From NCBI GenBank assembly GCA_050084985.1, contig JBITNC010000002.1:22072001-22136000 (forward strand): a stretch of DNA of 64,000 nucleotides. The letters are read 5' to 3'. The DNA comes from Nageia nagi (Eukaryota > Plantae > Pinophyta). This document shows positions 1 to 64,000 of this stretch, piece after piece (position 1 is the first letter of the stretch; each line of letters starts with the position of its first letter). Below the pieces are notes generated by a model. It worked only from the letters and a program-made list of their open reading frames with translations. It was not told where the DNA came from and did not search any database. Position numbers and translations under genes: made by a program.

Positions 1-1030
1 TTATTAAATATTAAAAATATTATAGGTTGTTCATTAGCATTTGAAGGTTGACAAACATTTAAAATCTTCATTTAGTATCAAAGCAATCCATTCTATTGGG
101 TTAAAATGGAATAAAATAATGGAAAAACAATACAACAAAAAATTTCTATATTCAATGGTGAATAATTTAATTAATAGTTTAATGAGAAAATCTCCTCATA
201 TGACAAGCTCTTTAGAGTCTTATTTCACAAGGTTATTTAAAACTTGATGCTACAGCCTTTGCAGAACTTGTAGCAAATGAGAAGGACCTTTTAAAGAACA
301 AAAAGAAGAATGTTAAAGCCTTGTTTGTCATACAAAGTGGGATATATGTGTTTATCTTTCCCAATATTGTAGAATGAAAATAATCCAAATAATCATGTGA
401 TACTCTTTGAAGTAACTACAAATGATCTTCAAAGGTAAGAGTAGCTAAGCCTCAACTCTTATATAGGGATTTTGAATCCTTAAAAATGAATGATGATGAC
501 ACCATTGAGGTATTCATGAATAGAGTACAAGATTTGGTTAATGTCATTCATGCATATGGTGACACACTATATTATATTAATATCATGGATAAAGTACTGA
601 GAATCTTTCCTAGTAAGTTTGATCCTATCATCATTACCATTGAGAAATTTAATGGCAAATCATCTACATCCTCTACTTAAGCTGCTTGGAAGATTACAAA
701 CTTAAGTTGTCTCAATTAACTCTACTTAAGTTGTCTCAATTAACTCTACTTAAGTTGTTTGGAAGCTTACAAACCTATGACTATAGAATGAAAGCTAGGT
801 CTAAAAATCTTGATAAAGTATTCTAAGAAAAATTAGATTTAATGACAAATCATCTACATCCTCTACTTTATAATCTTCTTTAAGAGGTCATGTAAGAGTT
901 CATGATGGATCAAGCCCTGGAAGAGGCAATCATGGTAGAGGAAGAGGCATTTCAACCAACATAAGTTAAAGATCAAACTAAAAATATTATGACTATATTA
1001 GAAAAGATAATCACAATGAATAGAAATGCT
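1..1030 (+). mobile_element. Ty1/copia 5' remnant (LTR end, decayed PBS, gag fragment)
   Basis: tagtatcaaagc at 73-84 resembles the tRNA-iMet PBS tggtatcagagc. The ORF 486-680 (MNDDDTIEVFMNRVQDLVNVIHAYG...DKVLRIFPSKFDPIIITIE) is copia gag (UBN2)-like, followed by an RG-rich stretch. It is paralogous to 1110-2000. Confidence 0.8.
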
Positions 1031-1089
1031 TCAATTGGTATTAGAGAATTGAGGCCTTCAACCTCAAAAATTCCAATTGGTATTAGATA

Positions 1090-4000
1090 GTAACAAATTC
1101 ATGGATTTTTTATTAGCACTTGAAGGTTAATGAATATTCAAAATCTTTGGTATCAAAGCATTTTATTCTATTACATTAAAATAAAATCAAATAATGAAAA
1201 CATAATGTAGTTGTAGATTCTTGTACCAAGTTGTGAACACTTTGAGTACTAGATTATTCAAATGAGAATGTTTCACATATCACAAAGTATTTATAATCAT
1301 ATTTCAGAAGGTTATATAGAACTAATGTTATAGCCTTTACTACACTTATAATATATAAGTAGAAGGAGATTTTGTAGATAAAAAAGAAGGATGCCAAAGC
1401 CTTGTTTGTTATAAAAAGTGGAATATATATGTATATCTTTCCCAAGATTGCAGAATACAAGTAATACAAATAATCATAAGAGACTCTTGAGAGTGCCTAA
1501 AAAGGATTTTCAAATGTAAGAGTAGCTAAGCTTCATCTCTTACATAGGGATTTTGAATCCTTAAAAATGAATGATGATGAGACCATTGAGGTCTTCATGA
1601 GTAGAGTACAAGATTTGGTAAATGTCATTCATATCTAGATGGTAGGGCACTAGATGATATTAGGATTATGGGTAAAGTGTTGAGAAGGCTTACTATGAAG
1701 TTTGAACGTATCATTACAATTGAGGAATATATAGATACTTATGTCAATTAACTATACTTGAGTTGCTTGGAAGCTTGCAGACATATGAGCAAAGAATGAA
1801 AGAGAATTCTAAAAATCATGATCAAGAACTCCAAGATAAACTCAAAAGTAATGATCAATCATCTACCTCCTCTAGTTCATAATCTTCTTTAAGAGGTTGT
1901 GGTAGAGTTTGTAATGGATTAGGTCAAGGAATAGGAAATTGTGGTAGAGGAAGAGGCAAGTCAGCTAGCAAAAATCCAAGGTCAACCCAAAAATAAAAAG
2001 CCAACTATCATGAATCATAAGCTGACATTAATATATTCGTTACTCATAATAATTTTGAGGTTGTTAATGATAAGATTTGATATCTTGATAGTAGGTACTC
2101 AAACCACATGATTGAGAACAACAACCTATTTTTAAAACTTGAAGAAAATATCATTGGACAAATCAAGTTTGGCAATAACAATCATGTGAACATTGCTAGA
2201 AAAGGATCTATTACCTTTAAGGAAAAGACTAGTAAGATCTTGGATATGCATGATACTTTATATATTAAAGGGTAAAAACATAATATATTGAGCAATGGTC
2301 ATTTATTTTGAAGAACTACAAAGTAGTCTTTGAGAACAAGAGTTGTAAAATTACAAATGAGACCAATCATGAATTAGTTACTATTATACTCATCTATGAG
2401 AATATAATGTATATATTAAAAATGCAGCTAGTTGTTGTTAGTTATCTAAATATAACAATTGATATTACATGGCTATGGTATAAGAGGTTTGGACACATCA
2501 ATTTAAACTCATTATTTGGATTATACAAACTTGTGAAAGGTATTCCAACCTTTTAACATCCATCAAATACTTTATGTTAAAGCTACAATGTCTGCATAAC
2601 CAACATAAAGCCCAAAATCCTTTGGAATTGGTGCATGTTGATATATGTAAACCTATGTAGACTCCAAGCATGGCCAAGTGTAGGTATATACATATTTTTA
2701 CTGGTGATAATTCCAAAATGAGTTGGTTGTATTTGTTGTAGGCAAAATTAGATGCTTTTAATTATTTTATGAAATTCAAATCACTTGCAAAGAAGCAATC
2801 TGGCTATAATATCAAAAATATTCTAACAAACCATGGTCATGAATTAATTTTTAATGAATTCAAAGACTTCTACTATAATCATGGAATCAAAAGGTAGTAA
2901 ACAACATTGTGCACTCCCAAATCAAATGGAGTGGTCAAGAGAAAGAACATGATAATTATTGACATGGCATAATGCATATTGAAATATATAGGTATATATA
3001 AAAATCATGTGGTGAATTCATTCACATAGCTATTTACATTTCGATTCATTTCTCTATAAAAATAATGTAATTAGATTCTACCCCCTATGAGGCTTGGTTT
3101 AGTAAAAAATCAAGTATTTCTCACATAAAGATATTTGGATCTACATGCTATGTGCATATACCTAAGGAAAATAAGGAGATGTTAAATGAAAAATTGATCA
3201 AGTTTATCTTTATTAAATTATTTAACAAATCCAAATCCTACAAGTGTTATGATACCATCATCAACAAGTTGCATATCAAAAGAGATATGATCTTCAATGA
3301 AGGAGGAGCCTACACAAAGGAATCAACTAGACCAGGTATCCTTCCCAAGTTTGAAAATTCATCATCCAATGAACTTGTTAATCCATTGAAACCTCACTAT
3401 CCCAACATCCCTATAATAACATCTCATTCTAGAAAATATGATACATGAAAGAAAAGGATTTACATAGATAATCTACACTCACAGATGTTGGATGAAAGTT
3501 TTACTAGAAGAGTGATCTAACAACAATCAAGTGGGGTGATCATATGATTAATTATTCCTTGATGTTATGTTCATTTACCAAACCTTCCAAATTCAATGTA
3601 GTAATAATGAATATTGAAAATATCCATAAAAGATGAGATAAAGCAAACCCAAAAAAATGATTCTTACTATCTTGTCTCTCCTCTAAAGAATAAGAACATC
3701 ATTGACATCAAGTGGATCTATAAGCTCAAGTATAATATGGATGACAACATTACCAAGCACAAATCTTGCTTGGTAATGAAAGGCTATATACATAATGGAG
3801 GTCTAAACTATAAAAAAATATTCACTCTAATCACTAGATTAGAAAAAATCAAATCTCTATTAGCTTTAGCTTCCCATTTTGGTCTTATAATTTGCCAATT
3901 TGGCTATAGAATAATATCAAAGGTTTTTTTTAATAAAAGAAGAAAGAAAACAAATAGATCTTTATAATTTCAACAATAATTTAAAAGTGAAGATGAGATC

Positions 4001-4330
4001 AATTATTAAATATTGTCTTCTTAAATTGGCTTAACATTTAGCTTTTAATTTGTTGTCACCAAGCCATTCACTAATTTTCTTTTCTACAATACTACCATAG
4101 AGTTTGGTAAGTAAAGAACATATCATAATAGTTGTATAATTATATGGATTATTATTATTTTCATTTTTAGATAGGTATGATTGAAATTATAGTACACTAT
4201 TTAGAAAATCCTTCCTTAAGAGAGGTGTTGAAAAGGATTTGAATGTAAAAGGCAAGAGTAGAGCTTTCAATGTTTTTGATATCCTTTGATATCTTTAGTC
4301 CTTCCTTTTGATAGATTCTTAATTCCATTA
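1090..4330 (+). mobile_element. Degenerate Ty1/copia element (PBS, gag, protease, integrase, partial RT, PPT, start of 3' LTR)
   Basis: PBS tggtatcaaagc at 1148-1159. GAG-pre-integrase motif WLWYKRFGHIN (2308-2556). Integrase C-terminus (3152-3448). RT KWIYKLKYN..KHKSCLVMKGY (3614-3967). PPT ttaagagagg followed by tgttga at 4226. Many stops and frameshifts. Confidence 0.85.
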
Positions 4331-4886
4331 TGTTAGAACTAATAATGTTATTTAGGGTGTTGTATTAATTAATATGCTTTAGCATATTAATAATCACCTA
4401 AAGTTGTTTATTAGGTGATAATGAGATTCATGCATGGTGGGTGGAATAGTATTCTTTACTCAACTTAAAATATTATTTAGTAGGTGGAATAGTGTCTCCA
4501 TTAATAATTGAATGTAATTTTATATTATTAACTTAAGGTTAACTAACCATTTATGGTTAAGTTAGTTAACTACCTAAGGTTAGTTTTGAGTCCTATAAAA
4601 GGAGCTCATGTTATGAAGAAATAAAATAAAAATTATAATGAAAACATGTAGTTGTAATGAGTTAGTATAGATCTTAGTTAGGAAGCTCTAAAGCATGCAA
4701 GCTATGCTTGATGCTATGGAGAGACATGGTTGAGATCCATGAGTGTACATGATATTGAGAGAATAGAGGAGACATGGTTGAGATCCATGAGTGTACATGA
4801 TATTGAGAGAATAGAGGAAATAAGACCTTAAATTGGAGTACTTTTGTAGAGAGGAACCACTATACATCTTGTGTCATTTTTTGTGA
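4331..4886 (+). repeat. LTR, 3'-truncated, paired with 9786-10402; contains a 48-bp tandem duplication
   Basis: Starts tgttagaactaataa and is near-identical to 9786-10290. The unit gagacatggttgagatccatgagtgtacatgatattgagagaatagag is repeated at 4721-4816. Confidence 0.9.
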
Positions 4887-6239
4887 TAGTAGAAGCAACC
4901 ATTTTTGATATTTTTTTTTGAAATTGGTTGTGTGATGGCACGACTCCTCTATGTGTAGATCGCCCAAAGGAGAGGCATGGCCACTTCTACCTATCATATT
5001 CTCCATTTTGCACATTTCTTGCCTTCATTGTATTGCCTGAGACTGCATCTTGATAATGCAATTTATCAAATAATTCACAGATCCCTTTGTATATATATTT
5101 TGTGCATATCCTATAATCTTTGCATTGCATGACACTGCAAACTTGTTAAATCTCTTTGGTTTCTATTTTTTTATGCCAATCAATTGGAAATTCAAATAAT
5201 AAATTTGATTGTGTCTACCTAGTTGAACCCTCCTTGGTGGTACGTAATCACCACAAGGAGTGTGAACCCTCTTAGGGGCACATTGCCTCCCAAGGGGTCA
5301 CATACTTGGGGGATCTCCTACCCTTCTTCACTTTCTCTTGGGAAGGCCATGATCAAAATGTGGGCCATAGGTGTGGAAATTCTCCTCCAGATCATGATGC
5401 TTGTTCTCACCTTCGTTCTTGGTTATGTCCTACGTAGGCACAAATTCTTTTTTCTTCATGAAGCTAGTATGAATCAAGGAGACAAAATCTATTTTCCTTT
5501 TCATAGAGCATTTGTAATTCAAGGGTTTTGTAGCTTTCTTTTCTTCTCTCTGGTTAAATATCTTCAAGTTTTATTCACGCTAAATTGAAGGACATGCAAG
5601 ACTTGCCAATTTTTTATTCATTTATTTTTTCTTCCAATGCGTGACTCATATTGTATTTATTTAATAGGATGAGTCATTACATGTAGTGTAGACATCTTGA
5701 TCATGCCCCTTTGTCATGAAATCGATATGGTGGCATGTGATGGTTGTTGGTATAATGATGACAAACACTACAAAATTTGATTAAAAACTATATATATATA
5801 TTCTAGTGGCGGTTTCCTACATTTGACTTTATTAGTATGGGTGTCTCTTATTTTCCTCTTTATTGCTAGTTCTAATCTTTATCATGGTGGGAGAATATTT
5901 TTTTACAACCAAGTGGCATATATTTTCAACAAGGGACAACTTATTTTTCAAATGGGTCTTTAATTGACATGATGCCATATATATTTTTTTACCTTGTCCC
6001 ACATTACCACTTGACAATATCATATATTTTTTTAATGTTTTGACTATGCCTTAAATACATTTATTGAATTAGATGTTAACAACAATTATTTTCTTGTACT
6101 TCTTAATTTGGTATGATCAAAATTTTAAAAATTACTACACCCTTTAGTGGTATGGATGATGATGTGTAGTAATCCTAGTATATTACTTTTGGAATGCACA
6201 TTTATTTATTTTCATAAAGTTAAAATAGGGTATTTAATG

Positions 6240-6715
6240 GTAACATACTGAAGGATTGAGATCTACTCTAATTCTCAAGGTCCAAGACTAGGAAACTCAA
6301 TCATTCATTCACACAAGATAACACAAATATAATGTGGTTCCTCCCTCCTTGGGAGTACATCCACAACTAGTTCTCAATTCTCAATCTATGCACCTCTTAC
6401 TACAATTCTCTTCCTCTCCTACACAAACTTAGTAGAGTAATCTTACTCCAAAAACTTAGTTATGTTACAAGAGGAGAGGCCCTCTATTTATAGCTTGAGA
6501 GCACCTCTCCAACCTCCCTTTAACCCAAGTGTAAGGTTAGGGTTACAATAAATGTATCACCTAACTTTAACCTACCAACTAACCACATGGTAAAGTCAAA
6601 GTCTACATAATAAAGAATTCAATTAATCCCTTAAGGTATCTACATATCCTTTAAGTGATTAATTGAATTTACAAGGAGTTTAGATATTCACAATATTTCA
6701 TTACAAATTCTAACA
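6240..6715 (-). repeat. Solo LTR in reverse orientation, related to the LTRs at 4331, 9786 and 50482
   Basis: The minus strand starts tgttagaatttgtaatg, has ctataaatagagg (TATA) and the ggatgtactccc...aaccaca motif shared with the other LTRs. The left boundary is approximate. Confidence 0.65.
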
Positions 6716-8269
6716 CATACAACAAGAAAAATAGTGTATTTTTAAAGCTTAGATCTCTTTCAAAATGCTTGTTTTAATGTGCCCCTTGGAACCCGGTAAG
6801 GGGAGTCAAACTTAATTATTGGATGGCATCCAGAATGAATGAGTGATTTTTTATTGATTTTATTATCCATAATTATTTTAAAACCATTTTGAGAGTCAAA
6901 ATTAATTATTGGAGGGCGTCCACTTATTATGGTCCACCACTTGTGTGGGTTCCACTTGTTGTGGCCCACCACCTATATTCCTCATCCAACTTGAGAAGTG
7001 GCTTCTTAATAAAGCTACACATGAAACTAAAAAGAAAACCTATTTATGTATGCTTCTTACCTTTATTTTAGTGCATGTGGGATTTATTTTTCCACATCAC
7101 TATTCCTAGCAACAATTTCAGTAAGCCATTTTTTCATAAGGCCCATAAGAAAAAGACATTTATGGCTAATGCGTGTATGCATGGTAACTTATTGAACTTG
7201 ACACCTTTATATTTTTTCAACACTTTTGGAAGGCCATGCTTTACCTCATAATGTATTTTTACCACCATATATTTTTTTTTGAAAAATCTTGACTATTCAT
7301 AATCTTTTAGCCCACATATGTTATGCAATGGTGTTTTAAACACTTTAATTAGATCTTGTTTCCTTCTACAAGCATAAGGGTGTGATCTCCAACTAATCCC
7401 GCCTTTATGAATGGCTTCACTATGAGATCATACTCTTGTTTTATGTGGATGAAATAAATACACCAAGTTTTACTTGTATAACATTTTTTTTTGCACATTT
7501 CTTAATGCAAGTTTTTCTTATTTTATTTTATTATGACAAAGAAAAAGGGAGAGATATTGCATTAATTTTCTATTATGATTAAAAATTGAATAATTCATGT
7601 TATACTTGGTTATTTGCAATGTTATTATACTTATAAATGCATATTGATCAAATGAAAACTCGTTCTGAATATTCCTTGTTTGCAAATTAAACACTTGTTG
7701 TGGATGTGCATTGTGAGCACTATTTATTGGTTACAAATTAAGCATTATTTTATATTGCATTAAGATGTTTTATGTGCATTGATCCTTATGTATTTCTACA
7801 CATTTGTTGGTATGGAAGTTTTTGAACTCCCAAAACTAATTTTATTATGCACATCATTTGAAGTAACATGCTTGTGTAAGCTTTCTTCAAACTTAACTAT
7901 CCTTATTAATTGTGCACACATTTTTTATTGAAATAGAGTTTCTAAACTCTCAAAATTGGAAATGTTCTTTTTTTATGCACCTTATATTCTTATTGGCATG
8001 CAAAATTTTTAAACTTTCTTCACAAAGTTTTATTGAGGATATTAATGATGCAATATTACTCTTGCTTTGAAAGGAAGTGTACAAGTACCATTGGGAAATG
8101 TACATTCCTCTCTACGTTTATAGAGATAGTTTTTACTTCTTGATGAAGTTACTCTTAAGGGAGAGTATAAAATGCAAGTTTATTTACTACTTTCATGGTT
8201 GAAAGATTATTCATGTTGATGGATTATGCCACATTACTAGCAAATATAAAATCCAAGCATCTTTATAAA

Positions 8270-8560
8270 ACCCAAGCATCTTTTTTATATCGTTGACTAT
8301 AAGTATCGGCTTAGCATCCATAGTGATGACTTATAGGGCAACATAAATGCAAGAATATTTTTATATATTGACTATAAGTATTGGCTTGGCATCCACAATG
8401 ATGAATTATAGAGCAACATAAATCCAAGCATTTTTTTTATATCGTTGACTATAAGTATTCACTTGGCATCCATAGTGATGAATTATAGGGCAACATAAAA
8501 CCAAGTATTTTTTTATGGGTGACTATAAGTATTGGCTTGGCATCTCTATGTTGACTTATA
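8270..8560. repeat. Tandem repeat, ~75-bp unit x ~3.5
   Basis: tgactataagtatYggcttggcatcc recurs at 8294, 8369, 8446 and 8520. Confidence 0.9.
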
Positions 8561-8720
8561 AGGCACCATTTGTCACACCTTTTTACTTCCATGGTAGAAG
8601 TTATATCCATGACAATGGATTGATTGCACATTATTTGATGAAATTTGAACCCATTTTGATGGATTAATGCTAGCAAATTTTATCATATACATCTTAACTA
8701 GTAGCATCATTTAGATGAGT

Positions 8721-9021
8721 CCTTGACTCACTCTTGGTAAAGTCAAGCTTATTTATTATGAATCCTTGACTCACTCCTAGTAAAGTTGAGCTTATTTATT
8801 ATGAATTCTTGATTCACTCTTGGTAAAGTCAAGCTTATTTATTATGAATCCTTGACTCACTCTTGGTAAATTCAAGCTTATTTATTATTGTATCTTGACT
8901 CACACCTAGTAAAGTCAAGCTTATTTATTGTGACATCTTGATTCACTCTTGGTAAAGTCAAGTTTATTTGTTGGTACACCTTGACTCAATCTTGGTAAAG
9001 TCAAGTTTATTTGTCGTACCT
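8721..9021. repeat. Tandem repeat, 43-bp unit x7, each with an internal inverted repeat
   Basis: The unit ccttgactcactcttggtaaagtcaagcttatttattatgaat starts at 8721, 8764, 8807, 8850, 8893, 8936 and 8979. It contains a cttgact/agtcaag stem. Confidence 0.92.
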
Positions 9022-9785
9022 TATGGCCTTATGCATCTTGATGTGGTGATTAAGATGGCATTTTGTGGCTTGAGACTAGTGTTTTGCCTTTAAATCTTAA
9101 CGTAAGTATTTGATCAAGTTGGCATCTATTTATTTGTGACATGGTTAATATAACATTTTCACACTAGTATTTATTTTATGAAGTTGTCATCAAGGGGAAG
9201 TAAATGTCAAGTTATAATGTGATGAAACCCTCATATAAAATAAATAAAAAGGAAAGAATGATAAAAATTAAAATAAATTTTTTTTTTTTTTTTTTATGAT
9301 GCATATCACTTGTCTGATAGTGCATGACTTGATATATGCACATATGATATTATTAATAACATGTTATGTTGTGCTCATATGGTATTATCATTCTATGTTG
9401 ATGATATGATATTTTGATGATGATGTGATTACTTGACATCTTTATATGATTTATTATGATTAGTGTATGTATAGTATGATTCAATTCATGTATATTGATA
9501 TGAATGAATATATGATGTTTCTAACTGATCTTGTTTATAAGTTGCTTATAGCTTGCAGGTTTTCTCTAGATATTGCAGGTTACTTGTGACAATAGCTTTG
9601 AGACTTCTTGGATATTGGCATTTGGATCTTCAACCTTCTCTCCTTTGTATAAAGTATCAAAAGGTCTCCTATCTCTTAAAGATTGTAAGCCTTGTTTGGT
9701 TATATGTACACTTTGTAGCATGAGTAAACCCTCTATGTAAAATCATTATTTTTCTAGTCACTCCCAAAATAACATTAAAGGGGAG

Positions 9786-10402
9786 TGTTAGAACTAATAA
9801 TTTTATTTAGGGTGTTGTATTAATTAATATGCTTTAGCATATTAATAATCATCTAAAATTGTTTATTAGGTGATAATGAGGTTCATGCATGATGGGTGGA
9901 ATAGTATTCTCCACTCAACTTAAAATATTATTTAGTAGGTGGAATAGTATCTCCACTAACAATTGAATGCAATTTTTTATTATTAACTTAGGGTTAACTA
10001 ACCATTTATGGTTAAGTTAGTTAACTACCTAAGGTTAGTTTTGAGTCCTATAAAAGGAGCTTATGTTATGAAGAAATAAAATGAGAATTGTAATGAAAAA
10101 ATGTAGTTGTAATGAGTTAGTATAGATTTTAGTTAGGAAGGTCTAAAGCATGCAAGCTATGCTTGATGTTATGGAGAGACATGGTTAAGATCCATGAGTG
10201 TACATGATATTAAGAGAATAGAGGGAAGGAGACCTTAAAGTGGAGTACTCTTGTAGAGAGGAACCACTATACATCTCGTGTCACTTTTTGTGATTGTTTT
10301 GTTTTATGAGTTCTTAGTTTAGATATATTAATGTCGAAGATGTTTGGAATCCTTCAAGGTGATCCTGGATATCGAATCCTTCAATTCCATCACATTCTAA
10401 CT
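9786..10402 (+). repeat. 3' LTR preceded by a polypurine tract
   Basis: PPT aaaggggag lies immediately upstream. Terminal inverted ends are tgttagaa...ttctaac(t). TATA-like cctataaaagg is present. Matches 4331-4886. Confidence 0.9.
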
Positions 10403-11934
10403 ATCCTTTATAAATAAAATATTCTTTTATATTAGCAAAAATATTATGTAATGTAAGATATTTATCATATTTAAAGGGGAACATAATTATTTTTGAGATA
10501 ACAATCCTAAATATTATATCAGTTTGAGGTTCAACTATCATTGTCCTAGGTAAAAAAATATAAAATTAATTTCTATTATATTTACATAGGTCATGTACAC
10601 ACCTAAAAATAATTTTATATTTATTATATAATCATATTTATGGTATCTAAAAATAAATAATGTAAATATCAAGAAAAAGGTGTTAAGGAAATGTATAAAA
10701 GGAGAAGAAAAGTGTGGCATTCCATATCATATTCTTAAGTGATCAATTCTACATTGAATTTGGATAGGTTGATATTGAGATTGCATTTCCATATCACTAC
10801 ACAAATGATGTCAATCGACACCATCTATCCAAGGACCTATTTACTCTCTTACGCATGATTGAATTGTTCTTATTTAATTTTTATAGTCCACAAGATCAAA
10901 AACATCGATGGTATTGCATTACAAAGTCACATGCATTTATGTTTTGACACATATAGGTAGCTAGACTTGAATTTTAGTTTGTTGTAAAGCTTGAGGTGTC
11001 AAATTGTAGGTTTGTTCATCTAGGATCTAAGCCAGTTTGTAAAATTGAAGAGAATATCATCCCAACTAGTACAAAATTTGAGATTATGGATAAATAAGTA
11101 AATTATTAATTTAATTCATTTCATTATTATCTATAGATCGCTTTTTTTCTCCCATTGCTGGTAAATAAAAATATTATTTTCTTATATTTTACCAAGTTCT
11201 TGTACTCTTTTTTTTTTTGTATGTGTTTGTACTTTTTTAGCAAACTTAATATTTCTTTAGCAACTTTACATTCCATGCCATACCATTTATTTTTTTCATG
11301 TTTATGGATGATAGATATTTGGCAAGTGTGTTTGTTGATGTAGATAGATAATTTTGAGGTAAAAAAATTATATAAATAAATTATTATGTATGTAATTTTA
11401 GAATTAAGAGAGTTGAATGTATTTTGGATATCCTTTTGAAAGGAATCTACAAGATTATTATATTTAAATACTGTATTTGAATTTTTTATCTTATTAGTGA
11501 GTGTTATCTTTATGTGTTAAGTTTATTTTAAGAGTAAGAAAGATAGGTCAATAATCAAAGTCAAGTTCTTACTATATCCAGATCTAAATGTCCAATATTT
11601 GCTTAGTAAAATAAATTGAGGAAATAATATAGTCTATGGCACTATTACCCTTTTTATAGTAAATTTATCATATTTGGGCTAGGATTGTAGACCGTTATCA
11701 ATAACAAGTTCATAACAACTAATGATTTTGATTAATTTTTATCCAAAGTTGTTCTCAATTTGATCCTTATAAGTTCAAGAAAACTCATGGGTAAGAAAAG
11801 GATTTTCATCAAGCTAAGGGGTTAATTTTGCAAACATAATCGGTAAAGATACTTTGTAAAATATTTTATCTTTAAAATCCCTAAATAAAATTACCTCATA
11901 TTTTTGTTTAAAATTAGCAATATTGTTGAAAGTC

Positions 11935-14900
11935 TCTATGTATGGAAAATGGTAAGAATAAAATACCACTCAATATTTTCATAAGAGTTTTCAAAATTGA
12001 TTTTAATGAACAACATATCCTAGTTTGAAGGTCTTGTCCATTCCATACCTTCCCAAAATGTAAGCACATTATCAAGAATATACTTTCTTTGAACAAACTC
12101 AATTTTTTCATGTCAAACAATAATGGGTAGCAAAGGTTTAAGCTTGAGAGATCAAGACTTAGAAATAATATTATAGCTCATATTAAGTAAGGTAATCAGT
12201 CTCCAATTGGTACTGAAATCAAGATCACTAGCTTTGGGAATGAATTTAATATTACCTTTATTTATAATAGCCCCCAAAGAATAATAATTCATCTCTTCCT
12301 TATAGACATTGAGAAGATATGAGTTAACCATATCCTAAAATGCTTGATAAAACTCATAGGGCAAATCATATAAACCAAGGGCTTTGTCATTAACCATTTG
12401 AAAGAGATCTTGTGAGATATCATAAAAAGTCAAAGGCTTATCATAAGACCTTTTTTTATAAATAGAAAGTTCCTTTGAAACAACAACACAACATTCAACC
12501 AAAGCTTATTATCAAGATAAAGTGAGTAGTTGAGAAGCAAAAAATTTATAGTAATAATTCACAAAAGTAGTAATTATATTAGAAAGGGAAGTGAAACTAT
12601 CTTAATTAACTTGGATAGCCTAAAATTGAGTAGGCTAAGATGGAAAAGTCTTTACAGATTTTATCTCTAATTTAGAGCCAATGTAATCTTGCATGAAGTT
12701 GGACTCCTCGAGCATCATAAAGCTCAAACTTTTTAGTCTCATGGTGAAAAGTAGAAATATGGGCTTGAAGGGAGGAGCTAAAAGGGTAGACTTCCAAGAA
12801 AATAGAGGCCCTAGTCAATCACATTTTTAGATTACAAAGAAGGGTGGTCATATATGGGAAATTGTATTATTCCACCAATCAATCCAACTTAAAAACTTGA
12901 AGGCCTAGGTATAATATTCTACAAATTTTGTAGATGTGAGATGTCATGGTCGAATGTTGGAGAAAATATATATATTCAAATAAAATTTTGATTGAAAATG
13001 ATAGGAAGGGGGGGAACTAAAAACCACATCAAAGAGAATAAGAGCATGATCAAATAAGGTGGTATCAAGAAAGGGGAAAAATAAAATATGAATATAAAGA
13101 AAGGTGGTTAAAGGTAAAACTAGAGTATTCCATAATCATAGCCCTATCTACTTGTTTAATTCTAAACTTTGGCATGTATAGCTTGAAAATTGAACCAACT
13201 AAATTAGGTGGATTTGGGAAATTTTGATCGCAAAAAATAAGCTTGGGCTACAAGAATTGGGGTTTGAAAACCCAAGCTCATTTTTCATGAAATATTATGC
13301 CTCTCTTTCATCAATATTACATCTCATAGGGATTTACCCTATTTTTCATAAGGCTTTTCAATCATATTCAAGTCACCACAAAGAATCTAAATTACATGTG
13401 GCATGGAGAAAGCTGACAAACATTGGAGAGTACATATGTCAAGAGCATCATTAGAAGCATAACCTATGATAATAAAAAATGGTTTCCCATCAATCTTAAG
13501 TAGTGTTTAAACAACCTGATTTTAAGGGTCAACACCTAATGTCACAATATTAGATTGCCACTTGGGAGTAATGAAAGTGATTGCTCCACCTTTCCCATAA
13601 GAATGATTAGTGGCATGAAAAATACCTCATGGCCAAAAAAAATTATAAGTACACTACAAAATGAACTCAATTATTTTAAATTCTTATAAGAAAAGAAATC
13701 TAAGCTTCCATACAAGCGAGTAACATCTACCAACTTACTATAGCTCATGTATTTTTGGACTAGGTCCATCAGTCCTCTTACATTAGAAAAAATCATGAAG
13801 ATCTATGATCAAGGTTCATGATATTCGTGGTGTCCTCCATGTCACCAAACTCCTTAAGGGAATCAAATGATTTAGAAGAATTGCTCAATATTATCTTAGA
13901 AAAAAACCATTTAGCATAAAATTTCCTCCATCCAATGATGCTTATCTTGGTGGAAATCCATCCCATCTCATAAAGGGTTGTGACAGTAATGAGATTTGTA
14001 CATATGAGCCTCCTTAAGGAGGGCTTATTTGAAAAAAGGAAGAAATAAACTCCTTAAGGGAGGAGGAAGTAGGTAAAGAATGAGTGTTTTCCATAGTAGA
14101 AGAAAAATATGGACCAAACCAAACTTTGAGAGTTACTACTGAAGGTTGCATGGAAATAACATCATACTAAATTGACATCAAAGTAGAGGTAGGAGGTTGC
14201 ATGGCCACATTAAATATGGAGAATTTGTGATGAATTAGAGATAGGCTCCATTGGTTGTTCTTAATGTTTCTTTATTTGATGATTCTTCTTATAGGTCATA
14301 GTATTATACTCCCCTTCACCTCATATATCTTCATTAGCTAGAGTCATTGAGGTGGAAGAGGTAGGGGAAAATGGGGTTTAAAATTTCTCTCCATAAGTGG
14401 GAAATATTTTATCTTTTGCATTTTAAAATTACAATGGTATAAGGTATTCAATAAATTGATGTACACCACTTATTATTGAATGGAGTATTCAAGGAGTAGA
14501 GTTTAAGAGGCTTCATGCATAAAAACTTCCCAATAAGATCTACCAAATTTTCAATAAAGGGCCAAAGGGGAATTGAAAGACTAGGAAACTTAACCCAAAT
14601 AAGCACTTCTAGAGAAGCTTCATCACTAATGATGAAACTTTGACAATGTTGCTAAAAAATCAACTAAAGGTTAAAAACTGACCAAGGACCTTTATTAAAA
14701 ACTTTATAGGCATGGGAGGAATCCAAAAAATGAAAAAGGAAGAAATATTTTGTTAGATTTTGAATATGCTCAAGTTTAATACCATAAGAATGTCATACTT
14801 ATTGAAACCAACCATAAATTAATGTATCATTTGGAATATGACCCTAAAAATATCTAACCAAAGTATGACTTTCAAACCACTCACATGTAGAGTTGAACTT

Positions 14901-15160
14901 AGAAAAAGGAATGGAAACTTTAAGAATAGATCCTTTACCTCACAGAATACCTTCTCTACAAAATTGCAAGGATGTTTCATTGGTGCCATTCCTTTCTTTG
15001 ATAACTGCGATATTCACTAAAGCTTTCATATGAGTAATAACCATTAAAATAACTAAGATAACATTGCCTTAAGTTGCATAAATGTAGGTGTATATCAAAT
15101 CCAAGGATATCCCATACAAAACCTTAAAAAAATATGTGGTATGATTGAGTAAACCTATAG
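11935..15160 (-). mobile_element. L1 LINE, inverted 5' part (ORF1, endonuclease, N-terminal RT), degenerate
   Basis: Minus-strand translations include ORF1-like GKG..LKF and KGPW motifs (14690-14940), endonuclease ILCGDLNMIE (~13360-13390) and TTLFDHAL (~13045-13065), and RT WEGMEW...KIDFENSYENIEW (11960-12060). Confidence 0.75.
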
Positions 15161-15162
15161 TA

Positions 15163-17070
15163 ACTTACATGCAGAGTTTAGCTCCAAAGTGTCAATTCTA
15201 TCAATATGCTTTCTAGGGATGCTTCAATTATTCTTACTTTAAATAACTATAAATCTAAACTCATTAGCCTTTTTTGTTTATTCATTTGGGGTTGTTTGTT
15301 ATTTATATATTTGTTTATTTTTGTAGCTTAAATTTTTGGTTATTTACTTGCTCATAGGGTTGCTTAAGGTTTCATTCAAGGTATTTCCCTTCCTAATTCC
15401 TAAATCCATCTAGTTAATGGTCATTTTGTTGATGTCAGCTTCTTCTTGACCATTCATGAAGATGAAGAATTGGATGTAGCAGTCCTTAAGTGCATGGATA
15501 CCTTTTGTTTGCCTTTTGGTTCTAGTAGCTAATGAAAAAATAACTCTTGCTTTAGGCAATCCCTATCAACCCTACCTAGTTATCTTTCTCAATATCAATG
15601 GCATTAGATCCAACTTGGTGATATTTTCAAATTCCTTAGAATTCCCTTTATATTCTAGAGTTCCTCTACTCAACTTTGGGTTTTTATGGTTCAAAAAGTA
15701 GAGAAGAAGATTTATTACTGAACATCCAAAAATATTTCTCTAGAAGGTAAATTCCAAGTTTGATATAAGGTTTTACCCACCACTTATGTTTATTACTCCT
15801 TTTGTTGGATCCCTTCGAAAATCTGCTAAAAAATCTTGAAAAGTTATTAAGATATTTCCTTTGAAATAATATTCTAAAAAAAAAGAAGTTCCACAAAGTT
15901 GATTGGGATGTTTGTTGTCTTCTTAAGAAATCTAGTAGTATGGGGTTTTTTAATTATCAACGTTAAGGCATTTACTTATGTGTTAAATGTACTCTTCACT
16001 AAGGATTTCCATTGGGAAAAAGATTTGAATATATGGGAGTGGAGAAACCAACCTATTATTTCTATGGGGAGTATGAAGATGTTTTCCATTTGTTATGATT
16101 TTGTAATAAAGCTAATTCTACCTAGGAGTTGTTTGAATCCTTTTTTAGACCCTACATGCCTACCACTTTTCCTTGGGTACAAGCTCTCCTTCAGGACCCC
16201 CCTGATTTTTCTAAACCCTTGATAAAAGTTTGGAACATCTTTAGAATTTGCATTTTGTATCATTTATGGAAAACCCATAATAAGGTTACATTTTCCCAAC
16301 ATGAAGCTCATATAACTTTTTTGCTAGATGAGAAGTATGATATTTTATATGATTCGTGGTTGCATATCTTTATGCAAATGGAAAAGGTTAAATTGAGATT
16401 TAACATCTTTGCAACCTCATGGAGCATTAGGGTAATGCCCCATGCACTATAAGTTGAGTCCTTCCAAACTTAGCTTTACGAGAATATTCCAGGTCCTATG
16501 ATCCTTCTAGATCTTATTCTTGAATATGATTGCCTATGCGCAATTGATTAATTCTACAAAGAGACATTGGTCCCAACCTCCCCCTTTGGAAAACACATGA
16601 ACACATGGTGCCAACTCTTCTTGTTGTACCCATGGTTAAGATGTTTATCTTGTAGCCTTTGATCCAATTATTGGTTGGGATGATGAATACAATAATCCTA
16701 CACTAAATGATATTAATGCCTTGTTGATGTGGGTAGTGATTGCCCTAGCGATAGTGGCTTTAGCAATAAAGTAATGATTCGATAACTAATGCAGATGATC
16801 GATGGTACATTCATGTCCCACCTAATGATGGTTGGTAATATTTTACTGAGAATGAGGACCCTCCCCATATTTCCATCAATTTTAATGCATGAATGATGGT
16901 AAAGTTAATCGACTTCATTTTTTATGAGATTTTGTTTATTTTAAGACTTTAGGTTTTTATGTTTCTCCTAACCTAGTTGGGTTAGCGTGACTACCTATGA
17001 GGGTGTGCTTAATCCACCTACTTTTTTTTGTATATAAAGGCATTTATATTCTTTTAATATAATTAACTTT
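15163..17070 (+). mobile_element. L1 LINE, non-inverted 3' part (C-terminal RT, C-terminus, 3'UTR), degenerate
   Basis: Plus-strand translations: LHA.FSSK...MLSRDASI (15163-15230), GYLLAH...GISLP...VNGHFVD (FADD equivalent, 15335-15435), DTFCL..GS, IFKFL.IP, FHKVDWDVCC, and WNIFRICILYHLWKTHNKVTFS (16230-16300). Confidence 0.8.
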
Positions 17071-17436
17071 TTTATTCAAAGTATATATGTATCTTTTGCT
17101 TCTTATAAAAGGTTGAATTGCTCAAGGTAAAGTAACATATAGCAAAAAAATATAGATTTTTTTTTATCTTTTGATTTGAGCCACATATTTTGGTTATTTG
17201 GGTCACCCTTGATTAACTTAAAAGACTTGGTCAAGCAAGATTTGTGATAACAAGCAATTTTTCCAAAAACTTTACCTCCTTATCTTTTTTTCCAAATGGA
17301 GAATAAGTTGAATTCATCCATCTTAAAAAATCAATATTCATAATATTCTCAAAGTTGAATGAAAAAATTTAACATCTCCATTGTGTTGATCCAACTTAAT
17401 TGATGGCTCCTATTTTTGTTTATTATCTAAGATATT

Positions 17437-17458
17437 AAAAAAAAAAAAAAAAAAAAAA
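17437..17458 (+). repeat. Poly(A) tract (A22)
   Basis: Seen directly. It marks the boundary between decayed and less-decayed sequence. Confidence 0.95.
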
Positions 17459-19747
17459 TGTTACATCTAGTATAAAATAAAAGATGTTACCCTACATATG
17501 TAGAAGATATGAATTCCAGAGCCATTCCACTCCAAGTGAATTTAGTTACGAGTGCTACATTCAGTTCTTATTTCTCACGAATTTGGGAAGGTTGCCCTAC
17601 TTCTACAGCACACAGAAGCTATACAGGTCAGGATATCCACATCTTCGCTCTCTGTAAGGGTTGGCTGTGCAGCCTCATTCACTTTGTAATTTGAAGCATT
17701 CTCTTCTAGTTAGCGAGACATGATATGGGTATTGCTTGCAAATGTAATTTGATCTGTTTCTGGGACCGTTTTCATTTCCTATTATCCACTAAACCTCTTG
17801 GATCTGGAATCAAACAAGTACCACACAGTGGCTTATCCTGCCTCTTGCATTATGATATGATATGCTACTGTGAGAAGCATTCGATTACATGATAAAGACT
17901 TTGGGAGTGTATCTTTTATTTCGAAAACATATATATTCCAGCACCTAAAACCAATCAACCATTTGAGGGTAAGAATAGAATCGGTATTGATATGGTATAA
18001 ATGATTTCAATGATATTTCAAACTTTAAGAAAGCAGACACTAAAACAAAAATATTAAGTATTTTATTGGTTAAATAATAAATTAAGGAAATTAATTGTTA
18101 ATTTTGTAGTATGCAGCAGGCAGGAACCAATAATTTTGACATATATAATGCATATAAGTAAAATACTTTTTTTTCTTCAGAAGGGAACCTCTTATGTCAA
18201 TCAGGCATATTGGCAGGTATGGATTTAAGCCTATAATTTACATTTTGTTTGTTAGATTTTGTCAGCAACACGTTGAATGAGTTGCTTAGCACAACAATTG
18301 TGTTTTTGGACATGTCAAATTCACTCGCTGCTTGTACCCAGAAACTGAGATGATTCCTATTATGCATTGGAGACAATAGTTTTATGAAATACTTTATTTA
18401 CATGATCTAGGGTTTCCAGATCTATCACAACACCTTCTCTTGGAGAGTACTGTGGAGGATTTATTTCCTCCGTATCCTAGTTTGTCCTAAGTCATTTATT
18501 CTGCTGTAGGTAGATTAAATTACCTTTATAATGCCTTAGGCTCAATTTGCTGTTTCATCCTTTGCTGAAGCTGTTGGAGTGAGAAATGGCACCAGTTGGG
18601 AACAAACACCCTCAAAAGTTCATCCGTATCAAATATCCAAAAATTGTATTTTGCTTGTTCTTTACTAAACAGAAGGTGGGATTGGGACAATCATAGCATC
18701 ATACAGATAGGTAGGAGTCAGGACTGTTGAGTTGTTGCCACTCATGGGACTGGGATTCGGCCTCCTGCCGATAGATGTGATTTTGCACCAGTTCAATATA
18801 TTGAGCTTCTACCATAGAAAAGTTCATCGGTTACTACCAAATTTAAATTGACTGCGCTTTAAGCTAGTGTTAAGAAATGTTGCTCTTTGATGATTTTGTA
18901 ATGAACGTGCATTTTTTTACATGCTTGCAAGTTTGAAAGCAAATTACATTGCACGTGCTTGTGTTTGGGATTGCAGTAACCTTCTGAATTAAGTTGGGAA
19001 CATCCCCACGTTTTCTTCCAAGTCATTGAGATGATACTTAAGTAGGTTGAGATGGTATAGTCATGAGGAAATATTCTTGAGACACTTCAGAGGAAGAAAG
19101 CAACTAATATTCTCATTTTTGATGTTGTCTGTAATAACTCAGCCACAAAACATAGAAAATGTGCAAGATTACAGTAAACCGTAATTCTGATTTTTTGCAC
19201 ACAAAATTTGCAGTGAAATTGATTTTATTCCAACAAAACATCCAGTACAGTTCTGATCTACCAAGAGAGTAAACGAAACTGAAATACAGAAAACTGCACC
19301 ACAAAATATATCAGATCTGGCCCATAGGGCTGATGTTCTTGGCTAAAAATGGCCAAGTTATAATTCTGATGTCTGCAAAAATATTCCAACAGTGCCAAAG
19401 GTTGGACAATGGCTCTCCACATCCAAATATGTCTTCAAACTGCTGTAATACCCTCTTTAGGGCTGGACGCCCCACCCTGAGGGTGAAGATTCTTCAGAAC
19501 GAGATCAAAAAAAATTTCAAACCTTCCCAATTTTTCAGAATCTGAGTGCAAGTGTATGATGTCTGTCCACAATGAAGCACAAATGTAAATCTTAAATGGA
19601 TTTACCCAAAAGGGAATAAATTCATGTTGCCTCAAGCCTCTAGAAGATTTGAACCTCCTAGGGTTTCCCTCGCTTGTAGGATTTACAGTCTACAAAAGGA
19701 ATATAATATTGCCAAGCCACATCAAAGTTCTCCAAGATAGAAAATAT

Positions 19748-20352
19748 CAAGGTTACACCGGAGTGCGCTCCGGAATTTCCCGGAGGTGCTCTGGTTGCCC
19801 CGGCGAATCCGAAGTGGCCAAAGACCCGATGGTGCCATCCAAAGCGCCACTCCAGGCGGCGCAAAAAAATTGCAATACTTAAAAGAAAAACAAAAAGTCA
19901 AAAATAAAAAAGTAAAGCATGGGATGGGTCCTACTCATGTCCCTCCCCCCAAACACTAAAAGCACACTATAAACCTCTCAAACTTAGTCTCCATTCTCAT
20001 TTTTTATGTGTAACCCCAAGAAAAAAGCAGTAAAGAAGAAAAAACATAGCTGCAAGGAAGAGAGCAGTGATTCAGACTTGTCATTTAATGACATTATGGC
20101 TCGTTTTGATTCCTCATTTCTGCCTTTCAGATTCATACTTAATTATGTTTTGTAATTTAAATTCATACTTGATTTATATTTGATAGTAATAATGAATTAG
20201 AAACAATGAACAAGAAAAAATCTAAAAATCCTGGGATTTTTTACTAGCCGCTCTGCTTGCTGAATTAGAGCCGCTCCGCTTGCTGAATTAGAGCCGCTCC
20301 CTAAAAATGGCCTCCGTCGCTCTAGATGCTCCATTGCTCCCGATTCACTTTG
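19748..20352. mobile_element. Non-autonomous DNA transposon (MITE, hAT-like)
   Basis: GC/CpG-rich termini flank an AT-rich core. Imperfect TIRs: caaggttacaccggag vs revcomp caaagtgaatcgggag. Subterminal gccgctcc motifs include a 23-bp tandem duplication at ~20256-20300. The TSD is only approximate (gaaaatat / gaacaaaatat). Confidence 0.55.
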
Positions 20353-20383
20353 GAACAAAATATCAATATCATCCAAGCATCCC

Positions 20384-20978
20384 TGTAAATGACCAGCTCT
20401 CTCACATATATAGTCTTGAGACCCTAACTGGCAATTAAGTCTCCACCATCAGATCTTGTAGAAGCCTTGATCTGACCTAGAGAACAATGAAATCAGTGTG
20501 AACCAATAAATGACCTCAAAACTCGTCCAATGAGGCTAACGTCAGCCTTGGAGAGTCTCTAACCACCTTAGGGATCCAACTTCCACCTTGGAAATGCATG
20601 CTAATGGTCTTGGGGACCCACGTTTGGCTTAGGGAACTCCTCTAATCTCAAGCACACCCCTAGGCCTGAAATATGTCCTCAAATGGCCAACGTTCTCCTT
20701 GGAAGAATCTTGTAGGGCAGCACTCCACTCTTGGATAACTAGATCTGGCTGGAGAATACCAACGATCCACCTGAAGATGCTCATCTTGCCTTGGAAACAC
20801 CAAATCTTATCTCTTGACAGTTACATATGCCAAAAAAACATTAAATATGCCTTGGACTTTGACTTAGAACACCTCTAAGCACATTACTAATTTAACTTAG
20901 ATAAATAATTACAAATATCATGACAAAATATTTAAAAAATGAAATATTTACAATGCTGGATTTATTTGGGACGTTACA
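20384..20978 (-). repeat. Gypsy-type solo LTR or LTR fragment
   Basis: Ends are tgtaa...gggacgttaca; the minus strand starts tgtaacgtccc, a typical gypsy LTR terminus. No TSD was found. Confidence 0.5.
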
Positions 20979-23764
20979 TTGTTTGTTCGAGATAATATTA
21001 ATGTCAATAGAGGTAGTATGTTTGAAATTCATTTCTAGCTATACTATGTCTTATTTTCAGATAAGTTCAAGTGACAGACCTGAGATTTGACAACCGTTAC
21101 ATTTATTTTTATGGCTTTCTTGGGAAAGGTAAATCCCCATAGTGTCTAGGAGGTTTAAGAAATTAAATCAAGTAAGCTTGAATTTGGATGAATCATGTAG
21201 TAGTATCATGATTTCCATTGCTGAAACAGCCTCTTTATAAGCTATGTCGGCTATATTTTATTTGAATGGTTTGGGCCGATACGTGAGGATTGGTTGGTCC
21301 TTGAGCCTAGGGGTTAGTGTTATTTAGTGAGTTATCTATAAATAAGGTAGTGAAATGATGGAAGATTATTAAGCATTTGTAATAAGTCTTCTTCCTTTTG
21401 CAAATCTGGAGACCACACCCTCTCAAAGTGGTCTTGCAAATTTGAGGATTTCTGTGCATTGCATTCTTAATGCTGTTATTTGAGTTGTTAATTGTTATTG
21501 TTGATGTAGTTACTTAATGCGAACATGTGGAATGTTTGTTATAATTCCTTTGTTGTTTTTTATCTTTCCAATCGCAATCAGGAAAATCAAGTGTATCTTA
21601 GTATCATACTGATTCTATTCTTACCCATAACTGGTTGATTGTAATTAGTTGACAATAATATGAATATTTGGGTAATGGAATATAGATAAACTTTGTTTCC
21701 CTTCCATTCCGTCTTACCTGTGAATAATATTGACTGTTTGTGGCTTGCTGGATTTATGTTACTTTCTTACCTCGTCAAATTCAACTTTAAGAAGTTAAGT
21801 AGGACCAGCACCAGGATGCTAGCTTTTCCTAGGTACCAGTAAGATTGTTCAGGCCTTTTTGGGGTAATGTGGACCAATTACGTTGTTTAGCTCAGGTGTT
21901 TCTCTTAGAATAACGAAGTAAGTTTTGAGAACAAGGATTCCCAAGTTGTCACAACATTTTTATATACTATATAAGTTATAACTAATAGAAGATATTGAAC
22001 TAACAAGTTTTGTAGGCTACAACGCAGAAATTGTAATTCTATTTCAGTTACTTGAAAATGAATACCTTAGTCATATCACTTATTTTGTGTATTTTCTGCT
22101 ATATTTAGAAACACTGTTTGAATCACAAACATTCCCTTTATGTGCTTGCACTTATGACATTGATAAGTCACAAATAATGCCTATCAAGATCTAGTTATGT
22201 TTAGGAATGTGATGTAGAAACAAGATGTCTTCAGGGTGTTTATGTTATTCCTCTACCTGTTGATACTCTAGACACCTAGTTACATGATAGGCAATATATT
22301 TTCTCATACTTGATCAAGCAAATACTTATTCCAAATCTGCATAGTCTTGAATCATTGATCTACGCTCTGCTGTAATTTTGTCTGTGTACATTGTTTAGTA
22401 GCAATACCCACTCTGATCTGGCTGTGTTTTCTTATGGTCTTTACTTAATCGACCTGAATTTGCACAGTTTTGGCTTCTGGACACTGAATGAATCCAAAAT
22501 TTAAACGATTATCTGACTTTGCTAGCTGATTTTTGGCTTCTGTATTTTATGAATATCCATGTAAATTAGTAGAATAAAATTTTCCATGGGTTATGGTAGG
22601 GACATTTTTTCATATTGATGGCTCAATAGTTCTATAAGCTTCATATCAAACCTGTAAATGCATTTGTTTTGCTTGGTACTTGGCTCTACTAACTTAAATT
22701 ATAATTTCCTTTGGAAAAAATATGATTCCTTGCAAGCAGGATTTTGTTGCGGTTTTATTATCTAGTTTTGATTATAAAAGTTAATGCTTAAAGCTTCACA
22801 ACTCCAAGCTCTCCAAGGAACTTGCTATCGGGTTATATGTGAATTCAGGTAAGAGAGAGCTGATTCACCGACAAGATGCATATGATGTACCTCATGGCTA
22901 TCTTGTTGATTGGGTATCCTTAAATTGCTTCATGTTCTGGTGTTCGGTAACAAGTATCCCAATGCATCAAGAATGTACAGTAAAGAGGCCCTGGGGCACC
23001 CCTGTTGGTAGACATTGAAAGTAACTGAGAAAACCGACTATCCTCTTGAACCTTGATAGAAGCCTTAGGAAACAGGGGGTCTTAACAGCAGCTTCTGTCA
23101 TATAGCTTTATCTTAAATCAATCATCAGAGGTATCTTGTGCCTTGATTCCTTTCCCTGCTCAATGACTTCCTGGGTAAAAGTTAATATAGTGTGAATTCA
23201 ATCTACCTTCAGAAAAAACTGTTTCGTAAGCTGACGTAATCAAGCAGAAATTTCATCTGAATTTCTGTCTAGGTCAATAGTGATAACTTTAATGGTCAAG
23301 ATTAAAAAGTTTGAGTGCCAAATCACAAGATTTGACAAATTTGAGGGAAAAGATTTGACATTTGCCGAATCTGAAATCCAATTTAATTAATTTGTTCAAC
23401 TTTGCCCTTAAAATTTACCATCAAAATTTGTTGAAACATGTCTTGAAAAATGTATGATTCATGGAAAATCACACCCCTGTTTGTGAAAATCTTTGTTTGT
23501 CCCTAGTCGACTGAGAAATGGGAAGCAATGAATATTTAGTCTCGAATTTATGAAATTATGTATGAGTTTTCCTATATTTAATGTCAGTTTTTGTCGATTT
23601 TTTCAGGGCAGTTAAACATCATTCAAATTTCATTGCTTTGAATTTGAATTCAAGTTCAAACCCTGTGGTTTCGGTTGAGCACTGATTCCCAGTCGTTTCT
23701 GTTTTAGAAAACTTAAAAATCGATAAGCCCTGTATTGGTCCGCCATCTGCATATCCATAGAATT

Positions 23765-23915
23765 TGAGCGTAGGTGTATCTTTCTTGAGCATGGTGGTAA
23801 TTGGTCTGACAATTCCCACAAAGTCCTGAATAAACCTCCTTAGGAAGTTGATCTGTCCTAGGAATGATTGCAGTGCTTTCTTATTGGAAGAGAGAGATAA
23901 ACTCGAAATAGCCCT
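23765..23915 (-). mobile_element. Short Ty3/gypsy RT-RNaseH connection fragment
   Basis: Minus translation reads RAISSLSLSSNKKALQSFLGQINF/RRFIQDFVGIVRPITTMLKKD, with one frameshift. Confidence 0.75.
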
Positions 23916-23946
23916 TAACTATAACGGTCCTAAGGAAGCAAAATTC
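23911..23946 (+). other. Plastid/bacterial-type 23S rRNA micro-fragment (I-CeuI recognition site)
   Basis: taactataacggtcctaaggaagcaaaattc (23916-23946) matches the conserved 23S sequence taactataacggtcctaaggtagcgaaattc at 29/31 positions. Confidence 0.7.
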
Positions 23947-25020
23947 ATTTCTCTTTCTAGGGTGCTTTAGGGCCAATCTAGAAAGGATTTTTTGGGTCAG
24001 ACAGCCATACCTGGAAATGGGTATGGATCGAATCTGGACATGAATACGGAACAGAGCAAGGGGAAGCTACAACGGGAAGGTGTTGCGGGAGGGCCCCCTT
24101 TCTATAGAAATCCTGCGTAGTTATGCACTCGACCCTGAATGATATAAAAACTCAATTCAGCTGAATTACCTTTGTTCTCCTCATTGATAGTAATAGATAG
24201 CCTTCAGACCCATTTGAGGTGCATATAACTCTGTTCTGGAAGTTCACATAGGTTTTCATCATCTCAATGAGCTCCGGGGCCTCATGACACCATTTTGGGT
24301 TAAAATACATGAGCATGCTGCCCATTGGGTAATGCTGCTCCTAGAGAGTGGAGTGAGACGGACCTAGGGAACAGAGGTACGAATTGGGAGGGACTCCACA
24401 ACTCTTTTTGATACAATGAAACCTCTTCTCCCCTAATTATTCCATAAGGGCACATTACAGAAACCTATTTAGAGGAACTGTGACTTTTGCAGCGTCCCAG
24501 TTCCTATCTGGGGTACCTACCATTCTTCTTATTCTTCCTTCCAGAGTTTGTTCAACGTCATTTATTAAAGATTGTTTTCTAAAGGTGCACAGAACATTAT
24601 TATTTATTTGATGACAAATTGTACCTCTTTCTTTGCAATTGGTGTCTTTTAAACTTTAGGAGTGTTAGAGGTCGAGAATCTTAATTTAAAACATACCCAT
24701 ATTGTATTGGGTGTCTTCATGCTGACCAGGATTCAAACTAAAGCATATTCCACAATTTTGAGCTGTATTAAGTAGCTTTATTAGAAAGATGGAAACTACA
24801 GATCTCAGATTTGTCTTAAACGATGAAACCATCTATGTTAAGCTTGTGCCTTGATGAATAAACAAATGCATTAATAGTCATCTAATTTCCTGTTGCTTTA
24901 TTTGCTTGGGCTGATCAAATCAAGAATAAGGATCTTACTTGTGCAGTCGATTAAGGTGCTATTTTCTGTTTTTAATGTTTTGCAAAATAGCTAGGTAATT
25001 GTGGTTTAGAGAAAGTACAA

Positions 25021-26917
25021 CGGAAATCTAATGGAGGGCCCAATGGCTCTAGAGGTTGTGGCAAATGAAATTTCAATTTTTTTCGAACCTGGTTTGAGCG
25101 GGAAAGGCACTGAGAAACCTCGTGGCAAACAGGGACTTGGTGGGATTGGTTTCCCCGGGGAGCTATCCAGGGGACATGATCAGGAACCCTCATGATAGAG
25201 TATGTGACTGGTTCTTCTGGCCAACTGGGGGCAGGAATTGAAATCATGGGCAAGGATTGTGTAAAGAGGAGCCGAGAGATTAAGAACCTCCATGGCCAAT
25301 CAATCTTCTGGACCAAGGGACTCATCACATCCCTAAAGAACTCCTGAAGATCACAATGGATCATGGGGAAATTAATCTGGTTGGAAAATCTCTGGGGTCT
25401 AGATCAAACATTGACACTACTTAACAATGGGCAATCTCCAAATGGCGACCCCAAGGTCATATGGAGATTTTTGCGATGTCTAGGGTTTTTTCATGGTGAA
25501 ACTCCATCTGGAAGCTGATTTATTTTAGCGGGAGGTCCCTGGTGCTTTGGAAAGCGTGGATTCTTCTTGCAAAAATGGGGCCCATATTTTGATCCCAATA
25601 CGCTAAATCAACACAATCTCGGTATGGATTAGACTCTCAAGTCTGCCCTTTCAATACTGGCACAGTGAGATCCTATTGGGGATAGCCCAAGGAGTCGGGG
25701 ACCATCAATTCAATATATCGAATGGTTTACGTGAGAATTTGTGTCACCATCGATATGGAGAAGGTGCCCTTGCACTCCATTAATTTAGTTTCGGATTTGG
25801 GTAAATGGACATAGGAGATTGAATACAAGAATAGACCTTCTGGTGTTCTTCCTGTGGCAAGCCAGGGCACCTCTCCAAATCTTGTCCAATGAACCAAAAG
25901 GAACCTGCTCCAAGAAGAACATGGTAGAGGAAACCAGCACAAACAGAGGTTGCAGGCCTGTCAGAAGCTAAAGATCCTTCTCAGATGGGGGAAGATGGTG
26001 GAGTGAGGCAAGAATAACAACTTGCCTTGTAGCAAGAGGAATAAACAAGACTAGGTGGACCCCAACAGGAGTCCTATGTTCAGGACGATAATCTTCCTTT
26101 TCAAGTGAAAGCCTAACGTGAAAACGTATGCAAGTCTTTTGGCCTAACCATCTCTAATATTCCTCAAGAAATATATTTGATTGTTTAAGTTCCGAGAAAT
26201 CTTCTTTGGAAGTAGTAAAAGTAGTTCTATCGGCTGAAGATGTGGCTTTAGTACCTGGAGCTCAATCTATGGTGATGAAAGAAACCTCAATGATCCAGAA
26301 GAATATGACCCCTCCAAAAAAATCCCTCAAGGGAAGTAGACTCCTTAGTGGATACCCAAACTAAAATAAACAAAAGGCAGGGATGGATCTAAAGGTGAAA
26401 GAAAGAGTGGGTAGACTATCGAACCAAGAGCTGAGGCTCAAAGAAACAGAAGCTGAGATAGGTAACGACACTCAAATGGTTTTAATTCTAGGAGGCAAGG
26501 AGAAATCACAGAAAGAATTCAAAGATAAGGAGGTTGCTTCAAAGAGTCAACCCCCTCTAGTGCGAGGAGAAGGGAAGAAAAATTCTAATACATCTAAAAG
26601 ATGAAGATTCTCTTCTGAATGGTGGGAGGTCTACTTGGCCAAAAGAAGGTTTGAAAGAGGGCAGGAACTTGGAAGTGTTCAATTTCTGGTAGCCTCTCAG
26701 GATAGCTCTTGGTAGAGGAAGATCAGTTTCAGTAGGAGGCTTCTCCTTCTTCTGGCAGGGGCCCTTAATTTTTTGTAGTGTAAATTTTAATCTTTTGTTT
26801 GGAAAATCAACTGCTTTTTGTTTGAACTCAATTACAAAACAATATTTCCTATCTTTACTTACTTTGTAAAAGGTCCGGGGACCCTTTCAAAACCCCTTCG
26901 TTATTACTAATAAATAA
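25021..26917 (+). mobile_element. L1-derived element with degenerate ORF1 and almost complete deletion of ORF2
   Basis: ORF1 DUF4283-type motifs GPWCFGKRGFFLQKWGPYFDP, VWIRLSSLPFQYW and RICVTIDM. An ORF2 start atgaagattctc (MKIL.WN-like) lies at 26601, followed within ~300 bp by a T-rich 3'UTR and an A-rich tail. Confidence 0.7.
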
Positions 26918-27614
26918 AACTGTGGGCAAGAGGAAGTGCTAAAACAACCAGTATTTTCAATAGGGAGGATTTTGGCATCTGATCTTGTGTATCGAGTGGC
27001 TTGATTCTTGTTTGCATAACTTTTGATGTGTTTTGAGGGTTTCAGTTCTCTACATCAGTTGTTGGGGAAAGTGCCACTTCTATTTGTCAGTGTTGGCAGA
27101 ACCTTAGAATCGCTTCTTGTAAGATATGATGTACATAAAGAAGTTGTCTCGACTCTCATGTATAGCTGTAGTTGTTTAGCCTAATGGAAATAGGCATAGT
27201 GGAAATTTGTAAGGGCCATGCATGTGTTCATGGAGAGTATTTATGCATTAAGTGATTTCTATTATATTGATAATTTGATTAAACTATTTTGAAGGGACCC
27301 TTGAAATTTATAAGTGCTCAGAAATTGTGCATTTAATAAAGAGCTATTCAATATTTGCTTTGAACGTTTCATTTGATGTTTTAAATTCATTACCAATTTT
27401 CTGGTTCATTAAGATGACACTTACCTCTAATTTAGTAGATGCATTACAAGCAGATATTACATCAGCTTTTCAGCACTAATATGAATCACTTTGCTTTATT
27501 TTGGCAAGTTTATTGGATCAAATACTACAAATGTTTACTTATGCAAGGAAACACTATTATATCAATTGACACATCTAGTTCTGTTGGCAGGTTGAGCAAT
27601 TTCTTGTCTACTTG

Positions 27615-27703
27615 ATGGATTTGGGAGATAAGGCAGTTGGCTTTTTTATGCTCTCTTTTAGTTTCTCTTTATTTGCATACTACACATTCTGGGTGATCAT
27701 TTT

Positions 27704-27704
<1 letters not shown>
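27615..27704 (+). CDS. DPM2: Dolichol-phosphate mannose synthase regulatory subunit DPM2, coding exon 1
   Basis: MDLGDKAVGFFMLSFSFSLFAYYTFWVIIL (30 codons) carries the DPM2 signature F.YYTFWVIILPF. GT donor at 27705; upstream acceptor ggcag at 27586-27590. Confidence 0.93.

Positions 27705-27705
<1 letters not shown>

Positions 27706-27745
<40 letters not shown>
27706..27745 (+). repeat. (TC)20 microsatellite starting within the intron donor site
   Basis: Seen directly: G|GTCTCTCTC... Confidence 0.95.
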
Positions 27746-27750
<5 letters not shown>

Positions 27751-27846
27751 TCTATGTATTCAGATGGAGATTTATCAGTTAGTTATTTTGTGGCCAATGT
27801 TCTTTAAACCATGGCTAACCTTAAGCTCTCTATCTTCTTTTTACAG

Positions 27847-27999
27847 CCTTTTGTGGACAGTGATCATTTTGTCCATAAATATTTTCTACCTAAGGAGTAT
27901 GCAATTATAATACCTACATTTGCTGGAGTTGCCCTCCTTAGTTTCTTGATGGTTTTTGTTGGGTTCACAATGCTGAAAGCAAAACAAAAGGCTTCATAA
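27847..27999 (+). CDS. DPM2: DPM2 coding exon 2
   Basis: After a ttacag acceptor it reads PFVDSDHFVHKYFLPKEYAIIIPTFAGVALLSFLMVFVGFTMLKAKQKAS*. The spliced product is 80 aa with two hydrophobic helices, like plant DPM2. Confidence 0.93.
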   Translation, partial: PFVDSDHFVHKYFLPKEYAIIIPTFAGVALLSFLMVFVGFTMLKAKQKAS

Positions 28000-30900
28000 G
28001 GTGTGTTTGAATTGATGTGCCAGTCAGTTTTGTTTACAAATCATCAAATGTTCAAATACGCTGGTTTCTGAAAACACATGCTGAAGATTGAATTTTTGGC
28101 AATGACTTCAATATAATTCTTACACTTCAAAAGATTATCTTGGCTGTGCAAAAAATTCCGGATATGATGCCAGATTACCAATGATGTCCAAGAGTTTGTT
28201 AGCACAAATTAATATAAAAAATGATTCCATACATTGAGAAACATGGCACTGTACCCTGTGATTAAGAATCACAATATACAAATTAAAGAATCACAATCTC
28301 TTGCAAGCATCATTGTCCATTTTAAGTTGATCAACATAAAAGCTATTTTGATCGTCTGCCATTTTGTCAAGTTGGAGATTGTTATATGTTTTCCGCAGTG
28401 TCGTATAGATCATTTGAATGCTTTTGATTATTGAATTACAAAAGTTTCATATCTTTCATGTGGAATCCATGCTAATTGTGCCATTGGATTTGGAAGAACA
28501 ATCTCAAACAACTATGCAACCGATCAAAGCTGCTACGAGACCACGAGAAATTTCATACAAAATTGCCCACATGCAAATCTTCATAGGAGACTTCCTCAAA
28601 TAAAAGATGATCTTGTTTTCTCCAGAACTTGTGTTCATTAAGTAATAATTATTTCTACGCAGATGGGCTGGCTTAGATTCATCACTTGACGAAAAACACT
28701 GTATTTTCAGTAGTCATATGGTATCTACACCCATCACAATATTGCAATTTGCACGACTTAAAGCAAATAATCAAGTTAATTAGTTTTCTTTGTTGAATTT
28801 TGAACTTGGAATTGCAATTTATTCGACAACTAATAATTTGGGAACCTTCATAGAAGCAAATGATGCTCTCAAGCTGCAATATCAGCTACGGTGTAGATTG
28901 CAATAAGATTTGAAGTGTCTTCCTTAACAAAAGTAATTCATTTTTGTGTCTTATCATTGCTGAAGTCCCTTCTGTAGAAACAACTATTGAACTTTCATAC
29001 ATAAGAACTATGCCATTTAATATTAACATTATTTGTGCTTTTCCATTTTCCATTTTGATGCATATGTGAGCGGCATAAATTGTGAAATTGATGCTTCACA
29101 ACCCTTTCCATGTTGCCATACATTTTCTGCTTTAAGCTGCAATAAGTGATTTCATATATTATTATAGAAAAGGATTTTCTAGCATATAAGTTAAAGACAT
29201 TCAGATATGCCGTAACGAAATTCATTTGCAACTTTGAGACTTGCATATGTAGTGTACTTTTAAGATTTTAAAATATAAGGCGTTCTTTCTTCCATTAAGA
29301 ATCTATAAAAGTTTTTCATGTTTTATTGGGAGATGAAATATCCTACTATCGTTTTAGCAATTACTCTATTAACATATTCAATTTGTGCAATGTAATTTCC
29401 TCGCCAAACAAAGAGGGATAGGGTGTTCAATAATGCATGTTTCTAATAACAAAGTTGTGGGTCTAAAGTCCACAAATGTTGGGTCATGTCGAGCCAGTTA
29501 GTTAATGATGCATAGACTTCCACATCACAAGTCTTCAATTAAAGAAAAAGAAAATTGGGATTCATTGTTTAGCCCTTTCCAAACATTTTTGAACTTTGAT
29601 CTCTTCTTGATCAATTGCTTGCATCGGTTGATTGTTCAAAGATTAGTTTAGAGGGCCTTTTGAGTATATTGACTAGGACAATAAAGCATTTTGAGTATAT
29701 TGATTAGGATAATAAATTTAAAATTTGTTTCCATTGTCCCACTTACCATCAAATAGTACATTGCTACAATTTGATAAAGAAGATTGAATTAAAGCCATGG
29801 ATGGGAAGTCACTTAGATCGATTGACTTTTGTATTCAAGTCAACAATTGTGGCCTACACATGGTTTTGGTGTTTACTTGTATCAATCCCCTATTGGTTAG
29901 AGATGTTTTTCTAAATTGAATCGTGAACACCACAAAATCAATAGAGATAGATAGATAGATGTTTTTTTAACATCCTTTTAGATCCATTGGTTGCAAGATC
30001 TATCAAAGGTTTAGAATTAAATATATATCAATTAAGTATTTGAATGATTGTTTCTCATATAAAGAAAACATTTAACAATGCATAAATACACATATATTCC
30101 ACGAAAAATAAGATTACTTCCAAGAAAAATTGGCCACAATAACTCACATCTATCCAATGAAAATAAATCATTAAAACAAAATTTTAGATACAGATCAAGC
30201 ATAATATGATGATGTTTGTTAAAACCTCCAAATAGTAACTTATCACCTCCTGTTAAGGGATTTGGGAGACAATTGAGGAGTGATGACACCCACATTGAAC
30301 GTCTCAAGTTCTACTTCCACCTTCTACATTGGTGATATTTAAAACTCATGATAGGTCCTATAAACCAATAGGTTTAAAGGATGTTAAATGTTGATTTTAC
30401 CTTTATTAGTGTTTCACAAAACTTTAGAAAAAAGATTAAATTTAATAAACATTAAAAAAGCCAAACTAGGAGCATTCGTTGAGAGAATCCATTGCCAACC
30501 TGGTACCAACGAATTGTGCAGTGGAAATTTGTTGCCAAATTGACAGCAACGAATCTTGTAGTGAGAATTCATTATTGACCCAAACACAATGAATCTCGCA
30601 ATGAGAATTTGTTGGCCACCCAATCATAATGAATCTATTGCCTCAAACTCCTATACATATCACTCCTCCTGTTTGCATAGCTCCTTCAAACATAACATCT
30701 AAACCCTCTTATTGTGAAGCTCTAGCCTTAATCTTGTATTGACAACAAGTGATTCAACTGCAAATAGGAGAGAAGTTGAGCACCCATCCATCAAGATTTA
30801 TTCTTTGTTGTTTTTAAGCTTGTCCATGCCATAGTGAGACCAACAAGTAAAAGAGTGTGTTTGGATAGATCTCGAGAGGATGGGGTGTAAAGGAAAGGCG

Positions 30901-31659
30901 AAATTGGAGGATACTCAAAGCTATGGAAACAACCCTATAGAGATCTTTGAGAGCGAGGAGGATGCCATTTATGGAGTTCACTGCCATATTGAAAGCTTGG
31001 TGAAGGAGGTAGACATAGTCAAGGTGGGGTTGAACCTTGGAGGTCTCTCACAACAACACTCTCAAATTGTTGAAACAAGACAAAGCCATGATGAAAGAAG
31101 TTCAAACTTCTGGATTAAAGATGCAAGCCATGGTGGGCAAATCCCTATAAAGAACACAAATGATCTTTCATTGAAATGCAAGGGTCAATTGATGAGCTCG
31201 AATGTTGTTGCAAGAGATGTAAACTTATGTTTTCTTTTGTAATCTAATGTTTAGTTGATTTGCTTCTAGATGCATGTGGAACAATCAAACCATGGTTAAG
31301 ATGTTAGGTTTTGAATATGTTGTTGTATTTTGTATTTTCTAAGGTAGTCTAGTATATGCGAGGTGCATATTTTCTAAGAATTTTTTGGGTGGAGTTAGAC
31401 CATGTTTTGTATATTTAACTAAAATTATTTTCTAGATTTGATTATTGGAATTCTTTAGTGATAAAAGTGAAATGTTTGATCTCTAAGGCTTTCTATTTTA
31501 TTATAATTCATGTAAATTTGGTTTGCTCTATAGGCACATAACATATATGAGTTATGTGATATGGAGGTTGATGATAAAGAATTGCTTCTCTGCTTTACCT
31601 ATATGGAGGCTTATGAACATTATGAAATGTTTGCATAGTCTCTGTAATTGTTACAAAGA

Positions 31660-32002
31660 CTTTTTATATATTTTTAAAATAGTAGGATTTTTGAGGCGGA
31701 TTTAAAATGCCTCTAAAGGGTTCTTGAGATGGTTTAAAACCATCTTTAAAAAACAATTGAGGTGATTTTAAATTGACTCTAAAGGTTTTTTGAGGTAGTT
31801 TTAAATGGCTTTTGAGGTGTTTTTAAATTACCTCTATATATTTTTTAGGGCAATTTCTAAGACCTTATGGAGGTAGTTATAAATTGTTTCCATATGGACC
31901 CAATTATTAGTGGTAGGCACATAGATGATGAACAAATAACCATCACTAAAGGGCTTTAGGGGCAGTTTTAAACTGCCTCCAAAGACCTTTTTTGGTTTAA
32001 TG
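31660..32002 (+). mobile_element. Decayed CACTA transposon 3' end (subterminal palindromic repeats)
   Basis: Repeated gaggYRgttttaaaYYgcctc palindromes occur at ~31693, 31760, 31792, 31813, 31870 and 31960. The segment ends aaagaccttttttggtttaatg, a degenerate ...TAGTG. Confidence 0.55.
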
Positions 32003-32029
32003 ATTTTTTATGGTATCCAACCTTGTCAT

Positions 32030-35000
32030 AGGGGTAAAATTTTCATTATAGGATATTCTATGATATTATCAATATCCTTTAGAAACCAATATTGCCATGT
32101 ATTTATTAATCTCACAATTTTCATTGTATTTGGTTTTGTAAACCCATTTAACACTAAGTACATCCTTTCTTGTTGGAAGGTTTACTAATTCTCAAGTCCA
32201 ACTTTTCTCAATTCCATCAATTTTAATATCTACTTTTTTTTCAATTTTCATTTTTTAATAAAATCTTCATATTAAATAAGATCAACTGCAGTAAATAAAG
32301 CAAAATTTTCAAATATATTATTTTATTCATTGTTTGTTAACTCATAAATCTCCTCCAAGATTCTCATCTTCCTTGGTGTCAAAATGACTCTTCTTCTTCC
32401 ATTTGAAGAAGTAGATGAAGAAGGAATAGGGATATTTGCATTACTAGTTCTATAACTTACTATTGATGGTAGATATGAACTATTTTCATCTAAAGTTTCC
32501 ATGTGAATATAGTGAAGGTGCTATTTCTCTAATTTTTCATTTCAATCCCATTCCTCTTTCTCTTCTCATCTTCCTTGTGTCAAAATGACTCTTCTTCTAC
32601 CATTTGAAGAAGTAGATGAAGAAGGAATAGGGATATTTGCATTACTAGTTCTGTAGCTTACTATTGATAGTATATATGAACTATTTTAAACTAAAGTTTC
32701 CATGTGAATATAGTCAAGTTGCAATTTCTCTAATTTTTCATTTCAATCCCATTCCTCTTCCTCATCAAACGCTACACATTTGTTGATTACAATTACTTGT
32801 GTAAGTGGATTATAAATCTTGTATGCTTTAGATTACTCACTATAACCTACAAAAATAAATCCCCACCTCTATCATCTTAGTTTTTCACTTTTCTTCTAGA
32901 ACATGTGCACATATAATGCACCAAAAAAAACTCATAGATATGGCATACTTTATTTTCTGTTACTCCAAGCTTCTTTAGGAATCATATTATTCACACTTTA
33001 TGTTGGGCATGGATTTATTAGATGAACATAACGAGCTATAGATTTAACCTAATAAATATTTGACAAAATCTTTCCCTTCAATGTATATCTTGCCATTTTC
33101 ATTATTATCTTATTCTTTCTCTTTGTAATACCATTTTGTTGTGATGTGTATCCAAAAATCAAATCTTAACTCCATTTACCATGAAATTTTTAAAAGTTAA
33201 TTAGGAACATATTCATCTACTCTATTTTCTCTTAAGAACTTCACATAATGATCTTTTTTCTTCTACACCAATGCTTTAAATTACTAAAGAGTTCTAAAAG
33301 CTTTTGAATTTTACTTCAAAATATAAACCCATGTTTAATGACTAAAAGTATCAATGAAAATCATTAAATATTTGGAATTACCAATTTAATTAGTTTGCAA
33401 TGACCCACATAAATCCAAATGAATGAGCTTAAGTGGAGCTCTTGCCTTCCATGATTTAGCAACTAGAAATATTTCTCTATATTTCTCATAAGAAACACAC
33501 TCACCATATTTTTATTATATAACAAATTCACACCACTAAAACTCAAAGGCCCAAATCTAAGATGCCAAATTCATGATTTATTTTTAATTCTTGCCTTGAA
33601 CGATAACATCAATTCATTTTGAAATTTTAAAGGAAACATATGATTTTTTGTCATTTGAACTTTTGCAACCAACTTACTACTTACATTCTTATCATAAACC
33701 ACACATGCATCTTTTTTGAAATAAAGTTTGTAACATTTTTCTTTAAGTTGTCCAATGCTCATTAAATTATGTTTCAAACTAGACACATAATAAATAGTTT
33801 AAATATTACATTATTATTATTTCTCAACTCCACCTTTGATTGTACAAACTCATCAATATTTGTAACTAAATCTCTATCTCCACTCATGTGATTACAACAA
33901 CCATTCTCCAAATACCAAACCTCTTTGTTGCTTTCCTCAATAACATTGCATGTGATAAATATAGATCCACTATTTTCATTTTTAACTTCGATTTCCTTGG
34001 ATAAATGTGGATTTTGTTTATTCATATAAAATTATTTATTTTTACGTGCATTGGTATTATGAGAAAATTTGTTACAATAATAATATTGGACATGAGATTT
34101 GTCATACCTTTGATGTCCATGTGCATGATTATGGCTACTCCCTTTGCCACTTCTACTTTCGCCTTTGTGAAAGTTACAACTAGTTCTTTCTCCTTGATAA
34201 AAATTGCTTGATCTTCTACCTCTTGAATAACTTCTAGCTCCACCTCTATATCTCCCTCTTGATGAATCTCTATATTGACAAACAACTCTTTTCCCTTTTT
34301 TTTTTAAAGACATTTATGATTTAAATGCATGCTTATAAGAGGGACTAATTATTCTATTCAATCTTTACTCTTATTTTTGCAAGGAAAATGTAAGCTCTTC
34401 AATAGTGAGTATTGATAAATCTTTAGATTCCTCAATAGCTACAATTATGGGTTCCAATTTTTCTAGTAAACTCCTTAAGATCTTTTCAATGATTATTTGT
34501 TCCTCCATAGTCGCTCCATAAGACTTTGCTTGATTCACTACACTCATTGCATGGGTGAAAAAAACATTCATACTTTCTTATTCATTTATTTGAAGGTTCT
34601 CAAATTCCCTTATAAGCATTTGCAATCTGACAAGCTTTACTTTATTTGTTCTTTGATATGCATTTTGCAAGCTTTCCCAAGCTTGTTTGGTTTTGGTAGG
34701 AGCTGCTATCCTTAAAAAAAAATGGACATTTTCACTGCTTGTTGGATGAAGAACGAAGCATTTACATCTTTCTTTCTGTTTTCTTTTAATTTATTCTTTT
34801 GTGCTTCACTCAAAGCATTAAAAGTATTTTGATCAGTGATTCTACATAGCCATTCTTTATGAACTCCCACGAATCTTGAGAGCAAAATAATGTTTTCATT
34901 TCAATACTCTTATATTCATAATTTTTCGCATTAAATTGAAGAATATATGAGGATGTGAAATTACTATTGTTCATGTTTGTTATTAAAAATCTCTAAAAAC

Positions 35001-35066
35001 CACACAAATTTACTTCAATTGTTTTTTAAATACTCAAAAATAAACTCAAATCTAACCCTGATACCA
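32030..35066 (-). mobile_element. Degenerate Ty1/copia element (PBS, gag, zinc knuckle, protease, integrase; RT truncated) with an internal ~202-bp tandem duplication
   Basis: PBS tggtatcaggg on the minus strand at 35056-35066. Gag IEKILRSL...IVAIEESKDL, knuckle YYCNKFSH, protease WYLENGCCNHMSG, and LKHNLMSIGQL. Duplicated block at 32361-32562 / 32563-32765. Confidence 0.88.
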
Positions 35067-35203
35067 AATATACCAGAAATTTATTGGAACAGAGATTACC
35101 ATATGAGACTAATAGTTCTGCTGAAAGATTTTTTTTCTGAATACAATCAATCTTTTCTCAAGCTATTGCTTATTTAAAACTATGATATCTAAAAATAAAC
35201 TCT

Positions 35204-36140
35204 CTAAATTGTGTTGTTAGATGTGAAATCTCTTGCAGCGCCCAGCACTTGTGCCTGCATTTCAGTTTCAAATAGTTTCAAAACTGGCTGAGGCATCCAC
35301 ATCAATATCTTAATTCCATCTCTGCCATTCATTGGATTCAGAAACAGGAATGAATTTACATGAAAGGCCACGTTCAATTTCATGGGACTCACATTCATTG
35401 CTTTTCCCAACCCAAAATCCACTCCCTCGAATCCCAACTTTCTCCAGTCACTCACCAAAAGATGCCGAGGACATATACACACATCCATCTTAACTCCACC
35501 CTGATGCCTGTTGAATTCCTGAAAGTCGATGAAGCTTCTCAGATACGAGTCATTTAACGACTGCTTTACATTCCTTATAATCTTGAAAACATGCAAAAGA
35601 GATGCGTCAAGCAGCTCTCGAACAGTAGCTAATGCACTTACTACTAGGGTAACATTGCCGTAGTATCCATCCGGCATGGGAGGGTTGAATGATCTGCTCA
35701 CGTCCACTGCAAACATTAAATTCACCTCCTCACTCTGAAACTTCAAGAGCTGTTGTTCTTGCTCTCCAACACAACACTGTCACCACTTCAAAACTAGACA
35801 CAGATTCTTCACCTTCTTCCACAAGACATTTCTTGACATGTTCTATGGTATTGGAATTTATAACAAGAGAAGATTGAACTAACTCGTCGTTGATTGAAAG
35901 TGACCGAACGCTAGCAGACGGTGCATTCTCTGATTCTATTTTAACACCATGAAACTCTAACTGTGGAGGGTCTCTGGGTTTGAGGAGTTCTCTCTGCCAC
36001 ATGGGTTGTACAGAGAGGATAGAAGCTCCTCTTGCTGTTTCTGCAAGGGCATTAAGGAACTGCACTGCTCCTCGTCCGTCCAATAGGCTGTGGTGGAAAC
36101 CCACTCCCACAACAAAGCTCTCGCAACTGAAACCAGTTAC
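35204..36140 (-). pseudogene. BAHD acyltransferase exon 2, frameshifted
   Basis: After acceptor cacag it reads VTGFSCESFVVGVGFHHSLLDGRG (HxxxD). A frame change at ~35735-35745 separates ARTTALEV from QSEEVNLMFAVD. PDGYYGN is present, and DFGLG replaces DFGWG. Confidence 0.85.
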
Positions 36141-36952
36141 CTGTGCTTCAAAATAACTACCGTTACAATAAATTGATAATGCTCTAAATTTAACAGATTA
36201 TCTAAATGAACTTAACTATCATGTATGTTGTCTTCATCCAACGATTACAGTTAATTATAGTACACATTTTGATTTGTACAGTAGTTTTCTTATTTCTTAA
36301 ATGAAGACAATGTTCATATAATTAATTCGTGGATAATATTTGTCAGACATAATAAATTGAAATTTTTATTGAAAATACCAAGTTCATAATAAAGGCAAAA
36401 GTTATAAACCTATGAGTTAAGGCATAGCAGATTTTTTTATGTTGAAAGAAGTCACACTTGCACTGCTATTTCACATACTGTCATAAATATTAAATGCACA
36501 CAACTCATAAACCATTTAACTCTAGCACATCTGCACACGATCTTAAGATGGTCTAAAGGTCATTGGAGTTAACTGTCATCTACTTTGTGTTTAATTAGTA
36601 GGGACCGTTGATTATCATACATAAATAATAGATTATTTTACAGAAATAATTTTGTATCAAATCATTAATGGTATCCATTAAAAGTGATTTTGATGAATGA
36701 TATAACAGTTAAGATATTGTATTGATAATCAATTATTTTTGTCAATGTGATAATCAACTATTTCTTTATGATAATAAACTAATTTTGTATAATAGTCAAC
36801 TAATTCCGTAAGATAATGAAGAGAGTCCCACAGTTTCAATTAAACACAACTTAAGCGACAGTTGACTATAACCAGGCATAGTAGTCCATGTATTCTTCTC
36901 TGAAGGTAAAAAGCTGTGGTGAATAGAGATAAAGTTGAATAGGAGTATTTAC

Positions 36953-37396
36953 CAGAATAACCAGATGAATGTCGCTGATATCTGTATGTGGAGGAAACTC
37001 AAACATGAGCTGTTGAAATGATGAATTGAGGTTGTCCATATCGCCAAGCACAGACAAGGTATCGAAGGTGGTGGCTTCAACGAAGAGAGCACCCTCGCCC
37101 GTGCGCTCCACTTGAAGTTTTCCATTGTGGGCATTTCTCAACCGTCCAGCCAAGGGATAATATTGCACCAACACCTTGGATAAAGCCTCCCGAATCACTT
37201 TTGCAGGGTCAGCAGCTAAAACATTTAGATCGGGCCGGCTTTTGTACACGAGCAATGTAGTGAACATAAATCTCAATGCTGGCTGATCATCGATGTTGGA
37301 CAGATAGAGGATGGAGTTGGGTGAAGGCAGGCAGGGACGCACTACCATTTTTTTCACCACCTTCACATATAAATCAGTTGACGAATGGTTCTCCAT
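36953..37396 (-). pseudogene. BAHD acyltransferase (Taxus taxoid acyltransferase-like clade), exon 1
   Basis: MENHSSTDLYVKVV...PCLPSPNSILYLSNIDD...ADPAKVIREALSKVLVQYYPLAGRLR...TGEGALFVEA (148 codons). The GTAAAT donor at 36952 sits at the conserved BAHD intron position. Confidence 0.85.
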
Positions 37397-38439
37397 ATGA
37401 AGTTCTCTGCAGAAGAATTTCAGAGCTCTCAATAGATAGTAGGAAAACCAAAGCTTGTATCGAAATTCGTGGGGCTTCTCATCACCTGTAAGTTTAACCG
37501 CGGAATAGAATAGAATCGTCTACCCAATGTAGTAGATTCCAAATTGGAGTTCATTGGCATGTTGATGGAGAGAAGCTTGAGTAACTATCCTACATAGGAC
37601 ATAAAAGCATCAAGGTTGTGCTTTGTTCTCCCCTCAAGGAATCAAAATTGAGCCCTTCTAAAAGGGCATCCAGCCGACCATAGAAAGCTTAAAATTAAAA
37701 TAATGGTACCTAAAATGAAAGGTTATTTTTTAAGAGATCAATAGGTGGAGCTTAAATGCCTTCACTCAAATTTTATATTGAAGGTTGGTTAAATTATATC
37801 AATCTCTTTAGGAGATCCAGTTGATCTATGGGATGGTGAGCCAATATAATAATATGCATATAACATGTATTTCACCTTAGAGATTGCTTCTACAATAGTT
37901 TAGGTTCTTTACCATCTTACCACATAGTTAGAGATAATAATTGAAAATACTTTTAATTGATAATAGTTTAAAATTTTAACTATTTAAAATTCTTATACTT
38001 GATAATTTCGCAAATCTCATTATTTTTATCTGAAATGTTAACTATATAGCAAATAAGAGGCTTAAGTCATAAAATATTGAAGAGGATAGTTCCCACAAGT
38101 AATTGTACCTTTTTTTTTTTTACTAGAGAGATCTTATGTCATTAAGGTTTATGTATATTCTTATTATTATCATCACCACCTTGTCTCAATCATATCTACA
38201 ACCAATTTCCCACAAAATCTTGCATTTACTAGCAATACCTCCTTTGGCAGGAGTTAACGACCCAATATAATGGCTTCATCCTTGGTAGAGGCTCCTACTT
38301 TGATAGGAGCTCTTCAAGAGAATGTCATATCACTAGGGAAAGAACCCAAATGTTATCTTGAGGTATTTTATAAGGTATTGATTCCAATCCTAATGTTACA
38401 ATTCATTTTCTTTAATAACTTTAGGTTGACTTGCCTATG

Positions 38440-41210
38440 AATTTATATTATTGATGTTATGAGTCCAATTTGTCGGACCCATCTTCAAAAAGAAAATAAA
38501 GTAGAATCTTCTTCATTAAATAGAGATGAATATTACCCAATTTTATAAGATCAAAGTCAACCCTCTATCATAAATTAAAAATAAAAAAAATACTAAATAA
38601 ATTAATATAGTTAGATTCTACATATAAATATCTTTTCCCAAAGATGTATAGAATATGAAAACCCAATTTAAAATGCAAAATTTATAGTTATTTTTGTGTA
38701 ATATTATTTTTCCTTCTATGTTCATGAATACGGTCTATAATAGGTAACCAAGTCCTACTAATTTCAATACCTTGGTATTTATTTATATTATTAGGGTTGA
38801 GTTTAATTTCAATAGCTTCTCTAATTCTTCATTCATGGAATTGTCACATCTAGTCAAGAATTCAACATTATCCATGAGTATATAGTGTTTAGTCTTATCC
38901 ACATTTTCAATAAGGGAAGATTTAATTATTATATTATTTTATAAATTTGCATAATGTTCTTTAACTCTTGCATGCATTGACCTACCTATTTCATTAATGT
39001 AATAAGTTCCATGTAAGTTCCACACACACATATTATCTTATATACATCTTTATGTTGCAAGCGTCCTACAAGGTCCTTCACATATTCTCTAATTTATTAA
39101 GAGGAATAAAAATTATTTTAATATGTTCTTTCATTAGTATATAGTTAAATGTTCACATATACCCTTGATATAGGGAAGTTGGGCTATCTCAATGCAAGAA
39201 TTAATAATATTATAGTCTTGTCTCTCATTAATTTTTCCTCTTTCTATCATATTCCACACATTTCTAATCTCCTTAATGGAGTAACTATTTCTTATTAAAG
39301 CTTTAGTTAAATGCATATTCTCCTTATGTATATGGTCATTATTAGAAATTCTAAGGGCTCTAGTCATAAGAATATTGAGAACCCCATCTTTTGAGCATGA
39401 TGATGATGAGATGAGGTATGCAAATATATGTTTGTATGTGTCTTTTTTATGTATACCTTATGCCCCATATCCCCATTATCCTTTTTATAAACTAGCACAT
39501 CAAGGAAAGGAAGCTAACCATTATCCTTTTTATAAACTAGTACATCAAGGAAAGGAAGCTTATCATCAATTGAATTAAGGTGGTTATGAAAATCCTCAAG
39601 TGAATATTTTCCATGTGACCAATTCATATTTATATCATCCATGTATCTATCCCACCATTATTGTTTTAAATGAAATGAATAAAGTTCATTGCTTTCAAAC
39701 CACTTCATATATAAGTTGGGACCAATGGGTGATAATGGAGAGCTCATTGCTACCCTATGCACTTGTTCATAGAAATCCTCTTGATAACTAAAAAATGTAG
39801 TTTATAGGCATATTTTAATCAATCATAATGTTTCACGTCTTATTAAGTTAGATATAACCTTTAATGTTTTATCTATAGGAATTTTTTCTATAAGGAAACA
39901 ACATCGAAACTAACCAAAATATCACCATCCTTAACTTTGTGATTCTTTATCTTGCTTACAAAATGTTCATAGTTATTAGTGTATGAAGATGGTTTACCTT
40001 ATAAGCATTTAAGTTTTTCTTTGGCTAAATATTTAGTTAACTCATATGTTGGAGAGTTAATGATTTCCACAATGGGCCTAATTGGAACTCCTTCTTTATG
40101 TATTTTTGGGGTCCCATATATCCTAGGTACAATTGATATTTTAGGTATTAATATTTTCTTGGTTTCCTCATATACAAATGAAACTATGATATATTTCTTT
40201 GCTTTATTAATTATTTTATTGAAGGGGTTTGTATTCAATTTCTTGTAGCATCTTGAAGAGATAAGATGACCCAACATTTTTGCATGGTAGTCATTAACAT
40301 CAATAACTAAAATTCCATTTCCTTTATTCAATTTAAGAATGATAATATCCTTTTTATTTTTCAATGCTCTTAAGGCAACATCTTCATGCTTGGAAATATT
40401 TTTCTTAGGTGGTTTTGCCTTCTTTAATACTCTTACACAAACTTGGAGAATATTTTCAGCCACAACACAAGGAAGGTATTTAATAGCTAACTATATACCA
40501 CAAATGAATTTCTCATAGGGAATTTATTTGGGAGTAATAGAAAAATTGAAACCTTTATTCAAAATATTAATAACATGATTACTTAAAATAAAACTAGAGA
40601 GATTGACAACACCTTTTACAATAGACGTATCAAAATTTATAGGCATGCATTGAAAATTATTAACCACTAAATAATTTATATGACTAAGAGAGGGAAAAGT
40701 AGAATGCATCACATAGGGTGATATATGTGTATTATAAGATGAAAAAGATACATCAATTTTAAAAGAGGAATAAGGAGATGAGATAAATAAACTATCTTGA
40801 CTATTATTGTTGCATGTATGATCTTTGTACTTAATGTCTTTAGGTTATTAGGGCATCTACTATTTAACAACATAGGAGGAATGGTACTTAACAAAATTGC
40901 ATGAGTGGTGTTATGTAGGTTAAGAAGCAAATCTTTACTACAACAAATCTTAATTATTGAGGGATGGGGTATTGTTAACATAATTTGTTAAAATATCAAT
41001 ATTAGGAGATAGATTGGCATGGTTTTTAATAGTTTTGAATTTGTTTACATGTATTTTGGTTCTATATATTTTCTCCCACTCTACTTTAGTTGATGAGTTC
41101 ATCTCTATGATATCCCATGTCTTTCTATCAACAATGTTAGTAATTTTAATGTGTAGTGAGTATCTTAAGATGTCATCTAGTTCTTTCCTTTTGTTATTGA
41201 TCTCAATATG
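38440..41210 (-). mobile_element. Penelope-like element with C-terminal GIY-YIG endonuclease (Dryad-like), degenerate, copy 1
   Basis: VVNLSSFIL...LNKGFNFSITPK; IIILKLNKGNG; PRIYGTPKIHKEGVPIRPIVE..NSPTYELTKYL; LVSFDV; RNSYS; LPYIKG; VYKI.C.C...YINEIGR...RVKEH. Confidence 0.88.
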
Positions 41211-42665
41211 CAATTACATGGTGCTAAATTCTTTTCCAAATTAGATTTCAAGTTGGGCTATCATTGAATTTGGCTCTATGAGGAAGACATTCCAAAAATA
41301 GCTTTTTGTACACATGAAGGTCTTTATGAATTTCTAAAGATGCCATTCGATCTTACCAATGCTCCTTCTACCTTCCAAAGTTTGATGAATCAGGTATTCT
41401 ACCCCTATCTCATAAATTTTTTTTTTCTTTGATGATATTTTGATCTACAACAAAACTTGGGAGGACCACTTACCTTACCTAGAACAAATTCTGTAACTCC
41501 TTTAAGATAATCAATTGTATGCCAAGCTTTGGAAGTGCTCTTTTGGATAATGAGAGGTTTAATATCTCAAGCATATCATTTTAGAGGAAGGTGTTAAAGC
41601 AAATCCTAAAAAGATTAAATGGATGAAGAGTTGCCTTTACCTAAATACCTCAAGGGGTTACGTGGTTTCCTTGGATTGACTAGTTACTACTGCAAGTTTG
41701 TGAAGGATTATGGGAAAAGTGTTGCTCCAATCATAGCTCTACTTAAGAAAGACTCTTTTAAATGGACTTCCATTGCAAAAGAATCATTTTGTGAGTTTTT
41801 TCCATACCTAAGTTTTCTAAAACATTCATCATTGAGAGTGATGCTTTGAGAGTAGGGATTGGTGCAATCCTAATGCAATAATGTAGACACTTGGTTTTCA
41901 TTAATAAGTCACTTTTGGGTTGTAATTTGGCCAAATAAACATATGAAAAAGAAATTATGGATATTATTCATGTCATTTAAAGGTGGCAATCATATCTCAT
42001 TGGTCGACATTTCATCATCTGCATAGATAATCATAGTCTAAAGTATTTCATAGAGAAGCATATTTTGATTCCAAAGAAACAAAAATGGGTAACTAAATTA
42101 TTAAGGTATGACTATGATATAGTGTATCGAAAGGGGTGAGAAAATATGGTGGTTGATGCCCTTTCATTGAAAATTTGAAGAATTGATAGCTTTCTAAGCT
42201 TAATATCTTCACCAATTTCTAGTTGGATAGAGTAAGATAAACAAGAGTGGGACCATGAAAAATCTACTCATATTAATCAACTAAATTAAGACTGAACCTA
42301 GTAGTCATCCAAATTTCTCTTGTAAAGATAGAATCCTTTGATTCAAGATTTGTATTGTGCTACCTTCCATATTTGCATGTCGAGAGATGATACTTAAGGA
42401 GCTACATTCTGCATCATTGGGATATTTAGGGTTTGTTAAGATTTTCCAAAGAGGGGCTCCATATTTTTATTGGGAATTTATGAAATAAGATATTAAGAAA
42501 TTTTTTATTAAATGTGATGTCTATCAATGTTAAAAGGGTGAAATTGTTGGCACTCCAAGATTGCTCTAGCATCTGCCCATCCCTACTTTCACCTGAATTG
42601 TTATTTCAATGGATTTCATCGAATACCTTCTAAGGTCTCATGACAAAGCTATTAATGATGGTGAT
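41211..42665 (+). mobile_element. Ty3/gypsy (chromovirus-type) pol fragment, copy 1: RT, RNaseH, start of integrase
   Basis: [70 protein letters not shown]. Confidence 0.88.
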
Positions 42666-44433
42666 CATCCATCTTCACTATCTGGAACCTCACTAGCTTA
42701 TATCATTTGCCATGCAAATTCAATAGATCGTAGACCACCATGCGTGGCTCTCCTATGCATGTTGTTCTATGCACAGCCACCTCCTTTGGAATGTTGCCTG
42801 TATTTTTTTTCTCCCTTACCTAGGCTTTAACAAAAGAGGGTTCTCATTTAATTTTGTTTGTTGATGCAATTTATTACTTGCAAGCCACTTAGAAGCAATG
42901 TATACCCTTTAAGCATTTAATTCCTTTTTTTGCTTACTTGCAAGCAACCTTTATTTAAATGCTCTTAGCAACTCTTATACTCCAAGTTTTTAAAGCTTTG
43001 TCATTCTTGGTATTATTACATTACTTTAGAGTAAAAAGATGGTAAAAAAATGCATCATTGCTATTAAAGGACCTCATATAATTTTTTTTTGAGTATACTT
43101 TTTTTTTTAGCATGCAAAATACTTTTAAGGATAAGTATTAAGTTAATCTAAGTATGTTATCTTTAGGGGTACAACTTTAAGTAAAAAAGAGGGAATTTGA
43201 ATGAATTTTTTTACTTAAAGTTTAAAACACGATGCTTATTTAATTTTTTAAGTTAATGATTAGGGCTTAAAATTTTAAGTAAATGCTTACTAATTAAAAA
43301 TTAAATGCATAGTACTTATTTGTTAAGTATTTCAATTTATTTTAAGTTAAAATATATATTTCTTTACTTAGAATTGTTAATTTAAATAGTGCATTTTAAG
43401 ATGCATACTTTTAAGTTAAAATGATGCATACTTATGCTTAGTACTTAAATTTTATGCATGCCTAATACTTGCTTAGAAATTAATTTTTTGATAAGTGCTT
43501 AAGGACTTAAAATTTAAGATAGATACTTAAGTTTTTTAAGTCAAATAATGCATGCTTAAAATCTTAAGTTATGCTGTAATCTACTTTTTATGCAAGAATG
43601 GATTTGTGCAAAATTAGGAATGATATAAAAGTGTCCTTTAGGGGTTGGTAAATAAAACCCATTGGACACTTAAGTTTCAAATTTTTAAATAGATGATATT
43701 TTATTTATGCTCTTTACTTCATATTTTGTTTTTTGCTTTATTTTCTTATGTAAATAAAAATGCAAACATTGATATGAGAAACCCCCTAAAATGAACACAT
43801 CTGCATGTACATTCCACAACATAACATGTTTGAGAAGCCATGAGGTGAGGATAGGCAAACTGGAGCCTTTAAATCCAACAATCCAAATGGTGAAAAGTTT
43901 ATACTTCTTAATTGCACCTAAGTCCTCTGTTGGTCTAGACATAACTCCAATAGGTGGAAAGACATGTGTGTAGTGATACCACATGTCCATACATCCATTT
44001 AAGAATTATCTTGATAACCTAAGAGAACAACTTGAAACCTAATCAAAAGTAATAATTTGGCTGATCCAATAAACATCATAACCTTGGAAAATTGTAGGTA
44101 CTTCTCCTTGTAAGAAAGTATAAAATTGACCAAGGAGAATTGGTTGAGGATTGGTAGGACTTGGGCTCCTCTTATGTGGACATCCTGGTGAAAGCCTAAT
44201 TTTAGACAAGAAAATAAGCCTCAAAATGTCACTCTACATCTATAGTTCTTAATATGAGAAATGTATTTGGGTACATGGATTATTTGAGTTGTAAAATATT
44301 TGCACTTGTGAATCAAATCAAGCATATCTCTAGTGTTAAATATAACATGTATTATTTAAATGGTTAAAAATTAAATATATAATATTCTTTATTGAACCAC
44401 ATGATTATTATTTTTCACATTCTTATGTAGCAA

Positions 44434-47307
44434 ATGGGAGAATCTTTTTTACCCAAACACATTCTTGATGGTTCTAACTTTGGGATTTAGAAACCTCGAA
44501 TGAGAGTTGAATTGCACGCAAAAAAGCTTTGGAAAATAGTGAATGAGAACCTTGTACCTCCTATAGATGAGAAGACACTAGAGGATTATGATAAAAAAAA
44601 TGAGTTGGCAACCTCTATGATTTATCATGTAGTTTTAGATAATGTGCTTCTGATGATTTTCTCTTCAACCTTGATAAAGGAAGCTTGGGATAAGCTTAAG
44701 AAAATCTACCTTGATTCAAAAAATTTAAGAAGGTTTACCATTCTCTAAAAGTTGCTTCAATCTCATCAAAGAAAATATGAAAATGTTGCTATCTACTTGA
44801 ACAAAATCATTGACCTAAGGATCCAACTTGTTGCTTATAGGTGCAATTAGATCAATGAGGAGTTCATGGTATTCATCATTCTTTAAAGCCTTTTTTCAAA
44901 GTTTAAAAACTTTGTAATAGCTATGAAAATAAGGCTTGATGAAGAAGAAGATGTTTTATCCCTCGAGAACCTTTATAGGTACCTTTTGAAGCATGAGAAA
45001 ACCTTTAACAATAAGGTGTTGATTTCTTCTTCTAAAGATAATAACATTACTTTTGGAAAAACCAAAATTGCTTTCAAGAAGAAGTTCAACCATCAAAAGA
45101 AATATTATCTTTTTTTCTCCAAAAAGTTTGAGAAAAGAGGTAATGGCAACAATAGGAACAACAACAACAACAACAACAAGAACAACAGCAAAAATAACCA
45201 CTTTAAGCAAAAATATGAAAAAGGCAAAGTAAACAATCCTTATATTAAGAAAAAATTTGATAATAATTGTAACTTTTATGGCTTCTAAGGTCACAAAGAA
45301 GTTGATTGCTACAAAAAGAAAAAAATAAATAAATAAAGGCAATGGATATGTAAAGAACTACAAAGGAAAGAAAAATATTTAAGTTGATTTTGTTGTGCCA
45401 CTCTACTCCTTGTATCGCTCTTTTTCATCTAAATGGATTGTTAATTTTGGTTGCACTAATCACCTATACTTTGAAAAGAAAAAATTTTAAAACTTTCACA
45501 AGTATAGAAAAGATGCAGTTGTGATAGGTAATAACTCTACCCTTAAATTCCAAAGAATTGGGAGTGTACTAATTCATAAAAAGGTTCTTAAAAATGTTTT
45601 CTATATTTCTAAGTTAAGGATGAACCTTCTTTTCATGATCTAAGTTTTTAGAAAAGGGTATTTTTTTGAATTTGACTCTCAATCCTAATGCATTAAGAAA
45701 GGACTTACCACTTTGGTTAAAAGATCTATGAAAGATAACTTCTACATTATGGATCAAGTTTTATCAAAGATGTGTCTTGCAACAAGTGTGTGTTCTAAAG
45801 ACAATATTTGGCATCAAAATTTAGGGCACCTTAACCATAAGAGTATTCAATTCATGAAAGACCAAGAACTTGTAGAAGGTTTGCCTTCAATTTCTTCTTT
45901 GGTTGGTCTATGTGAGAAGTGCATTCTTAGCAAGATGCATAGATAAAAGTTTGAAAAAGATAAGGCAACAAGAGCATATCAACCTCTTCAACTTGTGCAT
46001 TCAGATTTGATAGGTCCATTTCAGATTAAGTCACTTGGAGGAGCATCTTACATCTTGACCTTCATTAATGAATTTAGTAAAATGACCTTTGGGTATTTAC
46101 TTAAGCACAAAGATCAAACCTTTGAGAGTTTTAAGGTTTTTAAATCCTTTATTGATAATCAAACTAACCTTAAAATTAAGATGTTAAGATCAAATAATAG
46201 GAAAGAATATTACAAAAATAAGTTTAATGACTATTATGCTAAGTATGGAATTAAGAGGCAATTTACAATTCTTTACACTCCTCAGTAGAATGGTGTTATC
46301 GAAAGAAAAAATAGAATAATTATGGAGATGGCTAGATGCATGTTGTATAATTTTCCTAGTTTCTTATGGGGTAAAGCTATGAGTAATGCTACTTACATCT
46401 TGAATAGGTGTCCCATAAAATCCATTCAAAGTAAAACTCCTTTTGAGACATGGCCAGGAAGAAAACCTAACATTTCACATCTTAGAGTGTTTGGTTGTGA
46501 AGCATTCTCCAATATTATTTTTGAGAAAAGGAAGAAGCTTAATAAAAAAGCTAAAAAATGCATCTTTATGGGTTATGAAAATTAGCATAGAGGCTACAAG
46601 CTCTTCTCTCCATTCTACCAATCCATTTCTATTACAAGCCAAGAAGTTATTTGGTTAAGACATCTTTTGAAAGGAATTGAGTATGAGCAAGGTCGCTCAT
46701 ATTTGATTTCTTTAGATAATCAATCAACTATTTCTTTAGCTAAGAATATTATGTTCTATCAAAGAATAAAACATGTAGAAAGCCATACCCATTCTATCAG
46801 AAAGAAGGTTCTTTATGGCATCATACATCTAGAGTATTGTCCATCCACCTTGAACTTCGCTAATTTGTTCACTAAAACCCTCTTAAAAGTTCAGTTCTGT
46901 AAGTTTAGGGATGCTATTAAGTTGGTGAAGTTGGCCTTAAAAGGGATTGATGTTTAAAATCTTATGTTGAATTCATATTTGTGATGATAACTTCATCCCT
47001 AAGAGGATTTTGTGTTGTATAGTTTTGATTTTGTTGTACACCTTCATGGTAAGTTTGCTCTATGTGAGGAACTTGTTGTACAAATTTTTTAAAACCAAAA
47101 AAATGGAAAATATAGAACTATTCAATTATCCATGTGTGAGGATATTTTATGTGTCTTTTAGCATTGTTCAATTATCCATATATGAAGAACTCATATGTGC
47201 ATGCTCTATTTTGTAATGATAATCAATACATGTTTTATATATGGTAGGTAACTATGAGTTTTTAGCATGGAATCTTTGTGATGATTTATAGTGCACCATT
47301 TATGGCT
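44434..47307 (+). mobile_element. Ty1/copia element A: gag, protease, integrase, RT deleted, RNaseH tail, 3' region
   Basis: Gag (EAWDKLKKIY); WHQNLGHLN...CEKC; HSDLIGP...LTFINEFS; MEMARCML; KCIFMGY. At ~46630 it jumps directly to RNaseH (IWLRHLL, DNQSTI, KHVE, ANLFTK). Confidence 0.88.
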
Positions 47308-50121
47308 TAAAAAAATTTTAGGGTTTAAAAAATTTTAATATATCATGGGCAGCAGCATAAGACAAACACACAAAAAGAAATCTAGAGTTTCATAGAGCAA
47401 ACGGGTCTTCCATTAACAAAAGAAGATTACAATTTTTTCTTAAGCTTGCTCAAAACATGTTTCGTGGCTATACCACTCATTAGTTGAGCTGAAAAAAGCT
47501 TATTTGATACATGAAACTCTTACAATAAGATAATAAGTAGAAAAACTCAATCCTTGACTTCAAACCCTAATTAGGGTTTCTTGGAAAGGAGGAGAGTTAT
47601 TAATGTCTAATTAATTAGTTAATTAACTAATTAGGTAAATCATTGTAAAGGACTAACTGAACTAGTTAAGTAGCTCATAGATTTTTCAAAATTTAAATAC
47701 CTAAGTATAATAAAATTTGAAAATTTAAACATTGAGCTACGTAAATAATTAAATAGCCAAAGGCTAATTTGATTGCTTACTTAACTAATTAATTAGCTAT
47801 CTAGAAATGAATCTGCTTCTCATCAAATAAGTGCCAAGTTTCCTCGGATTATGCCAATAGGTACGTGGTCATGGAATATGTTGCAGTGTAAGAACTTGCT
47901 GGCAAAGCTAAAAAAGCTTAGGGTTTAGGGTGCCCCCTAGATTCAAACTTTTGGCAAAAGAACTGATATCAAGTTTAAAAACCAAGGGGGTCCTCTTACT
48001 CTTTCGTATCGGTACACAAATCTGGTTGAGTAGCACTAATCTATCCGAGAGGTGAACCTGATTGAAATAAAGAAGCAAAAACTTTCTAGGATATCCTCTT
48101 GCCCGAAGTATCTGATAAAAAGAAGTATAGAGCCTTAAGAAATTTGCAGTGTATTCTCTGAGAAGATACCTCTTTAATTCATTAATGATAAAAGCCTTCT
48201 TCTGGTGTACAAGATGCCATGAGCTATATGGAATATATTGATAAGCATTCAATGGTTTCTAAAAATAGCTAGAAGATAATCGGCCAGTAACATTGAAGTT
48301 TGCTCCTTTAAAGAAGCAAATATCCATAATATGAATAGAAGAGGATGAAACGACAGGAGTAATGATAATTTCAGAATAGAAACTCTAATAAGCTACAAAT
48401 AACTAATGTAAAGCCTCTTAAAAACCTAACCAAATTCCAAAAACATCATCAATATATCTTCTATAGTAGATCAGAGAAGAAGTGTCACATACTTGTGCAA
48501 GTTGGTTCTCTAGGTGGCATAAGAACAAACATGCATACACAACTGTAAAGTTACTCCCCATGGTAGTGCCCCTGATCTGCTTGTAGAAGGTTCCATCAAA
48601 CTCAAGAAAATGGTGTGTGAGAACCAGTTTAATAAGAGCTAAAATAAAATCAATTAGCATAGTGTCAAGAGCATGAATGGAAACAACATCTGTAACCATA
48701 GATCTGAGAACAAAAAGACTAGCAGAAATGGGAATGCTAGGGTAAAGAGATTCTACATCGAAGGTAAAAAGATAACAATCATGTGGAAGATTGATCTCAT
48801 TAATATCCCTAAGCAAGGTGACAAAGTTAGGAAGATGGTGTTTCTATTCAAGGAGAATGGGGAGAAGAAGGCAATGGAGGAATTTGGAGATAGGTTCAAG
48901 CATATAACTTGAATAAGAACAAATAGGCCTACTAATAAGAATTGGTTTATGCAATTTAGGAAGTAAGTAAAAAGCACAAGCCCTAGTTTTAGCAGCATGA
49001 TATTTTAACAAAAAGTTCTTAACAGGTTTAAGGAAAGAAAACTTTTCAATGAGAAAAGTGAGCTTACTCCAAATAAGGCTCTAAGGTACTTCAGAGACTT
49101 GAAGATAAACTGCAGGATCATATAATTGTCTGCATCCTTCTTATCGATACCATAGAATATCCAAAATAATAGTACCCAGGTTCTTATCAGCAAGTTTGAT
49201 AATAATGGAGTCATCATTCCTGAGAGTCTTCAATACCTTCTACAACCGCAAAGGGAGAGGTGGTTGAAGAGTGAAAGAGCAGCAATTAATTTGTTTCATC
49301 AAAATTCGTTCACACTCCTGGATGATATCCTCAAGGTGGAGATTAGGTTTAGGAGGATGCCAAAAAGGGTTGGGGGTCCTAAAATAAGGAGGAAAGACAC
49401 CTAAGAGAGTTAGAAGTGTAGGTGAATTGGAGGGATCTGGAGTCATTTCAAGATCAGGATCAAGATCAGGTCCAAAGAAGGCTTGAAGCTGAAGATGCCT
49501 AGTAAAAGAATGAAATTCTGCAAGAATACTAGAGAGGGCCATTGGTGGTGGTTGAGGAATGTATTTGATACCCAAAATAAGTGATTTTCTTTCATCATAA
49601 CTCAACCATATGGAAGAAAGATTATGAATAACAAGGTTGCTGATTCGATGATCGATCTCAGAGGGAGTTTTACGAGAAAAGAAAATTAGGGCAAAGAATG
49701 CACGATCAATGGGCACCCCCCAGTAGCTTATGTGAAAGCAGGGAAAGGGATGTTGTTGCATGGGATCTGAGCATTAGGTCTCCCTTGACTTCATCCCATA
49801 CTACAACCACAGCTTTGACCATGTCCTCTCCCATATGTCAAAACATTCCCTATGCTTGTGTTTAAGCCTCCATGCTAACCAACAGATTGGACATTGATCC
49901 TGGGTGCTTGGTTTGATTTTGGCACCAAGGGAGATGGCCCAGAGACATTACGTGTGGAGTTTTGAGGCATGGCCCTAGAAGGTGTCCCATTTTTTGGAAT
50001 AGATTACTTGGGAGAGGAAGACTGTTGCTACTACTATTGATTTTTAGGAGGGCCACCCTTTCTCTTTTTCTATTTTCGATTCTTTTTAGAGCTAGTTGGA
50101 GCTGGTTTAGCAATAGTAGTA
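47308..50121 (-). mobile_element. Endonuclease-less Penelope-like element with an upstream zinc-knuckle ORF remnant
   Basis: PLE RT motifs VIHNLS..LGIKYIPQP, IIIKLADKNLG, FYLLPKLHK..RPICS, TFDVESLYPSIP, GTTMGSN, YRRYIDD, KPLNAYQYIPYSSWH, LRARGYP. The reading ends WHNPRKLGTYLMRSRF at ~47800 with no GIY-YIG. It interrupts the 3' region of copia A. Confidence 0.82.
47448..47489 (-). ncRNA. Minimal type I hammerhead ribozyme (one core substitution)
   Basis: Minus strand: GCUCAA-CUAAUGA-GUGG UAUAG CCAC-GAA-ACAUGU-U-UUGAGC. It has a 6-bp stem I, a CUGAUGA core with G>A, stem II, GAAA, a palindromic stem III, and a GUU cleavage triplet. Confidence 0.8.
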
Positions 50122-50992
50122 AGCCATTCAATGAGTTCATCTATCCTTGTTGATATGAATATGTTGCACCTAATTGATATTATTATTTGAGCTACTTATG
50201 ACTTGCAAGTTATTTTGAGATTGCAGGTTACTTACCTTAGGAATGCAAGCTCTTGGAGACTCTTCATGAATTCCAATTGGATGACTACTTCATGTACATT
50301 GAAATCTATTGTGGTTAATGATTATATTTGGTAAAGTAGTAAGTCTCAAACTAGATCTTTCTTACTTCACAAATATGTAAAAAGTTCTCATCTCTGTTGT
50401 ATCTGTTTGGAGGAGAATTCTCTTACTTTCTCTTTTTATTCTCTCTTATTTACTCTATCCCAATATTGCATTAAGGGAGAGTGTTGGAATGTATAATGCA
50501 TTATTATAAAGGTTATGTAATAATATTATATGTAATTTCACTAATACTTAAGGGTATCATTTGATACCTTAAGTATTTAAGTGAATATGATAATGTAACT
50601 TGTCGTACACTCCATGTCATGAGCATGACCCTTGGGTAAAAGGATGTGCATGTCATGTCTTTGTACATTGGATAAGAGGGTGATCCAAAGAAGGATTTTG
50701 TTCTATAAATATAGGGCATCCTCTTTGAGATTACATACCAATTATGGAGTAAAGTTATGCTATAAGATAGAGCATAGGAGTTGAGATTAGGTCGATTGTA
50801 AGAGTTCATATTTGTTAAAAAGAGAGATATAGTTAGTGGATGTACTCCTAGTTGAAGGAACCACTTACATCTTGTGTTTTCTTTGTGAGATTGCTTTGTG
50901 AGTTTGTTAAGATGTGTATTTAGAGCTTTCATATGATCTTGGTGGTTTAAGATTATTCATGTTATAGTTCAATTCTCTCATGGTTATCCAAC
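50122..50992 (+). mobile_element. Copia A 3' region, PPT and 3' LTR (LTR 50482-50992)
   Basis: PPT ttaagggagag precedes tgttggaatg...tatccaac. It is homologous to the reverse complement of 51142-52010. Confidence 0.85.
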
Positions 50993-51141
50993 TATGCACA
51001 TTTTAGTTCCCTAGCTCATACATTCAAAGCTATTAATGTGGACCAACTTTTCATTGATAATATCTTCAACCTTCATGGTATGCCATCTGCCATAGTCAAT
51101 GATCGAGATCCAACCTTCACTAGTAACTTTTGGAAAGAATT
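50993..51141 (+). mobile_element. Gypsy integrase fragment continuing copy 1
   Basis: YAHF.SLAHTFKAINVDQLFIDNIFNLHGMPSAIVNDRDPTFTSNFWKEFF picks up where 41211-42665 stops, and it matches 58079-58230. Confidence 0.85.
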
Positions 51142-53355
51142 TTTTGAAAGGAATAAGACTAAATGACTAAATCCTTAATTGCCCAAGATCACATGAAAGC
51201 TCTCTCAAATTCCTTTAGCATTAATAACACAAACTCAAAGTAGCATTAGAACAAGATGAAACCAATATAATTTTTTTTGCCTAACCATGGGAGTACATCT
51301 ACTAATCTAAGATCTTATTCCCAAATAGCACTCTCTTATAAAGCACTTTCTCACTTCTCCTAAAACCTAGACAAGAGCATAACTTTACTACAAAATTAAG
51401 TGAGTAATATCAAAGAAAAAGTCCTTCGTTTATAGGCTAAAATCTTCCCTTGAACCAAATTATTAACCATTGTACAATGTCATGACATGGATCACCCTTT
51501 TACCCAAGGAGCATACTCATGAGATGGAATGTAGGATAAGTTACATTATCATATTTAATAAATACTTAAGGTATCTAGGGATACCCTTAAGTTTTAAATG
51601 AATTACATGAAGAGAATTTACAATAATATATTATACATTTCAACACTCCCTCTTAATGCAATATTGAGTAGAGTGAATAGGAGATAAGAAAGAGAGAGTA
51701 CGAGAGAGTTCTCCTCCATAAAGATACAAATAAAGATGAAAATATTTACATATTTTAGAAATAAACAAGACTTTATATTGAGGCTCACTACTTTACCATT
51801 TGACAAAATGGTTTACAATACAATCATTAACCATAAGTACAAAGTAGTCATTCAACTACAAGTTGATATGAGCCTCCATGAACTTAGTTATTCAAAGTAG
51901 GTAACCTACACTAACAAGAAGAAACCTACAAGCTACAAGCAACTCATAAATAATATTAATCAAATGCATCATATAAACATTCATATCAACATAAGATAAA
52001 TGCATCCATTAATGCCATCCATAAACTAATCAATGGTGTACTATAATTCATCATGAAAATGCTAATCCAATATTCATAGTCACTTGTATGAAAAATTTGT
52101 TGATCAACATCAAAAATAGATCATAAACACATACAAGTTCCTCACATATGGATAACTAAACAATTTCAAAAATATATATATTTATTCCTCACATATGGAT
52201 AACTAGAACAATGCTAGTAGAAGCCATCATATGCTAAAAAATATACAACTAGTTTCGCACACATAGTGAACTAACCACGAAGGTGTATATAAAAATATCA
52301 ACACTATATAGCCAAAAAATCCTCCTAAGGATGAAGTTTTCATCACATACATGAATTCAACAAGAATTCAACCTTTACTCTCCCTTCAGGGCAACTTCAC
52401 CAACCCAATAGATTTCTTAAGCTTGCAAAACTAAGTTTCAAGAAGGGGTTTGGTGAAAAAATTAGTAGAGTTTAGGAGTGATGGGTAATACTGCAATTGT
52501 AAGATACCATCTAGAACCTTCTCTCTAATAGAATATTCTTGGATTTCAACATATTTTATTTTCTAATGAAATACATGGTCCTTTTACAAGGAAATAGTCA
52601 ATTAATTATCTAATTAAAAAATTTGAGATGGGTGAGCTTGCTCATACCTAAGTTTTTTAAGAAGATGCCTAAACCAAATAGCTTCTTAAGCTATGATTGA
52701 CATGGCTCGGTATTTTGCCTCTATGGTGGAGAGAGAAGTAGTAGGTTACTTCTTGGAAGCTCAAAAGATAACACTTGAACCAACGTTAAATGTATAAGAA
52801 AAGGTTGATTTATTATCATCTCTATCTCCCTTGTAGTCAGAATTTGAAGATCCTAAGAGAATAAATGAGGGTAATTTGGAATACTTGAGAGCAAGATCTT
52901 TTATGCCTGCAATATACCTCAAGATTTGTTTAACAACATTGAGATGCTTAACATATAGGTTTTGCATAAACCATGCCATAAGATTTATTGCAAAGGCAAT
53001 ACTTAGCCTGGAGATAGTCAAATAAAGAAGACTGCCAATTAGTTGCTTATAAGATGTAGCATCTATCAACTGAGAATCAGAGCTAAGAGTTAGAGTGATT
53101 CCATGAGATACAAAGATCACAATAGGTTTGCACTCAATTTTAAAAAAATTTAGTATGTCTAAAATATACTTGAATTCAGTAAGGTAAGTATAATCCTTCC
53201 ATTGGTACACTTTCATACCAAAGTAGTAGTGCAAGAGACCAAGGTCAATCATTTCAAATGTTGCCTTAAGTTTGGATATGCACTCTTGGATGATTTTTTC
53301 ATTATTTTTTATGATCAAAATATCATCCATAAAGAGAAGAATCGATACCAAGTAT
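51142..53355 (-). mobile_element. Ty1/copia element B, 3' part (C-terminal RT, RNaseH, 3' region, PPT, 3' LTR ~51142-51645)
   Basis: ORF 52761-53351: LLFMDDILI, FEMIDLGLLHYYFG, YKQLIGSLLYL. PPT ttaagagggag precedes tgttgaaatg. Same family as copia A. Confidence 0.88.
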
Positions 53356-54050
53356 TATCCCTACTCCTAAAGTATCACTCTAAATGATGAATGTTTTAGA
53401 AAAATCAAGTAGGAAAAAACTAGGGTGGCACACATAGCCTCCTTTAACTTACAAAATGATTCTTTTGCATTGGAATATTACTTAAAAAAGTCTTTCTTAA
53501 GTAGAGTTATGAGTGTAATAGCAATCTTCCCATAATCCTTCACAAAATTACGATAGTAGTTAGTCAATCCAAGGAAACCATGTAAACCCTTGAGGTATTT
53601 AGGCAAAGGCCAATTGCTTGTATCTTCAATATTTTGAGGATATTATTTGAAATGATATTATTGAGATATTCAACCTCTTGTTATCCAAAAGAACACTTTT
53701 AATGCTTGGCATACTATTGATTATCTTGGAGGAGTTGTAGAGTTTGTTCTAGGTGAGTCTGGTGGTCCTCCTAAGTTTTGTTGTACTCCCTTGGGCAAAA
53801 TATTATTGCTACATTAGCAAAAAGCCAGCAAAAACCAAAACAAATTTTATGTGGTAGGGGTGAAATACATGATTCATCAAGCTTTGGAATGTAGAAGGAG
53901 CATTGGTGAAATTGAATGGTATTACTAAAAATTCATAATGGATTTCATGTGTGTGAAACATTATTTTTGGAATGTCTTCCTCATGAAACCCAATTTGATT
54001 ATAGCTCGATCGTAAATCCAATTTGGAAAAGAATTTGGCACCATGTGATT
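53356..54050 (-). mobile_element. Gypsy RT-RNaseH fragment, copy 2 (inside the inverted block)
   Basis: HGAKFFSKLDLRSSYNQI...[13 protein letters not shown]; ends at FSKTFII.SD.LGVGI. It is paralogous to 41211-41860. Confidence 0.88.
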
Positions 54051-56585
54051 GCATATTAAGATCAATAACAAAAGGAAAGAACTAGATTACATCTTGAGAT
54101 ACTCACTACACATTAAAATTACTAACATTGTTGATAGAAAGACATGGGATATCATAGAGATGAACTCGTTAGGTAAAGTAGAGTGGAAGAAAATATCTAG
54201 AACCCAGAGACATGTAAACAAATTTAAAACTCTAAAAAACCATGCTAATCTATCTCCTAATACTGATATTTTAACAAATTATATTAACAATACCCCATCC
54301 CTCTGTATTAAGATTTGTTATAGTAAAGATTTTGTTAAGTAGCATTTCTCCTATGTTGTAAATTAGTACATTCCCTAATAACCTAGAGACATTAATGTAC
54401 AAAGATCATACATGCAACAATAATAATCAAGATAGTTTATCTATCTCATCTCCTTGTTCCTCTTTTATAATTGATTTATCTTCTTCATCTTATAATACAC
54501 ATATATCACCCTATGTGATGCACTCTACTTCTCCCACTCTTAGTCATATAAATGATTTAGTGGTTAATATTACAATGCATGCCTATAAATTTTGATACAT
54601 CTATTGTCAAAGGTGTTGTCAATCTCACTAGTTTTGTTTTTAAGTAATCATGCTATAAAAAGTTTGAATAAAAGTCTCAATTTTGCTATCACTCCTAAAC
54701 AAATTCCCTATGAGAAATTCATTTGTGGTATAAAGTTAGCTATTAAATACCTTCTATATACTATGGCTAAAAATATTCTCCAATACTGTATAAGAGTATT
54801 AAAGAAGGAAAAACCACCCAAGAAAAATATTTCCAAGCATGAAGAGGTTGCCTTAAGAGAATTGAAAAATGAAAAGGATATTGTCATTATTAAATAAAAT
54901 AAAATAAATGTAACTATATTTATTTATGTTAATGGCTACCATGCAAAAATGTTGGATCATCTTATGTATTCAAGATGCTACAAGAAATTGAACACAAACC
55001 CCTTCAATAAAATAGTCAATAAAGTAAAGAAATCTATCATAGTTTAATTTGTATATGAGGAAAGTAATAAAATATTAATAACTAAAATATTATTATAGAT
55101 AGGATATATGGGACCCCAAAAATACATAAAGGAGTTCTAATTAGGTCCATTGTGGAAACCATTGACTCTCCAACATATGAGTTAGCTAAATATTTAGCCA
55201 AATAAAACTTAAATTCTTATAAGGTAAACCATCATCATACACTAATAACTATGAATATTTTGTAAGGAAGATAAATAATCACAAAGTTAAGGATGGTGAT
55301 ATTTTAGTTAGTTTTGATGTTGTTTCCTTATAGAAAAAATCCCTACAGATAAAGCATTAAAGGTTATATCTAACTTAGTAAGATGTGAAACATTATGATT
55401 GATTAAAATATGCCTATAAACTACATTTTTTAGTTATCAAGGGGATTTTTATGAACAAGAGCATAGGGTAGCAATGGCCTCTCCATTATCACCTATTGTT
55501 TCCAACTTATATATGAAGTGGTTTAAAAGCAAGGCTCTTGATTCATTTCCTTTAAAAATAAAATGGTGGGATAAATACATGGATGACATAAATATGAATT
55601 GGTCACATGGAAAATATTCACTTGAGGATTTTGATAACCACCTTAATTCAATTCATGAGAAGATTCCTTTCCTTAATGTGCTAGTTTATAAAAAGAATAA
55701 TGGCTAGCTTCATTTCCTTGATGTGGTAATTTTTAAAAAGGATAATGGGGAGATGGGGCATGAGGTATACATAAAAAAGACACATTCAAATATATATTTG
55801 CATGCCTCATATCATCATCATTATGCTCAAAAGATAAGGGTTCTCAATATTCTTATGACTAGAGCCCTTAAAATTTTTGGTAATGAGCATATACATAAGG
55901 AGAAGATGCATTTAACTAAAGCACTAATGAGAAATGGTTACTCCATTAAAGAGATTAGAAATGTATGAAATATGATAGAAAGAGGAAAAATTAATGAGAT
56001 ACAAGACTATAATAATACTAATTCTTGAATTGAGATTCAAATCTATGAAGGACCTTATAGGACCCTTGCAACATAAATATGTATATAAGATAATATGTGA
56101 GTGTGTAACTTATTGCATTAGTGAAACAGGTAGGTTAATACATGCAAGAGTTAAAGAACATTATGCAAATTTATAATATAATAAAATAATTAAGTTCTCC
56201 TTTGCTAAAAATGTGGATAAGATAGTTAAATATTATATACTCATGGGCAAGGTTGAAGTCTTGACTAGATGTGACAAATTCCATGAACAAAGGATTAGAA
56301 AAGCTATTAAAACTAAACTTAACCCTAATAATATCAATGAATACTAAGGTTCTAAAATTATTAGGACTTGGTTACCTGTTATATACCTTATTCATGAACA
56401 TAGAAGGAAAAATAATATGACACAAAAATAGCTATAAATTTTATATTTTAAATCATTTTTTCATGTTTTATACATTGTTGGAAAGATATTTTATGTAGAA
56501 TTTAACTATATTAATTTATTTAGTTTTTATTTATTAATTTATTTTTATGATATAAGGTTGACTTATTTTTATTCTTATCGACATA
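54051..56585 (+). mobile_element. Penelope-like element with GIY-YIG (Dryad-like), degenerate, copy 2
   Basis: MASPLSPIVSNLYM, KYMDD, YIKKTHSNIYLHASYHH, RNGYS, VYKIICEC..CISETGRLIHARVKEH. It is the reverse-complement paralog of 38540-41210. Confidence 0.88.
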
Positions 56586-56589
56586 AAAA

Positions 56590-57455
56590 TATCTCCCTAG
56601 TTTCTTATGAGGTGAAGTTGTGAACATTGCAATCTACACCTTGAATAGGTGTGACATGAAAGTAGTTGAAGGAAAAACCTCATATGAGGTATGGATGAGA
56701 AAGAAACCTAACATCTCTCACCTTAGGATTTTTGGTTGTGATTCCTATGCCTACATTGTTTCTAAGAAAAGAAAGAAGTTGGACAAGATATTTGAGAGTG
56801 TATCTCTATGGGTTATGACATTCAACATAGAGGCTATAAGCTTTATTCTTCTTCCTCCAAAGTAGTCTTCATATTGAGGGATGTAAATTTTAATGAAATT
56901 CTTGAGCAATTTTCTTCTTGTGAGGACCTAGATGATCTTGATGAATCTTTTGTTGAACTTAATTATATATATATCAATGTAGATAAGTCATTTCAGGAGA
57001 AACATTCTTCAACACAAAGGATAACGAGAAGTATTACCTTAAAAAAATCCTTATTTTTCAAAATTGATAGCAATAATGAGCCCTCAAAGTTCAAAAAAGA
57101 TTCAAAGCATGAATGTTGCATGGAAGTCATGAAAGTGGCTTATGAGGCTTTGATGAAAAATCAAACTTGGAACTTCGTTCTCTATCCCAATGAATGAAAT
57201 GTGATTAGCAATATGTGGATTTACAAGATCAAATATAATTCAGTTGGGAAAATTGAAAAATACAAGGAAAGGTTAGTAGTCAAGGGTTTCACTTAGAAAT
57301 ATGAAGTTGATTATAAGAAAACCTTTCCCTAGTGACAAATATGTCGATAGTCAAGTTAATCCTTGCTTCTTTAATAGCTTAGGGATGGAATGTTTATCAA
57401 CTTGATGTCAAGAATTATTTTCCAAATGGTGACATAAATGTGGAGATCTACATGA
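56590..57455 (+). mobile_element. Ty1/copia element B, integrase C-terminus and N-terminal RT (inside the inverted block)
   Basis: YTLNRC..TSYEVW..KPNISHLRIFGC; GYKLY; EALMKNQTW; WIYKIKYN; RLVVKGF; YQLDVKN..NGDI..EIYM. Confidence 0.85.
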
Positions 57456-57459
57456 ATTT

Positions 57460-59483
57460 CAACCCTAGAGCAACAAAAATGGGTGACCAAATTATTAGAG
57501 TATGATTATGAGATAGTGTATTCAAAGGGGAAAGAAAATATGGTGGTTGAAGCCCTTTCACATAAATTTGAAGAATCAATAGCTTTATAAGCATTATCTT
57601 CATCAATTCCTAGTTGGATAGAACAAGTTAAATAAGAGTGGGCCCAAGATGACTCTACTTAGATATTAATCAACCAAATTCAGATTAACCTTACTAGCCA
57701 TCCAAATTTTTCTTGACAAGATGGAATCATATGATTCAAGAGTTGTATTGTGCTACCTTCCACATCTGAATGTTGGGAGATGATAGTTAAGGACCTACAT
57801 TCTACACCATTAGTGGTACCTTCAAGGTTTTAAAGACTTATAAAAGAGAAACTTAGTATTTTTATTTAGTAGGTATGAAATAAGACATTAAGAAATCTTT
57901 TACTAAATTTGACATCTATCAACATCGAAAGGGAGATACTGCTAGTACTTTAGGATTGCTCTAGCCTTTACCTATCCCTACTTGCACTTGGAATGATATT
58001 TTGATAGATTTCATTGAAGGTCTTTTGAGGTCTCACACCAAATTTGTTATCATGATGGTGGTCGACAAGTTGTACAAATATGCGCATTTTTGTTCCTTAG
58101 ATCATCCATTCAAAGCTATTAATGTGGTCCAACTTTTTATTGATAATATCGTTAAACTTCATGGTATGCCATCTACCATAGTCAACTATTAAGATCCAAC
58201 CTTTATTAGTAAATTTTTGAAGGAATTTTTCAAGCTTCAGGGACCTTAACTCAACATGAGTTCTACATATCACCCCCAAATCAATGGTAAGATAGAAATT
58301 ATTAATAAATGTTTGGAGATTTATTTTCTTTATTTCACATCTACACAACTAGTTCATTGGGTTAGGTGGCTACCCTTGGTAGAATGGTGGTATAATACTT
58401 CATACCACATGGCTATCAAAATGATCTTTCATGAAGCATTGTATGGATAGGCACCACCCGTTGTATCCTCTTATGTTCTAGGCAACACAAATGTTGAAGA
58501 GGTTGACATAGAATTAACCACTTGGGTGGATAGCTATCATATTTTATAGAAAATTTTATAGATTGCTCAACATCAAATGAAATAATAGGTTGATCAGTAA
58601 CAAATTGAGAAGGAATTTTAAGAAAATTATATGATCTTTCTACAACTTCAACCATATCATCAAAAATCTCTCAAGAATAAAGAATCTCAAAAATTAGCTC
58701 CCAAATTCTATGGGCCTTACAAAATTCTTGAACACATTGGGCTAGCTACATATAAGTTGGAGTTATTAGTATCCTCTAAGATTCACCCAATATTTCATGT
58801 TTCATGTCTTAAGAAGGTGTTGGGATCAAATATTCAAGCTCAGATAGACTTACCATAATTCACAGATAAGGGGGCCATCAATTTGTAACCTAAAGTAAGT
58901 TTAGAATAAAACACTCATTAGCTTTGTAATTGTACCATCATTAAAGTCCTTATCTAGTGAGGTGGCTTAGCAACTAAAGATGTAACTTAGGAGTCAACAT
59001 ATAAAATTTAGAAAGAGTTTTCAAATTTTCAACTTTGATGACAAAGCTCATTTCCAAGAGGGGTGGCATGTTAGGATCCCACATCCTAACATTTAATTAG
59101 GTTTAATTATGATTAGTAGTTATCAAATTATGCTGACTTGTTATGTGAATCATCATATTTGTAAGGCAAATCACCATTTTGAATTATACCACCAAATTAA
59201 GTTTAGTGTAAGGAGTCTATAAATATTTGTAAGAGGGATAAAAAGAAGCATCTTAAAAAATAAGTTATCTTTTGATTTGTAAGGAGGAATCCCCCTCAAA
59301 GCAACCTAGGATTCATATTGCTATCATTAAAATTATTTTGTTATGTTATCTTGTTGTGAATCTGAGTTCATTGTTCCATTTTCTTTACTTGTTGCATTTC
59401 AAATTTGTTAGCTATTTCATATTTCAGCATTTCTATTAGTATTTGGTGTAAAATTGCTTTTTGATTCTTCTAGGTTCTTAACA
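57460..59483 (+). mobile_element. Gypsy copy 2, 3' part: end of RNaseH, integrase, chromodomain remnant, PPT, 3' LTR (59069-59483)
   Basis: EQQKWVTKLL; DFIEGL..VVDKL.KYAHF; SSTYHPQ.NG; KLAPKFYGPY..AYKLEL..IHPIFHVSCLKK. PPT gaggggtggca precedes an LTR with ends tgttagg...ttcttaaca. Confidence 0.88.
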
Positions 59484-62160
59484 ACTCCTTACTCTAAATA
59501 TTCTCCATGGTATTCCTTCTTGATACTTCAAATTCTCAAGTTGTGCATTACCCTTGAATTAGATTATCGATACTTTACCAATTGCTCCATCACTCAACAA
59601 TCAATCACCTTTAAAGAAGATTGTTTGTACTTATATGATTCTTATATACATCTTCATCTTTTTTGCTCTTCTAAAATTCTTTTCAAGTTTCAGATTCTAG
59701 GAATGTTATTTTTGATGCAATTCAAGAGTTAGATTTTTTTATTGCTCTTATCTTCAAATATTGTAACTCTAGAATATCCTATGGTTCTTGTTTAGTTTTA
59801 GAGGTTTCTACCTTTTTATAGGACTATTCCTTAATTATTTTCATTATTGAATCTTCCTAGAAATGTTTTTCACTATAGTTACTTCCATGTCCCTTTATCT
59901 TCGGATCCTGGTATAACAATTCCTTCTAGGCTTTCTTTTTTCATTGGGCATTCACCATTAAATTTTTCTTAGAATTTATTCTTTTTAGCTTCCTCCCTTT
60001 TTATCTTTTATCTTTAGATCTAGATATCACAATTCCTTCTAAGATTTCTTTTTCCATTGGGCATTCACCATTAAACTTTTCTCATAATTTATTCTTCATT
60101 GCTTTATCCCTTTGGATCTCTTAACTCTCATTTCTATTAGTCTTAGATGCACTCGAGATAGACTTTTCCATAGCTCTAACTTTCAAAAATAGCCAAAATT
60201 TAGTATTCTAAGATAAACTTAAAAATCAACCCATGTAATGACCTTTGGAAGTGTTCAAAAATCTTATTGTTGGGTTGTATAGTTAGGGTATTTTTTAGGA
60301 AGATAATTTTCATTTTAATGTGCTAAGGGTTACCTCTTTGTGGAGGATGTTCCTCAATAGCTTCCATCCCTTGAATTTTTATTACAACAAAGAATGATGG
60401 AAAGAATAAAGAATGGAAAGAATAGTATTACCACATGGTATGTTTTTTGGAATTGAAAGAATCCTTCCCTAATATCTTAAGGCAAAAGAACAAACATATA
60501 TATGCATTGATTGTTATTTAGTTTGAATTTTGATAGAATTTCAATTGAATTTTCATTCGTAAATAGTTTCTCTTTCTGTAATTTCATCATCAAGCAAAGG
60601 AATTCTTGTCTTTCTTGAGCCTTGTGTGCTTTTACTATCAAATATATCAATAGATCATCATATTCAACAAACAAATTAGTAGCTTTAGTGTCAACATAAA
60701 TATCATCACTAACATTTTCAATATCCTCATTATCTATAATATAATCATCATTAAATCCATCTAGTAATCCTTCTTTTTCTTCAAAATGAACATCTTTATC
60801 ATAATTTTGTCTTTCTTGGAAAATCTCATTATTTACACAAGTCATTTTTCCACTTTCTATAAGTTCATACTAACACATCCATTAGTTGAATGATATTTAA
60901 CTTGATTACATAATTAATAATTGTTTTCTTTATACCAATTAGGTTCCATTTTTTTGTCAACATATTCTCTTTTTTGTTTTGTTTTGATAAATCCTCCTAC
61001 TAAATAAATTTGGAACATCTTTGTAGGATTCATAGGAAGCTTGTAAAATTATTTTTTGTTTCATTCTTCCTAGTATAAGTATCAATGGAAATATTCTCCT
61101 CTTCATCATTTGCATCAACTTCACTAGCATCATCTTCTAGAAGTAATAAACCATCATCTTCATTTACCAAAGAATATAATAGTTGAGATATCTTAGATGC
61201 TTTATCTAGAACATTTTCATTATTAATGTTACTAATGAAGCTACAAAAGTTTCCTTTTATAATCATAGTTTTTGTTAAACATGTAAGTGGAACTTTCTTT
61301 AAAAATAAATAATCAATACTAATGTCATTGTAAAGAGTGTTAATAGCATGAGTGAAAATAGTAAGAACATTATGAGTAGAACTAGGATTATCCTTTGAAA
61401 GTACATCATCATGACTATCATTGCCATTTATTTATTCATTGGGATCAATATCATCATAAGAATCATAATCATTAGCATCATTCAAATCAATATTATCATT
61501 GAAATCATCATTGAGAGTATCATTAGAATCAATATTATCATTGATATTATCACTATGAGAAGCATTAGAATCATATTTAATATCATTATTATTATTATTA
61601 TATTTATCATTTTGTTCAACAACTATGATAGTAACATTGTGTGCTTTATGATAATAAGAAGGGAAAAATATTTCTCCTCTAATTTTGAAATCATATTTGA
61701 GTAATTTGGTCATGAGATATTAAGGAATACACCTAAAATCCATGATATATGAAAAATATATCTTTCCTATGAATATATATGATTTGGGCTTAATTTTATG
61801 ATGCTAGACCTCATCAACTTTGAGAAAATGACTTGAAATTATAGGGTTTCTTATAAGAATATTTTGTTCTCAACCAAAACCCTTAAGTAAAAGCATTCAA
61901 TACTCCTAATTTCATCTTCCAAAAGTTTCCAACCATGGATATCTAAGGTTTAGGCAAAGTTTTAGGGCATAAACATCCACCAAATCTTCAAAAATTAGGT
62001 TTAAAATTCATATTTTTTACCAAAAAACATTTACAAAATAAAAAGACCTTTAATTTTACAATAATTTAAAATTAAAAATATTTTCTAATTTTGTGGAAAA
62101 TTGAGAAAAATAAAGAGAAAACAAAACCTAGGTCTTCCTATGAAAGAATTTACAAAAAAT
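59484..62160 (-). mobile_element. Highly decayed retroelement-like region with Asp/Asn-rich low-complexity ORF remnants
   Basis: A chain of minus-strand D/N/E-rich ORF pieces spans 60477-61713. There is an internal duplication at ~59915-59990 / 60030-60100 and a possible LTR terminus tgtgatgccc at ~62159. No diagnostic domain was recognised. Confidence 0.3.
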
Positions 62161-64000
62161 GTGATGCCCTAAAAATAAATATTATGGAGTAGGTTAGAGT
62201 AGCACTTCTATACAAGCCCTAATTAGCAAATGGAAATGTAAATACGATGAGTGCCAATATGTTGAACATTTTTAGTGACCCCTAAAGGTGATATACGTGG
62301 ATACTAAGTTAAATATTCATATTCAATTATGCACATTATATTTTTTGATTAACAATAACAACAATAATCTAAAGTATAATAGAGATGTGTATGTATAAAT
62401 GAAATAATTTGACTATTGAATCAAAATAGCATCCATACACTATTGAGAACGGAATTGAGATAAGATAAATACTTGTCACTTTTCCTAGGAAGTCAAATCT
62501 ATATGCAAATAGGAACTTGTCGAGAGGATGACCTTGGTATGCGAATCCCCTCTAGTGAATGTAACTATTTGAAACCTTAGCATGCATGTTAACAATATAT
62601 ATGCCAATAGTAGCATGGATGTTAAGCCTCCAATATTAGTTTGGATGATAAGGCTCTTGTAGATAGAGTATTGTAACCAAGATCCAAAGCAATTAAATAA
62701 AACAACAAGCCTAGTTTAGCATATAATAGTGAATGATGGAATAATAAATGCTCGAGTGATGATAAAATTCAAATCTCAACAGGTGGTGTTGAAGGATACC
62801 TAAATCACAAGTGGTACGTATTGGCTATAAAGATTAAATCTTGATTCTTTCCCATGTAATACCTTAACCTTTATAACTGCAAGAGGATCACCATAATGTG
62901 CATCTATAACCCAACATTGATGCTAGTGTACCTTGCAATACAAAATATAGATTTACATGAGGTGTTTAAGTGGTTCTACATAAAGAATATAACATAATTA
63001 TAGCATATAGTGATCCAATATAAAGTTGAACTTAATAAGGACACCTAAAAGTGGACAAAATTAAGTGTCAACACATATACATAGAAATAAGTGAAATAAC
63101 ATATGTTATATTTGGTCTAGTATTTTTGAGAAATGTTAAGCTCCCAAAAATGCTCCTGTACTCAGTTACATTAGAATTTTTCAGCCCCATAATCTTTGCA
63201 CAACAACTCACCATGAGTAATAGGAGTGGGAACTAATTTGTAATTTTTAATGCCATACTTTTCCAAGATATCCTTTGTATATTGACTTTGGAAAATGAAG
63301 AATTTATACTTAATTTATTTTACCTATATGCCAAAATAATAATTTATCAATCCTATATCCTTCATTTCAAACTCACTCATCATGGTAGACTTAAAATTGT
63401 TAATTAAATTGGAACTATTACCCATATGAATCAAGTTCTTAACATATAAATAAATAAGAAAAATATCATCACCTTCTTTCTTAAATATAGAGTAGGTTCT
63501 CTATTTCTCCTCTTGAATCCACTTTAATGAAATAATCCATCAATTTATGCGAACCAATCTCTTGGTTCTTACTTAAGGCCATACAAATCCTTCTTCAACA
63601 TGTATACATGTTTTTCTTTACCTTTGAATTCAAAACCTTGAGGTTACTATACATAGACTTTCTCATCCAAGTACCCATTCAAGGAGGCACTTTTTACATC
63701 TATATGATGTATAGTCCAACCATTTTGATCAACCAAAGAAAGCATCATTCTCATAGTTTCTTACATAGTTATAGGTGCAAAAATTTCTTCATAGTCAATT
63801 CCATGCCTTTGTATGAATCCTTTAGCCAAAAGCCTAGCCTTGTATCTTTCAATTTTTCCATCACTATTATACTTAATCTTATAGATCCATTTGAAACCCA
63901 CACCTTTATTATAGATACAAGCTTCTATGTATCATTTTTTTTATAGATTTTATCTCTTCATGCATAGCTTACATCCAAACACCATTAGTACAAACTTCTT

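Follow-up and report, generated by a model that had tools for sequence, protein, structure and literature searches.

A probable endonuclease-less Penelope-like element with a hammerhead motif and a telomere-like 3´ unit inside a conifer copia retrotransposon

Of all mobile elements, endonuclease-less Penelope-like elements (PLEs) are the nearest kin of telomerase, and plant examples have rarely been documented. To our knowledge, reviews cite essentially only the Selaginella elements, apart from pine and spruce in one table; Gladyshev and Arkhipova reportedly described endonuclease-deficient PLEs from Selaginella moellendorffii in 2007. Selaginella elements of this kind with canonical hammerheads have already been published (Cervera & de la Pena 2014; PMC4209133). 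They share several features with the element described here, which lies in a 64-kb window (the whole stretch of DNA analysed, 64,000 nucleotides). Both encode an RT-only protein (~580–620 aa in Selaginella) with the same C-terminal tail, and the Selaginella sequences are sister to the clade of the window RT. Both carry a canonical type-I hammerhead with a 6-bp helix I, a 4-bp helix II and a short palindromic helix III (PMC4209133). Plant-type CCCTAAA units also occur at the 3´ end in both, as far as secondary citations describe the Selaginella ends. The window copy differs in that it is from a gymnosperm, is dead, lies within a copia element instead of at a telomere, and has one telomeric unit. 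Table 1 of a 2022 review (PMC9033089, citing Lin, Faridi & Casola 2016) lists EN(-) PLEs in Pinus taeda and Picea abies, conifers whose genomes, per that review, also hold EN+ Dryads, as the window does. This likeness is drawn from the review's listing and not from sequence; among the matches listed, the nearest named proteins to the window RT come from Cryptomeria (56–63%) and not from Pinaceae.

Athena/Terminons and Coprina are likewise endonuclease-less, with a hammerhead near the 3´ end and reverse-complement telomeric repeats at that end, and they form 5´-truncated copies and chains in which telomeric repeats link elements head to tail (PMC6431247, PMC8557442). The same truncated copies and telomere-joined chains are seen here in three relatives of the window element (L011, L033 and L035). 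In Terminons, however, the telomeric repeats stand immediately downstream of the hammerhead (PMC6431247), whereas 140–440 nt intervene in the window copy and its relatives; Terminons are also giant (tens of kb) multi-ORF elements with an Athena RT, compared with 2.8 kb for the window element and ~5 kb for full units of its relatives. Dryads have a PLE RT, occur in the same host group and are co-resident in the window, but they have a GIY-YIG domain at the C terminus and cluster with arthropod elements, neither of which holds for the window element. Compared by description, Chlamys PLE-X from Selaginella and Chara (Craig et al. 2021; PMC8557442) also lack an endonuclease, belong to the green lineage and have canonical hammerheads, and one Chara type has an upstream ORF with zf-CCHC (PMC8557442). 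They derive from PLEs with an N-terminal endonuclease and have retained a CxC motif as well as an N-terminal extension (PMC8557442), whereas the window RT ORF starts at the usual start of its family and has no CCHC ORF. The first-pass annotation of this DNA, made from sequence without database searches, proposed a little-described seed-plant lineage. This was overstated given the conifer entries (PMC9033089) and the Selaginella elements (PMC4209133): the window copy is new and dead, its plant lineage is already recorded from Selaginella and conifers, and its novelty is limited. Intact proteins of the lineage are already present in the Cryptomeria and Ginkgo annotations, labelled just 'uncharacterized', and the value of the single, dead copy is that of a marker in surveys of the whole genome rather than of a functional element.

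We consider it likely that positions 47306–50124 hold an old, inactive copy of an endonuclease-less PLE of a streptophyte lineage, which may have primed on a break through telomere-like units at its 3´ end. The features of the locus are as follows.

46641–47305, plus strand: left flank in the host copia (3´ part, downstream of a pol remnant at 46322–46957), with very deep X1 contig coverage
47306–50124, minus strand: whole PLE insertion, 2819 nt; its flanks are contiguous in copia copies without the element
47306–47326, minus strand: 3´ terminus AAACCCTAAAATTTTTTTAAG, with a single plant telomere unit, in reverse complement, 10 nt short of the junction
47306–47796, minus strand: AT-rich 3´ UTR, 27.5% GC compared with 36.9% in the ORF
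47448–47489, minus strand: type-I hammerhead (R1 covariance model, descriptor, fold z = -2.9)
47562–47579, minus strand: perfect 18-nt palindrome AAACCCTAATTAGGGTTT of telomere units, ~75 nt upstream of the hammerhead
47797–49716, minus strand: RT ORF with N-terminal PLE motifs, RT core, thumb and a CW..P..L..LV-type C-terminal tail (tblastn and alignment to homologues)
47917–47931, minus strand: ACCCTAAACCCTAAG inside the RT ORF, a pair of telomere-like units coding for the conserved T-L-N-P-K
49794–50003, minus strand: possible, inferred C-terminal tail of ORF1 (basic, Ser/Pro/Asn-rich, with stops)
50125–50761, plus strand: right flank in the host copia, contiguous with the left flank in empty-site copies
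51376–52687, minus strand: inverted paralogous copia representing the empty site, 71–73% identical to both flanks

The element forms a discrete 2.8-kb block within the copia, in minus orientation, and copies of the copia without it occur in the window and in public contigs. The earlier assignment of an insertion inside a copia stands, and its limits (47308–50121) were off by at most 3 nt. Both flanks are joined directly in the inverted paralogue, and three contigs of run X1 also join them, jumping from 47300 to 50136. Compared with the empty-site copies, no target-site duplication was found at the element ends and a few target bases are missing at the insertion point; because the empty sites are just 71–73% identical or belong to other copia copies, the junction is resolved to ~4 nt and a duplication of 1–2 nt (GC) is compatible with it. 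An insertion without duplication and with a small target loss fits capture at an internal break, as the first-pass annotation had suggested. No terminal repeats (pLTR) were found in the copy, where self-comparison gave just one weak inverted match, AT-rich and within the 3´ UTR. The X1 contigs aligned to the locus indicate a low-copy PLE (depth 1–17) next to a hugely abundant copia. A search with the copia RT ORF matched metagenome sequences only. Judging by the ORF1 of its relatives, the element is probably 5´-truncated. A cleanly delimited internal insertion of this sort, with an empty site, no duplication and a 3´ end in a telomere-like unit, is the kind of event that priming on broken DNA ends by such elements should leave behind.

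The RT is encoded in a single frame from 49716 to 47797, interrupted by 10 premature in-frame stops and closed by a natural stop at 47797–47799, which agrees with the ~47800 proposed before and follows the thumb and C-terminal tail. The ORF and its closest kin, P0001 (604 aa), have homologous starts, and the two are 73–75% identical in amino acids (tblastn, alignment). The identity to Cryptomeria P0175 is 56%; Ginkgo P0002 and Selaginella P0004 were also aligned, and the named homologues are Cryptomeria LOC131042973, Ginkgo Gb_11119 and Selaginella XP_024523476 (41–44% identical). A homologue search returned 7207 matches at E<=1e-3, including GIY-YIG-bearing RTs of frog and pseudoscorpion genomes, and the Pfam RVT_1 match on the ORF is weak. 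The N-terminal PLE motif IHNLS..L...E..L..GI.YIP and the C-terminal CW.NP..L...L tail are both present, and with the core and thumb they place the protein among PLE-type RTs, in agreement with the first reading. It is ~25% identical to the two other, Dryad-like PLE remnants in the window and falls in a different clade, which bears out the earlier impression that it is a distinct sequence.

A type-I hammerhead follows ~310 nt downstream of the RT stop, and the element ends ~140 nt further on. It consists of helix I GCUCAA/UUGAGC, core CUAAUGA, helix II GUGG/CCAC, GAAA, a palindromic helix III CAUG and the cleavage triplet GUU. The covariance model R1, built only from the ribozymes of 12 relatives, has a single match in the 64 kb (47450–47487, 19.2 bits, E ~8e-4), and the pairing descriptor also has a single match, compared with 0.017 per random 64 kb. 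The hammerhead reported in the first-pass annotation is thus the sole match by either method, and it lies in the terminal region, as in PLEs. No Rfam hammerhead was found at gathering thresholds in the whole window or at E<=10 in 47200–47900, because the form with a short helix III escapes the Rfam model. In the core sequence CUAAUGA, G5 is changed to A; from established hammerhead biochemistry, the ribozyme is presumably dead. Motifs of the same type occur on the sense strand in 22 of 65 related loci (24 motifs), all but two of them downstream of the RT, and the window hammerhead matches those of the relatives in architecture and position. The relatives' hammerheads were chosen by the pairing descriptor, so their 100% pairing is not independent evidence.

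The AT-rich 3´ UTR noted earlier is borne out by the base composition, and the telomeric motif claimed at its end is there in part: the end holds a single AAACCCTAAAA unit 10 nt short of the 3´ junction, followed by TTTTTTTAAG, so the unit is not at the very end. CCCTAAA heptamers number 21 in the window against 12 expected, so that one such unit is not rare. The sense-strand hexamer CCCTAA, however, occurs 4 times in the last 630 nt against ~0.2 expected (~20-fold enriched), and the position of the terminal unit relative to the hammerhead is that at which relatives join telomere arrays. A palindrome comparable to that upstream of the hammerhead, (TTTAGGG)3(CCCTAAA)3, is found 3´ of the RT in relative L064. 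The TLNP motif is kept in Cryptomeria, Selaginella and other proteins, and L001 has the same telomere-like codons, among just three DNA sequences with the motif.

Telomeric junctions are seen directly in relatives from metagenomes, which are distant (38–53% aa identity) and belong neither to this genome nor to this family. In L051, L033 and L011 the element ends 160–440 nt after the hammerhead in CCCTAAA units. An array stands 160 nt after the hammerhead in L051, L033 terminates in (CCCTAAA)9 at a contig end, and in L011 two units are followed by ORF1 of the next element; in L035 an array precedes a 5´-truncated element. Sense-strand (CCCTAAA)n junctions and head-to-tail chains thus occur in relatives of the clade, and association with telomeres or chaining through telomeric repeats, absent from the window copy, is present in L011, L033, L035 and L051. 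A scan of viral contigs for relatives found none. Intact members of the lineage encode an RT-only protein of ~600–625 aa with a separate ORF1 upstream, and the full unit of L007 spans ~5.1 kb.

A lone, internal, dead copy with one telomeric unit demonstrates nothing on telomere priming by itself; by analogy with Athena and Coprina and from the junctions of the relatives, we infer priming on telomeres or breaks. The family RNA would end in C-rich units complementary to the telomere, which could anneal to a G-rich 3´ overhang, and the RT would prime on this free DNA end instead of on a nick made by an endonuclease of its own. The free end would normally be a chromosome terminus; here the primer was most likely an internal double-strand break in the copia, and the 5´ side of the cDNA may have been joined by end-joining. 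The copy would then have decayed, acquiring 10 stop codons and the G5-to-A change in the ribozyme core. The hammerhead has a putative role in processing read-through or chain transcripts, or in giving the 3´ region its fold.

A bolder form of this reading, which we regard as tentative and unlikely, assigns the element to an ancient, vertically inherited streptophyte lineage that is active in conifers and carries extra telomere modules for telomerase seeding or capping, or for priming. Its members would be found in Closterium, Selaginella, Ginkgo and cupressophyte conifers, and the modules would be the ORF-embedded ACCCTAAACCCTAA encoding TLNPK and the palindrome upstream of the hammerhead. If this is true, the family both extends chromosome ends and heals internal breaks in giant gymnosperm genomes. 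The opposite reading accepts an endonuclease-less PLE but treats the 3´ unit, the ORF ACCCTAAACCCTAA and the palindrome as chance or hitch-hiking sequence, with insertion either by TPRT at a nick that, for example, a Dryad or LINE endonuclease supplied in trans, or at a random break, telomere complementarity playing no part. The window-wide excess of CCCTAAA and the single, non-terminal 3´ unit are in line with it; conservation of TLNP as a peptide could alone account for the ORF motif, and EN+ PLEs are co-resident in the genome. It is nonetheless decidedly unlikely: the insertion lacks a target-site duplication and has lost target bases, the unit is placed relative to the hammerhead where the telomere arrays of relatives join, and the local enrichment of CCCTAA is ~20-fold.

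Dryad-like EN+ remnants lie in the window at ~38940–40620 (minus strand) and 55330–56170 (plus strand), and internal deletion is common in dead copies of transposable elements; the element could on this account be an ordinary EN+ conifer PLE of the Dryad type that lost its C-terminal GIY-YIG domain by 3´ deletion or truncation. However, the RT stop coincides with the natural C-termini of many intact ~600-aa homologues, including those of Cryptomeria, Ginkgo and Selaginella; the closing residues of the window protein (RSRFISR) correspond in the alignment to ...RSRFLSRG in Cryptomeria P0175. Immediately after the stop comes a 3´ UTR specific to the family, hammerhead included, and the RT is only ~25–29% identical to EN+ PLEs, from which a well-supported clade separates it. 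No GIY-YIG domain was detected by a tblastn search of 46800–50700 (element and flanks) or by Pfam in P0001–P0005, as the first-pass annotation had noted for both ends of the element. A C-terminal domain after the thumb and linker, as in Dryads, is absent, the ORF ending at the natural family stop. An N-terminal GIY-YIG domain with a CxC linker, as in Naiad/Chlamys, was not found either, and the 400 nt upstream of the RT have no Pfam match. Among the 120 best homologues, PF01541 is present in one, P0245, which lies outside the clade.

Two trees were built, a quick PMSF tree with SH-aLRT in IQ-TREE and a FastTree tree; their named taxa were Selaginella, Ginkgo, Cryptomeria and Closterium, with references for Athena, Coprina, Neptune, Naiad and TERT outside the sampling. 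The window RT and P0001 pair with support of 100 and are nested among Cryptomeria and Ginkgo sequences (clade support 98); the sister of that clade is Selaginella (99–100), and Closterium lies outside (96–99). Every row with GIY-YIG falls outside the resulting clade of 39 rows (IQ-TREE) or 144 rows (FastTree). The window RT does not group with the arthropod-related EN+ elements, as the other two PLE remnants of the window do, and appears to sit inside a Closterium–Selaginella–gymnosperm clade without endonuclease. By the sequence searches, this lineage is widespread in streptophytes, with inheritance that looks vertical. Because the stop matches the C-termini of intact homologues and the RT is nested in a clade without GIY-YIG members, the comparison supports the lack of GIY-YIG as a family property and the element as a natural endonuclease-less PLE, as first proposed; a truncated Dryad is very improbable. 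The findings that the first-pass annotation had named as fatal to it (a GIY-YIG domain, an RT inside an EN+ clade, other copies lacking telomeric junctions) were not encountered, the RT lying in an endonuclease-less clade whose relatives have (CCCTAAA)n junctions. An assembly chimera, or a product of recombination between the copia and a PLE locus without any insertion, is suggested by how densely diverged repeats, including inverted copia copies, are nested here but deserves almost no credence, since in empty-site copies the two junctions are a few bases apart at most, and the insert, clean at its 5´ end, has all the 3´ features of the family.

Upstream of the RT, the translation in frame 1 stops 75 nt short of the RT start, much as ORF1 does in relatives, and 49794–50003 may be the C-terminal tail of ORF1; the 400 nt upstream of the RT resemble neither the relatives' ORF1 nor the Ginkgo N-terminal extension. 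The zinc-knuckle ORF proposed here earlier is rejected: QKMGHLLGPC and YGRGHGQSC lie in different frames, neither fits the spacing CX2CX4HX4C, and Pfam zf-CCHC has no match. CCHC knuckles are also absent from ORF1 of 14 relatives. The sole C-x-C noticed (C-G-C in GQSCGCSMG) belongs to the putative ORF1 tail, outside the RT protein. The region as a whole is a dense nest of diverged repeats, inverted copia copies among them. A BAHD acyltransferase exon near the element points to a gymnosperm host: its nearest named taxa are Taxus (61%) and Cryptomeria (57%), with angiosperms at ~43%.

The Penelope-like element (PLE) interrupts a copia retrotransposon, and its limits were obtained from two kinds of empty site.

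47306-50124, minus strand: PLE insertion, 2819 nt

The first empty site is an inverted paralogous copia copy (51376-52687), in which the flanks 46641-47303 and 50125-50761 are contiguous at 71–73% identity. The second is provided by three contigs of X1, a public air-metagenome run rich in the host plant's copia, which jump from 47300 to 50136 with 26 copia bases between. Compared with these limits, those of the first-pass annotation (47308-50121) are accurate to within 3 nt. The element's host is a copia, with SH3-like integrase and RVT_2 domains in ORFs of the flanks and of the paralogous copy. Comparison of the filled and empty forms shows that the window copy was inserted without target duplication (none of at least 3 nt) and with a small target loss; about 4 bases (ATGG/CCAT) are missing at the junction, near which the forms differ by 8 nt, at a resolution of only ~4 nt because the comparison copies have diverged.

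With full-length homologues as tblastn queries, the reverse transcriptase (RT) aligned over 49710-47800 in one frame and without frameshifts. The ORF is interrupted by 10 premature stop codons in frame, most of them TAG or TAA, and the start codon equivalent of P0001, the closest protein (604 aa, 75% identical), is GTG (49714-49716). The natural stop (47797-47799) comes after ...WHNPRKLGTYLMRSRFISR, a tail that aligns with the extreme C-terminus of Cryptomeria LOC131042973 (...WRNPRKLGSFLLRSRFLSRG) and matches the equivalent tails of further relatives, including Selaginella. In P0013, an endonuclease-bearing (EN+) PLE, the corresponding ...PPNLRNLLVSA segment runs on into a zinc-finger linker and a GIY-YIG domain; the window ORF therefore ends exactly where endonuclease-bearing PLEs continue. 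Pfam searches found no GIY-YIG domain in the closest homologous proteins, and PF01541 is present in one of the 120 best homologues, which lies outside the clade. The GIY-YIG segments of eight EN+ PLEs gave no meaningful tblastn match to 46800-50700. The stop position, the domain content of homologues and this null result uphold the initial reading of an EN-less PLE RT ending after the thumb, and show that the element's family is without an endonuclease.

A 177-row FastTree phylogeny and a 52-row IQ-TREE phylogeny (LG+C20 PMSF, SH-aLRT, quick search) agree. The window RT pairs with P0001 (support 100), and the pair clusters with proteins of Cryptomeria and Ginkgo (98). The sister of this gymnosperm group is Selaginella (99–100), and Closterium and metagenome sequences fall outside the Selaginella–gymnosperm group (96–99). 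This branching order matches host phylogeny, which suggests that the lineage was vertically inherited. The enclosing clade (39 rows in IQ-TREE, 144 in FastTree) has no GIY-YIG-bearing member, and every GIY-YIG row (frog, pseudoscorpion and others) lies outside it. The phylogenetic check proposed earlier, made with named rows from Selaginella, Ginkgo, Cryptomeria and Closterium and with the GIY-YIG-bearing rows, places the window RT apart from the EN+ PLEs. The RT is also distinct, as first described, from two Dryad-like PLEs in the window.

~38940-40620, minus strand: decayed Dryad-like EN+ PLE remnant (tree segment 39412-39822)
~55330-56170, plus strand: decayed Dryad-like EN+ PLE remnant (tree segment 55399-55923)

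Both remnants group with pseudoscorpion EN+ elements, consistent with the link to arthropods published for conifer Dryads. They are inverted to each other, their RT cores are 81% identical, and weak GIY-YIG-like matches (E 0.01–0.07) occur just downstream of both RTs.

Relatives of the element were identified at 65 loci in a metagenome scan (encoded proteins 36–53% identical in amino acids). Upstream of the RT, relatives carry a separate ORF1 of 450–930 aa, ending 25–60 nt before the RT start, in which no Pfam domain and, across 14 relatives, no CCHC pattern was found. Because only ~400 nt of the element lie upstream of the window RT start, this copy is probably 5´-truncated.

49794-50003, minus strand: basic Ser/Pro/Asn-rich frame, putative ORF1 tail; its end lies 75 nt upstream of the RT

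No similarity was detectable between this frame and either the ORF1 of relatives or the N-terminal extension of the Ginkgo protein. The zinc-knuckle ORF proposed for this region was rejected: its two "knuckles" are in different frames, have spacings (S-x2-F-x4-H-x4-C and Y-x3-H-x3-C) unlike CX2CX4HX4C, and match no Pfam family.

Downstream of the RT, the reported hammerhead ribozyme withstood scrutiny.

47448-47489, minus strand: hammerhead, GCUCAA-CUAAUGA-GUGG-UAUAG-CCAC-GAAA-CAUG-UU-UUGAGC

Helix I is 6 bp and helix II 4 bp long, helix III is a 4-nt palindrome, and the cleavage triplet is GUU; an Rfam search did not report the motif. A covariance model built from 12 relatives' hammerheads, with the window copy left out, gave exactly one match across the two strands of the 64-kb window (47450-47487, 19.2 bits, E ~8e-4). 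A relaxed descriptor returned one and the same match, compared with 0.017 expected per random 64 kb, and the fold is stabler than those of shuffled sequences (z = -2.9). The 3´ hammerhead is conserved in the family: a descriptor search found the motif on the sense strand in 22 of the 65 relative loci (24 motifs), 200–1200 nt downstream of the RT in 20 loci; one locus (L024) has it on the antisense strand alone. Compensatory changes were seen among these hammerheads, but their count is not independent evidence because the set was picked by a pairing descriptor. The window core reads CUAAUGA where CUGAUGA is expected; since G5 is an essential core residue, the ribozyme, like the ORF, is presumably dead. 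The same architecture has been published for Selaginella EN-less PLEs (PMC4209133).

The element ends in ...UUUUUUAAACCCUAAAAUUUUUUUAAG, followed by copia. The annotated telomeric 3´ motif is correct in that one telomere-like unit lies 10 nt from this end, but CCCTAAA on its own is fairly common in the window (21 vs 12 expected). The main alternative, that the unit is irrelevant to the insertion of this copy, is unlikely; over the final 630 nt the sense strand holds 4 copies of CCCTAA vs ~0.2 expected at the window's own rate, counting the terminal unit and the motifs in two further features.

47562-47579, minus strand: perfect 18-nt telomere-unit palindrome AAACCCTAATTAGGGTTT, in the 3´ UTR ~75 nt upstream of the hammerhead
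47917-47931, minus strand: ACCCTAAACCCTAAG, two telomere-like units encoding the conserved TLNPK near the RT C-terminus

The palindrome may be a conserved hairpin module; relative L064 has (TTTAGGG)3(CCCTAAA)3 (2628-2672) ~190 nt past its RT. The conserved T/F-L-N-P-K peptide is likewise encoded by ACCCTAAACCCTAAG in L001 (2150-2163), a 51%-identical relative.

On metagenome contigs (ERZ10344xx assemblies), as distinct from the Nageia genome, relatives sit head-to-tail or finish in (CCCTAAA)n at a fixed 3´ nucleotide. These relatives form telomeric junctions and chains, and the family's 3´ end probably lies in telomere-complementary units. L033 (6230-6302) terminates in (CCCTAAA)9, and its sibling L011 (6100-6160) has two units at the same nucleotide, then another element's ORF1. 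L003 (3165-3200) terminates in AAAACCCTAAACCTAAAC directly ahead of the next ORF1. In L051 (1950-1986), a degenerate hammerhead is followed after 160 nt by (CCCTAAA)4 at the contig end, and L035 (1-110) opens with an array, then a 5´-truncated element. These contigs are direct evidence that telomere-attached EN-less PLEs exist in organisms with plant-type telomeres. Compared by description, this organisation matches that of Athena and Coprina (PMC8557442, PMC6431247), except that in the present clade the units are 140–440 nt from the hammerhead and not immediately beside it. Irregular CCCTAACCCTAA clusters (6-mer type) also occur at several places upstream of the RT, in or near ORF1, in L010, L026, L027, L036 and L040; they may be a coding minisatellite or a telomere-like spacer.

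We propose that C-rich 3´ units of the element RNA would anneal to G-rich 3´ overhangs, which the RT would extend. An internal double-strand break in the copia probably primed or captured the window copy, which would afterwards have decayed by C-to-T type mutation. The hammerhead may process chain transcripts or read-through products, or may provide a structural fold at the 3´ end. A 2025 review names only Selaginella for plant telomere-associated PLEs (PMC12477314), and a 2022 review includes EN(-) PLEs of Pinus taeda and Picea abies among those it lists, citing Lin et al. 2016 (PMC9033089). The element is therefore not a novel kind; it is a further, dead representative of an already recorded EN-less PLE kind in a cupressophyte-like gymnosperm, and the finding is solid yet modest.

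The host copia (46900-47300, 50140-50500) is hugely abundant in X1, with a summed contig depth of 10^4–10^5; PLE depth is 1–17. X1 probably holds pollen of the host plant or a close species. At 46322-46957 (plus strand), no more than ~100 nt separate the integrase SH3-like ORF from a downstream ORF that has no Pfam match but by eye resembles the C-terminus of copia RNase H; because the two nearly adjoin, the RT part may be deleted from this copy. A host gene is also represented.

35204-35746 and 36866-37432, minus strand: two ORFs matching a BAHD acyltransferase (Pfam Transferase family), one its N-terminal and one its C-terminal part

These ORFs probably represent either a pair of exons or a broken gene. 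Among named sequences, those of Taxus chinensis (61%) and Cryptomeria japonica (57%) come closest to 36866-37432, compared with 49% for Pinus and ~43% for angiosperms, and by these affinities the host genome is that of a gymnosperm.
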